In this document: positions 1-64,000 of the stretch, one piece after another
Numbering within the stretch: the stretch's first letter is position 1
How the letters are laid out: the number at the start of each line of letters is the position of its first letter
From: Cyanophora paradoxa CCMP329
Taxonomy: Eukaryota > Plantae > Glaucophyta
Direction: 5' to 3'
DNA: 64,000 bases
Assembly: GCA_004431415.1 (NCBI GenBank)
Contig: QPMI01000601.1
Coordinates: 248,001-312,000 of the forward strand
Position numbers and translations under genes: made by a program
The notes under the pieces: generated by a model
Databases searched by the model: none
Told to the model about the DNA's origin: nothing
What the model saw: the letters and a program-made list of their open reading frames with translations, nothing else

Positions 1-848
1 GCCGGGGGACTGACTGACGACAGCACTAGATCCGAGTCAAGTTGATTGACTAAACTCGGCCGAGTTGCTAGACTCGTCCCGGTGTCCGAGTCAAATTAGT
101 ACGGGCCGGTCCCGAGTCTAGCAACTCGGTGAAGATCTGATTGGACACTGAAGATCTTCGAAGATCTCCCGGAAAACTATTTGATTGGCCAGCCTTGATT
201 TGATATATACCTAGACTCGATATTCGTTGATGTATAATAATATAGCACGCGGAATATACCAGAGCACTGACTGCCATTCGGCATACTAGGAGCATACTCG
301 GTACCGGACAGAATCTGCCAGCTCGAGGCCAGGCCCAGTCAGCCGTTACTAACCGACAATGCCAGCGCCTGTGGGGCCCGCCGAGTTCTTGCGAAGATTT
401 GGACCCCCAAAGAACTCGTAGCGTCAGAATCCTCAGATTGCGAGTTCCAGTGGCTGGCAGTTTTTTCCCGGCCCGGGGGCGCGCCGACGCGGCGCGGTTG
501 CTGCCGCAGTGCTCGAGCTAGGCTGCTGCCTGCAGCTGCAGCTGCAGCCTGCAGGCTGCAGCAGCTACTACCGTGTAACACTATATTATGACGGTCAAAT
601 TATGTCGTTATAAAACTGGACCCTTCTCTTGGTGAAATATGACGGTCCCAAATTATGTCGTCATGAAATTTTCAGGCTTGTCGATAGGGCTCCGGCCCGG
701 GTCCTAAAACCTGGACCCGCGACCCGCGGGTCGGGTCGACCCCCTGACCCGTGACCCACGGGTCCGACCCGGGTCGCTGGGGGGGGTACCGGTTGCGCCG
801 AAAAACCGCTAAAAAAACACGGGTTCGCTTCCGACAGAGACATTTCTG

Positions 849-3800
849 TCAGCGGCGCCCCGAACTCGGCCGGCAGCCAGTTGAGCGGCGCGGTCTTAGT
901 CTTGCGGTTGCTCGGTTGGCTTCATAGCTATCGTGTGCATCATCCTCGTCGGCCCCCGTACTTTCTCTGGCGCAGCTCGGGTCGACGGCGTTTTGTGTGC
1001 CAGGTGCGACGCAGCCTTCGGCGTCCTCCTGAATCACTGGATCGATGTCAGGGCTAATGGCGCGCGCTCTTGGCCTCCCGCTGCGCGTTCCCGTGCAGGT
1101 CGCGCAGCGGCCGCGCCGCTGATCATGATCGGACCGCGAGGGCGGCTAGAACATGCATGCAACATTGGAGCATTGCAGCAGGATGCTCTTCCATGAGTCC
1201 AGCGAAGGCCGGCTCTCCATTGCCGGCCGCCGAGCGAAGGTGCGGCGCCGGCGGCCGCGCCCCGCGGGAGTCTTGCCACGTGCGCCCTCCCTGCTGACTC
1301 TACGCTCTTTGTAGCCACACTACGCTCCCGCGGCGCGCCGCGGGCGGCGAGCGCGCCTCGCCGTAACCGAGACCAGCTGCAGGCGCCGCGGCGCGGCTGG
1401 ACTACGGCCGAGCCAAGGTGCGGCGGCCGCGGGGCGCGGCCGCGGGCGCCGCGCGCGCTTCCGCGCGCTTTGGGCCGATGTATTCTCCTTCGCAGCGGGC
1501 GCTGGCAGCCCGGCGCCTTCGCAGCGGGTGCTTCGCAGCTGCGACTGCCTTTCGAAGCTCGGCGACTGCGGCTTCCGACTCCTTGAGCTGCAGAGAATTT
1601 TATGTGTAATTCAGTAACGGCCGCGCGGGAGCTCGAGGCCTGCAGATCTAGATAGCGCTAGCGCTGCAACTTGTTCTGGATCTCACCTCTTCCTCGGTGG
1701 AGCCCAGCTTGATCTCGAGGTCGCGTACCTGCTGCGCATGCTCCGTCTTGAGCTTCTTAACTGCCTCCTTCTGCGCGAGTTCTAGCTCGCCCTTCAAGTG
1801 TTCCAGCTCTTCTTCCTTCAAGGCGCGCTCCTTCGACAACTTCTCCTCGACCTGCCATGTACAGCGGATATTTATAAATTAAATCGACGCGCCGCCCGCG
1901 CATCACGGGGTCGCGCGGGGAGTCGCGCGCACCTCGCGCACTTGCTGCTTCCATTCTGCCTCCGTCAATTCCTTTTCCCTGCCCTTCTTCACCAGGATCG
2001 CCAGCGTCACGCCGAGGTCTGAGGTCCCTCGGGGCAGCGCTCCCTGCGCATGCGGGCGCATGCATTAGAATTCACCCGGACAGTTCGCAGGCCGCGTGCA
2101 GCACCGCACGCGCACCTCGTTTTGGAGCTCCGAAATAGCATACATGATGGCGGCGCCTTTCGCCACGGCATCCGCCGCAGCCTTGCTCGGCTTGCTCGCT
2201 TGCACTCCAGTGACTTCTTGATAGAGTTTCACATCACTGTCTTTCAGCGTGAGCCGAACTGGAGCATAAATGAATTCGCACACACCGAGACAAATGGCTA
2301 TAGATGGAACTGAGGTGTCCATCTGTGTCAAGTCGAGAGATGAGCCTACGGGACTAAGCCTTTCGGACATCGGACCGGGTGGAGCTCGGATGTGGAAGTA
2401 ACTGGAGATGCTACCCCGGGGACTAAGTCTAGAGCTGCAGCACAGGAAAGATCCTACGTATACGCGGGAAAGGGAGTGACTACCCAGGGACGAGAATAGA
2501 AATCAGAGGTGGGCAGCGAAGTGAGCTGCAGCTGTAGCTAGCGCTATGCCTAGTAAGCTAGGGCCTCCGAGAAGGCGCACTATAATCTAAACCTCCCTGT
2601 ACACGCTAGCGTACGGCCCGCCGTGTCGTCGGCACGGCGGGTCGGGTCGGGGGCTCGCTCGTCCGAGAGCAAGCCTGGTGGAGCCGCCGGGCTCAGGGCA
2701 TCCGGGAAGGTTGGTCGGGGGTAAGGGGACGGGGGCAGGGAGGAGGGCACGGCATGGGGCGACGTTGGGCGGTGGGACAGGACGGGGAGGACCGGGTCGG
2801 GCAGCCGCGGTCGGGAGAAGGGAGGCTCCAGTGGCGCGTTCCGCCGGGCTTCCAGCCGCCCGCCGACCGCCTCCCCCCCGCCGCGGGCAATGACGAGCCC
2901 CCTCCGCGGCGGTCCGACCGCCCCGGCCTGGCGCGTGGCCGGGGCAGGCGCCGGTGGGTTCAGCGGCCGACCGACGACCTTCCACCTGGCAGCTCGCACC
3001 ACCGTCCCCTCCCTGGGGTAGCGGGAGATCAGCAGAACGGTGAGGGCGGAGAGGGGTGGGGGGAGGGGCCGTGGGGAAGGGCGACTGGGGCAACGGGCGA
3101 GAGAGGGCAGGGGGGGCAAGAGCAGCGGTGGCGGCGGGAGGCGAGCGTGTCGGCGGTAGCGAGAGAGGTGTGGAGGCGCAGGTCGCGCAGGCGACGGCGG
3201 GTCGGCGGCGGGCGCGAGGGCCCAGCGAGCGGCCGTAGGTGATAGGTTGAGAGTGAGGTCGTCAGTGGGCGTAGTGATGGAGTCTCCGTGTCTCCGCGTC
3301 TCCTCCAGTGGTAGCCCCCCCCCCCCCCCCATCCCCCTACGAGGGTAGGTTAATCGTCCGGGGGGGGCAGGCTCCAGGGGCGGACCTTGGTGCTGTCGTA
3401 GAGTTCTTGGGCTTGAAGCGCTGCCTTCCATCCTCGGTATTCCGGCGTGCAGTCCGCGTTCTGGGCTGCGCGGAGTTCGTTATGGAGGTGCAGGGGCCCG
3501 TCGCAGGCGGGGCAGTATTCTATCGGGGCACGAGGGCCGCGGGCGCGCTCTTTAGCTCTAGCCCCTGTGCGGCGCGGGCGCGGGCGGCGTTTGGAGGCCT
3601 GGGAGATGCGACAGTCCTTCTCCCATGCGGCGTTGGTTGCACACCTGTCAGACCAGAGCCGACGCGCGCGTTCTATTAGCATCTGGCGCACGCGCTTAGC
3701 CGTGCGGGGTGCGCGGCGCGGGTCGAGGTCGAGCCGACGGATCAGGTCGCTTTCGAGCGATGTAGGAGCGACGCCCTGGAGTACCCAGAGCCGCGGGAAG

Positions 3801-6800
3801 ACGGTCGGGTCGTCGTCGAGTCTGCGCGCTGCGGCGTCATCGTCAGCTACGCGTAGGTAGGCGGGCACAAGACCGGAAGCGAGCGCCAGCGTGGGATCGA
3901 CGTTTTTGGGCTGGGGCCGTGAGCCTCGCGGTGGACGCGCCGCAGGAAGCGATTCAGCTCACGGGCGGTCTCCGCGCGGTGCGCCACTGCATGGGGCCCC
4001 GGGCACAGGAAGACGTGCGTGTATGTCTCTGCTGGGCCCGCGGTGAGAGCTGTGGGGGCCGCGCGCTGTCGGCTAGGGCCGGCTTGCACGAGCTGCTCGC
4101 TCGCCTCCGACGAGTTCGCTCGATTCCGCCGGGCACATGGAGTCCTCGTGGCGCAAGCCGCGCAGCGGCCGCCCGGGTTGTAGGCTGCGTAGAGGTCGGG
4201 CCTATCCCGTACCCGGACTTCGTTCGCTGGGAGCGAGCTGCAGATCAATTGGGTCCTGAACTTGAAGAGCGCGTTGCGAGCTCCGCTCGCGCCGCGGAAC
4301 CTGGGTCCTACGGTCGTCTCAGCATACAGGCCGCCGATGTCTGCCCCGGCGTTTCCGCGGCGTAGAACTGCTCCAGCCAGTGGTTGTTGAGCCCAGGCGA
4401 AGTGCGTGTGATGCTCATGTAAGGTGTCCATGTGTTCCTTCGGGTCGCCTTCCACCCGTCGCACGGTGCCGTCCCCGTTACCGATTGTGAGGACGGCTGG
4501 CATGCTGAACTCCGGCGGCAGGAAGACGGGCTCGTGAAGGCTCTCTGCAGGGAGTTGTTCGTCGGCTGTGCGATTCGCAAGAGCGTCGGCAACGTCATTG
4601 TGCAGGTCGCGCGCTTCGCCTTGCGCGTGCGCCTTCACTTTCACCAGCGTGAGCGGCCGCCCCCTCAAATCTAGTTGGGCCCTGAGTTTACGCCACGCGT
4701 ATAGTTCGGCAGAGCAGACGTGCCGGATGTACTCCGCGGGCTACGCTGGGCGGCGTCGAGAACAAATTCCCTACACCAGCGGATCGCATTCTGGTTGTCG
4801 ATGTGGACCACGGCTCCGAACGGGGAGAGTATGTCCGCCGTAAGCACTGCCTGTAACTCCGCTTTGTTGATCTCCTGCGTCCCACTCAGGCGGGCGCGAA
4901 AGTTGGGAAAGACTTCCGGCGGGTGGAGGCTCGCGCCAGTGCGCAGGTGACGCGCGGGCCAGTGGATCGCATAAGCTCCGCGCGCTAGGGTCGTCTGACC
5001 GTCCAGCAGGCTCCCGTCCGTCCAGGCCAGGGCCGGCGCGGCCGCCTCGTAGGTCCCGTCAGTGGCGGCTTCAGCTTCCCGCAGCTCGCGGCGGAGGCTC
5101 GCTTCCAGCCCATCCCACGCCTGCAGGAAGGTCGCCCAGGAGTCTTCGTCCCTCAGTGCGTAGTAGTATTTCCGTGCCTGCCTAGGGGTAATCGGGCCGC
5201 CTCGTCTTGCGGCAGGTGCAGCGGCTCCGGCGGGTCCGCTTCCAGCTCGGCGAGGCGGGCGGCATCCTCGGGCGAGAGGGAGTGCCACTGCACGCGATCG
5301 TCCCCTTCTTGCCTGGCTTGCAGCAGCATCCGCCATCGGTGCGCATCCATCGCCGCCGCCGCTGCCCGTGCGGGGTGAAAGTATTCAAGCAGGCCTTGGC
5401 GCGAGAGTACTTTGCGGCTGGCGCGACCTGAGCGGGTGGAGGTCTGGCCCTCACACTCGGCCGCGGGCACGTCGTCGTGCTCAATTGTGGACACGGCGCC
5501 AGGTACGGCTCCCAGCGCGGCGGCATGTTCGACCCAGCCCCCGACCGAGGTCCCGTGCTCCCCTGCGTCGTCGCAGGTGCTCGTCGCCCGGCAGGCCGCG
5601 CCGGCGGCTCGCGGGCATGTGTGATCGTCGTGCCAGTGCCGCCGGCCCTCCCCGGGTATGATATTGTAGCGGCGCTGCGCAAGGGGCGGCTCCCGGATTT
5701 CGTGCTGACAGTGTCCATCGCAGCGGCAGTAGGCGCCGTCGGCGATCGGGTCCGCTTCTTCCGGGACAGGGATCCAGTGTTCGAGACGGCATTCCGTCGC
5801 AACAAGGCGGCCCGGCTCGGAGTCCGCCGTACGGAGGCGGCCGACGTGGGGCGGTATCGTCGCATCGTGAATGGTCGCCAGGTCGTAGTAGCAGACGAAA
5901 TCGTCCGGTCGGTGAATGTATTTCTTAGCTCCGCCTGGCAGCTGCGCCATGGCTGATGGTGGGGTACCGGGGGCTGCCTCATCGGGTACCGAAGGGCACC
6001 CTTGCCACTAGCGTCTAGCGTCAGAGCCTTGGCGAGGGTCTTCCACCAGGAAGGAGCGGCCCAGGGCAGGGTGTCGCGAGGGGCTCGGAGGTGCAGGTCC
6101 CGCCAGGTGCAGAGGCGCTCACCGTCGCGCGCCGTGACAGAGGACATCCAGTACATGCCTGCAGCGTAGAGGGTAGGGGCGGCGTCTTTGAAGATGTCTT
6201 TGGGGATGTGCGTCGCCAGCACGTATTCGCGCAAGAGCTCTGCCGGCTTCGGCCAGGGTACACCGGCCCCGGGGGGGTACGGGGCGCTCACGTATCGTGC
6301 GTGGTTCGATTGGATCCTGTACTGGCGGCGCTGCAGCAGCGGCATCACAGCGGCGATCGTGTTGGCCTTCGCGAGTTGTGGCGTTACGTGCGCGTTCAGA
6401 AACTCTGTCGGCAGCAGCGGCACGCCTAGCTTGCGCTGGAGGGCATGGACGCGGTGGGCCATCACCTGGGAGAGTAGTTCGTCCGGCTCGCCGCAGAGCC
6501 GCGCGAGCAGGTCCGTGATCTGGTTCTTGGCCATCAGGTGCGCCATGCGCGGGAGGCGATACGTGCCGTGGCTCCAGAGCGCATAGTTCGACGTTGACGC
6601 CGCAAGTCCGCCGTGGTGCTTAACTACTCGCAGCCAGATGGCGTCCAGCCGGTCGCACTGGGCTTCCGACAGCGGCACCACCTTGAGTCCGTACGCGATC
6701 CGCGCCTGCACGACGGCCTCGACGATGTAGCAGGCCTCTTGTGCGGTCAGTTGCTTGCGTGCGATGACCGCGACGGTCTCGCGGGCCTGCGCCTCCATCT

Positions 6801-9760
6801 GTCTGATCTGCTCCGTCCACGACAGGTTCGCGGTCAGGTAGACGCCGAGCAGCTTAAAGTGCGCGCCCGGCGCCAGCTTCTTGCCGACCGGCACGCGCGG
6901 ATGGCCCAGCAGCGGGCCTCTGGCTCGGGTGAGACGTTGTTGTACGTGAACTCGGTTTTCGAAGCGTTGACCGTGATGTCGTGCATGCGGAAGAACTCGG
7001 AAGCCACGTCGGCCAGTCTCTGAATCCCGGCCGCTGTGCCGCTCCACCACTGGGTGTCGTCCGCGTACGCGCACCCCGTGACGCGCGCGCGAGGCTGCCC
7101 GGCGTCCGCGACCGCATCGCCCAGAACGTACGCGACCCCTCCCCGCCTTGATCGCAGTCGACTCTGTCCAATTCTTGCTGGGCGCAGAGGAGGGCGTCGT
7201 AGAAGATGAGCCAGTGGAGCGGGGACTCTATGCCGCCCTGCGGGAGGCCGCACTCGAGCTCGAAAGCGTCAGAGAGTCCGTGCCCTGTAATCGCGCGCGC
7301 GCGCCGCCGCTCAAAGATATTGCGGTGCAGGTCAATGTACCCCTCCGGGGCCCCGATCCGGCGGAGGGAGAGCTCCATGCTGACCCACGATACTGAGTCG
7401 TACGCCCGCCGAATGTCTTGGAGCAGGATATAAATGGGTTTATGGTGCTCTTTAGCGTCCTCTAGGATGGCCACCGTGAGGTGCAGGGCGTCGTACGTCG
7501 ACTTGGCCTTCCTGAAGCCATAGTTCACCCCCTGCAGGACCCCGTGCTTCTCTATAGCATCCGCTAGTCGCTTCGTGAGCAGGCCCGTCGCTAGCTTCAG
7601 GCCGACTTCTTGGAGCGTGATGGGGCGGAGGTTGCCTTCGATGTCCCCGTCCCAGACCCCCTTCTTCGGGATCCCGAAGATATTGCTCTCACACATCTCG
7701 CTAGGCAGGTCGCGGAGGCGGAGCACCTCGCAGACAATCGCCATCAGGAGCCGGCGCCCGCGGGGTGGGTACGCCTCCGGATCCATCGCGTCGGGCAGCT
7801 CCGGGTTCCAGAGCGTCTTCAAGATTGCGTTTGTACAGTTCGAGGGCCCGCCCGCCCCGTCTGTCAGTGAGCGCACGTACGCCCCTAGCTCCTCGTACGT
7901 AGGCTCGATCATTGTCCCGGCGAATGCATCTGCTGCGCCAGCTTGCAGGACTAGGGGCCGGTAGACTGCACGCCAGAAGTCGGGGGGCAGGTAGTCTAGC
8001 GCGGAGTCGGGCACCAGGTCGACTGTGCCGCCAAGCTGGGGTTGCGTTTGGCACACCATTGCTTCCAGTGCTCGGCCATGACGGCTTTGACCTCATCGGG
8101 GGACGTGTAAATTTCGTAAAAGTTTCCGTCGCGCGCTAGTCGCGTGACGTGCATGATCGGCTCCCCGCGCGAGCGTTCAAGTACAGAGTTTAGATAGCTG
8201 CGTAGCTGGCGCGGGTCCGCAAAGCGCGCCTGGCGCGCCGTGACGAACTCCTGGATCTGCCGGTTACGTTCTGCGCTCGTCTCTTTCTGGTGGCGTCTGC
8301 GAACGCGGTTCCGCCAGTTGTTCAGGAGCTTGAAGTAGAGTCGCCACGACCCGTAGCGGGCCGGGAAGGGCGCTGCGTCGTCCGGGTCGCGGACGGGGCG
8401 GCGCGGCATGGGTTCGGGTCCCGGGACGAGGCTTTTGACGAGGCCCTCAAGTTTCTCGAGACGGGTGGTTAGTCGGGACGACGGTAAGCCTCCAGCGGAT
8501 TCTGCAGCCCAGCCAGCGAGTAGGCGACCGACTTTCTTGTCCATCACCAGCTGCCATGCGACCGGCCGCCGGCTCGCGGGGCGGGAGCCGCGCGCTTTCA
8601 GGCACTTGTGTTCTTTAGCGAGCGCCAGCACGTCCTCGGTGGCCCGCCGGTAGAGGGTACCGATTCGCTCCCGCCGCTCCTCGTCGGTGCCGCCGCCAAC
8701 GCCGTTCAGGGCCTTGTCCAGTTCTGTCTCCAGTCCTTGCAGGCGCTCTTCCACCGCCTTTCGGAACGCCGGGAGCTTCTCTTTGTCGATGAGGTGCAGC
8801 GCGAAGAGGGGCGGGGGCTGCGACGGGCGCGCCTCGTCCTTGGCTGGCTGGCTGAGCCCCGCCGTTTTCAGGTCATAGTCGGCCATGACGGGGAAGTGAT
8901 CAGAAGGGTGCGGCATGGCCACGGCTCGGGGCAGTGCATGCACCGATCGCAGCGCCTTTTTCAGGCTCGCCGAGTGGAGCACCGCATCGATGCGCCCTGC
9001 CGAGGTGATAGCGTCGTCGGGCGCAGGATCCAGCAGGCGGTCGTCCAGCACGAGTTCCGGCGCCTCGACCGCCGAGTCCCCGGTTTCGTCGTCGTCCGCT
9101 GGCGCGGCCCCCGATGTCTCCGCTGGCGGGCCGTGGCGGGCAATAAAGGTGACCTCTGCTCCTTTTCTTTTCTCTTCTGCCGCATCTAACAGTCCCCAAG
9201 TGCCTCGCAGCGTCCCCCACCACGCGCGTTCCGGTATCTGGGACTGGACGAAGCTGCCCTGACGAATGCGGGAGATGGCCGGGATCGCAACAGAGTTCCA
9301 GTCACCCAGGCGTGAGCCGAACTGGCTCCGAGTGCACGTACTTCCTTGGGCGGCCGACGGCGCCGCGGCCGCTGCTAACCGGCGGCGGCGCCGGCGGCGC
9401 GGCGACACGACGTGTTGCCGGCACCGGTGCCGCGGACGGCGCAAGAGCCGGCGCAGCCGCGGCCGCAGCTGCAGCCGGCGCCGCGGCTGGCCCCACGGCC
9501 GCCGCCGGCGTTGGCTCCGCGGCCGTGGTCACAGCTGACGTCGACGCTCCGGCGCCGGCTGCTCTAGCTAACGCGTGCGCCGCTGGAGCTGGCGCTGGCG
9601 CCGACTCGGGAGTCCTGGCCGTCGTCTCTCGACCCGCCGCCGGCGCCGCGGAAGGCCCGCTGCCGAAAATGAGCTTGTGCGCGATTGCAGGGCGTTGTTG
9701 CAGCAGCGGCTCATCATCGCTGGCGGCTCGGGAGACCCCGGCTGCGCGTTTTGGCGGCAT
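849..9760 (-). pseudogene. Cargo gene of the hAT-like element (Ala/Pro-rich N-terminus, coiled-coil exons), disrupted by a LINE insertion
   Basis: Removing 2263-9325 joins MPPKRAAG...YVHSEPVRLT (9760-9310) in frame to LKDSDVKLYQEVTG...ELQNE (2246-2117). Further coiled-coil exons lie at ~1650-2020. The 3' end is approximate. Confidence 0.65.
2263..9309 (-). mobile_element. 5'-truncated, frameshifted non-LTR retrotransposon (APE endonuclease remnant - RT - RNase H - Cys/His motif)
   Basis: Exact 16-bp TSD GCGTGAGCCGAACTGG at 2247-2262 and 9310-9325. APE C-terminal motifs RIDAVL..SDHFPV (~8880-9000). RT motifs LRPITL, QDIRRAYDSV, GLPQGGIESP, YADD (~7060) and FKLLGV. RNase H motifs WTDGS, NKAEL, HIDNQ, VKVKAH..NDVADALA (~4570-5030). 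ETYTHVFLC at ~4010. Several frameshifts. Confidence 0.93.
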
Positions 9761-10994
9761 TTTGCTGAGGGTACCTGCTAAAATGTCCTTGTATGGACCC
9801 GACCCGCCGGGTCACCACCTGGACCCGTGACCCGCGGGTCAGGCGACCCACGGGTCCACCCGCGGGTCGGGCGACCCGGGCCGGAGCCCTACAAGTTGTC
9901 GAGCTAGCGCTCGGGCGGTTTATTGTATGGGACGACTTACTGTACCCGTTTTATGACGGTCCCAAATTATGTCGTTAGATCATGTCCGAACCGACATAAT
10001 TTGGTACCGACATAGTAAAGTGCCCGTCATATTATTGTGTTAGACGGTTGAGGGGGGGTACGCGTGACGCAAAATTTGCGGCGGCGCGACGATTACGGCA
10101 GCGCGGCGGGCCAGGCTTCCCACCCGTGGGTGCCTGATAACGCCGCGTGTCAAGCTGCTCGGAAAGTCGCGCGCCAGCTCCACCCGACCCCCGTAGACCG
10201 ACAACGCTAGCCAGCCCAGCCGGGCGCGAGCCGACAGCCGACGCGGGCATGCGCACATTACCGTCCAGCATCACTGCCGAAGCCGACAGCCCGCCCCCGG
10301 AGCGACGTGGAGCCCCGCCGACCTCGCCATGACGCCGACGCTTTTTGAATCTCAAGGACCTTGCCCGCGCCCCGCGCGGGACATACGGATAGCGCGCTGC
10401 CACTCTAGATCTTCCGTATAACGTCGCAGTCCTAATATAAAGCGTGCGAGCGACCGCCTCGACTACGCCCGAGCTCCCGCCATCGCCGCCCGGCCACCCA
10501 CACGCCGCCCGCCGCATAGCCGATGCCCGATGACCGCCAGCTCTCTAAGATGACGCACCCGCCGTCGACGTCGCGCGCCGCCGCCACTAGTACTGTCCCT
10601 CGAATGCCGCCGTCATGCTGCAGGCGCCGCGCGCGCCGCCCCATCCTTACAGAACGTGCTCGCGCGCCTGCAGATCTCGACCTGCATCTTGACCTCTCTC
10701 CTCCGCCTCGAGCTCGCCGCGCGACGGGGCCGTCGGCGCCGTCCGATGTACAACTACGGCGGGGTGCGCCCACGCCCAACTAGTACTCCCTAGCGCCCCG
10801 CGCCGGTCCCTCCCCCGCCCAGAGCCCAGGCCCCGCGGGCCCACGCCCCCGCCCCCTCTCCCCCGGCCTGGGCCCAAAGGGCGCCCACCCGGACTCCTCC
10901 TCCCCGAGGTCGGTACAGAGACGTGTACGCTCGGTCCCCCCCCCCCAGAGCCAGACGAGGCTCGCCCGGACCCGGCCTCCAAGCCGGCCCCTGA

Positions 10995-12110
10995 CGCCGG
11001 CGCCAGCGCCCCGCCCCCGCCCCCCGGCTCCAGCGCCCCGCCCCTGCCCCCCGGCTCCAGCGCCCCGCCCCCGCCCTCCGGCTCCAGCGCCCCGCCCCCG
11101 CCCTCCGGATTCAGCGCCCCGCCCCCGCCCTCCGGCTCCAGCGCCCCGCCCCCGCCCTCCGGCTCCAGCGCCCGCCCCTGCCCCCGGCTCCAGCGCCCTG
11201 CCCCCGCCCTCCGGCTCCAGCGCCCCGCCCCGCCTCCGGCTCCAGCGCCCGCCCCTGCCCCCGGCTCCAGCGCCCCGCCCCGCCCTCCGGCTCCAGCGCC
11301 CGCCCCCGCCCTCCGGCTCCAGCGCCCGCCCCCCTCCGGCTCCAGCGCCCCGCCCCCCCTCCGGCTCCAGCGCCCCGCCCCTGCCCCCCGGCTCCAGCGC
11401 CCCGCCCCTGCCCCCCGGCTCCAGCGCCCCGCCCCGCCCCCGGCTCCAGCGCCCCGCCCCGCCCTCCGGCTCCAGCGCCCGCCCCGCCCCGGCTCCAGCG
11501 CCCCGCCCCCCCTCCGGCTCCAGCGCCCCGCCCCCCCCCGCCCCGGCTCCAGCGCCCCCCCCCCCCCGGCTCCAGCGCCCCGCCCCGCCCCCGGCTCCAG
11601 CGCCCCGCCCCGCCCCCGGCTCCAGCGCCCCGCCCCGCCCTCCGGCTCCAGCGCCCCGCCCCCGCCTCCGGCTCCAGCGCCCCGCCCCGCCCTCCGGCTC
11701 CAGCGCCCCGCCCCCCCTCCGGCTCCAGCGCCCCGCCCCCGCCCTCCGGCTCCAGCGCCCCCCCCGCCCTCCGGCTCCAGCGCCCCGCCCCCGCCCTCCG
11801 GCTCCAGCGCCCCGCCCCCGCCCTCCGGCTCCAGCGCCCCGCCCCCGCCCTCCGGCTCCAGCGCCCCGCCCCCGCCCTCCGGCTCCAGCGCCCCGCCCCG
11901 CCCTCCGCTCCAGCGCCCCGCCCCCGCCCTCCAGCGCTAGCTCCAGCGCCCGCCCCCGCCCTCCGGCTCCAGCGCCCCGCCCCGCCCCGGCCCGGCTCCA
12001 GCACCCCGCCCCCGCCCTCCGGCTCCAGCGCCCCGCCCCCGCCCTCCGGCTCCAGCGCCCCGCCCCGCCCTCCGGCCCAGCGCCCCGCCCTGGCCGCCCT
12101 CCAGCGCCCC
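10995..12110. repeat. Minisatellite, ~24-27 bp unit CCGGCTCCAGCGCCCCGCCCCCGCCCT, roughly 40 copies
   Basis: Directly visible tandem array with a constant GGCTCCAGCGCCC core and variable C-tract lengths. Confidence 0.95.
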
Positions 12111-12790
12111 GCCCCCGCCGCCCCCCCACCCCGCTGTGCACCCCGCTCCCCGCCCCTTCCCTCCCTCCGCTCCGCCGGGCCGCCCCCGCCACCCACCACG
12201 CCCGTGCGCCCCGCCTCCCCTCCCCCCCTCCCCCAGGGCCAAGACTCCGACAGATAGCTCCTAGCTAGGGCAAACAGAGCCTTCCCCCCCCCCCCCCCCC
12301 CCCCCCCCCCCTCTTGCAGGGCCAAGGACCGACTCGACTCCACACCGCTCCCTCATAATAGCTCGCAGCTAGCTAGGGCAGGGTAGCACGACGTCTCCCC
12401 TCTATGCCGCAGAGCAGGTAGAGCAGTCGGACGGTGCCCCCCCAGTCGGACATTGCGCGACGGGGCGGTAATTGTTGTCCTTTTAATACGAACATTGCCC
12501 GGGTGGGCTTTTTGAAAAAAAATTATTGTGTTAGACGGTACTGCCAGCTAGAGCTCAGCCGGGGCTCAGGGCAGCAGAGTAGCACTCAATTAAACAAGCG
12601 AGTCCCTGCGGAGCAGGAGTGGCCTTGGGTCTTGGGGCTTCAAGGCGTGAGGGTGGCAGCTCTTTGTTTTTAAACGGGGGCCCGCAACCGCGCGCGGTTA
12701 CGGGGGAGGGGGAGGAGAAGGGGGTCCACTCGGCAAGGGTACACACTCAAGTGAGAGGGTACAAATATCGATGCGGGGCCCAATCGGCCG

Positions 12791-13341
12791 CACTGCGGTA
12801 CGGCGTTGTATGGGCCCATAGTCGTGGAAGCAACTCCACGATCGCGACAACTAGCTCTACGATCGCCATAGCCATGCATTGCATGCTGCTATGACGCTCG
12901 ATTGCAAGCTTGTAGAGTTTTCTATAGCCATTGTTTACAGCTTGCGGATTCTCTACAGGACTTGAGTCAATAGAGGGGGATACGCCTAAAATCAAAAAAA
13001 GTTCAAACCTTTTTTTCGCCAAACGGTCAGCAAAAACTTCGGCTGGTAGGATTTCTTGAACGGCGGTAGACTTTCGGCCGCCGCGGCGCCCAGCCAATCA
13101 CAGGACGGTGTTCTTTAACATTCATCGGCCGGTTCGAGCTTTGATCGGGCGTTTTCGAGCTCGTTTTGCCGCGTTTGCCAAAACCTAAGTCCAAAAGGGG
13201 GGTACGCTGCAAAGTCAAGTCCAAAACCTTATCGGAAAAAAACGCCGAGTCTGTAACTTTGACTTACCATTTAGCCATTGTTAAACCTCCGTTGGAGCTT
13301 TCGTCAAGCACTATGGGCCCATACAAACGCGTACCGCAGTG
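12791..13341. mobile_element. Non-autonomous CACTA/CMC-superfamily element (CACTG ends)
   Basis: 32-bp imperfect TIRs CACTGCGGTACGGCGTTGTATGGGCCCATAGT / ACTATGGGCCCATACAAACGCGTACCGCAGTG, with a 3-bp TSD CCG at 12788-12790 and 13342-13344. Confidence 0.88.
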
Positions 13342-13934
13342 CCGCAATTGTACCGAGTACAGGCCCCGAGGGGCCCATTGGTCGTCTCAGCTTATATTAT
13401 TGAAAACGACTTTCGGCGCTTTTTGGAGGTGGTTAATAATAATCTATGAATCATTTGAATGTAATTCGCAGTAATAAGGCTCTGTCTAAATTGTTTATTT
13501 TGATAATCTTTCAACTAACGCATCAAGTATATTTAAAACCCACCTCGTGGCACACATCGACTCTGTCTAATACAAATTTGCTGGCCGGCCCCGTGGCGCT
13601 CCGTTAATTTGGAAACTATTTCCTAGCGAATGGGGTGCGGTCTCTTGAAATTAATAATTTTCAAATTTCGACTCGGACGACCAATGTTATTTGCGCTTTT
13701 CGTGAAAATGCTTTTCGATGCTTTTCGACGTGCTGTTACTGCCCATTAGAGGCCTCTCATAGGAAAACGGGCCGGACCATCGTGCTCCCCAGGGACTAAA
13801 ATGGGGTAGCAGGTGTCTTCAAAAATACGAATTTCGCTTTCTAAAATTTTGTGACAAGTGACCAACAGACCTAAGGGCCTCTCCATTCCCCAAGGCCGAT
13901 AAAAACGTGTGAGCACCTTTTTTTCTCAAATTAC

Positions 13935-13988
13935 CAAGGGTCTTAGTACCGCGAGCAATTTAATAGTCAAGGGTCTTAGTACCGCGAG
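13935..13988. repeat. 21-bp direct repeat CAAGGGTCTTAGTACCGCGAG x2
   Basis: Exact copies at 13935-13955 and 13968-13988. Confidence 0.85.
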
Positions 13989-16159
13989 TTCCAGTCGCCG
14001 GCGACTCGCCGCGCCAACCGACTCTCCTCCGACTCTCCGAGGCTCAAGCAATCATTGTGTTCACTGATTCAATGATTCAGGTCGCGTGCTCGCATACCAC
14101 ATCATCGATATCCGCCAGTGGCCTGGCAGTGGGACGGCCACATGCGGCATGCCTGTCGCTCCTGACTCCTGTGAGTTCACAACGAGCTCGTTGCCGAGTA
14201 CTGGAGTACCATCGTATACGCGTACTTATAATTAGCTATATAGTAGTACCAGCTGCGAAAGAGCCGCTGACCATGAGAGGTCGAGGAGGGCGATCGCGGG
14301 CGCCGCCGCCGCCAGAACAGTCGCCAAGGAGAGGAGTCAGAACCGGAAGCCCGGAGGCCGTCGAGCTCGAGCGACACCCCCCGACGCGAAGATGCCCCCT
14401 CCCCTCAGAAACCGTGCGCATGCGCTGCTTCGATCACCGCAAGACTCCCGCGGTATTTCGCTCATGATCAGCGGCTCACGCGCGGTAACAACGCAGAAAC
14501 GTACTGCTACAACACGAGCGACTGTCCGTAATATTAATTGTCCCGGTATCTACTTCCTCTCGTAGAGGGTTCAACGAATTGGTCGCAGGTTCCGGGGAGG
14601 CGATCGCCTTCAGCGGCAGTTGGGGCAATTTGCCTGGATCGTACCTTACAGTCGGATCCGCGGCGAACTGGTGCAGGGTCAACAAGGCGGCGGCGTTCAT
14701 GGACTGGGGCGGGGACTGCATGGCCACGTCGCAGTCGACCTCGCAGCTGGACGCCGAGGCCCAGGTCCGGTCCCCGCGCCCGTCCCGCCCGCGCGCCGAG
14801 CCGCGGATCACCGATCGACCGCGCAGATGGTGAGCGCCGAGGAGGAGGAGTTCGCCGCCGAGCTGGACGCCGCCGAGCTCGACGCCGCCGCGGAGCTCGA
14901 GGCCGCCGTGCGCGACGCCGCCCTGCGACGCGCGGCCGCCGATCGGACCGCTGACCGCCGCCCGTCAGATGCTGGCGGGCGACGAGCTCGAGGGCCTCGC
15001 GATTGATTTCGACGCCTGCTGACCGTCGGACCGCGCGCGGCCGCGGGGCCGGATCGGGGTCTGGAGACTGTGTTCCTGAATTTCCACATGCATGTGAACC
15101 GACGTAGGCATGCGCATCTGTAGTATGTGTGAATTTTAGTCTGCTTAAAATTTGAGCACATGTACAGCCTGCGGTCGGGCCTCCGAGGCTTTCTCTTCCC
15201 TCTTCGCTTTAGCATTCCTAATTTTAAGACGCCCTTCCGCCACGTGCACCCCGATCCCCCCTTGCATCCTCGGTTGGTCGCGACAGACGCAGCCGCTTTC
15301 TTAATATCACTTATTTCTTAATTTTTCGCAGCCGGTGTGCCTGGAGGTATTTCCCGACGAGCAGCGGCCTCGTGAAAGGAATTCGAAGCTCGTCGCGCGC
15401 CAGCTGCAGCGCAGCGAGCGCCAGCGCACCTAGCTATATATAGATCGTGATCATGAGCTGCTCACATCCTGGTAGAAAACGCGATAGATATCGCTTTTAA
15501 TTAAAGTTTCTTAAGCTTATACATCTGGCTTTCGACTTCATGCATATGCGTAATTTGATTCACCTAATTTACGTTGTACGGGGCCTCTTTAATTTCGATC
15601 GCGATCTGAATTCGAATTCGAAGCTTCTTTATCAGATGCGAATCTCGCGCGTGTCGGCGTCAAGAAATCGATTCCGTTTTGCACATCATTGTATTCACAA
15701 ACTAGGCATGCGCACAGCGGCACAGGTCATCCAAATGGCTGCGGCTCTAGACCTGGTGCAACGATACGACGGCGCATGCAGTAGGTGGCTTCTCGCGATC
15801 ATCGCCACCCCCAAGCATCCCGGTCCGTGTGAATCGCCGAGAGAGTCGACATCGCAAACTGGCGCCCCATGACTCAGTGTAAGGCGCAGGAGGCGCGCGC
15901 TTGTGCGGTTTACTTTGGAGCAAGCTAAATCAAAGGCGCACCGCGCCGTCGCCGTCTACACTTCCTGACTACTGCAGCTGCCATCATCGTCGTCACCGGC
16001 ATCACCGGCCAGCTGCGGGGGCGCTTGTCCCCCTGCTTGTTGCGGATCCGGAGGTGCGCCCATCGCCATCATGCTGTTCACAAGGCCCCACATTCTGCGC
16101 GCGAGTGCGCCGCGATCGCGATCGCAGGGTGGGGTAAGGCGTGCGCGAGATATCGATCT

Positions 16160-18960
16160 AGAGCCGATATCGATCTAGAGCCGCGGGAGAAATCTTCAGC
16201 TTGCCTGCGCAGTTCACTTTGCTGTGCGCGCAGTTCTGCCACCTGGAAAACGCGCAACGGCGCTTGGTTAAAATATAATGATTACAGGCACGCGCGAGCA
16301 GGCGCGCGGGGCCTAGATCAGAATTGTTGATATAAATATAAATAATTCCACCGCACCTCCCTATCCGATGCAGCCCGCGCCTGCTGCGCCGCCCGAAGCT
16401 CCGCCTCCTGCGCGCGCGTCCCGATCGCCCCCCGCATTGTAAAAGCGCCGGCCACGGGGAAGGGCGCGCGCACCGCGCGGGATTTCGCGCTGTCCAGCTC
16501 GCGATTCTGCTCGCAAAGGCGGTCATTGTCGCGCTGAAGCTCCGACGTCCGCCGCTCTATCTCTCGCTCAAGGCCGCTCGTCTGTTCAGACAGGCGCTTC
16601 TCCGTCCCCTTCAGATCGGCGTTCTCTTGCTCGAGCTGTCGCTTGGCCTCCGCGAGCCGCGCGTTGTCTCCCCGCAGCTCCGCCATCTCCTGCTGTGCGG
16701 CGCCGAGCTGCTGCTCCAGCCCCTCGTTCTCCAGCGTGAGCTGCCCGTTCGCCGCCTCGACCTGCGCCTCGCGCATTGCAGGCCTCGTTACATTTACCGA
16801 GTGCATCGAGCGTAATTGTGAGGACATCATGATCAGATATCGAGGCTAGGCCGATGCGCACATCCCGCAAGGCCCCTGCGTGCTGTTCGGTCCGCCCATC
16901 CTGCACGGTACCGCTGGGTCACAGGCGCAGCGGGCCGGGTAATACACGTATACGTGGTGGCTGGTGCAGCTCTCACCGCAGACGCTGCGCGATCCTCAGC
17001 CTCGTCCAACGCTCGGGCCCACTCCGTCACTTGCTCGACCATCTGCGGCGGCACCAGTCGCTCAAACCATTAAATTCAAGATCAAGCTTCAAGCAATTCG
17101 AAAGGATCGCCGTCGAGTGCATGTGGCCTTGGCATATATATAGCTGATCGCATGCACGCACGCGGGCGGAGAGTCGGCTGGGATTCGGCTGGCTTTCGAC
17201 CGGGGGAGGGGCGGCTGCGAGTGCAGAGGATGGCGGTGCTGCTGGGAACTTCGGATCCGGAGATGAGCCCGAGCCCGACGAGGCCGCCGCTGCCGTCGCC
17301 CCCTGCGCCGATTTGCGAGTCGTGCTTTTTCCACGGCTCGCGCGTTTATGGGAAATGCTGCTGCGACTCCGCTGAGCAAAGATCTGTCGGCGCGCGCATA
17401 TCCATCAGACAACGACATATATTAAATATGATATATTATATATCGATTGCTGAAATGCGCACTTCGCCGTATCTGGGCAAAGTTTTGTATTCGTTCAGGA
17501 AGCTGGTCCATTGCTCTGGCGTGTTGTACTCATTCATTGCGTCCCTGAGGGCTTCTTCCTCTTCTGGTGTCCAGAAAGGACCAAATGTACATAAATGCGT
17601 GGTGCGACGCTGCGAGCGAAATGAATAAATCGACTGCACACAGATAGCTCTTCGCATCAAATTTAAACCTGTCCTTGCATCGTTGCCTGTGAGTAATCGT
17701 TAGCCTCCGTATTACATAAATACGTATACGCTACAAAGCGGACCCCGCCATTCACACCGCCGGCGCTCTTCTTGATAATCTCGGAACGCTTCCTGTCAAG
17801 GCCGTCTTTGCTCCGTCGAGCGAAAACCTGGAAAGAGGCAGGGAGCTCGAGGACTCAAAATTTATACGATCGCGAGGCATGGAAACGTCTTGATTGTATA
17901 TAAATTCTTGAGCGCGAACTGCACCTCCTTGAAATGCTCGTCGTCCTCGAATGAATTCAAAAACTCGTTCCAAGCTGCTTGCGTTCTGTTCTGATTTATT
18001 ACTTTTTGCAGTTCTACCAGTTCTTCTTCCGTCCAACGCTTGGCGACTACCGATTCAACGGTGTGTGACGTTTCTACCAATTCGCAACACAAGATTTCAC
18101 GCACTTGGAGGCTTGGTGCCAGTGCTGCACATGCTCACGCAAGGCCGCGGCCTCTTTGAATCGCTCGGGCCTGGGACTGCGGATTACCACTATATATGTA
18201 AACGTATAATTATAACAGAAGGCGACGTCGACGCGTACGCACTTTCGTACGATCGTGAGGAGCGCTCAAATGCATGGTTGTTTTTCCGTTTCCGTTCCGG
18301 AATTTCCCCGGGCCCTGACTGCTGCCCGCTGTTTCCCGTTGCGCCTGCCAGTATAGTCGTTTCCCGTTCCCGCTGTTATTACGTGTGATGGCGAACGAAA
18401 GTCGAAGCGAGCACCAATTGAATTCGGACGCATGGATGTAGCCAATTGCAAAGGGCTTTGTTGTTTGAGATCGTTGGATCCTGCGATGAATGCCTGCGTT
18501 AAGTCGCGGAGAACATTGCAATAAATGGATGTAAGAGAACAACCGTCGCCCCCAGGCCGGCCTGGATCTGATCGCGAGTCTAGAACATGTACGCCGTCAT
18601 CTTTCGGAGCCCCTAGTTCGGAAGCTTCAGGCGAGCACCTTTACAACCTTTATGGCTATAGGGGTCAGAATCAGAAGATCGGTGGTTGGGGTACCTTGCG
18701 CATGCACTTGGCGAGATTTGTCAGCTGCCGTCGCGGGAGGCGCTGAAGGCTGACCATGGGCGAACGCCAAGAGAGGCGGCACAGTCGACGTCGCAGACTG
18801 ATCATGAGCGAACGATAAGGGAGGCTCGAGCTCCACGGGCTGATCATGAACCGACGATGACGCTGCAGGAGGCGACACTGGCCGGGTGGGCTCCACATGT
18901 ACAGGAGGTGGCTCCGAGCTCGAGGCAGGCGGCAAAGCGGCTGCGACCCGCAAGTGCAAT
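16160..18960 (-). pseudogene. Multi-exon gene or remnant with two Myb/SANT-like repeats and a coiled coil, AT-rich introns, probably TE-associated
   Basis: Exon-like ORFs KRWTEEELVELQKVINQNRTQAAWNEF (~17950-18045), PFWTPEEEEALRDAMNEYNTPEQWTSF (~17490-17585) and a heptad-rich segment at 16480-16770. Whether these form one gene is unresolved. Confidence 0.4.
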
Positions 18961-19679
18961 CAGAAAATTATCCTCTGGAGGCCGTAGCTATATAGGCCTT
19001 TCGATTTGATTTTCAATCAGAAATTAAAATTGCAATCAGGAGGCCTTTCGGTTGGTTAAATGTACGTGTATATATATATACTTATATGAAAGGGTCGGAA
19101 TCGCGAATCACATTGCAATTGAAGATGTTCTGCACTCAAGCTTGCACGTCTTTCAACTGCAAACAGAGACCCTCTCTGCGAAGGGAAGGGCATTGCAGTT
19201 GGCAACGTCGCCGACCGGTTTGCGAGCAAACCGTCCGACGGTCAGGCGCACGCGGTATCGGTGTACGATATCGATGCCATGATGGGTTCAATTGCAATAC
19301 GTATACTGATCATGATGGGAACGTTAACAAGGGCACGGGGATGTACCTGGATCCGGAGTTGACGATCGGGAAGGGTTCCAAAGCATAATTAATATTCCAC
19401 AAATCTGTTTGCGATTGCATGATAAATTGTCAGCGACAGGGGTCGATCGCGACACCTTCTAAATTCTCGATCCTACCGGAAGGAATGCCGCATGCAGGGC
19501 CTGCCCCCAGGAACGCTAAAGCATCAGGAGCGGCGTGCACGTGAGAAACAGGACCGGAAGTGCTAGCGGTGCCGAGGGCTGGAACGGCGCCAGGGGCGGG
19601 AGCAGCGCCGGCGCCCACGGCCAGGCTCCCGAAAGAGCGAGGACCCGAGCTTGGAACAGCGCCGGGAACGATGCCGGAA

Positions 19680-20030
19680 GTCGCGGGAGGGCGCGCGACC
19701 GCGGCCGCGGTGCCAGATATCGATCCAGTGAGAATGCCGCGGCCGGCCGCGGTGGCCATAGCGGGGCCCCCATTGGCCATGGGGGTTGCGGGATGGCCTG
19801 CGGTCGACATCCCGGCCCCGCGAGAAGCGGTACCGGTGCCAGATGTTGATCCAGAGAGAATGCCGGAGGCGGGGCCCGCAGCGGGGGTCGCGGGAGGGAC
19901 CGCGGCCCCGGGCGCGGGAGGGCGCGCGGTACCGGTCCGGATCCCGGGCGCGGCCGCGCGAGAAGCGGTGCCAGATATCGATGCAGAGAGCTCGAGAGAG
20001 TTCGTAGCGGGGGTCGCGGGAGAGCTTGAG
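19680..20030. repeat. Degenerate tandem repeat (about 3 copies of GCGGTGCCAGATATCGATCCAG..GAGAATGCCG / GGGGGTCGCGGGAG)
   Basis: Core motif recurs at ~19708, ~19835 and ~19966. Confidence 0.7.
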
Positions 20031-20039
20031 GGGGGTGTC

Positions 20040-20524
20040 GACGCTTGCCGCCGGAGTGCCACGATTTCGCCACGCCGCAACAGGCCAAAGAAACCGGTAA
20101 GCAACATCACAAGGGCGCGAAGGAGCTTGTTTGAGGGGGAACGAGCGTAGGTACGAGCAATCGCCTCCAGGTGGACGGACGTGACCAATGCAGATTGCTT
20201 TGCTGGTTTTCCACAAAGTCGGGCGATTCCTTGCAATGTTTGCAGCACAAGGGGGTGAGCAAATGCAGTAGTAGGCAACATCCTCTGCCTTGTCTGATGT
20301 AGCAGAGCAGAGTGACACTGGTCAATTGCTGAGAGACCGTACTCTTCATCAGCAAGAGCCACCAGCAGTGTTGCGACGCCAGAAGCTGTTGGTGGCCAGG
20401 CTGGAATGCAGTGAACCGCGCAATGGCCTTCATAGAGGACGACCCAGCGGGCGTAGAGGCTTTGGGTTCGCTCGCTCACAGAGTTTGTTCTGTAGAAAGT
20501 GACCCGGTTGAGCAGATCAGCCAT
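20040..20524 (-). pseudogene. Tyrosine recombinase of the DIRS element, truncated after the first catalytic Arg
   Basis: N-terminal binding domain (SERTQSLYARW...HPLVLQTLQGIAR) followed by LLTGFFGLLRRGEIVAL. HxxR and the catalytic Tyr are absent, and the ORF runs on into repeat sequence. Confidence 0.8.
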
Positions 20525-20679
20525 ACGAGCACCTGCATCACCAGAGTCAAGGGTATGTCAGACTACATTTCTTCTTCTTCTTTTTAAAGCCCCCACTCAA
20601 GCTTTCTATCCCTGTTGCTGGACAAAGTAAGCTGAGCAGAGATGAGCAGGAGTTGAATTCTGCAGCAAGAGCCTTCAAT

Positions 20680-22643
20680 CTACTCCCACGACACATAAAG
20701 AGCAACAAGAATCCAGGAAGGTAACTGTGCCGAGCGAGGCCCGCGATAGCACACGTCATATGCTGGGCCAAGCACCATTGCAGGTGCACGCAAGGCAAGC
20801 TGCAACTGTGGCCACCATGGAGCTGAGGGCCACTGAGGGACAATAAAAACTGCCGAGGCCCTACACTGGCGGACATGTGACACAAGGTGCAAGAGGACAT
20901 TTGGGTCCGGAAAGACGTAATTACGAGCACCACGCCAGGTTGCTGTAAAGCAATCATATCCTTCAGCATGTCGATCATTCAAATCAATGGAAAAGTATCG
21001 ATTTAGGTGAGTGTTGGCTGATGAGGCCATACGATCAATATCAAAAGGTCCAAATGTCCGACTGACCATGGCAAAATACCCAGGTTTCAAAGAGTAGTCG
21101 GCGGGGTAAAAGTAGCGACTCAAAGCATCGGACCACTCATTGTCAACACCAGGAATGTGTTCTGCTTCAATGCTGATGCAATTGAGCAGAGCAATATCCC
21201 AAATTGCTGCTGCAACTCGGCAAAGGTATTCATGTCTTCCGCCACCATTGTTGATGTAGGCCACAGTCACTGTGTTGTCCGAGCGAACTAAGATGTTCTG
21301 ATTGCGCAATAAACCTTGATAGTGCTGCATAGCGCGAAGCACTGCCATTAACTCGCGCCACGACGAAATTTGCTGAGCTTCTTCTTGGTTCCACAGGCAC
21401 TGGAATGGGGCAGGCTCAAGCTCCCAAGCCACAGGTTGAGCATCACCAATTCGGGTAGTGATCCAGGCTCCTGCACCAACATGGCTTGCATCCGTAGTCA
21501 ACACAAGGAGCCTTTCAGGCCGAATAGGGCAGCGGCCATTGTATCGGTGGATGTTGGCCAGCCACCACTCAAGTTCCCGACGAGTCTCATTGGTGAGCTC
21601 CACTGGATGATTCCAATGCCATTCTCTTGCCACGACATTGATGTATCGAAAGAGGGACCTGGTCTTGATGCGAGCTGGAGCCAAGCCCCGTGCCATGGAC
21701 ACAAGGTGCCGGCGACCTTGGCCATTTCACGTGCAGATGCTGATTTCTTTTTCTTCAGAAGCCCTTTGATCAAAGCAAGCAGACGACCAAGCTTGTCTTG
21801 GGGTACTTCAAACAACATGCGGGCGGAGTCCACTATGAAGCCCAAGAAAGCCACCGACTGTGCTGGGGTGAGCTCAGATTTGCTGTTGACCACAAGCTTG
21901 AGGGCAGCAAATGTTTTGAGGACGAAATCCCGCAATTCACAGGCCTTCTCGTAGGTTGGAGCAGCAAACCACCAGTCGTCAACATAGTTCACCACGAAGA
22001 TGCCAAAGCGGCGGAAGTAGTTGACCACTTGTCGCATGATCTTGACGAATGCAAACGGTGAGTGCTTGAGGCCGAAGGGCAAAACTGTGTACACATAGAA
22101 TTTGCTGTCAAACTCAAAGCCCATGTTCCGCCAGTCTTGCGGTGAGACTGGCACGTGGTGGTATCCAGATTCAAGGTCAATAGTGAACATGTACCAGCCT
22201 TGGCGCAGCATGGCTGCAACATGCTCAAGAGTCTCATACTTGAAGGGGATGTCCGGAAGGCCTTTATTGGTAGGCCGGCCATCCCAGATGAGCCGCAACT
22301 TGGATCCAGTCTTCTTGGGCACCACGGACAGTGAGCAGACAATGTTCACTTGAGCTTCTTCAACTTCTCTGATCGCTCCCGTGCGCAAAAGCTTCTGAAT
22401 TTCGGTTCTCACAAAGTCCTGATGGTCCACAGCCGCAGACTTGTGGTTGGCCCGGCGCTCTGCTGGCAGCCGCCTCGCTCCTGACAAAGGGAAACCACGC
22501 AAGATCCAGTTGAGCACGACATCATTGGCTCCAATCGCTCTCCACTGTTGGACTGCAGCTTGAATGCAGGATGCAACAAAGCCTCCTGCAAAGTGAGGTG
22601 AGGCCTTGCATTGGCAGACATGCCCAATTATCGCGGTGCCCAT
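20680..22643 (-). CDS. DIRS pol: reverse transcriptase, RNase H and Dam-like methyltransferase domain (one frameshift near 21700)
   Basis: RT motifs KLRLIWDGR, IDLESGYHH, LPFGL..SP, NYVDD, FLGF. RNase H motifs LTTDAS, SWRELMAV, VRSDN, HIPGVDNEWSDALSR. Methyltransferase-like motifs IDRMAS, YVFPDP, VPQWPSAPWW. Confidence 0.9.
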
Positions 22644-22711
22644 CTAGCACTGCTACAGCTGATGGTCCATGCAGCCGCTGGCTTGAAGATGGTGACACGC
22701 GAACGGGAAGA

Positions 22712-22872
22712 AGCTTAGAGGCCTTGGCTGCGAAGCAAGACTGAGGCTTGTACCCCAGGGGCGCACTTATAACTTGTAAGTGCGCCCCTTGTACATATGT
22801 GCGTAAGCAAGGCTGCCTTTATTTGGCAGCCATACACTGCCCTATGCTACGCTGACGCTCACATAGGTTCGA
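22712..22872. repeat. 161-bp direct repeat, copy upstream of pol
   Basis: Identical to 24758-24918. Contains hairpins GGGGCGCACTTA..TAAGTGCGCCCC and GGCTGCC..GGCAGCC. Confidence 0.95.
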
Positions 22873-23664
22873 GTATGGCTGCCACGGCAGCCTTGCTTAC
22901 AGCAAGCTAAGCACAACATGTCTTGTCATGAAGAATATAAGAGTGAGCGTGTCAATGTGCTTGTTGGTTCAAGTCTTGAGCTCACATGCACACACAGTGC
23001 CACAATGCACCCACAGTGCCACAACACATTTGCACAGGCATGGACTTTCTGGATGAATGCGCCAACCTGCGATATCAGCGGGAACAGTTGGCATCATGGA
23101 ATCTTCGTACCCTTGTGTACTCCTCACCTGCAAAATGCACTAGGTTAATTTCAGAGCGCCCAGTATGCGATAGCGACACACGGGAAGGCCGGAGGGGCCA
23201 GGAGCTCGACAGCCAGCAGCACTCCTGACCTGTGCTGGAAACAGGTCAGTTGCCGGGAGTCAGCTGGGGCTCTGCCAGGTTGGAGTCATCCAGACGGCAA
23301 TATATGCCACTAGCATTGAAAAGAAAAGTAGACTACAATCACAGTCACACTTCACAGTGTTAACACATGCAAATGCACACAGGACCAATGCATAAAGCCA
23401 CAGCACGCCGGCGCCACCACGGCTGGTAATGACTATGCCGCACCCGGCCACAATGCCGCACCCGGCCACATGTACACCATCACATGAAATGGAAGCATAA
23501 TACATGTATTGCATGTTTAGGGAAGCATACACGCACACTCTAGATCTTCTGAAGACTGCACTTGCATATGCTAGCAATACTTATGCTTGCAAGAACACAC
23601 CGAAACACTAGTATCTAGCGAAATGCGAAACGAAAACTGCGCGTCCACACAAGGGCGCGCACGT

Positions 23665-24751
23665 CTACTTGGGGGGGTCGCGCCAGCCGGGGCGCGGCTC
23701 GTTCGGGCAATCCTTCACGACATGCCCGGGCTTGTTGCAGCGGAAACACATCCCGCTGTTGCGCTGCGACGGCGGGCGATCGCGGCCCTGGTGCTGGGGC
23801 CGTGGGTTGGCGTGCTGCACATACGGGCGCCCGCCGGCGGCCTCCGGGCCAGCAATGTTGAGCGCGTGCGCCAGCGCCGCAGCCGTGCCCCGATACTCCT
23901 CTGGCACACCTGCCAGCCGCTCGGCAAGCTTGTCGCCGCCCTTGTCGCGAATGTCGATCCGCTTCCGGAGCTCGTCGAGGATTTTGAGGCTCTGCTTTAC
24001 GTGATCGTAGCACGCAGTGCACGAAGAGCATCTCTTGAGCTGAAACTTAAGCTGCGATAGCTGCAGGGCAAGCTCACGAAGCCACGGGTTTTTGAGCTGC
24101 ATAGCCTCATGGTTGTCTTTCTGCTGCTCGCCGAGCTGCTGCTGCTGCTGCTCTTGAAGCTTGATGACCGCGCTATCTATCCCACGCTGAAGTAGCTCAG
24201 CCCACGCTGGCGGAAGCGCACCCGCTGCCGGTTTGGTCGACGTTGGGGCAGTCGAGTTGCCAGCGGGTACAGCATAAGGGCCTTGAAGGTGACGGGTGAA
24301 GCCGGTTGACGGGCCAGCCGCGCCCGGATCCACTTGCGCCAAGTTCGGAAAGTTGCGCGCAGCCACTTGCTCTTCCTCGTCGTAGGCGCCACCGAACTGC
24401 TCACGCTGTGCCAGTCTAACGGCAACGTCGTCCTCAGGTTCATCTTCTGGGTCGGACTGCTGCTGGTCCGGATCCGGCGACACGGCTTTCTCCTTGCCTT
24501 TGCGAGATCGCGTCGGCGGAGGTGCAGGCTGCTCCTCCTCCGCACTGTCGTTGGCCGGAGCTTGAAGACGAGATGACGACCTCCGGCCTGGGGCGCGGGG
24601 TCGTCGCCGTCTTGGGTTTGGCCGACTTGCGCGCACCAGTGGCCGTTGACTTGCGTTTCTGCGCCGCCTCGGCACAGGCGACGAGCAGAATGATGGTCAA
24701 GACGACTACGAACAGAGGGGCCCACGATGGGCTCCTCCGCGAGCGAGCCAT
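23665..24751 (-). CDS. DIRS gag-like ORF with C-terminal CCHC zinc knuckle (probable frameshift near 24560)
   Basis: CFRCNKPGHVVKDC knuckle. The ATG at 24751 lies just after the repeat but in a different frame from 23665-24675. Confidence 0.8.
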
Positions 24752-24757
24752 GACCTC

Positions 24758-24918
24758 AGCTTAGAGGCCTTGGCTGCGAAGCAAGACTGAGGCTTGTACC
24801 CCAGGGGCGCACTTATAACTTGTAAGTGCGCCCCTTGTACATATGTGCGTAAGCAAGGCTGCCTTTATTTGGCAGCCATACACTGCCCTATGCTACGCTG
24901 ACGCTCACATAGGTTCGA
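24758..24918. repeat. 161-bp direct repeat, 5' terminus of the DIRS element
   Basis: Identical to 22712-22872. Confidence 0.95.
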
Positions 24919-26024
24919 ATATTATCGACTGGAGATCCCGCTGCACATGTACATGTACAGCGCGCATGCGCAGCTGGTGGGCTTCAAGCAGCTCATGATC
25001 ATGATCAGTCCGACCTGCACGCTCCTGGAAGGGGTCGAGGACAAATTAATGCCCTTAAATTTAAATCCTTCACGAAAGCGAAACTATCGCCGCTGAGGCA
25101 TGCATATGGACGTGCAAATGGGCATCACCTACCATATTGATCGCGCGAAACGCGATCGATGTGCATATGCATGTGGACCGGATCTGCGCGCGGGATCCAT
25201 TCGAATTCTTGCGCGCGCGAATTCGCAGCGCAATCAAGCTTTAAGCTCAATCACGCACGAGTCCGTCTCCTCCGAGTTCTCGTACGCGCTCTCGAATTCC
25301 GTCGATCCGCCAGCGCTGGCCTTCCGAATTCGCTGCTGCAGCTGGCCGGAAAATCCGAATGCACGTGCACGTGGGGGCTCGAGGTGTGGTCGCGATCGAG
25401 CTTAAGGGGAATTTCGAAGCTTAAGGGGAACTTTGGAACGGGAGAAACAGAGGCACGTGCACGTGCACGTCGACTGGCTGATGGGGATCCCCGGAAAAGG
25501 GTTCGGGATAAAATGGCTAAAAAAGGGATGGGAGGGGGATGGAGGGGGGATGAGGGCTAGAGAATTCGAAGATCCACTTATATACCTGTATATATATACG
25601 TACGAAGTTATATGCACGCATGCGCACATGATTCGTACACGTGCACGTGCATCTTCGAAGTTTGTATATATATATGTATTGGCCCGAGCCCGATCGCGCG
25701 AGCTTGGCCCGAGATTGACGGACAGATGAAGCGGTTGCCGCGGCGGGGGAAGGGGGTGTGGGGTGGGGGTATGGGGGCGGGGATGATGAGGGACGGGGAA
25801 CACGTAAATGGGGAATGCCTCTCGGGACTAGCACAAGCGTGCGCGTGTTGCAATGGCAGTTGTGCTCGAAACTGCAAAGACTGATGTGTTCCTTTTTTGA
25901 TTACATCAGTCACGGGATCCTTCGTTCCTTTTTAGATTACGGGTGCTCCAAGGGGGGTGGGGGCGGGGAGGAGGAGGGAGGGGGAGAGGGAGGAGAAAGG
26001 GTACAGACTCGAGAAGCTAAACGA

Positions 26025-28478
26025 CTAATCGGCAAACAGGTCGTAGATGTCGATGGGGGCCGCCCCCTCCTCCGCCCCCGCCCCCCCCGCCGCGGGACCC
26101 GCTCGTCCCGCCTCCTTTGCCGCCGCCCGCTCCTTCAGCGACGGGTGCAGGTTCTCCTTGCTCGCCTCCTGCCACGTAGTTAGAAAGGCGAGGGTGCGTG
26201 CGGGGGCGGGGGGCGGGGGCTGGCCTGGGGCCGGAGGGGGTCGACGCCGACCCGCGCGAGCACCGCCGCCATGTCCGCCGGCACCGGCGCCCTGGGCCCG
26301 CCCCGCCCCGTCGCTTCCAGGCGCGGGGGCGGGGCGAGGGGCGGGCGGGGGCGGACGCGATGTCGAGGGGCCCGAGGGCGGGGTCCACGGGGTGCGGCAG
26401 CTGCAGGCGGTACGCGTGCAGCATCTGCCGCGGCGCCAGCGCTGCGCACGCGTACGCCCCCCGCGCCGTCAGAGGGGCGGGAGAGTGCGCGCGGGGCGCG
26501 GGGCCGGACAGGAGTAGCGCTTGTTGAAGGCGGCGGAGCCGTAGAGGGGGTCCCCCAGCACGGGGCAGCACTTCGTCGCCAGGTGCACGCGGATCTGGTG
26601 CGTCCTGCCCCCAGCCCCGGCCCTCGGGACCAGACCAGTCCAACTTTAAAGGGCGGGGGCGGCGGACCGGCCGGTGGCGATGGAGACCTCGAGGGCCGAG
26701 AGCTGCGTCCGCGGCTCGTACCTGCGCGCCCCCGCCGCCCCTCAGAGGGGAGGGGAGGAGAGGGGGCGGCGGGGGGTACCGGATGCGGCGGAAGGCGGTG
26801 AGGGCCTCCCGCCCCCCCTCGTCCGTCGGCACCACCGACATCTTCTGCCGCTGCACCTGTACCCCCCGGGGGCCCGGCCGCGGGATCAGGGGACCGGACC
26901 AGGCCGGGCGGATCGAGACGCCGCGCACGGGGTGCCGCCCGATGGGCGCGTCGACCGTCAGGATCTGCGGGGCGAAGCTGAGAGGAGAGGAGAGGCGGCG
27001 GGGGCGGGCCTGCGGGGGGTACGGCGGCACCTGCCCGTCGTGCTCGGCCGGCGTGGCCGTCGAGACGACCGCGAGGTACGTCTTCTTCACCTGAGCCAGA
27101 GGCTCAGAGGGGGTGGGGGGGGGATTGCATCGCGGGGGGTACCAGGCGGTCGTGGAAGAGGCGCATTAGCGCCTGCTGCGCGGCCGCCGTCTTCGCCACC
27201 AGGAGGATCCCTGTACCCCGCCGCCCGGCTCGAGAAGGGCGCAGGGCTCGAAGTGCGGGCGGGCGGGCACCGCTCGTCTCCTTGTCGAGGCGGTGCACGA
27301 TGCCCGGCCGCTGCGGGTACGCGCCCCTCAGCCGGGGTACGGGCGGAGGGGGAGCGGGGGCTGGGCTCGCCAGCGCGTGCAGGGCCGCCGATCCGTCCGC
27401 CCCGCCGGCGCCGCCCGCCACCGCACCCTCCTCTGCCTCCTCCTCTCCCTCCTCGCCCACCGGCGCCACTGCGCTCGCCCCCGTCAGGCGCGCGTACCCC
27501 ACAGCGCAGGGCGCAGGGGGTACGGCGTACCCGGGGCGGGCTCCACCCCCGCCGCGTAGTCGCGGAACAGCGGAGCGTCCGCAAAGTAGTGCAGAAGCGC
27601 GTTGACCAGCGTACCCGTCCAGTTGCCTGGGGCCGGGTACGGGTTGAGAGGGGCGGGGCGGGGGAATGTAGCTCGGGCACGGAGGGCTCGCCTGCAGAGG
27701 GGTGGACGCACATGCCCGCCGGCTGCGCGGGGCGGGTGAGGGGATGGGGCGGGCGGGGGAAGAAGCCGGGCGGGGGTACCTTGTTGACGGCGATCATGTG
27801 GTCGTCCTCGTAGAGGACCTCGAGGGGTATGGCCTCCGGCTCGGCCCGCAGCGGCCGCGCCGGCACGAACCCGACCTGCGCGCGCGTGAGCTCGCCCGCG
27901 GGGTGCGAGGGGGCGGGGCGAGCGGGGCGGCGCGCCTCGAGAGTGGCCCCGGCCTTGACCTTCTCGTTCTTCTTCGCGATGGGCTGCCCGTCGAGCGTCA
28001 CCAGACCACCCGAGACGAGGTTCTGGAGGTACTGGCGCGAGTGCGACGAGAAGCGCGTCGCCAGGACCTGCGCGCCGCCGTGCGGTGGATCGAATTCGGG
28101 CCCGCGCGGGGATCGGGCGCGCGGCACCTTATCGAGCCGCTCTCCGTTCTCCTCAGGAGGCACTGTGAACGTGACGCGCTCCACGACCGACGCGCTGGGC
28201 GGCGGGAGCTGCGCTGCCGCTTCCTTCGAGCGCTTGCCGGCCTTGGCCTGCTTGCAGACGATCCGAGTCCGTTGGGTGCCACTGTCCGCCCCATCGGGCA
28301 TGGGAGCGCGCGTACGCGCGCCCCAGGCGCGCCCTGCCGCAAAGATCTGCCCGCGATCGCCCAGCCACGCTCGCCGGGGATCCCGCTGCGCTGGAACGCT
28401 TGTACATGCGCTTGATTGCGTGCTGCTTGCCGCGCAGGCTGCTCCGGGCGCCAGGGCAGCGAGGGCGATGAAGCTCAT
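26025..28478 (-). CDS. RluA/RluD-family RNA pseudouridine synthase with S4 domain, probably plastid-targeted, multi-exon
   Basis: Spliced motifs ERLDK..SRQYLQNLV, LEVLYEDDHMIAVNKPAGMCVHP, GTLVNALLH, PGIVHRLDKETSG, KKTYLAV, GRTHQIRVHL and QMLHAYRL. Ala/Ser-rich N-terminus starting MSF. Confidence 0.92.
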
Positions 28479-28728
28479 TTTTTTGCCTTCGACTGCTCCC
28501 CCCCTCCCCAGCTCCGTCCCGAGCTTCTAGGCTAGCGAGCTCGGAAAGTGTCGAGCAGGAGCAGGAGCGCAAGGTTGGCGGCTTCGCGCCCAGCCCGCCA
28601 ACTCCTGCCGCGCCCAGCTCGTGCAGACGCTGCATGCCGGCTGGCTCAGGGTTTAGCTAGAGACGCCGACCGACGCATCCGATCGCGATCCAACGAAAAG
28701 GCCGCTGGACGCTCTCTGTCGATAGCGG

Positions 28729-29948
28729 ATGGCCGACACGGACGCCGCGGCCGCGGCCGCTGGGCCGGGCGAGGGACACGCGGAGCCGCGCGACGAGCCA
28801 GCGGCGGCCGTGGACGGCGGTGAGAATCCGGGCGACAGCCTCCGCGAGAGCGTCGAGCCGGCAGTCATCGTCGAGCCGCGTACGGAGCGATCCGAGATCC
28901 GATGTGCGCGGGCGGAGCGGGCCGGCGCGCTGGGCGCTGAGTGGGAGCGCAGCGTGGATTAGCTACGACTGGGCGAACGCGAGCTACGCGACCTGCGCCA
29001 TCAGCGGTCCGCCCTCCGGCCGCCCCGGATCCCGCCCGTCTGAGCGCGGGCGGGGCCCCAGGCTTCCTCCCGAACCTCCTCAAGAACCTGGCCGACGGCG
29101 CCGCGGACGAGCGCGGGTACGTGAGCCTGGCGGGCATCCCGATACGGCCCGTCTCGTTCGCGACGGGGTCCATCGTCGTCTCCTGCCTCATCCAGGCCCG
29201 CCCCCGCGCCCCCGCCCCCGCCCCCGGATCGAATCGCGGATCGAATTCGAACGCCCGCGTGGCAGGTGGTGGTCTTCACGCTGTTCGGGGCGGCGGCCGA
29301 CTTCGGGTCGAACCGGAAGACGCTACTGCTCCTCTGCGCCGCCGCCGGCGCCCTCTCCACCTCCGCCCTCGTCTTCCTCTCCTCCGACTCCCTCTGGTGG
29401 CTCGCGTCCGCCCTCTACCCCTCCACCCCCCACGCCATCCCCGTCTCCTCTCAGCGGGGGTACAGGGGCCTGCTGCTGATCGTCTCGAACGTCGCGTACG
29501 GCTTCTCCCTCGTCTGCTTCAACGCCTTTCTGCCGTTGCTCGTCCGGAACCATCCCGCGGTACCCCCTCACCTTACCTCGAAGGGGCGCGGCACCCCCGG
29601 AGCGTTTTCTGATCAGTGGAGGGGGTGCCGGGCAGGTGCGGGAGGCGAAGGGGTCGGCGAGCAAGCGGGAGGCGTTCGAGAAGATCAGCAACCGCGTCAG
29701 CACGCACGGATTCGCCGCGCACTACCTCGCCGGCGAGCCCGTACCCCCTTCCCCCTCCCCCGTTCGCCTGATCGGGGGGTACAGGCGTGCTCTCCCTCGG
29801 GCTCTGCGTCCCCATCCTCATCGCGCACCAGGACAACATCAAGCTGGGGTATGCAGACTCTGGCCCTCTCCCTGCCCGCGCCCTCTATCCTCATCGGCCG
29901 CCAGATACCGCCTCTGCATGCTCATGTGCGGCATCTGGGTGCGCCCCG

Positions 29949-29982
<34 letters not shown>

Positions 29983-31508
29983 CGGTCGATCTGTTCCCCA
30001 GTGGTTCGCCTTCTCGATCGGGGTGGTGGTGTGGACGCGGGAGCGGCCGGGGCCGGCCCTGCCCCACGGCCAGTCTTACATCGGCGCCACCCTCCGCCGC
30101 GGTCCGGCCCGCATGCGCATCCCCCCACCGTCCCCCCCCCCCCCCGCCCCAACGCCTGGGCCAGTTCGCAACACGGCGAAGGAGATCCGGCGGCTGCCGC
30201 ACACGCTCCGCCTCCTCGTCGCCTACTTCGTCTACAGGCGCCCCGCACCCCCTCCCGCCCCTCCCCTCCCCCTCAACTCCCCCCCTCCCGCAGCGACGGC
30301 GTCTCGTCGATCGCGAGCCTGGGGTCCCTCTTCGCGGACGAGGAGCTCGGCATGAAGGGCCTCCACCTCGCCCTCCTCCTCATCGAGGCCCGCCCCGCGC
30401 CGCCCCCCCTCCTTAGCTTTCCCTTCCCCCCTCACCCGCGCGCCTCTGGGCAGGTGCCGCTGGCGGCCGGGATCGGCAACTACTTCTTCCTCGCCGTCAA
30501 CCAGCGCCTCGGCGTCCCCCCCAAGCGGGTCCGCCCCCCCCGCCCGGGCCTGAGGGCGGCGCCCGTCCCGTCCCGACCGCCCCGCCCCGCCCCCGCCCCC
30601 GCCCCCGCGGCTCAGGTGATCTTCATCAACATCGGCGTGCTCGCCTCGCTCCTCTTCTACGCCCTCCTCGGCCTCATCCCCTCCTGCCCGTGCGCCCTCG
30701 CCCGAGCCCGGGCCCGAGCGAGCGGGGGAGCGCGGCGCGATTCGTCCGGGGTACAGGATCGGCCTGAAGAACGTGTGGGAGATGTACGCCTTCGGCTTCG
30801 TCTTCGGGTTCAACCTGGGTTCGGCCCCCGGCGGGGCCCCTTCGTCTCCCGCCCCCGCGGGTTCGATTCTCGGCGCAGGCTCGATCCAGAGCTTCAGCCG
30901 GACGCTCCTGGCCGGCCTCATCCCGGACGGCTGCGAGGCCGAGTTCTTCGGTCCGCCCTTGAAGCTTTCCCGCGGAGAATTCGATCCGAGGGAGATTTGA
31001 TCCCCGCGCCGCAGGCTTCTTCGAGGTCACCGACAAGGGCAGCAGGCGCGCGCCCCCGCCCGTGGCCCCTTTTCTATCCTCCGTTGCGAGGCCGAACCCC
31101 CCGCAGCCTCGTCGTGCCCAGCATCGCCACCCTCATCATCAACCTCTCGGGCGAGGTACCCCCCCTCCGCTTCTCCCCCTTTTCCTCCTCGCCACCGCGG
31201 AGAGCCGCGGCAGATCCGCCTGGGGATGATCCCCGTGCTGGCCGCCTTCCTCATCTCCGTACCCGTCCTCCGCTCCGTCGACCTCGAGGTCCGCCCCCCC
31301 CGGGGGGGGAATGAGTCGCGCCGGGGTACGCCGACCCTCCCTGGCGCCGCTCGCAGGCGGGCCACAGGCACGCGAAGGCGGCGTCGCGGTACCTGCGGGA
31401 GGGGGACGAGGAGGAGGGCGGCGCGGCGGGCAGCGCGGCGGGCGGCGGCGGGGCCGGCGGGGGGGGGCGGGGCCCGCGCAGGGCGACGTCCCCCTCAAGG
31501 AGGTCTAG
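28729..31508 (+). CDS. MFS transporter of the UMF1/Atg22 family, about 19 exons
   Basis: WISYDWANASY, GAAADFGSNRK, FNAFLPLL, AYFVYSDGVSSI, GSIQSFSRTLLAGLIPDGCEAEFFGFFEVTDKGSS. The stop is approximate because of a G-homopolymer ambiguity near 31460. Confidence 0.9.
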
Positions 31509-32093
31509 TCTAGATCTAGTCTATTCCGGTTTGCACATTGTGCCGAATATACAGGTCCTCGCTTTTTTGTTTCTGTCCCGCCGCGGCGCCCAGAGCACTC
31601 GTTTGATCTGCCTAATTACGTAAGGGACCAGCCGCGACGGCGATCTAATTTGATCTTTTGTGCACTCGATCGCGACCATGTCCCCTTAGTCGTGTCCGGC
31701 CACCCCGCGCGCACGTGCACCACCGACGTCGACCGACGCTGAACTGAGATCATTATTTCTGTCGAGTACTAGTACTAGTACTGGTTCAATATTTCATCAA
31801 TCACAGAGCATTGAAAGTATTGTACAGCTGCGAGGATTGCACTAACGTATACTATTTCCAATAAGTTACACGCTAAAACGAACTGTCTTGAAAGCGGTTG
31901 CTGGGCGCGCGCTACGATGGCTGGGGTGGTTGCGGGGAGACCCGCAAGCGGGCGACGGGCGGAGGTCGAGGATGCAGGAAGCATTGTACAGTCCACAGGA
32001 CGGCGGGCGAAGGCGAACTACAGGATCCCCCGGCAGGAGGGGGGCACTAGCGATGCGAGCGATTCGAGGCGGGGCGGGCGGGGGGCGGCCGGG

Positions 32094-32641
32094 CTAGCAG
32101 GCGAGGACGGCGGGGGCGGCGGAGCCAAACATGCGCTCGGGGCAGAAGGCGCGCCGCGCGGCGAGGCGCTGAGCGGCCCCGACGGGGGCGAAGAAGGCGG
32201 GGCGGGGCGCCGGGGCCGGGGCGCCCCACTCGAAGGCCGCGAGTTCCGCCTCCTCCGCCTCCGCCTCCGCCGGCGCGGCGGCGATCGCCGCGAGCGCCGC
32301 CGCGAGGTCCGCCAGGCTCAGCGCCCCCGCCGCGGCCGCAGGCGCCGGGCTCGGCGCCGGCGCCGGCGCCGAAGAGGCGAGGCGGAGGGTGCGGGGCGGG
32401 CGGGGGCCGGGCAGGCGTCGTCGGCGGGGGCGGGGGCGGGGGCGGCGGGGGCGTTGCTGTCGGCGTTCTCCTTGCCGCGCTTGGCGGCCGGCATCACGGG
32501 CGCCGAGAGGCGCTTCTTGCCGGGGCAGGCGGGGGCCGGCGCCTCCGCGGCGCACGCCGGGAGGGCCCGCGAGCTACGGGAGCGCGCCGAGGCGAGCCCG
32601 GCGAAGGCGCCTTGGATCGGGAGCACATCAACGACGGCCAT
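32094..32641 (-). CDS. Paralog of the 40728-41264 hypothetical protein (frame broken or intron-containing)
   Basis: MAVVDVLPIQGAFAGL... and ...FCPERMFGSAAPAVLAC* lie in different frames. Confidence 0.5.
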
Positions 32642-33227
32642 GGCTGCTGGCGGGCTTGCGGGGCTCTCGGCTGGGCGCGGGGCGAGCGCGGCTGCTTGCG
32701 GAAGGCCGAGGGACTGGTGCTGCTGCTGCTGCTGAGCGAGGCTGAGGCGCTGATGCCGAACGAGGAATGAGCTGCGTCTGACCGCTCTCCGCTCTTTATG
32801 AGGGGGCGCGCGCGGCTAAGATCCTGTCTGCCGCGCGGCTGGGGTTTGAAAGGCTACTTCCTTAAGCTTTCGCGCGGACTCCAGCTGGCACACGCCCGCG
32901 CCGCCGCGCGCGACTCCGCGCCGATCTGACCGCCGAGGGGATAGGCGTGACGCCACGAGGGGATAGGCGTGACGCCACGAAGGATCCATACGGGCCATGC
33001 GCTCGCCGCCCATGCCAGATACGGTCTCCAAGCTTCTGAGGCGCGCCAGCCGCGCCCGCGCCAGAGGCCAGCGCGCCTATGCCGCGCATTGAGAACGAAG
33101 ATCTGCGCACAGCGCTAATAGGAGTCAGGCTCCGCTCGGAGGCGCGGCGCGCGCGGCTTGTCAAGCACCGCTTCACAGCCGAAAAAAAGCCTTCGGGGGT
33201 GTTGCAGTGGCGGGGTACAGTCGCGCT

Positions 33228-33589
33228 ATGCAGGTCGTCGCCCGCGCCTCGCGTCTGCGGCGCCGGCGTGCATGCGCAAGCCAAGGTGCTGAGGATGCGG
33301 CGCGCACGCGCAGATCGCAACTTGGAGCAGCTTCGTAGACGTCGGGTTCTGGAGCGAGCTCGCCAAGCGGAAGCTCGAGCGCTACCGCGCGCGGCCGCCT
33401 GAACGATGAGGCGCGGCCACTGCACTGGTAGCTACGTTCGGTGCGCCGCCCGCCGGCGCTGTGCACTCGTCATGCATATGCCGGTGTCTGCGCATGCCGA
33501 GGCCTAGGCCTAGGGCTAGGCTGGCGCTTACAATTAAGCTTGCAATTGGCCATGGCAGCCGAGAGCATGCGCAACACAGCGCGTACGCG
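33228..33589 (+). pseudogene. ATG7 5' fragment (exons 1-2), decayed
   Basis: [21 protein letters not shown] with small insertions and no downstream exons. Confidence 0.85.
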
Positions 33590-34335
33590 TACAGCCGAGA
33601 GCTCGAGCTCGATCGCGAGCACGAGAGAGAGAAAACTAGATTGCGCGCTATGTACATGTACGTGTACACGTATACCGTGCACGCGCACGTGTGGGCTGCA
33701 CATGCGCGCACTCAGTGACTTGCAATTAATATTGCACGCGCCGGCGCGGGGGTCAAGTCATCTTGTAATCACAATAAAACATCAGCGCTAGAAAATATTA
33801 TATAGGAAATGGAGTTTGTTGCATTGACTATGTGAGCCAAGGACTCCGGGAAGCGAGAAAAGTATAGTATACGTGCCGGGAGTCTCGGAGCAAAACTATT
33901 CCCAATGGAACTACACGGTTGCTGAACAGAAAGAACTAGCACTAGCACATTTCACACAACACACCCAACTGATTTTGTGCACAAAAAAGACATTCTAAAT
34001 TGATTCGGATTGCCTGCAACTGGCGCCTCCACGGCGCCGGGGAGGAAGACCATCTGATCAAACGCAGAGAAAATCGGAGAAGACGATAAACGCGAACTGT
34101 ACTTCGCGTAAGAGTTCAAATGTACAGTTCTACAGCTAATTATAAGATGACGCATGTACTAAGCTGAAAGCCTATATCGCAGAAGGATCGAGAGGGCCAT
34201 ACACTGCATCAGGTATTGTAAAGCGATGAGGAGAGCAAAAACGCTCTGAGGGCTAATGCGCGAACGATACAACACGAGAGAGCCGATTGTAAATCACGCT
34301 GGAAAGCAGAAAGAGAGACCGACGCACAACGAAAG

Positions 34336-35740
34336 TTAAATCTGGGAGCGGGCTGGCGTTGGGCTCTCCTTGCCGTGCTGCCCCCCCGACTCCTGTGGGT
34401 GCAGGCGTGAGGGGAAGGGAGGGGGAGGGGGGGGGGGGAAAGCGCCGGCACCTTGGAGGAGGCGGCGCCGCGGGTCCTGTTGAGGGCGGCGAAGCGCCGG
34501 AGGGCGAGGGAGGCGTCGGGGGCCGCCCCCGCCGGCCCCGGCGGCGCGGCAGGGGTTACGGCCGCGTCGCCGGCGGAGGCGCGGCGGCGGTGGGGGGAGG
34601 GTCGGGGGCGGGGACGGGACGGGGGAGCGGAAGGTCGAGGCGGGGGGCAGCTGCAGGGCGCCGTCGGAGACGCGGCGGAAGAAGAGGGAGTCGAGGATGG
34701 AGAGGAGGGGGGCGGGGGCCCCCTCGTGCAGCGGCCCCGCCCCGGCGGCGGCCTCGGCGCCGAGCCGTCGAGAGAGTCGCGGGGCGATGTGGCGGCGCTC
34801 GAGGAGAGGGGCGACGGGCTGTGCGGCGCCGATGACGGCCCCGCGTCCGGGCTCACCTTGCCCCGCACCGGCGACCGCGGCGGGCCCCGCGCGTGCCGCC
34901 CCGCCGGCGGCGGCAGCCTCGCGGGGATGCAGCAGCCGAGGGGTACGCTGGTCGGCAGGAGCAGGCGCCGGCCGGCGCCCGCCGGGTCGGGGTGCGTGAT
35001 CGAGTCGTGGAGCTTGGCGAGGAACGCGGCGGCCCTGCGGGAGGGAGAGCCTGAGGGGGGCGGGCGGGGGAGGCGCTGGGCGGGGCCGCACGCGTCGCGG
35101 TCCTCGCCGGCCCAGCGCCGCCCGAGCTCCTCCATCATCCGCACGAAGCGCGCCTGCACGCGGGGCGCGCGTCGGGCCGAGCCCGCGCCCCCGGTGGGCG
35201 CCCGGGGGGCGGGGGACCTTGAGGACGGAGCGGCCGCCGCGGGCGTCGATGCGGAAGTCCGACGCCGCCTTCGCGCCGGCCGCCGCCTCGTCGTACGTCC
35301 GCCGCAGCGCCCGCGTCGTGCCTGCCGCCCGCCCGCCGTCGGCCCCCGCGTGCTGTTTTTGAGACGGCGGAGGGCGGGCCAGTTCTTACACTTGTAGAAT
35401 TCGGAGTACGTTGCGAGGGGCATGTCGGCGCCGCCGCAGGTGCAGGCGGCCCAGAGCTGCCGCCCCGTCGGTCAGCTCGATACGGCTGCGCATGCACCGG
35501 CGCGAACGCGGGGCTCGCCTGCTCGATCGTTTCGTCCATGGGTCGGGCCGCGGCGGCGCTGCTGGCCTCCGCGGCCGGCCCATACCGCTCCTCCGAAGCC
35601 GGCGACGCGGAGCGCGACGAGCCGCCGAAAAGCCGCCGCAGGCGCCCGAGGAGCGACGTAGGCCTCGCGGCTGGCGACGGCTCGCCTGCAGCCGCTGTGC
35701 CGGAGGCCTCGCTCCTCGGCTCGCTCTCCTGCGGCTGCAT
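34336..35740 (-). CDS. Hypothetical low-complexity protein, multi-exon
   Basis: ATG at 35740 (MQPQESEP...). Exon-like blocks ATYSEFYKCKNWPALRRL, FVRMMEELGRRW and AFLAKLHDSITHP are separated by typical short introns. No family recognised. Confidence 0.55.
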
Positions 35741-36442
35741 CTCCGCGCCTTCTGCGCTAATCGAGCCGGCGCTCACGGATCATTAGCCCGACGCGTACAG
35801 TCACGGCGTTCTCCAGCAAGCCTTGAAGCCTTAAGCTTGCAGGCGCCGGCGTTTTATGTCGAAAATGTATGCGCGCGTTGTCGGCGACGTCGACGCATTG
35901 CCGGCGCCGCATGCGCAGCCTGTAGGCTATTGCTGCTGCTGCTTGCGTATACGTATGCGCAAGCTCTTCTAAGGCTTTCAAGCTTTTCAAGGCCGCAATT
36001 CGCAACGCCCGCGCAACCTTGTCCGACGGTCCCGCCGCTCCCGCCGCAGCTGCAGCCTAGCTGCAGTGCTGCACTTTGGCCGGCCGCGGCCTGTAGGCTA
36101 CAGCGGATATTCCTGTACCCGGCAACGCAAAGTCACCGTGACTCATCATAGTCTCGCGATCGCGAATTGCGCGAGCTTGTAATTTTTTTGCTATTGGGAG
36201 ATTCAGGATTTTCATGAATCATGATTCATGATTATCCAGCTGCAGCGCTAGCCGCAGAAAAAGATTTCGATTACGTACCCCAAACTGCTTATTCGAAGTT
36301 AAAATCCAGATGCGAGCTAGCGCTAGATTTCCGCTAGATTTCCGCTCACCGCCGCTCAGTGGGCGCTCACACCGAGTCACACGCCGCTAGCGCTAACAGG
36401 CTAGAGAAAGAGTTGAATTCGAATGACAAGCTAGAACTTAGC

Positions 36443-39400
36443 CTAGAAGTCGTCGCCGCTGCCCTCGCCCCCGTCTGCATCGGCGTCGGCGTCAAGGGCG
36501 GCTGCGGCCGCCTCGGCGGCCCGCTGCAGCTCCCCCAGGCCCGTCAGCTCCTCCAGGTACCTGCTCGGGTGCTGCATCAAGGGGGGGAGCGAGTGGCGGG
36601 TACACGCGGTACACGCAGCGGGCACCGGGGGGAGTTGCAGGCGTCGAGGAGGAGCTCGAAGCCGCGGGCCCTGTACGCCGCCACGACCCCCGGCGAGCAC
36701 GCCGTGCACTGCCCCCGCCCGCCTCGCCGCCCTCGCCGCGGGGCGGGGCGGGCGGGGCGGGGCGGGCACCTGGTCGAAGCCGCGGCCCGTGACGAGCGCC
36801 GTCGTCCAGTGCGAGAGGAAGCCCCGGATCTGGGGGGTACGCGGCGCGGGGTCAGGAGCGGGGGAAGGGGCGGTGGAGGGCGGGGCGCGCCTGGTGGGGC
36901 ACGGAGCCGAGGGGCGAGCCGGCGGCGGCCCCTCGAGCTCGCCGGCCCCGTCGCGGCCCCCGCGGGGCCCGGGGCGGCGGCCGCGGCGCCGCTGCGAGGG
37001 CCCTCAGGGGGCGGGCGGGCGGGAGCGGGGGGGGCCGGGGCGGGAGGGGGCGCGCTGGGGGTGATGGAGGAGGGCGACGGCGAGCTCCACGGCCGCCGCG
37101 CCCGCCATGAACGCCAGCCCCGGCCGCGTCACCTGCGCCCCACGCCCGCCCGCCCGCCCGCGCGCCCCGTCGGCGCGGCCGCCGCGGCGCGGGGGGACGG
37201 CGAGGAGATCGGCACCGTGCACTGCTGGTCGAGCGTGCGGTCCGCGACGCTCTGCGGGGCCCCTCGCGTCGGCCGCAGCGGGGCGGGCGAGCCGGGGACG
37301 GGCGCGCGGGGCGGGGGCACGTTCGTGGGGGCCACCACGTCGTTGCAGAAGTAGCAGCCGAGCCGCTGGTGCGAGGCGGGCGAGGAGGAGGAGGAGGGGG
37401 TCGAGGAGGGGGAGGGGCCTGCCCGGACTCGGTCGGCGGGGCGCGGGCGGGCCCGGCCCGTGGAGCGGGGGCGCTGCACCGGCGGGGGGCGCGAGGGTGC
37501 CGTGCCGCATGACGAGGTACGAGTCGAAGCCCAGCGCCGAGTTGATCGCCAGCTGCCGCGGCCCGCCGGCGTGGGCGGCGGCCTGGTGCGGGAGCCGGGT
37601 GCGGGGGCTGGGAGACCTTCCCGTGGGCGGCGGCGAGAAGGGTCGGGAGCCAGCGCGACTCCCGCGTGTCCGTCAGCAGGAACACCTGCCGGGGTACACT
37701 GAGACACTAGGAGAGGGCGGGGGGGGGGTCTCCGGGGGTACCACGTCGTGCTCGGCGACGAGGGCGTCGAGCTCGCGCAGCGCCGCCGCCGCCGCCTCCC
37801 GCTCCCCTGCCGCCTCGCTCGGAGGGGGGTACAGGGAACGGCGGAGGATGGAGGGGGCACGCACGCTCGGCGATGGGGTGGCCGGGCATGGGGATGGAGA
37901 GCTGGACGCCGCGGGAGGTCTGGGGGCCGGGGCGGGGCGGGCGGGGGGTCGGGAGGGGGTCTCGAGGGGCGGGGCGGGGCGGGGCGGGGGCGGACCACGC
38001 CGGGGAAGACCTCCGCCAGGCGGGAGGCGGCGGCGGGGGCCTTCGGGGCGCCCCCGCCCGCGCAGTCCGCGAACGTGAACAGCGACTGCGCCGCCGCGCT
38101 CGAGGCGGGGCAGGGCGGGGAGGGCGGCGGCCCGGCCCCGGCCCGGCGCGCCTGGCGGACGGGGTTCGAGTACGCGACCCGCCCCGAGTCGACGAACGTC
38201 ACGTGGCGAACCCCCCAGCCCTGCGGGGGGACGCCTCGGGCGCGCGGGGGCGCCGCGGGGGGGCCGGGGCGGGGGCACGAGGAGGCAGCGGGCGACTGCG
38301 CAGCCGAGGGTGCCGGCGCCGAGCAGGAGGCACTTCGTCGCTGGGCCGGCGTCAGCCTCGAGGCCTCAAGGGAGGGGCAAGGGAAGCGGCGGGCCGGCGA
38401 CGCGGTCGGGCTGGATGTCGGGCGCCAGGCGCCACCGCATCAGCCGCACGTTCAGGTCCACCGCCCCCTCCGCCAGCCTGCCCCCCCCCGCCCCGCCGCT
38501 CGGGCGGAGGGGGCGGGGCGGGCGGGGGCGGGCCTGGCGGGGTCCATGACGGGGCCGAGGTCGGCGAGGCGGGGCGCGAGGGCGCCGGCCCCGTTGCGCT
38601 CCCAGCCGGCCGCTTTGGGCGCCGCCGCCGCCTCGGCGGGGGCAGGCGGCCCGCGGGCGCGAGCTGCACGGAGAAGAGCACAGAGGCCGAGAGGTCCGCC
38701 CTGCGGCGAGTTCGGGGGCGCCCGGCGGGGCGGGGCGGGTGGGGCGGGGAAGGAGGCGCGCGCCTGCCGGGGCGCTCGCGGAGGGCGACGATGCGGGCGC
38801 GCTCGAGGCCCCAGCGCGCGGCGGCGAGGGCGAGGAGGTTCCGAAGGGGCCACCCCGGGTTCCCCGGCAGCCCGCACGGGTCCGCGAAGCCCAGCAGCAC
38901 CTGCGGGGGGGATCAGGGGGGGGGAGAAGGGGGGCACCGGGGTACACGCTCGCCTCGTCGGCGTCGGCGAGGGCCGCGCGGGCGGAGAGGGGCTCCACGC
39001 TCAGCGCGCCCCCGCGCAGCGCGGCCTGCGCGGGGCTCGCGGCGCCGCCGGGTGCAGGGGATGGGGGGAGCGCGCACGAGGAAGAACGGCGGGGGCACCC
39101 CGCCGGCCCCCGGCCCGCCCCCCGAGAGGCCCCTGAGGCGGTCGTACCCCTCCCGCAGCTGCTCGACCTGCGCCGGCGGTGCGTTCGCGGGGGCGGGGCG
39201 GGCGGAGGGGTACGGGATCCCACGGCCACGGCCGCGCCTGGGCCGGGGAGAGGGCGGAGGAGAGGGGTACGGGGTCCGCGAAGTAGGCGGCGTCGGGGAG
39301 GTGGAGGAGGGCGGGGAAGCAGAACCAGTAGTGGAAGCGCCAGTTCTGCCGGCGGCCCGCGTGGGCGCGGAGCGCGGGGGGTACGGGCGCGGGCGGGGGC

Positions 39401-40128
39401 ACCTTGAGGTCGGCGTACGCGATTGCGGCAAAGCGGTTGAGGCGAGAGGGCTCCGCGAGCGCCGCCCCGCTGTGGATGTCCTCCCAGACCTGGTCCCCCC
39501 GGCCGCGCTCAACAAGCAGCGCCGGCGGCGCGTCCGGCTGGCGGTGGGCCTCGCCTGCGCCGCGGTGGACGCGAGGACGGCTGCCTTGTCCGCCGCCTTG
39601 AACTCCTCGTGGCTGTTGTAGTTCCGCAGCGTCCCGGGCGCCGCGAACTGGTATGCTGCGCCGGCGGTCCGTCAGAACGAGAGGCGCGCGGCCCGACCCG
39701 CTCTCTCTCGTACCAGGAGGCCGGACGGCATCTTTGCCATCGAGTTCCGTGTCAAGTGACTCCGCCGAGAGGCAGATGAGCGCGGGGGCATTCGCGCCCT
39801 TCCCCGCGTTCCCCGTCCCTGCGCGCGCTCAAAACGATCAGAATGGGCGCGTACGCGCTGTGTTGCTCTCGGCTGCCAAGCCTAACCCTCGGCAGACGCA
39901 GGCACGACGAGCGCACAGCGCCGGCGGGCGGCGCACCGAACGTAGCTACCAGCGGCCGCGCCTCATCGTTCAGGCGGTAGCGCTCAAGCTTCCGCTTGGC
40001 GAGCTCGCTCCAGAACCCGACGTCTACGAAGCTGCTCCACGGTGCGACCTGCGCGTGCGAGCCGCATCCTCAGCAACTTTGCTTGCACGCCGGCGCCGCA
40101 GACGCGAGGCGCGGGCGACGACCTGCAT
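36443..40128 (-). CDS. ATG7: Ubiquitin-like modifier-activating enzyme ATG7, multi-exon
   Basis: MQ|[140 protein letters not shown]. Confidence 0.97.
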
Positions 40129-41431
40129 CGCGCGAATGTACCCCGCCACTTTGCAACACCCGGCTTTTTTTCGGTTGTGAAGCGGTGCTTGACAAGCCGC
40201 GCGCGCCGCGCCTCCGAGCGGAGCCTGACTCTATTACCGCTATGCGCAGATCTTCGTTCTCAATGCGCGGCATAGGCGCGCTGGCCTCTGGCGCGGGCGC
40301 GGCCGACGCGCCGCGCCTGAGAAGCTTGGAGACCGTATCTGGCATGGGCGGTGATCGCATGGCCCGTATGGATCCTTCGTGGCGTCACGCCTATCCCCTC
40401 GTGGCGTCACGCCTATCCCCTAGGCCTCCGCGGTCAGATCGGCGCGGAGTCGCGCGCGGCCGCGGCGGCGCGGGCGTGTGCGCATGCCAGCTGGAGTCCG
40501 AGCGAAAGGAAGTAGCCTTTCAAACCCCAGCCGCGCGGCAGAGAGAGATCTTAGCCGCGCGCGCCCCCTCATAAAGAGCGGAGAGCGGTCAGACGCAGCT
40601 CATTCCTCGTTCGGCATCAGCGCCTCGGCCTCCTCAGCAGCAGCAGCAGCGCCAGTCCCTCGGCCTTCCGCAAGCAGCCGCGCTCGCCCCGCGCCCAGCC
40701 GAGAGCGCCGCAAGCCCGCCAGCAGCCATGGCCGTCGTTGATGTGCTCCCGATCGAAGGCGCCTTCGCCGGGCTCGCCTCGGCGCGCTCCCGCAGCTCCC
40801 GCGCCCTCCCGGCGTGCGCCGCGGAGGCGCCGGCCCCCGCCTGCCCCGGGAAGAAGCGCCTCTCGGCGCCCGTGATGCCGGCCGCCAAGCGCGGCAAGGA
40901 GAACGCCGACAGCAACGCCCCCGCCGCCCCCGCCCCCGCCGACGACGCCTGCCCCGCCCCTCGCCCGCCCGCACCCTCCGCCTCGCCTCGGCGCCGGCCC
41001 CGCGCCGAGCCCGGCGCCTGCGGCCGGGCGGGGGCGCTCAGCCTGGCGGAGCTCGCGGCGGCGCTCGCGGCGATCGCCGCCGCGCCGGCGGAGGCGGAGG
41101 CGGAGGAGGCGGAGCTCGCGGCCTTCGAGTGGGGCGCCCCGGCCCCGGCGCCCCGCCCCGCCCTCTTCGCCCCCGTCGGCGCCGCCCAGCGCCTCGCCGC
41201 CCGGCGCGCCTTCTGCCCCGAGCGCATGTTCGGCTCCGCCGCCCCCGCCGTCCTCGCCTGCTAGCCCCGCCGCCCGCCGCCCGCCGCCCCGCCTCGAATC
41301 GCTCGCATCGCTAGTGCCCCCCTCCTGCCCGGGGGATCCTGTAGTTCGCCTTCGCCCGCCGTCCCGTGGACTGTACAATGCTTCCTGCATCCTCGACCTC
41401 CGCCCGTCGCCCGCTTGCGGGTCTCCCCGCA
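39848..41431. repeat. Source copy of the inverted duplication (ATG7 5' end, divergent promoter and small gene)
   Basis: Reverse complement of 31931-33589. The ATG7 exons are intact here. Confidence 0.95.
40728..41264 (+). CDS. Hypothetical Ala/Pro-rich protein divergent from ATG7
   Basis: GCCATGG start context and a 178-aa ORF conserved in the duplicate. No family recognised. Confidence 0.55.
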   Translation: MAVVDVLPIEGAFAGLASARSRSSRALPACAAEAPAPACPGKKRLSAPVMPAAKRGKENADSNAPAAPAPADDACPAPRPPAPSASPRRRPRAEPGACGRAGALSLAELAAALAAIAAAPAEAEAEEAELAAFEWGAPAPAPRPALFAPVGAAQRLAARRAFCPERMFGSAAPAVLAC

Positions 41432-41825
41432 GTCTATCCCAGCGCGCGCCTTACGCAGTTAGATTTTGAACGCATAATAGCCCTGATCACGATGCGATTA
41501 GTTTAATCAACTCTGTGCAGTATTCTCGATGTATTGATTACTTGATCTAAAGAAAGTTAAGTATCATGGTATGCGTCAATCCGTACACGAACGCGCTTGA
41601 GTTGCAGCCCTAGTCTGAAGGTGGCCATGGGCCGAGCGATAGGGACATCGATGGGAATTCGAGAGGTGGGATGAGCAGGGGCCCGGGGCGGGAAGAGGTG
41701 CAATAGACACTCCGCACGGCGCAGCTGTGCCAGCGCTCTTCCAGGGGTGGAGTAAGGGGGCTGGCCCTGCGGCAGAGGTCGCCGCGGGGCGGGTGGGAGG
41801 GCGGGGCGGGGGGCGCGGGGCCGCC

Positions 41826-44333
41826 TCAGTCGTCCCCGCCGAAGATGTCCCAGAGGGTCCCGAGGAGGCCCCGGCCGCCCTCCTCGTCGCCCCCGCCGCC
41901 CCCCGCGCCCCCGCCCTCCCCGCCGTCCTCCCCCCACGGGTCCTCGAACACCGGCTCCTGCGGGAACGCCTCGGGGTCCGCCGGTACCCCCCCGTCCGGC
42001 TGCGCCCCGGGGGCCTCCGGGCCCGGCCCCGGCGGCTTCTGGCCCGGCTCGAGGTCGGGGGTGGGCACGGGGGTCGGGATGGGGGCGCCCCCGCCGCCGC
42101 CCCCGCCCGGGATGGGTATCGGCATGAGCCAGGGCATCATGCTGGGGAGGGCGGATCAGTCGGGGGAGGGAAGAGGCGCGGCGGAGGGGAATCGCGTACC
42201 CGGGACCGCCGCTGGTCTTGGAGAAGTAGTCCTGGGGGCGCACGCGTCAGCAAGGCGGCGACGCTGCGGGACCTGCGGCGAAGGCGAGGGCGCACGAAGT
42301 CGATGGTGATGGCCGTCGCTGGGGCGGCGGGGCCGGTCAGGCGGGGGCGGGGCGGAGAAGGGGCACGGGGACGGACCGAGGATGACGGCGCGCTTGTCGA
42401 GGTTGAGGGGCCCCCGCGCGGGGGGCGGCCGCACGGGCACCAGGCTGGTCGAGGCGGCGCCGGCCCCGGGGGCAGCGGCCGGGGCGGAGGCGGCGGCGAG
42501 GGCGGCGGCGCGGTCGGGCGGGGGCGGCGGGGGCTCCTCGAAGCGGGAAGGGTCCATCCGCACGATGTACTGGTTCCCGTCCGTGAAGAGCTGCCCGCCG
42601 CCCCCGCCCCCGCCCGTCGGCGCCGGGAGAAAGGGCGGGGGCGGGCGGGCCGGCGGGCAGGGGCCCGGGGGGGCGCACCTCGCGAGCCCAGCCGGTGAAG
42701 TTCTTGTCGACGGCCGCCACCTTGTGCCCGTGCTCGTCCACCACCTGCGCCCGCCCCGGCCCCGCACCCGCCTCAGAGGGCGCCTGGAGCTAAGGCCGCC
42801 CCGCCCGGCCCGGCGCACGTCGAACTCCCAGGCGAGGGTCGGCGCGTCGATCTTCCCGAACTGCGTCTGCGGGGCGGAGGGGAGGGCGTCAGCGCCGGCG
42901 CGGCGGCATGGCCGGGGGCGGGGGGCGGGAGGGGGCGGGCGGGCGGGGGGGCACCTTGCCCCAGAAGAGCTCGTACTTGCGCCGCAGGAGCGTCAGCTGC
43001 TCGTGCACCTGCCCCCGCCCCCGCCTCGGCCCCGGCCCCCTCCGAGCTCGGGGCGGGGCGGGCGGGGCCGGGGTACGGACCTCGCCGACGAGGTTGCCCT
43101 GCGGGTCCTCGACGTAGAGGCTCGAGCTCGCGATGTAGAACGGCCTACCCCGCCCGGCTCGGTCCGGCCGGGGGTACGCCAAACCGGGCGGGGCCGGGGT
43201 GCGCGTGGGGCGGACCGGCGGACGACGAAGACGACGCTGCCGTGGGCGTCGAAGACCGTGATCCGCGCGTCCCGGTGCGTCTGGTCGGAAGGAAGAGCCT
43301 GAGCGTTCGGCGTACCCCCACGAAAAGTTGGTACCTTGAGGACGTTGCGGGCGACGGCCCGCGCGAAGCCGCCCTCCTCCGCCATGTACCTGCGGGATCG
43401 GGTTCGAATCCGCGCCGGGAGGTTCTGCGGGGGGAGGGAGCGGACCCGATGACGTGGCCGGACTCGTTGCGAATGTCGTACTTGTTCGCCTGTACCCCGG
43501 CGTCAGGGTCGGGGGGCGAGTGGGCGGTAGGATTCGGAGGCGCGCCTGCTCGAAGCCCGCGATGATATTCCCCCATTCCAGCCGGCGAGTCACAATCTTA
43601 CGGCGGCTACAGTCAGCGGCTGCGCTCGCGCCGGATCCGGCGCCTCCAGGCCGGCGCCGGGCATCGCGGGGGGCCGCGGCGGGGCCGGGGGGCGCGGGCA
43701 GGGGCGGACCAGCGCGGGGTGGTGCAGCACGAGGCCGGTCGATTGCGAGTCGGGAAGAACGGCGCCAACTGCGCACGTGGCGGCGCAGGGCCGGTGAGAA
43801 GCAGCGGCGCGCGCGCGCGCGCGTGTTGCGCTTGAGAGGGGTCACCGAGGCCGGACGGGAATGGCGGCGGGATGAAGGGCCCAATCGGCGTCGGCAAGTG
43901 GCTTCTTCCCTCGGGGGGGCCGACGTTAAGCGGGCTGGGAGGAGGAGGAAGGTTCGAGTGGACGACGTCAGGCGGAGGGGCGGGCGGGCCAGCGGCTGCA
44001 GGCGGCGGCGCTGGACGCTGCGACACGCCGAGCTTCGGCATCCAGTATTTCTTCTTCGGAGCCTCCGGCGGCGGCGCGCCGTCCGACGCTGGCGGCGTGC
44101 GCTCAATGGCGCGCCAGTTCAGCGCTCAATGGCGCGCGCGCAGCCGGCCGCGAGCGCCGGGAGCGCGTACCGTAACTGCGCACGCAGGAAGCCGAAGGCA
44201 GGCGCCCAAGGCGAAGCGCCCGGACACCGGCGAAGTTTACGGCGCCACCGCTCGCTGAAAGAGAGGCGGCGGGTCGTAGTCGCCTTAGCGAGCTGAGCGC
44301 CGCCCTCCGGAGGGCGAGCGACGCCCGAATCAT
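41826..44333 (-). CDS. Phospholipid scramblase family protein (Aim25-like, mitochondrial presequence), multi-exon
   Basis: IVTRRLEWGNIIAGFEQANKY, YMAEEG, RRPFYI, VGEVHEQ..LRRKYELF, IDAPTLAWEF, VDKNFTGWARELFTD, LDKRAVILATAITIDFDYFS. Arg/Ala/Ser-rich N-terminus and acidic Gly-rich tail. Confidence 0.92.
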
Positions 44334-44654
44334 GGCGCTGGTTAAAAGTCAAGCGGCTCAAGCCGATGTCCTGGGTAGAGGAGTTATGACGAATTGACGG
44401 GTTCGACTCCCTGTCGACTTCGTTGTTACATTCCGCTGCCTCCGCCGGAGGGCCTGCTGGGAGCGCCAAGGGTTTTCCCGAGGATTTCAGACCTTGGTGA
44501 CGCAGCTGCGAATCTACCAGCTTGCCTCTCGGCGGGTCCGGACGTGCGCTCGAAAGCGAGCGGCCGTCCGAGGGCGGGCGGCGCTCTTTCTCGACTTTGA
44601 AGCCTTTCTGGAGTCAGCGGTTGGGACATTGCTCCAGCGAACTTCGCCCTCGCG

Positions 44655-47600
44655 ATGGCCGGCGAACTTCGCTTCGTCGAACTGAGGAAGCCGGCGGACG
44701 CCCCGGCGGTGCGCGGGCCCCTCGCTGGGCCTTGCTGGCGCGTATTTACCACGCTGAGAGACTCGTGCAGGGATCCGTGGCGCTTTGGCTAGGCGCCGAT
44801 GCTAGCTCGGCCGACGCTGTGATTGGCGTCGGCCGTGTGAGCCGCAACGACATTGAGGCCCCGTCGCTCGGCCGGATGATTCGCCTTGAGTTGTTCGGAA
44901 ATTCACATCCCGACGGGACGCGCCGGCGGCCGCCGAGCCTCCCGTCGGTGGAGCAGGTCCGTCCGCGCCATGGCCGCGCCTCCGCGATGACGCGCGGGGC
45001 TCACGGGCGCGCGTTCGTCCAGGTCTTCAAAGAGAGCGCGGGGGAGTCCCGCGGGCCCGTGGTCGACGTGCTCTCCGACGAGGTGATGCTCGGGACGCGG
45101 CCCAGCGGCGGACCGGCGGCGGCCACCAACGAGCTCCTCCGCCAGCTCAACGTGCGCGCGCCGCCCGCCGCGCGCATCTCTCTATGCGCGCCGACGACGC
45201 CTCCCGCGCCAGGACGCGCTCTCGAGGCACGAGGTCCGCATCCAGGCGCTCCGGACGGGCCGCAGCGTGACCGTCTCCAGCGGTGCGCTCCCTCATTCAG
45301 TGCCGCCGCGGCATTCTCCCGAACCGTCCTCGCAGGCTCCCACGGGGCGCGGCCGGCGGATCAGCGCGTCCCGACGCCCGAGCTGTGCGCCCCGCGGCGA
45401 CTCCGGCTGGGGCGCGGCGAGCGCTGACGCGGGGCCGGCAGGCCGGTGCCGATCCGGGAGGACTCGGAGGAGGGCGTGCCGCAGCTGGAGTCGGCCTCGA
45501 GCCCCGAGGTGTGCCCCACGGAGAACGAGAGCGACGGGTGCGCGCCCCGCCCCGCGCCGCCCCCCGCGCCCCGCGCCGATGGCCCGGCCGCGCGCAGGGC
45601 GACGAGGCCGGAGCCGGCGCCCCCCACGCCGAGGCTGCCGCGGTGCGCTGGGTGGGGCGCGCCGCGCGCCGCCGTGCGGGGCCGAGCGGGGCCGGGGCGG
45701 GGCGCAGCGGGCGGTGGGCGAGGCGCTGCTCTCCAAGTCGGCGCAGGCGAAGATGATGGCCCGCCGCGTCGCCGGCCTCCCCGCCGCCGACCTCCTCCTC
45801 TTCCCGGTACCCCGCCCGCCCCCTCCCCCGCGCTTTCGCCGCCAACGCCGAGCGGGCCGGCAGGCGGTGCGGGAGGCGTCGCGGGCGGCGGACGCGGCGC
45901 AGCTTCGTTCGCTGCTCGAGGCGCACGTCGCAGCGGGCGGACGACTCGTCGCGACCGTGCGGCACCCCCAATGCCCGCGCGCCGCGCGGGGCGCCGACGC
46001 GCGGGCCGCAGTTGGCGACCGCCGCCTCGTCGGAGCCGCTGTTCCGCGTGCCGCCGGCCGCAGAGGCGCCCAGGCGGGGCCGCGGCCGCCCCCGCAAGAC
46101 CCGGGGCCGGACGGGTCGGCCTCGCCCCCAAGGCCGAGGAGCGCGCCCCGGAGCCGGCGCCGCCCGCCAAGCGCCGCGGGCGGCCCCGAAGGACGGGCGG
46201 GGCGGGGCGGCGCGCCGCCCGCCCCTGCCCCGACCTCGCCCGGGCCTCGGCCCCGCACTCCCCGAGCCCGAGCCCGAGTCCGACACCTCCCCGCCCCGCG
46301 GCCGGGCCGGGCCGTGGCCGGAGCCGCTCCCCGGGCGATCCCCAACGCGGGCATCCCGGGGCGGGGAGGCCGGGGCGGCCGGGCCGGGGCCGGGCCGGGG
46401 CCGGGGCCGGGGCGGGGCGGGGTCGGGGGCGGCGGAGGATGGGCGGCGTCGGGGGCGGAGGAGCGGCGGGGCAAGCGGGCGCGGCGGGCGCGGGCGGAGT
46501 CGGGGTCGGGGTCGGAGGGGGAGGCGGGGCGGGGGCCGCTGGACCCGCCGGGGTCGCCCCCGCTGGAGAGCACGTGGGAGGACGACCCGGCCGGCATCGA
46601 GGACGTCGTCCGCCGCATCCCCGTCGGTGGGCCCGCCCCGCCCTGCAGCCCCGGCGCCCCGGCGCCCCCGCCCTCTCCTCCTCCCCGGCCCTGACGGGCC
46701 GCGCGCAGCGCAAGTGAACAAGATCCTGGAGCGGGCGGCGATCATGAAGTGCTCCCTCGAGAAGCTATACCGCCACCTCAAGAACGCCCGCGGCGCCGAG
46801 TCGGTCCGCCCGCGCCGCCCCCGGCGCCCCCGCTCCTCCTCCTCTGCCCCGCGCCGCCCGACGCGCGCCGGGCCGCCCGAGCAGCAGGAGCTGCTGCGCT
46901 TCGAGGGCCGCGAGCTCACCGAGGCGCGCCCCGCCCGCGCGCGGGAGGCCCCGCCCCGGCCCCGCCCCTTCCTGACGGGCTCGCAGCGGGAGTTCTTCGC
47001 GATCCGCGGGCGCTACGAGGTGGAGGCCGTCGTCGACTTCGACGCCACCACCGTGCGCGCCCCGCCCCCGCCCTCGGCAGAGTCCTCTTGAGGGCAGAGG
47101 CGAGGCTGACGCGGAGCTCTCTTCTTCTTCCCGCGAAGGGCCTCTACCTGGTCAAGTGGGCGGGGTACCCCGACTCGGACAACACGTGGGAGCCGGTGAA
47201 GAACCTCCGCGACTGCTGGCACTTCGTCGAGCGCTTCGCGGTACCCCTCGAGACTCCCCGCCTCGCCCTTGCCTCCCCCGCTGAGCCCCGGCGGCAGCAA
47301 GCGACCGGGAAGGCGGTGGGGCCCCGGCCGCGGCCCAGCTCGGCCCCGCGGATGAGCGCGGTGCGCCCGTTCCCGCCCCCGTGTCGCCCTCGCTCGCGGC
47401 TGGGCGCTCAGCGGCGCGGCAGAAGGCGAAGGCGATGGCGGAGGGGGCGGCGGCGGGCGGGGCGGCGGCCCCGCGGCCGCGGCGGCCGCGGCGGGCCAGC
47501 AGCCCTCGCCCCGCCGCGGGGGCGCGCCAAGGTGGTGGGCCCCGCCCCCGCCCCCGCCCCGCGCCCGCGCCCGCCCCGCTCGCGCCCGCCCTCCCGCCCT

Positions 47601-47998
47601 GACGGCGCGCGCCGCAGGAGGAGTCGGGCTCGAGCGCGCCCTCCTCCTCGCCCGCCTCGCCCCTGCCCGCCCCCCGCGCCCCCGGCCCCCGCCCCTCCTG
47701 GCCCCCGCCCCCTACCCCGCCGCAATGTCCGCGGCGGCGCCGGCGGCGGCGGCGGCGTCGCCGCGGACGGGGGCGGGGGCCCACGGGCTCGCCCCGGCGA
47801 CCCGCCGCGTGACCCTCTCCATCGACCTCGTCGTGCCCCCCGAGGCGCCCGCCGCCGCCCCGCGCCCCCGCGGCCCACCGTACCCCCCCTGACCCCGGGG
47901 CCTAGGTGACGGACGAGGAGCTGGCGCGGACGGCGCGGCGGGCGTACGGCAAGGCCTGCGTCAAGGTCACCAAGCGGCGCAGCCCCGACGCCGCCTGA
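44655..47998 (+). CDS. Chromodomain protein with AT-hook-like motifs, multi-exon
   Basis: YEVEAVVD|..YLVKWAGYPDSDNTWEPVKNL (47010-47210), with RRGRGRPRK (~46070) and KRRGRPRR. Confidence 0.8.
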
Positions 47999-48232
47999 TC
48001 ATGAGCGCGCGGGATCCGGAGCCCCGGCGCCCGCCCCCGCGCTCGCTCGACGCCCCCGCGCTTCTGTATCTGTGCTCAATTTCGACTACTTAGCTCACAA
48101 ACTGTACACGAGTTTACAGGGCGAAGCTATCTAGCTACAGTACACGATTTTACAGTACAGGGGGTGCTAATTTACCGTACAGGGGGTGGCCGGCTGACGC
48201 CGGCGCCGGGCCCGGCCCCGCGGGTCGGGGGG

Positions 48233-50711
48233 CTACTCGGTCTCCTTGAAGAGCTCGCGGCCGATGAGCATGCGCCGGATCTCGCTCGTCCCCGCGCCTG
48301 CCCGATCGCGATCAGCTAGCAGAGACTCGGGCAAGCGGGCCGGGAACGGCACCGATCTCGTAGAGCTTGGCGTCGCGCAGGAGGCGGCCCGTCGGGTACT
48401 CGTTGATGTACCCGTTGCCCCCTGCCCCGCCCCCCGTCAGCTCGGGGGGCGCGGGGCCGGGCTGGGGCGGGCGGCGTCAGCTCGCCGAGGCACTGGATGG
48501 CCTGCAGCGCCACCTGCGTGCCGTTCTCCGCGGAGAGCAGGATGGCCGCCGCGCAGTCCTAAGGGGGTACGCGTTAGTCGGGGGCCGAGGGATGGGTGCC
48601 GGTGGGTGGGCGGGGGGTACCTTGCGGTCGATGCGCCCCTCGTCGCAAGCGCGCGCGACGGCGTACACGAACGCCCGCGTCGACTGCGGCGAAAGCTTGG
48701 GGATTGGGGGAGGATGGGGGCGAGGGGGGGTAGGGGGCGGGGGGACCTGGAGCGTGACGTACATGTCGGCGAGCTTGCCCTGCATCAGCTGCGCCCGCGC
48801 CCAGCGTCGAAAACAAGCGGCCGGGGCCCCGAAGCGGGCGTGCCTGGAAGGTGCCGATGGGCTGGCCGAACTGGCGGCGCTCGTGCACGTACGGGAGCAC
48901 GGCGTCCATCGCCGCCTGCATCAGCCTGCGCCGCTCGACGCGCTCAGGCGAGGACGACGGGGGAAGGGAAGGGGCAGCGGGGCGCGCCCGAGGGGCCCGG
49001 CGGCGAGGACGGCGCGCTCGACGTCGAGGCCGGACATGAGCACGCGCGCCCCGCCGTCCAACTCCCCCAGCACGTTCTCCCCTGCCAGAGGGCGAGGCTC
49101 GGCCCAGGCCGCGGCAGGGCGGGGGCCGCGGGGCGGGGCGGGCGCACGGGGGACCTCGCAGTCCTCGAAGACGAGCTCGCAGGTGTTGGAGCCCCGCATG
49201 CCGAGCTTGTCCAGCTTCTGCGCCGTGCTGAAGCCCCGCATCCCCTGCCCCAGGCGGCGGTGAGGAGCAGAGGGGAGGGCGGAGAGGCGAGGGGGGCGCG
49301 ACCTTCTCGACGAGGAAGGCGGTGATGCCCTTCGCGCCGCGCTCCGGCGCCGTCTTCGCGTACACCACCAGCACGTCCGCTGCCCCGAAAGGTTGGGGGG
49401 ACGGGGGGGGGGCGAAGAGAGGGGTAGGGGAGGGGTAAGGGAGGGGTAGGCACCATCGGGCCCGTTCGTGATCCACTGCGGGAGAGGAGCGTGGCGCCGA
49501 TCAAATCGCGATCGGTTTTGAGATGGGAAAAGGGGAATGGAGAGGGGACGGACCATCTTGGAGCCGTTCAGAACGAAGGAGTCGCCCCTGCTCGGAAGGG
49601 CGTGGTGTGAGGCTCGGAGGAGCGGGGCGGGGCCGGGGGAGGGGGCGGGCCTGGGGCGGGCGGTGGTGGCCATGGCGACGACGTCGGACCCCGCGCCGGG
49701 CTCGCTCATCGCCAGCGCCCCCACCCGCTCCCCGCTCACCAGCCCCGGCAGGTACCTGCGCCCCGCGCGTAACGGGGGGGCACGTGCGTCGCTGCGGGCG
49801 CGCACCGCCGCTTCTGGTCCTCGTTGCCGTTCCGGACGATCTGGTTCACGCAGAGATTCGAGTGCGCCCCTGCGGGGCGTCGGCACGGCAGAAAGCTGGG
49901 CCGTGGGGCGGGCCCGGGGGGGTACCGTAGGAGAGGCCGACGGAGCCGGACGCGCGTGAGATCTCCTCCAGGGCCACGCTGCCCGCCCGCCCGGCCCCGG
50001 CCTCAGCCCAGCGCCCGGGCCGCATCGGACGCGCATCGGACGCGCGGCGGGCACCAGTGCTCGAGGTAGCCCATGCCGAGCCCTCCGAACGAGGCTGCCG
50101 CAGGACGCGCGCGGGCGGCGTGAGCGGAGCGCTATCGCGGAGCGCGCGACGGCGGAGCGGCGCGAGGGGCGCGCACGCGGCGCCGTGATGCCGAGGACGC
50201 CGAGGTTGCCGAGCTCCCGCCACAGGTGCTGCGCAGCGCCGCGGCGCGGCGCGGCCCCTTCAGACTCGCGGAGCTCGAGGGCATGGCTCGTTGGGGACTC
50301 GTACGCCGGGGAACTCGTTCTTGCGATCGATCTCGGCCGCCAGAGGTGCGATCCGCTCTGCCGCGAACTTGCTCACTGTTCGAACGATTGGCACACGGTG
50401 AGCCAGCTGCAGCGATATCGATATCGATGAGCGCTAGCTTGGAGCGGAAAGGGCGCACCGGTCTCGCGGAGCTCGAGCTGATTTTCGGTAAGCCCGCCGA
50501 CGCTGCCGGGATAACCCGCGCCGTGCGCGTCAGCGGAGGGCAGCTGCAGCTGCATGCATATGCGCAGGCCTAGGGGCGCGCGCGCTGCTGCGGCTGGCGA
50601 CAGCACCCACCTGTCCTTAACGGACCTCGCGTGGAAGAGTCGACGCAGACCGTACGACCGCCGCATTAGCGGCGCGCACCGGCCGAGGGCGCCTATAGCG
50701 AGCTGCAGCAT
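48233..50711 (-). CDS. IVD: Isovaleryl-CoA dehydrogenase, mitochondrial, multi-exon
   Basis: [138 protein letters not shown]. Confidence 0.96.
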
Positions 50712-51054
50712 GTCTCCGCCGGTCAGAGAACCAGATCGGCCTGGCGCTGCGCTGTCGGAGAATACCGCTTGTGGACCGCTTGAATAGCTCGGCGCGCTCC
50801 GCGTATGCTTCGCGCGCCGGCGCGACAGCGGGCTGCTCTATCTGGCTTTGCCGGCGAAGCTCGGCGGGCGGTGCGGCAGTGAGCAGATCGTCGCAAAATG
50901 GCGGCCCGCGCGTCGCTCGAGCGTCGGAAGACTGGATCCGGAGACGACGAACCGCTTATAAGGTCAATATTTTTGGGGTACGGGAGTGGGCCGGTGAAAC
51001 GCGTCTACCCCCAGAACGCGAGGCGAACGTGGGGTGAGTGCGCGGGCTTCGAGG

Positions 51055-53361
51055 ATGTCGGACCGAAAGCGAAGATCTTCAGAAAGCGAACTACGAGACG
51101 ATTCGGAGCTCGCGGAGGACCACAGCGGCAGCGCGATGCACAGCCTCCCAGATGTAGTCCTCTCGCGCGTCTTCTTCTTGCACGCGACGACGCTCGACGC
51201 GCAACGCGGTGATCCAGCGTATCTGTCGAACCCAGCGCCGCCGTTCTGCTGCGGGGAGCTTGAGGCGGACCTGTGCCCGGAGCTGGCGCTCGAACCGGAC
51301 GTGATGCCGGAGCGGCTTGCTCCGCTTCGGGCCGTGTGCCGCAGATTCAGGCGGCTGGTGCGATCATCTCGTCGTGCAGATCTGCTTGCTTCTCGCTCAT
51401 CCCGCGCCCGCCACAGATCGATGCGGACCCGTACTTGCGCGAGCGTGTGCTGTTGAACTGCGTCCCGGACAGCAAAGAACTCGAAGGCAAACCTCTCGTA
51501 TGCCGCGATGACTTCCGCAGCGATGAAGACCTAGGCGAAGCGCGGTGGCATGAACCGGGCGCGGGCGTCTCGTGGCTCCTGCAGCGGCCGGAGAGCTTCA
51601 AGCGCGGCGTGCGGCGGCTGCGGGTGGTGCTGGACCGCTTCCCGGCGCTGTGCGCGGCGCAGCTGCGGGCGCTCGGCAGCGACGCGGTGCTGGCGGAGAG
51701 CGTCGAGGAGCTCGACCTGCTCTTCCTGCGCCTGGAGGCCCAGCACCACCGCATGTGCTGTGCGTCCCTCGTCCCCCGCTTCCCGAACCTCCGCGTCCTC
51801 CGCATCGCGTCCCACGTGCACGCGGTCGAGGGCATGGTGGAGCCGCTGCGCCTGCGCGGCGGGGCGCGTGCGAAGCAGACCGCCCGTAAGAGCACCGGCG
51901 GGAAGGCGCCGCGGAGACCACTTTGGAACGACGAGGTGACGGAGCCGGCGGCGTGGGCGATCGCTTCGCTCGGCCGGCTGGAGGTGCTCGACATACCGGG
52001 CCTGCCCATGGCCGTCGGCGGCATCCGGGCGATGGGGGCGCTGCCCCTCCGCGCCCTCCATCTCAGTTCCTTCCCTCCGTGGGCTAGCGACAGGAGCGAG
52101 CGTCTCGTGGAAGCCGCGGCGCGGGCCTTCCCCAAGCTGCAGCGCCTCCGCTACCACGGGTCCAGCCGGGGCGGACCCGCGCGTTGCATTGCGGACGACG
52201 AGGATGGCGCTGACTACCTCGCGCTCGACGAGGCCCTCGCCCGCCTTGCCGACCTCCGCTGTGCGTCGTCCGCCCCCGCCTCTCTGCCTTGCAGCCCCGC
52301 CCCGCCCGACTGGCTGACGGGCTCGCGGGCCGTCGCGGCGCCGCAGCGCTCGGCATGAAGTTGTGCCTCCACTCCCTCAAGTTCCTGCGGCACCTCCCCA
52401 GGCTCGAGCACTTCTCCGCGGTCCTCGACGCGCGGGCCGACCTGGCGCCCCTTGCCAAGCTCGGCCCCCGCCTCCGCACCCTCGGCGCCCTCCGCTCCGA
52501 GGCGGAGCTCCTCGTACGGGGACTCGTTCGGGGCTCCAATGACGATTCGGACGGGAGCGAGTCGGACAGCTCCGCGGCCGAGGCCGAGCGAGAGGCGCGG
52601 GCGCGCCTCCGCGCGGCGGCCTCGCGCGCCGCCCTCGTCTCTACCCTGGAGGGCATGCACGCTCTCGAGGTGCTCGCCACCCCTCGCCCTCGTTCTCCGG
52701 CTCTCACCCCGGCCCCTGCCCCTCAGGGCCTGCACCTGTGGGCGACTGAGGGGACGCTGCTCGCCCTCGCCGAGGGACCCTTCTCGAGCCTGCCCCGCCT
52801 CCGCCTCCTCTCTCTCTTCTGCGCCAACGGCCCCACCGTGCCTCTTCCCCTCATCACGGCGCGCCCCGCGCCGCGTCGCCCCGCTCGCCCCTCCCTCCGT
52901 GTCCGGCTGACCGTGCTGGGGCGCAGCGCACGGCGGCGGGCATGGCTGCCCTGCAAGACCTCCGCGTCGACGCGCTGCTCCTTCCGCTCCCCGAGGAGGC
53001 GGCGGCGGCGCTCGCCGGCCGCCGCCTGCGCCGCCTGCGCGCCACGCTCTTCCCCTCTCTGGAGCTTCTCGACGAGGACGAAGGTGGGGATGGTCCGGAG
53101 CCGCCGGAGGGGGCGCGGCGGCGCCTGCGGGCGACTCTCCTCCCCTCCCTGGAGCTTCTCGACGAGGACGGAGGCGGGGATGGCCCCCCGGCGCGGCGGT
53201 GCCGGGAGGAGCGGGGGCGCCTGGAGGCCCGCCTGGGCGTGCGCGTCTCGCCGCACCCCGCCTGCAAGCGGGGCGCCGACGTGGGCAGCCGCTGGATGTA
53301 TCTCCCGCGGGCGCCATCGAGGTCCGACGAGAAGCTGACCCGATTCTTGGATGCGATGTAG
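51055..53361 (+). CDS. F-box-like / leucine-rich-repeat protein with an internal LRLRGG-histone H3 tail motif
   Basis: F-box-like SLPDVVLSRVF...LRAVCRRFRRL. LRR-like FPNLRVLRI, LGRLEVLDI, FPKLQRL, LPRLEHF, LPRLRLLSL. Few introns. Confidence 0.8.
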
Positions 53362-53531
53362 GCAGGCCGCGCCCGTTGGCGTCTACATTCTAGATGAGTA
53401 ATTCCTTTCCATTTTGCAGATATCGATAAATTTATATATTTGTTTGCCTAATGCATGTGTGCGTCGACGCCATGCAACTTGGGGCCACCGCTCGCTACGG
53501 CTAGAGCTGCGGAGCGCGCCCAGCGAGGCGG

Positions 53532-56500
53532 CTACCAGAGGCCGGAGCGGGCCCGGCGGGCGGGGGCGAGGCGGACGGACTCGATGGCGTCGAGCTCGGC
53601 GCCGGGGCCGGGGCCGGGGCCGCCGGCGGAGGCGACCGTCGCGAGGGCGCGCCGCAGCTCCTCCACGCCCACCTCCTGTCCCTCCCGGGTGAGCCAGGCC
53701 AAGCCCGCCGCGGGGCACTCTCTGCGCTCTTGCTTCGGGGCGCACCGGGGGCGGCCAGCGGGAGGCGAGGGGCCGGATGGTGACGGGGGCGGGGTCGAGG
53801 GCGTCGTAGTAGCGGTAGACGGCGCGCAGCCAGGCCGCCAGCACGGGGGGCGCCCGCAGCCCGAAGACCTGCGCGAGCCACCGTCGGGGGAGGCGGGGCA
53901 GCGAGCGGGGCGGGGCCGGGGGGACGGGACCTGGGGGGCGCGTTGGGCGACCTCGGGGTCGGGGCTCTCGCGCTCCCGCGCGAAGCGTCGGCAGAGCTGG
54001 CGGCAGACGCCCTCCACCCGCCCCGGCGCCAGCGCCCCGTCGCACGCGTACTTCCTGCGCCCCGGGCCCCCGCCCCGCTCGAGAAAGGCGGGCGGGGGCT
54101 CGCTAAGCTCGCTCCGGGCGGGCGCACCGGAGCTTGCAGAGGGTGGCGCGGGGCACGGGCCCGTAGCTGGCGTCGAGGAAGGAGCCGAGGAGGCCGAGGA
54201 GGGTCGGCTTGCCCAGCAGGCGCCGCACGGGCAAGCCGACCCTCCTCGACCCTCCTCGGAGGGTCGGCTCCGCCAGCCGCCCCGCCACCTCCTCCGGCGT
54301 GGGCGCCGCTTTGGCCGGCACCGCCTCATACTCCTTCTGCGCGGGCGTGAGGCGCCGCGGGGCGAGGGGGCGTGCGGGCGAGGCGGCGCACGGTGAAGGC
54401 TTCCCGCCGCGGCTGCGCGCTCGGGCGGGGCTCGCCGCCAGCCGCGGATCGCGAGGGCGGCGGAGCGCTGGCGGCGGCAGCGACGTCGCCCCGGGCGGGT
54501 GCCGGTGTGCTGGCCGCGGCGCCGGCGTGTACAGCTGGCGTCGCAGTCCCTGCAGCTGCGAAGCCGCCGCGCCGCTGCTTCGTCTCGACGATCTCGCGCA
54601 CCGCCGACTGCACGTCCCCGAAGACCCGCACCCCGTGCCGCTGCGCCACGTCTGCGCCCGCCCCGCCCGCATCGAATCCAGATTCGATCCGGCGGGGGCG
54701 GGGGCGGGGGCGGACCGCGGAGGTACTCGCGGGCGCGGTTGAGGTCCTTCAGCTCGCCCGCCTGCACCGCCTCGCCCCCGATCGCCGCCCCCGCCGGCAC
54801 CGGCAGCACCCTGCCCGCCCCCGCCCTCAGCCGTGCTTCGGGTCCGGGCGGCCGGCGCGGGGCTGCGGGGCGGCGGGGCGGGGCGGACGCGAGGACGACG
54901 GGGCGGGCGGCGGCGATGTACTCGGCGGCCTCGACCATCGAGGCGAGCCCGCGCGTCTGCGCGTCGATGACGAAGAGCAGCACGCCCGCCGCCCGCTTCG
55001 CCTCCGCCTCCACCGCCACCAGCTCCGGCCGCCACTCCTCCACCTGCGCCCCGCCCCGCGTCGGCCCGCGCCCCCGCAGCCGCGCCGGACCCGGGGCCGG
55101 GGCCGGGGCGGGGCTCGCCTGCGGGTTGAAGAAGCTGACGCCGGCGCGCGTGAGCTCCGGTATGGCCAGCTCCCGCCGCCACGTCGTCGGGTTGCACGCC
55201 CCGCCCAGGAAGACCTCGCAGCCGCCGGCCCCGGAGGCGGCCGGGGCGGCGTGCGGGCCGTGGCCGTGGCCGGGGCCGCCGCGGAGCGTCTCGAAGCCGC
55301 CGAGCCGCTGCTTCGTTTCGACGATCTCGCGCACCGCCGACTGCACGTCCCCGAAGACCCGCACCCCGTGTCGCTGCGCCACGTCTGCGCCCGCCCCGCG
55401 CGCATCGGATCCAGATCCGATCCGGCGGGGGCGGGGGCGGGGGCGGGGGCGGACCGCGGAGGTACTCGCGGGCGCGGTTGAGGTCCTTCAGCTCGCCCGC
55501 CTGCACCACCTCGCCCCCGATCGCCGCCCCCGCCGGCACCGGCAGCACCCTGCCCGCCCCCGCGCTCAGCTCCCGCCGGGGCGGCCGGCGCGGGGGCTGC
55601 GGGCGGCGGGGCGGGGCGGACGCGAGGAGGACGGGGCGGGCGGCGGCGATGTACTCGGCGGCCTCGACCATCGAGGCGAGCCCGCGCGTCTGCGCGTCGA
55701 TGACGAAGAGCAGCACGCCCGCCGCCCGCTTCGCCTCCGCCTCCACCGCCACCAGCTCCGGCCGCCACTCCTCCACCTGCGCCCCCGCCCCGCCTCGGCC
55801 CGCGCCCCCGCAGCCGCGCCGGGGCCGGGGCCGGGGGCGGGGCTCGCCTGCGGGTTGAAGAAGCTGACGCCGGCGCGCGTGAGCTCCGGTATGGCCAGCT
55901 CCCGCCGCCACGTCGTCGGGTTGCACGCTCCGCCCAGGAAGACCTCGCAGCCGCCGGCCCCGGAGGCGGCCGGGGCGGCGTGCGGGCCGTGGCCGTGGCC
56001 GGGGCCGCCGCGGAGCGTCTCGAAGCCGCCGAGCCGCTGCTTCGTTTCGACGATCTCGCGCACCGCCGACTGCACGTCCCCGAAGACCCGCACCCCGTGC
56101 CGCTCCGCCACGTCTGCGCCCGCCCCGCCCGCATCGAATCCAGATTCGATCCGGCGCCGGGCGGGGCAGGGGCGGGGGCGGACCGCGGAGGTACTCGCGG
56201 GCGCGGTTGAGGTCCTTCAGCTCGCCCGCCTGCACCGCCTCGCCCCCGATCGCCGCCCCCGCCGGCACCGGCAGCACCCTGCCCGCCCCCGCCCTCAGCT
56301 CGAGCTGTGCCCGGGGCGGCCGGCGCGGGGCCGCCCGGGGCGGCGGGGCGGGGCGGACGCGAGGACGACGGGGCGGGCGGCGGCGATGTACTCGGCGGCC
56401 TCGACCATCGAGGCGAGCCCGCGCGTCTGCGCGTCGATGACGAAGAGCAGCACGCCCGCCGCCCGCTTCGCCTCCGCCTCCACCGCCACCAGCTCCGGCC

Positions 56501-56698
56501 GCCACTCCTCCACCTGCGCCCCCGCCCCGCGTCGGCCCGCGCCCCCGCAGCCGCGCCGGACCCGGGGCCGGGGCCGGGGGCGGGGCTCGCCTGCGGGTTG
56601 AAGAAGCTGACGCCGGCTCGCGTGAGCTCCGGTATGGCCAGCTCCCGCCGCCACGTCGTCGGGTTGCACGCCCCGCCCAGGAAGACTTCGCACGCCAT
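53532..56698 (-). CDS. Raw/OLRN-1-like protein with three tandem nucleoside 2-deoxyribosyltransferase-like domains and a C-terminal helical, possibly EF-hand-like region
   Basis: Three copies of EVFLGGACNPTTWRRELAIP..FFNPQVEEW..LLFVIDAQTRGLASMVEAAEYI..LKDLNRAREYL. The 3' end is approximate. Confidence 0.85.
54560..56695. repeat. Tandem triplication of a ~730-745 bp unit, including introns
   Basis: Near-identical exons and introns, with unit anchors at ~55207, ~55936 and ~56679. Confidence 0.95.
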
Positions 56699-57058
56699 GC
56701 CGAAAGCTTGATCGGGAGCTCGAGCTGAAACCTCGAGGCTTCCGGCAAGGCTGGACCGCGGGGCCCGCTAGCTAAGGCTCATTTCTACTTAGCTAGTACC
56801 AGAAATCCCTCGAAAAAGAACAGGAGGCGAGAGAACGCGCGGGGCTGCCGGACCTATGTATGCAATCGAGGCTCGGCCTCCGGAACGTGAGAGGGAGTCT
56901 TCTGAATGTAACGACTGCGTTCACAGCGTCCAGCTGGGCCGACGAGGCTGGGCAGCAGCAGCTCCACCAGCCGGAATTTCGCGTACCCACCTACGACCCG
57001 TCTGGCCGCCGATCGGGCTGTCGACGGCCATCATCGCGCGTTAAAGCTCACCTACGAG

Positions 57059-59140
57059 ATGCAGCCGCAGCCTCCATCGCGCCTGAAGAGGCTCGTCGCG
57101 CGGCTTTTGCCGCTCGCAGTCGTCGGCGGCGTCGCTTACTGCCTGGCACCGTCGAAGCCGCCCGAGTGGCCACCGAAGGCCGCCGCGGAGGCCCCGCCTG
57201 CGCGATCCGTCTACAGCTGGGGCCTCAACCACGCGGGCCAGCTGGGCGTCGGGACCGTGAAAGCTGCCCCGCTGCCGACGCGCCTCGAGGTGTGCGGCCG
57301 CGGAGCGCCGAAGCGCCGCGCGCCCCGTTCCGCCGTGCCTCACGCTTCCGCGGGCGCTCGCAGACGCTCGACAGCAGCCGGTTCGACATCGTGCGCGTCT
57401 GCGCCTCTGGGCTCTCCAGCGCTGCGCTGGACAGCCGGGGGCAGCTCTACACGTGGGGCTGCGGAGGCAACGGGAGGCTGGTGCGCACGCGCGCGAGCGC
57501 CGCCGCGCGCCGAGCGCCGCGCGCGCTGACCGCCGCTGAAGGGTCACGCGGACGAGAGCGACCGGCTGATCCCGCAGCGCGTCGAGACGCCGCTGCCGCT
57601 CCGCGTGCGCCGCTCCACCCTCGCCCGGGACGCCTCGGCGCCTCAGCGGGGCGGGCGGGGCAGGACGTGGCGCTGGGGGAGTATCACCTGGCGGCGGTGG
57701 ACGTGGAGGGCGGGCTCTGGACGGTGGGGCGCGGGCGGGGCGGCCAGCTCGGGCACGGGGAGGCGCGGGACGCCCTCGCCCTGCGCAAGGTCGCCGGCCT
57801 CGAGGGCAAGCGCGCCGTCCAGATCGCCGCCGGCGAGGCCCACACCGCCGTCCTCACCGGCCCGCCCCCGCCCCGCCCCGCCCCGCCCCGCCCCGCCCCG
57901 CGCCGCTCACGGGCGCCCGCAGAGGACGGGGAGGTGTACACGTTCGGCAGCGGCTTCGGCGGTGCGCCCGCGTACCCCCGCACGCTCCGGCCGGCCTGAT
58001 CGGGTACCCCCCGGCGGAAGGCGGGCTGGGGCACGGGGAGCGGAAGGACGCGACGGCGCCGCGGCGGGTGGAGGCGCTCGCGGGGAAGCGCGTCCGCTCC
58101 GTCGCCTGCGGCCGTGACGTCTCCTTCTTCGTCACCGGTAGCCCCTCCCCTCCCCCTTTCTCTCCCCCGCGCCGCCGGTACTGGTTGCTCAAGCGGACGC
58201 AGACGACGGCATCTACGCGTGCGGCAGCGACGACTTCGGTGAGCTGCGTACCCCCCTTCGGGGTTTTCCGGACCCGCCCCCCGACGCCGGCGGCAGGGCA
58301 GCTGGGCCTGGGGAAGCACGAGCGGACCGTGCGGGTCCCGCTGCCCATCCGCAACCTCGGCGACCTTGCCGTCGCCCAGGCCCGCCCCTTCTCGTTCCGC
58401 GGGGTACGGCGAGTTCCGATCCTCCCCGGGGTACGCAGGTGGCGGCGGGGGACTTCCACGCGGCCGCCGTCACGCGTGACGGGGCCCTGTACACCTGGTG
58501 CGGCGGATACGGGGGCGGGCGCCCGGGGCCGGGCCGAGCGCCGCGCGCAGGGGCTGGAACAAGGAGGGGAACCTCGGGCAGGGGGACACGGCCGACCAGT
58601 CCCTCCCCCGCCGCCTCGAGGGCCTACCCCGCATCGCCAAGGTCCCCGTACCCCCCTCGCTTCTTCCCCCCGCACCCTCCTCTCACGTACCCCCCGCAGG
58701 TCGCGTGCGGCGGGGGCCACACGGCGGCCCTCTCGGAGGCCGGCGAGCTCTTCGTCTTCGGCCGCGGGCGAGACGGGCAGGCGCGCGTACCCCCGAAGGA
58801 AATCGAACCCCTCGAATTTAACCACGTACCCCGCAGCTGGGCCGCGGGGACCTCCTGGAGTCGATCGCCGCGTACCGCACGACCCCCGTGCGCCCCCTGC
58901 GCCCGGACCGGCCTGTACCCCCCGCGCCGCCCCCTGAGACCGGTACCCCCGGCCAGGTGCGGGTGGAGGCGCTGAAGGGGAAGGCGGTTGTGGACGTGGC
59001 GTGCGGGCGCGACCACACGGTGCGCGTTGGTTGCAGCGGGGCGGGGCGGGGGCGCCCCCTGATTAAAAGCCTCGCCCTTCGAATTCGGCTCACGTGCGGA
59101 ATCGCGCGAGCAGCTGGCTCTGGCCGCCGAGAGGAGATGA
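57059..59140 (+). CDS. RCC1-repeat beta-propeller protein with N-terminal hydrophobic segment, multi-exon
   Basis: Repeated VYSWGLNHAGQLG, LYTWGCGGNGRLGH, VALGEYH, IAAGEAHT, VAAGDFH, VACGGGHT and VACGRDHT. Confidence 0.92.
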
Positions 59141-59372
59141 CCCCCAGCCAGGCCTCGGGCGTTACGCCGCCTCCCTTGGCGTCCCGGATTCGATCCCAGG
59201 CCCAGCTAGCGCGCGCGCACACACACAGGCTTCCGAGTTCAGAAATCTGCTCACTGCTCAATTCAGAGAATCGCTCGCGAAGATGAAAAGGCGTCTACAC
59301 AGGCGAGAGCTAGCCGCGCAAAAGAGAACTAAATCTAGGGGGAGAACATTTACAGGCGTGCTATGTACAGTT

Positions 59373-62300
59373 TCAGGGGTGGAGGGCGGCGAGGGCGCGC
59401 TGGGCGGCGCGCTCGCGGCGGCGGGCGGCGAGGCGCTCGTCGACGGCGGCGCGGGCGGCGGCGAGGCGGGCGGCGAGGGCGGCGAGGTCGGCCCCCGAGA
59501 GGCCCTCCAGTACGCGCGCCCCGGCGCCGGCCTCGCCCTCCTCCACCAGCGCCCGCGCCGCCTCCCCGAGCGGCCCGGGCGCCCCGCGGAGCGCCCCCGC
59601 CTCCGCCCCGGGCGCCCCCGCCCCCTCCGCCTCCTCCTCCTCCTCGAGGGACGCCAGCACGAGCTCGAGGAGGGGGTGCGCCCCCGGTCCTCCTCCTCCT
59701 CCTCCTCCGCGCCGCCCCGCCGCGCCGCCGCGGGGCCCCGCCCCGCCCTCCCCGTCCCCCTCGCCCCCGCCTCGCCCTGCGCCGCCTCCGGCCGCCGCAG
59801 CGACCTCCGCTGCCGCGCCGCTCAGCGGGCGAGGAGGCGGGGAAGCGGGGGGGCGGGGCGCGCACGCGGGCGGCGTGGAGGGGCGGAGGGCCCCCGTCGT
59901 CGCTGCGGGAGGCCGGCGGGGGGCTCGCCGACGGCGGCACCCCCGGCGCCGGGTTCTCGGGCGGGATCTGCGCGCGTACCCCCGATCCCGGTCACGCGGG
60001 GCGCGCGCTGAGCGAGCCGCTCGACTCGGAAGCGAGTACGTACGATGCCGTCGCTGGGCGCTGCGGGGCGGAGGGCGAGGGTTAGCTTGGGGATGCGGGG
60101 GCGGACCCCGAGGGGGTACGGGGCGGCACCGAAGGGGGCGTAGTCGGCGAGGGGGATACCGAGCTGCTCGGCGACGAGGAGGACCTGATACCCCCAGGCG
60201 TCAGGGGCACGGGCGCGATTTGAGCTCGCCGGCCCTGCGCGGAGGCCGGACGCGGGCGGACCTGGCGCTTGCCCATGCCGCTCAGCCCGTTGCTCCCCTG
60301 CTTCACGAACTGCAGGACCGGGGTTCGCTACGGGGGGTGGGGACCGGCGGGGGTACGCGCCTTGAAGCGGTTCTGGGTGTACTCGGGCGTGTTCGTGATC
60401 GCGGCGCTGGGGGTACGGTGTCAGCGGGGCGGGGGCGGCGGGGAGGGGGGCGGAGCGCGCTAGAGGGCGTTGCGGGAGGCCTCCCAGGCGCTGATGCGGC
60501 GCCCGGTGCGGCTGTGGAAGGTCGCCTGGCCCGCCGGCGCCCGCCGCGGCACCCCCGAGGGCGTACCCCCCGCCGAGCTCGACGGCGAGGGGGGCCGGGG
60601 CGGCGGGGGGGCGGCGCCGCCGGAGGGGTAGGGGGAGACGCCGCCGGAGGCCGGCCCGACGGCTGCTGCGGCAGCGGAGGCGGAGCGGGAGGGGCGGAAG
60701 CCGCGCGGGGCGGAGTCAAAGGGGGTAGGGGAGGAGGCGGTGGAGGAGGGGGGCGAGGGGCCGGCGGAGGGCCCCGCGGAGGCCCCGGGGGAGGAGCCGT
60801 ACGCCTCCCTCGCCAGCGCCCTCTGGGGCGGAGTGAGCCGCGGCGAGGCGGTACCCCCCTTCGAACAGCGTACCCGGAGGGTCTCGCGGTCGGACTGGAA
60901 GGCGAGGGTGGGGAGGAGGGCCGCCAGGTCGAGCCCCAGGGCCTTCGCGATCTGCGCGCGCGGTACCCCCGTCGGACGGAGCGGGACGCGGTACCCCACC
61001 TTCCCTCCAACCCGCCGCGCACGTCGATCCACTGCTCGGTTCGGACGTCCTTCGTCTGGCGGCGGTACGAAAGTCAGGCTAGGGCAGGAGGTACGGTGGG
61101 GGCGAGGCGGGGCGGGAGAGGCGCACCTGGGTGCCGTGGAGGAAGCGCTGCCGGTTGGCGTTGAACGAGTCGTGCCTGAGGCAGAGCTTCCGGACCTGGG
61201 AGGGGGGGGGGGGGGGGAGGGGGGGGAAGTCGGGGGTGCGCCGGCGAAGGAAGAAGGGAGGGGGTTACGCACGATGTCGCGGAGGCGGGGCTGGCCCTCT
61301 TTGGGTGGGGCGGCGGGGCGGCGGGGGCGGCGGGGCCCTGCGCGGGGCCCCAGAGGCGGGCTCGCCCTCCTGGGGCCCCGGGGCCCTCCCGCGGCCGCTT
61401 TCGCGGCTCTTCCGCTGTTGGCGCGAGCGCTCAGAGACGCGGCACGGAGGGGAAGGGGAGGGTGGGGGCGGACCCGGCGGGTCGTCGGCGGGCCGCTTGG
61501 GCGGGCGGGCGTCGGGGCCGGCGGAGGCGGCGGAGGCGAGGGAGGTGGAGCAGAGGGCCGGCTCCTCGAGCTTGAGGGGCGCGAAGCAGAGCGAGGGCGA
61601 GAAGGCCAGCGGCAGCGGCAGCGCCGCTGGAAGCGCCATCCCCGCCGCCCCAACCGCCAGCGCTCCGGGGACCGCCGGTGCCGCGGGTCCCGCCGGCTGC
61701 TCGGGAGGCGGGGCCGGGGCGGGGGCGGAGGCAGGGGCCCGCTCGGGGCGCGCTCGGGGGGCGCTCGGGGGTGGAGGCGTGCGGCTGCTCAGCGCGCTGG
61801 GGCGTGCGGCCGGCGGGGGAGGAGGGCGCGGATGGCCCGTCGTCCCCGCCGGGCCCCCGCCGGGCCGCTTCTTGAGGGGCACGCGCGTGGGCTTCTCCTG
61901 GCGCCCCTGCCCGAGAAGCTCGGCGTAGGAGAGGCCCTGCGGCCCCGCCCCGGGTCCCGGGCCCCCGACGAGGGCGAGCCGACCCCGTGCCCGCTGCCGC
62001 TCCGGTCGAGCCCGCCGCCGCGCTCCCTGTCCCGCTCGCGCTCGCGCTCGCGCTCGCGCTCGCCGCCGGGGCCCATCCCGAGGCTCGCGAGGAGGCCGGA
62101 GTTCTTCGCCAGCAGCTGCGCGTGCGCGGCGGCCTCGGCGGAGGCGGCGGGGCGGGGCGGGGCGGGGCGGGGCGGGGCGGGCCTCGTGCTTCTCGGCGTC
62201 GGTGGCGCCGCCGAGGAGGCGGAGGCGGCTGGAGGCGGCGGCCATCGAGTCGACGCGGGCGGAGATCTGCTCGAGGGTGCGGAACTGGGAGCACCACTCG

Positions 62301-62680
62301 TCGATCTCACCGCTGCTCGGCGAGTCGTCCGAGATGGCGCTCAGCGGCACCTGCCGCTCCCCCCGCGCCGTCCGGATCTGCAGCTGCAGCCGCGAGCGCA
62401 CGCCCCGCTCCACCATGTAGTCCCGGTCGAGGGCGGAGCAGCCCGTCACCTCTCCGATCTCGCAGCGCAGCCCGAAGACCATCCGAACGCCGCACTTCGG
62501 CACCGAGCACGCGAAGAGCGCCTGGGCGTCGCGTGGCGTTCAAAATCGGCCACTGGATGGGACCGGGGGTGGCTGAGCTCGCATGCACACCTGGCTCTCG
62601 ATCAGCAAAGGAACGAGCTCCGCCTTGAGGACGATTACAGCCCGCAGTTCCGATGCCAGCTGGGAGCTGACGACCGCCAT
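59373..62680 (-). CDS. Protein with N-terminal Plus3-like domain, low-complexity middle and coiled-coil C-terminus
   Basis: ELRAVIVLKAELVPLL|ALFACSVPKCGVRM..RCEIGEVTG..DYMVE..RLQLQI..VPLSAISDDSPSSGEIDEW follows the Plus3 (Rtf1) motif pattern by eye. Confidence 0.65.
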
Positions 62681-62833
62681 GACCACGCTCGAATGCCGGG
62701 CGGCGCGTCTACCTTTCTTTCAGCACGATTTCGAGTCACGCGCGCTCGATTCTCGAAGTGCAGAGGCTCGTCCGGCTCGGCGGGCCAGCTGGCGTCCCTC
62801 TCCGAGCTAGCCACGGGCGTTCGGGTACCTCGG

Positions 62834-63573
62834 ATGAGCTTCCAGGCGGAATTGCAAGGCTGGGGATCGGCCGGGTCGGCCGCGCCGCCCTCCAACTGCC
62901 GGGTACAGAGCCTAACAGGGCTGTTCGGGGAGTACAGCACTGCGGCAGGCTCGTCGGACCAAGCACCCCGGCCCCAACCCCCCAGCTGCAGCCTAGTTCG
63001 TTTCTTTGAATCCCGTTCCTTGCACGATGTTTCTCCAGAATTTCATCAACTCCACTGCTGGCGGGCTCGACGCCATTGCCAAGAATGGAGGTCCGTCAGA
63101 GTACACGCCGGAGGCCGCGGCGGCGGACAGCAGCTATTTCAGCAGCTATTTCGGTGGCAGCTATTTCCTGCCGGTATTCGCCTCGAACCCCTTAAGCTAG
63201 TCGCTTTAACGGCTTCGGTTTTTCATTACGGCGTTCCGATCGCAGTCTGGCGGCGGCCGCGTCTTCAACAAGCACATGGAGCTCACTCGCTCGAACGCCA
63301 GCCAGGTACTTTGGCTGCTGGCTTCGTCTCCTCCTTGGTCACGCACGCGTACGCGTACGGCAGGTCGACGACACGAGCCAGGCGGTGGACGACGGCGACG
63401 CGGTCCTGCCCGACGGTCTCTTCGTGGAGGGCAACGCGGAGCTCCTCGAGTTCGACGCCGACGAGCTCCTCCAGGCCGAGGTGCACTTCATTTCATGCGA
63501 GGGAGCGTGTGCGTTTGCGTGCGTGACGCGGGCCGCAACGCAGGCCGTCCAGTCCTTCGACCAGGAGCTGTAG
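62834..63573 (+). CDS. Hypothetical small protein
   Basis: ATG at 62834 divergent from the Plus3 gene. Acidic exon DDGDAVLPDGLFVEGNAELLEFDADELLQAE and a GT-AG intron before the stop. Confidence 0.4.
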
Positions 63574-64000
63574 GCAGAACTTCGGAACGCTTGGCGCTGC
63601 CGAGCGCGATCGCCAGCCAGCTTCTAGATAGGATGGTATGTATCTTATAAAACTTATTGACTGTTATTGCGGTTATGGCGAGCCTCGGAGCTCGAGGGCG
63701 CTCGGGTTCCGCCCCGCCCCCGGCGGACCTTGAGCTTCCCGATATACATCGATTGCTGGCCCTTTTCAACCGAGGCCCTGAGGCTGAGGATCGCGCGCGT
63801 ATATACGTACGCGTGCACTCCCGGCCCGACGCCGACCCCGTGGGCCGGCTCTATATAGCTAGCTACCGGCCTGCAGCTGGCACGTTCCGATCCCTTCAGA
63901 GATGCGAGACAAAAGCCGAACATCGTTCACTTGAGTGCACTTTATTACCATACATATTCATTATAATTATAACTAGCTCTGATTAAGTAGGAACTTCACA

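What the first reader, a model, noticed from the sequence alone, without database searches (positions are those of the whole stretch)
51846..51923. Ubiquitin C-terminus fused to a histone H3 tail mimic inside an F-box/LRR protein: a candidate protease-activated histone decoy
Seen: inside one long exon, between two LRRs, the frame reads [32 protein letters not shown] is exactly the last six residues of ubiquitin. The next 20 residues match histone H3 1-20 ([20 protein letters not shown]) at 17/20, keeping R2, K4, K9, S10 and K14, and H3 Ala1 begins exactly at the scissile position. Established: deubiquitinases cut after LRGG, and many H3K4 readers such as PHD fingers need a free Ala1 amino group. 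Inference: cleavage would unmask a true H3-like N-terminus on the C-terminal LRR fragment. That could make a switchable decoy or bait for chromatin readers and writers, possibly delivering them to an SCF ligase through the F-box-like part. No ubiquitin fold or histone fold flanks the motif.
Basis: partly seen in the sequence, partly recalled or inferred. Interest (0 to 1): 0.93.

Follow-up and report, generated by a model that had tools for sequence, protein, structure and literature searches.

The report
Cleavage-gated histone H3 tail decoy
An algal ubiquitin-ligase adaptor hides a copy of the histone H3 tail right behind a ubiquitin-type cutting site; the same small cassette is conserved in an unrelated enzyme family of other protists, which suggests an undescribed way to switch on a histone decoy by protease cleavage.

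Summary
Confirmed. LRLRGG directly followed by an H3 1-20 look-alike (17/20) lies in frame in spliced exon 2 of an expressed F-box/LRR gene of Cyanophora paradoxa (g20181), in a disordered loop of the LRR solenoid, with no ubiquitin or histone fold nearby. It is under selection: a 55%-identical paralog keeps 18/19 residues while other loops are 22% identical; a third paralog lacks it. The scan noted such a cassette before on another piece of this genome (s1-525000, probably that paralog). New here: LRGG|ART-x-QTARK is also conserved, with heavy synonymous change, inside giant ankyrin-WGR-PARPs of other protists (44-74% identical to each other), and the whole cassette sits in different loops in two clades. 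No paper describing it was found. Best reading (0.6): a Gly-Gly protease nicks the loop and unmasks a free H3 N-terminus, which the F-box protein shows as bait for H3-tail readers or writers. Cleavage, the protease and the targets are inferred, not shown; bare LRGG peptides are poor substrates of ordinary deubiquitinases. New variant of histone mimicry; interest 0.8.

The parts
51846..51863 (+). LRLRGG, identical to ubiquitin residues 71-76; predicted Gly-Gly cleavage site (cut after 51863)
   Evidence: identical in paralog P0002; LRGG invariant in ankyrin-PARPs
51864..51923 (+). Histone H3 1-20 mimic (17/20; T3A, K18R, Q19P); Ala1 at P1'
   Evidence: residues 1-13 conserved 12/13 in P0002
51021..51357 (+). 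Exon 1 (transcript contigs start 51021; first in-frame ATG 51055, database model starts at 51136); carries the F-box
51145..51357 (+). F-box-like motif split by a conserved Cys-containing insert (first half 51145-51177, second half 51316-51357)
   Evidence: Pfam F-box E 0.0035, below cut-off; paralog P0002 F-box-like E 0.0041 and ESM Atlas F-box clusters 0.92-0.93; coordinates
51417..52260 (+). Exon 2 (844 bp): LRR solenoid with the cassette in a disordered loop
   Evidence: VIA-align Z 10.4-10.8 to FBXL2, COI1, FBXL17, TIR1
51780..51815 (+). LRR beta-strand just before the cassette loop
51942..51971 (+). LRR helix just after the cassette loop
52347..52669 (+). Exon 3 (LRRs)
52727..52858 (+). 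Exon 4 (LRR); following intron is best read GC..AG
52927..53466 (+). Exon 5, stop TAG 53359-53361, 3' UTR to at least 53466

Best explanation
A portable, cleavage-gated histone-tail mimic. The F-box/LRR protein (an SCF substrate adaptor) carries LRLRGG|H3-tail in a floppy loop. A Gly-Gly-specific protease (an atypical deubiquitinase or a clan-CE/Ulp-like enzyme) cuts after GG and leaves H3 Ala1 with a free amino group, as Met removal does on real H3. Because the cut is between the strand and helix of one repeat, the two halves probably stay folded together, so the SCF adaptor now displays a native-like H3 N-terminus and can capture or titrate proteins that read or write the free H3 tip (A1-R2 ... 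R8-K9) and bring them to the ligase. Shown: expression, exonic position, F-box/LRR fold, loop position, selection on linker and tail as one unit, recurrence in ankyrin-PARPs. Inferred: cleavage, the protease, the halves staying together, the binding partners, SCF activity.
For: Spliced transcript in two studies. Cassette in a loop with pLDDT <50 of an LRR solenoid like FBXL2/COI1/TIR1. 18/19 identity to paralog P0002, tied for the best 19-residue window in a 55%-identical pair, against 15/67 in other loops (Fisher p 1e-8) and 2/9 on each flank. In ankyrin-WGR-PARPs of 44-74% identity, positions -4 to +8 are invariant except K4; Leu at -4 was not in the search pattern yet is in all 6 loci; pairs differ at 3-11 of 13 codons synonymously and 0-1 non-synonymously. 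The cassette is in loop A in one clade and loop B in the other (100/100 support), and the empty loop keeps only H3-like remnants without LRGG: linker and Ala1 travel together. Among the retrieved proteins an intact AR[TA]xQTAR follows Met 289 times, LRGG 4 times, anything else 5 times; in viral contigs always Met, 35/35. PHD readers need the free N-terminal amine (PMC8166343). Precedent for DUB cleavage after GG releasing an active C-terminal part: SDE2 (PMC13572447).
Against: No direct evidence of cleavage; a cyanelle N-terminome had no such peptide (uninformative for a nuclear/cytosolic protein). Bare LRGG peptides are very poorly hydrolysed by DUBs without the ubiquitin surface. Many fungal proteins keep long internal H3 tails without LRGG or Ala1, so internal mimics can be selected uncut. 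The metagenome pattern demanded RGG before the tail, so the PARP set is partly ascertained. The F-box scores are below Pfam cut-off. No ortholog outside C. paradoxa was found.
Confidence: 0.6

Rival explanations
1. Uncut internal mimic. The segment works intact: the tail is an internal K9/S10 site (for chromodomains, K9 methyltransferases, or serine ADP-ribosylation in the PARPs), and LRLRGG is a binding motif, for example a pseudo-substrate that sits in a deubiquitinase active site and looks like a ubiquitylated H3 tail.
For: Bare LRGG is a poor DUB substrate; internal H3 tails without a free Ala1 are common in fungal proteins; K4 is not invariant in the PARP copies while R8-K9 is; internal mimics such as G9a ARKT and PRMT6 ARTK are known.
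Against: It does not explain why Ala1 sits exactly at P1' in every LRGG copy in two unrelated families, nor why tail remnants lose Ala1-Arg2 when they lose LRGG.
Confidence: 0.2
2. Protease tripwire. The cutter is foreign: a viral, virophage/Polinton or retroelement GG|X protease or OTU deubiquitinase. Infection or element activity nicks the loop and switches on the H3 bait as a defence (or, for element-borne copies, a counter-silencing) signal.
For: Clan-CE proteases cut short linear motifs, adenoviral (M/I/L/N/Q)XGG|X and virophage GG|X (PMC6048507), which LRGG|A fits without any ubiquitin fold. Unchecked scan notes report LRLRGG sites in retroelement polyproteins, an OTU-like protease and Ulp1 genes in this genome.
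Against: Very tight conservation across divergent protists suits a host enzyme better than an arms race; the cassette was not found in viral contigs; the notes were not checked here.
Confidence: 0.12
3. Cleavage serves turnover or localisation, not decoy function: the cut exposes a C-terminal diglycine degron on the F-box half, and the basic tail is a nuclear import signal.
For: The matching loop of the cassette-free paralog P0003 is also basic. Diglycine C-degrons are known from memory (not checked here).
Against: An import signal needs no exact H3 sequence with Ala1, Gln5, Thr6, Ala7, Ser10-Thr-Gly-Gly conserved.
Confidence: 0.04
4. A passenger: a fragment of a ubiquitin-H3 fusion or H3 gene inserted into a tolerant loop, kept alike in two paralogs by recent insertion or gene conversion.
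For: Absent from paralog P0003; the genome holds many H3-tail copies by unchecked notes; DNA of P0002 could not be fetched to count synonymous changes.
Against: Flanks diverge right up to the cassette (2/9 each side), which conversion would not give; no natural ubiquitin-H3 fusion was seen in 298 retrieved tails; PARP copies show strong purifying selection.
Confidence: 0.04

Closest known systems
H3 N-terminal mimicry proteins (H3TMs; Chen et al. 2021, PMC8166343)
   Same: Non-histone protein offering Ala1-Arg2-X-Lys4 with a free amino group to PHD-type readers.
   Different: H3TMs start with the motif and are unmasked by co-translational Met removal; here the tail is 250 residues inside and can only be unmasked by an internal cut. 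The mimic is also far longer (13-30 residues).
Internal histone mimics (G9a ARKT, PRMT6 ARTK, influenza NS1 tail; as listed in PMC8166343)
   Same: Histone-like sequence inside a non-histone protein.
   Different: They are 4-residue motifs with no upstream cleavage site and no free Ala1.
SDE2/Sde2 ubiquitin-like processing (USP5; Ubp5/Ubp15; PMC13572447) and algal ubiquitin fusions such as ubiquitin-NiSOD (PMC6332867)
   Same: Cut after a ubiquitin-type Gly-Gly releases a new N-terminus on the downstream part.
   Different: These keep a whole ubiquitin fold for protease recognition; here only 4-6 residues are present, and what is released is a histone tail.
F-box/LRR SCF adaptors (FBXL2, FBXL17, Skp2, TIR1, COI1)
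   Same: N-terminal F-box-like motif and LRR solenoid (Z about 10-11).
   Different: F-box split by a Cys-containing insert; a loop carries a linear bait motif instead of the LRR surface alone binding the substrate.
Clade-1 ankyrin PARPs (Tetrahymena PARP6, Dictyostelium ADPRT3, C. elegans PME-5; PMC6502085, PMC4245714)
   Same: The other carriers of the cassette have this ankyrin-WGR-PARP layout.
   Different: The passages read in those papers mention no LRGG|H3-tail; whether the named proteins carry it could not be checked.

Membership tests
Histone mimic (non-histone protein with histone-like motif) | Histone tail sequence in a protein without a histone fold | tested here: met
   17/20 to H3, no histone Pfam, LRR fold
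Histone mimic (non-histone protein with histone-like motif) | Is bound or modified by histone readers or writers | not testable with these tools
   needs pull-down or modification data
H3TM (H3 N-terminal mimicry protein) | Motif iM-Z-R-X-K at the protein's N-terminus | tested here: not met
   tail starts at residue 251 of 678, inside exon 2, after Gly not Met
Ubiquitin / ubiquitin-like fusion precursor (SDE2, ubiquitin-NiSOD type) | Ubiquitin fold upstream of the Gly-Gly | tested here: not met
   upstream is an LRR strand and a short loop; acidic linker in the PARPs
Ubiquitin / ubiquitin-like fusion precursor (SDE2, ubiquitin-NiSOD type) | LxGG motif at the junction, conserved | tested here: met
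Ubiquitin / ubiquitin-like fusion precursor (SDE2, ubiquitin-NiSOD type) | Cleavage after Gly-Gly in cells | not testable with these tools
   only a cyanelle N-terminome could be searched; blank
F-box/LRR protein (FBXL type) | N-terminal F-box | tested here: inconclusive
   Pfam E 0.0035-0.004, under the cut-off, motif split by an insert; ESM Atlas nearest clusters of the paralog are F-box proteins at 0.92-0.93
F-box/LRR protein (FBXL type) | LRR solenoid | tested here: met
   AlphaFold model pTM 0.66; VIA-align Z 10.4-11.5 to LRR proteins incl. FBXL2, COI1, FBXL17, TIR1
F-box/LRR protein (FBXL type) | Binds Skp1 and forms an SCF ligase | not testable with these tools
   needs co-purification
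Clan-CE protease substrate (adenain/virophage MVP type) | (M/I/L/N/Q)XGG|X motif in an exposed segment | tested here: met
   LRGG|A in a disordered loop; motif match only

The most novel reading that the evidence does not exclude
LRGG|H3-tail is a portable switch, reused by unrelated eukaryotic proteins (an SCF adaptor in a glaucophyte, ankyrin-PARPs in other protists), in which a ubiquitin-pathway protease cuts a bare linear site and creates a native-like histone H3 N-terminus on a non-histone enzyme; in Cyanophora this makes a protease-armed bait that feeds chromatin readers or writers to a ubiquitin ligase.
Probability: 0.4. Interest if true: 0.92.

Novelty: new variant of a known kind. Interest (0 to 1): 0.8.

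Why it matters
Known histone mimics are either internal (and cannot satisfy readers that need the free H3 tip) or N-terminal and always on. A conserved cleavage-gated mimic would be a third, regulated class, and would couple deubiquitinase-type proteolysis directly to chromatin signalling. It also implies a protease that cuts a bare LRGG, against the usual need for the ubiquitin fold. The claim is sharply testable (one GG-to-AA change, one neo-N-terminal peptide), possibly in a tractable ciliate if its ankyrin-PARP carries the cassette. It also warns that H3-tail peptides and antibody signals in these protists can come from non-histone proteins.

Tried and rejected
Searches of this gene were run exon by exon, by reference; a search with the joined spliced model was left out. 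The exons were joined only inside a script to check the frame. The database's own model P0001 came back as a hit and was used for an exact look-up and an alignment, not as a search query. Dead ends: short-region protein search from the window ORF gave nothing (too short to score); the third search was swamped by mis-joined tandem H3 models; DNA for paralog P0002 was not on record, so no dN/dS for the Cyanophora pair; 2024 runs X12/X13 did not cover the motif, so no second strain; cassette absent from viral contigs and prokaryote genomes; single-sequence fold of P0002 failed (pLDDT 39) and was not used; Foldseek gave only weak LRR rows; Tetrahymena PARP6 sequence could not be fetched (too long for the length window; no supplement). 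Literature searches for the motif found nothing. Rejected: assembly or intron artefact; chance; LRLRGG as an ordinary LRR strand (it models as loop, and recurs in non-LRR proteins); an internal Met start giving a normal H3-like N-terminus (Gly precedes Ala1).

Full report
Observation. window:51846-51923 (+) reads LRLRGG then [20 protein letters not shown], 17/20 identical to histone H3 1-20. The H3-coding pattern never occurs in 100 shuffles. LRLRGG by itself is common enough in this 70% GC DNA (2 found, 0.49 expected); what is beyond chance is that it ends exactly at H3 Ala1 in frame (about 1e-6).

The gene. Contigs from two studies cover 51021 to about 53450 without a mismatch and skip four introns (51358-51416, 52261-52346, 52670-52726, 52859-52926), so they are spliced transcripts and the motif is inside the 844-bp exon 2. 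The frame is open over all five exons: 678 aa from ATG 51055, motif at 245-270, 428 aa from Ala1 to the end. The exon-2 search against 1.84 billion representatives returned the protein itself and two paralogs, all Cyanophora paradoxa: g20181 (this gene), g22375 (P0002, 55%) and g11559 (P0003, 44%). Exon 1 has a weak F-box match split by an insert; the paralog's nearest ESM Atlas clusters are F-box proteins. The AlphaFold model of exon 2 is a strand-helix solenoid that matches FBXL2, COI1, FBXL17 and TIR1 at Z 10.4-10.8. The cassette lies in the low-confidence loop 134-170, after a strand and before the helix of the same repeat. There is no ubiquitin or histone fold.

Selection in Cyanophora. 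P0002 has [19 protein letters not shown] at the same place: 18/19 identical, tied for the best window of the whole pair, while the nine residues on each side match 2/9 and the other disordered loops 15/67 (Fisher p 1e-8; binomial p 2e-4 against overall identity). P0003 has an unrelated basic loop. An earlier scan note describes the same cassette in an F-box/LRR gene on another piece (s1-525000), most likely g22375; I could not match it by coordinates.

The cassette elsewhere. A DNA pattern for RGG-AR[TA]KQTARK found six metagenome loci. All have Leu before RGG although Leu was not in the pattern. All are giant ankyrin-repeat proteins, and those that run to the end have WGR, PARP-regulatory and PARP catalytic domains: the clade-1 ankyrin PARP layout (PMC4245714, PMC6502085). 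The hosts are AT-rich protists; a neighbouring gene of L004 is closest to alveolate CDPKs, so ciliates are likely (inference). Two more members came from a protein search (P0008, P0009) and keep LRGG|ART-x-QTARKS with K4F and K4R. The proteins are 44-74% identical to each other, position -5 and beyond vary, positions -4 to +8 are invariant except K4, and cassette pairs differ at 3-11 of 13 codons silently and 0-1 by amino acid. In one clade the cassette is in the loop before a conserved helix, in the other clade in the loop after it (100/100 support); the unused loop keeps only scraps such as GKAPRK, without LRGG or Ala1. So linker and tail start behave as one unit, in a family unrelated to F-box proteins and in another lineage. 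Caveats: the pattern required RGG, and the PARP copies share ancestry, so this is two independent families, not eight. Among all retrieved proteins an intact tail start follows Met 289 times, LRGG 4 times and other residues 5 times; in viral contigs it always follows Met. Fungal proteins often have internal tails without LRGG, nearly all lacking Ala1.

Mechanism. PHD-type readers bind the free amino group of Ala1 (PMC8166343). The simplest reason for keeping a ubiquitin C-terminus exactly in front of Ala1 is that a cut there makes that amino group, as for SDE2, which USP5 cuts after Gly-Gly to release the active part (PMC13572447). Since the cut is inside one repeat, the nicked solenoid should hold together (inference), so the F-box half would still carry the tail and could bring tail-binding proteins to an SCF ligase. 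The conserved set A1, R2, Q5-K9 with variable T3, K4 and K14 points to readers of the free tip and of K9 rather than K4me3 readers (inference). The weak point is the protease: bare LRGG peptides are very poorly hydrolysed by DUBs, which need an exosite on the ubiquitin surface (bioRxiv 10.1101/2020.01.30.926881). Clan-CE proteases do cut short (M/I/L/N/Q)XGG|X motifs (PMC6048507), and unchecked notes report bare LRLRGG sites in retroelement polyproteins of this genome, so enzymes able to use such linkers are plausible but not shown. I give cleavage-gated bait 0.6, uncut mimic or pseudo-substrate 0.2, foreign-protease tripwire 0.12, degron/import signal 0.04, passenger 0.04.

Comparison with what is known. 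It is a histone mimic by sequence, but not an H3TM (tail not at the N-terminus) and not a ubiquitin-like fusion (no fold); it works like a hybrid of the two. Full-text searches found no paper with the motif or the idea; the library lacks most subscription papers, so this is not proof of novelty.

Verdict. Real, expressed, selected, and recurring in an unrelated family; mechanism specific and testable but unproven. New variant of a known kind; interest 0.8.

Noticed in passing
L001:2434-2472, L002:6753-6791, L004:6833-6871, L005:4794-4832, L006:1250-1288, L044:3572-3610, L046; P0008, P0009: Giant ankyrin-WGR-PARPs of AT-rich protists (probably ciliates) carry LRGG|H3-tail internally; the cassette sits in different loops in two clades. 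The tail includes the K9-S10 site, a known serine ADP-ribosylation site on real H3 (from memory), so it may be a built-in PARP substrate. Worth its own study.
   Followed up: yes
window 51178-51315 (+): The F-box is split by a ~46-residue insert whose core (NPAPP-x-CCG-x-LEA-xx-CPELA) is nearly invariant in all three paralogs; three conserved cysteines, possibly metal-binding.
   Followed up: no
window 50975 / 51021: The F-box gene is head to head with an acyl-CoA dehydrogenase gene (isovaleryl-CoA type by reading; about 48000-50975, minus strand); transcript contigs end only about 45 bp apart.
   Followed up: partly
window ~53020-53190 (+): Exon 5 has a recent internal duplication of about 30 codons (RRLRATL-PSLELLDED-GGDGP twice), absent from paralog P0002.
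   Followed up: no
window 52859-52926: Intron 4 has a GC donor (GC..AG).
   Followed up: partly
window ~47140-47240 (+): A chromodomain gene (Pfam Chromo E 2e-10) lies 4.6 kb upstream of the H3 mimic; probably coincidence.
   Followed up: partly
window 53535-56750 (-): Gene with about three near-identical tandem units containing a nucleoside 2-deoxyribosyltransferase-like domain (PF15891), tail to tail with the F-box gene.
   Followed up: partly
window 56860-59290 (+): RCC1-repeat gene.
   Followed up: partly
L022:4528, L035:778, L041:6203: Giant-virus contigs with ORFs that start [11 protein letters not shown] but show no histone core in the same frame: candidate viral N-terminal H3 mimics (L041 may be an intron-split H3).
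   Followed up: no
P0025, P0027, P0030, P0031, P0035, P0036, P0040, P0053, P0055, P0058, P0059: Large, mostly fungal proteins (two with VIT/VWA domains) with a long internal H3 tail copy that lacks Ala1, often after Gly-Gly or Arg-Gly.
   Followed up: no
P0010: 739-aa metagenome protein with three H3 tails, two without a core, one after GGGG.
   Followed up: no
P0050: 1483-aa protein with SET, FHA and 2OG-oxygenase Pfam hits and an internal H3 tail: a writer with its own tail copy.
   Followed up: no
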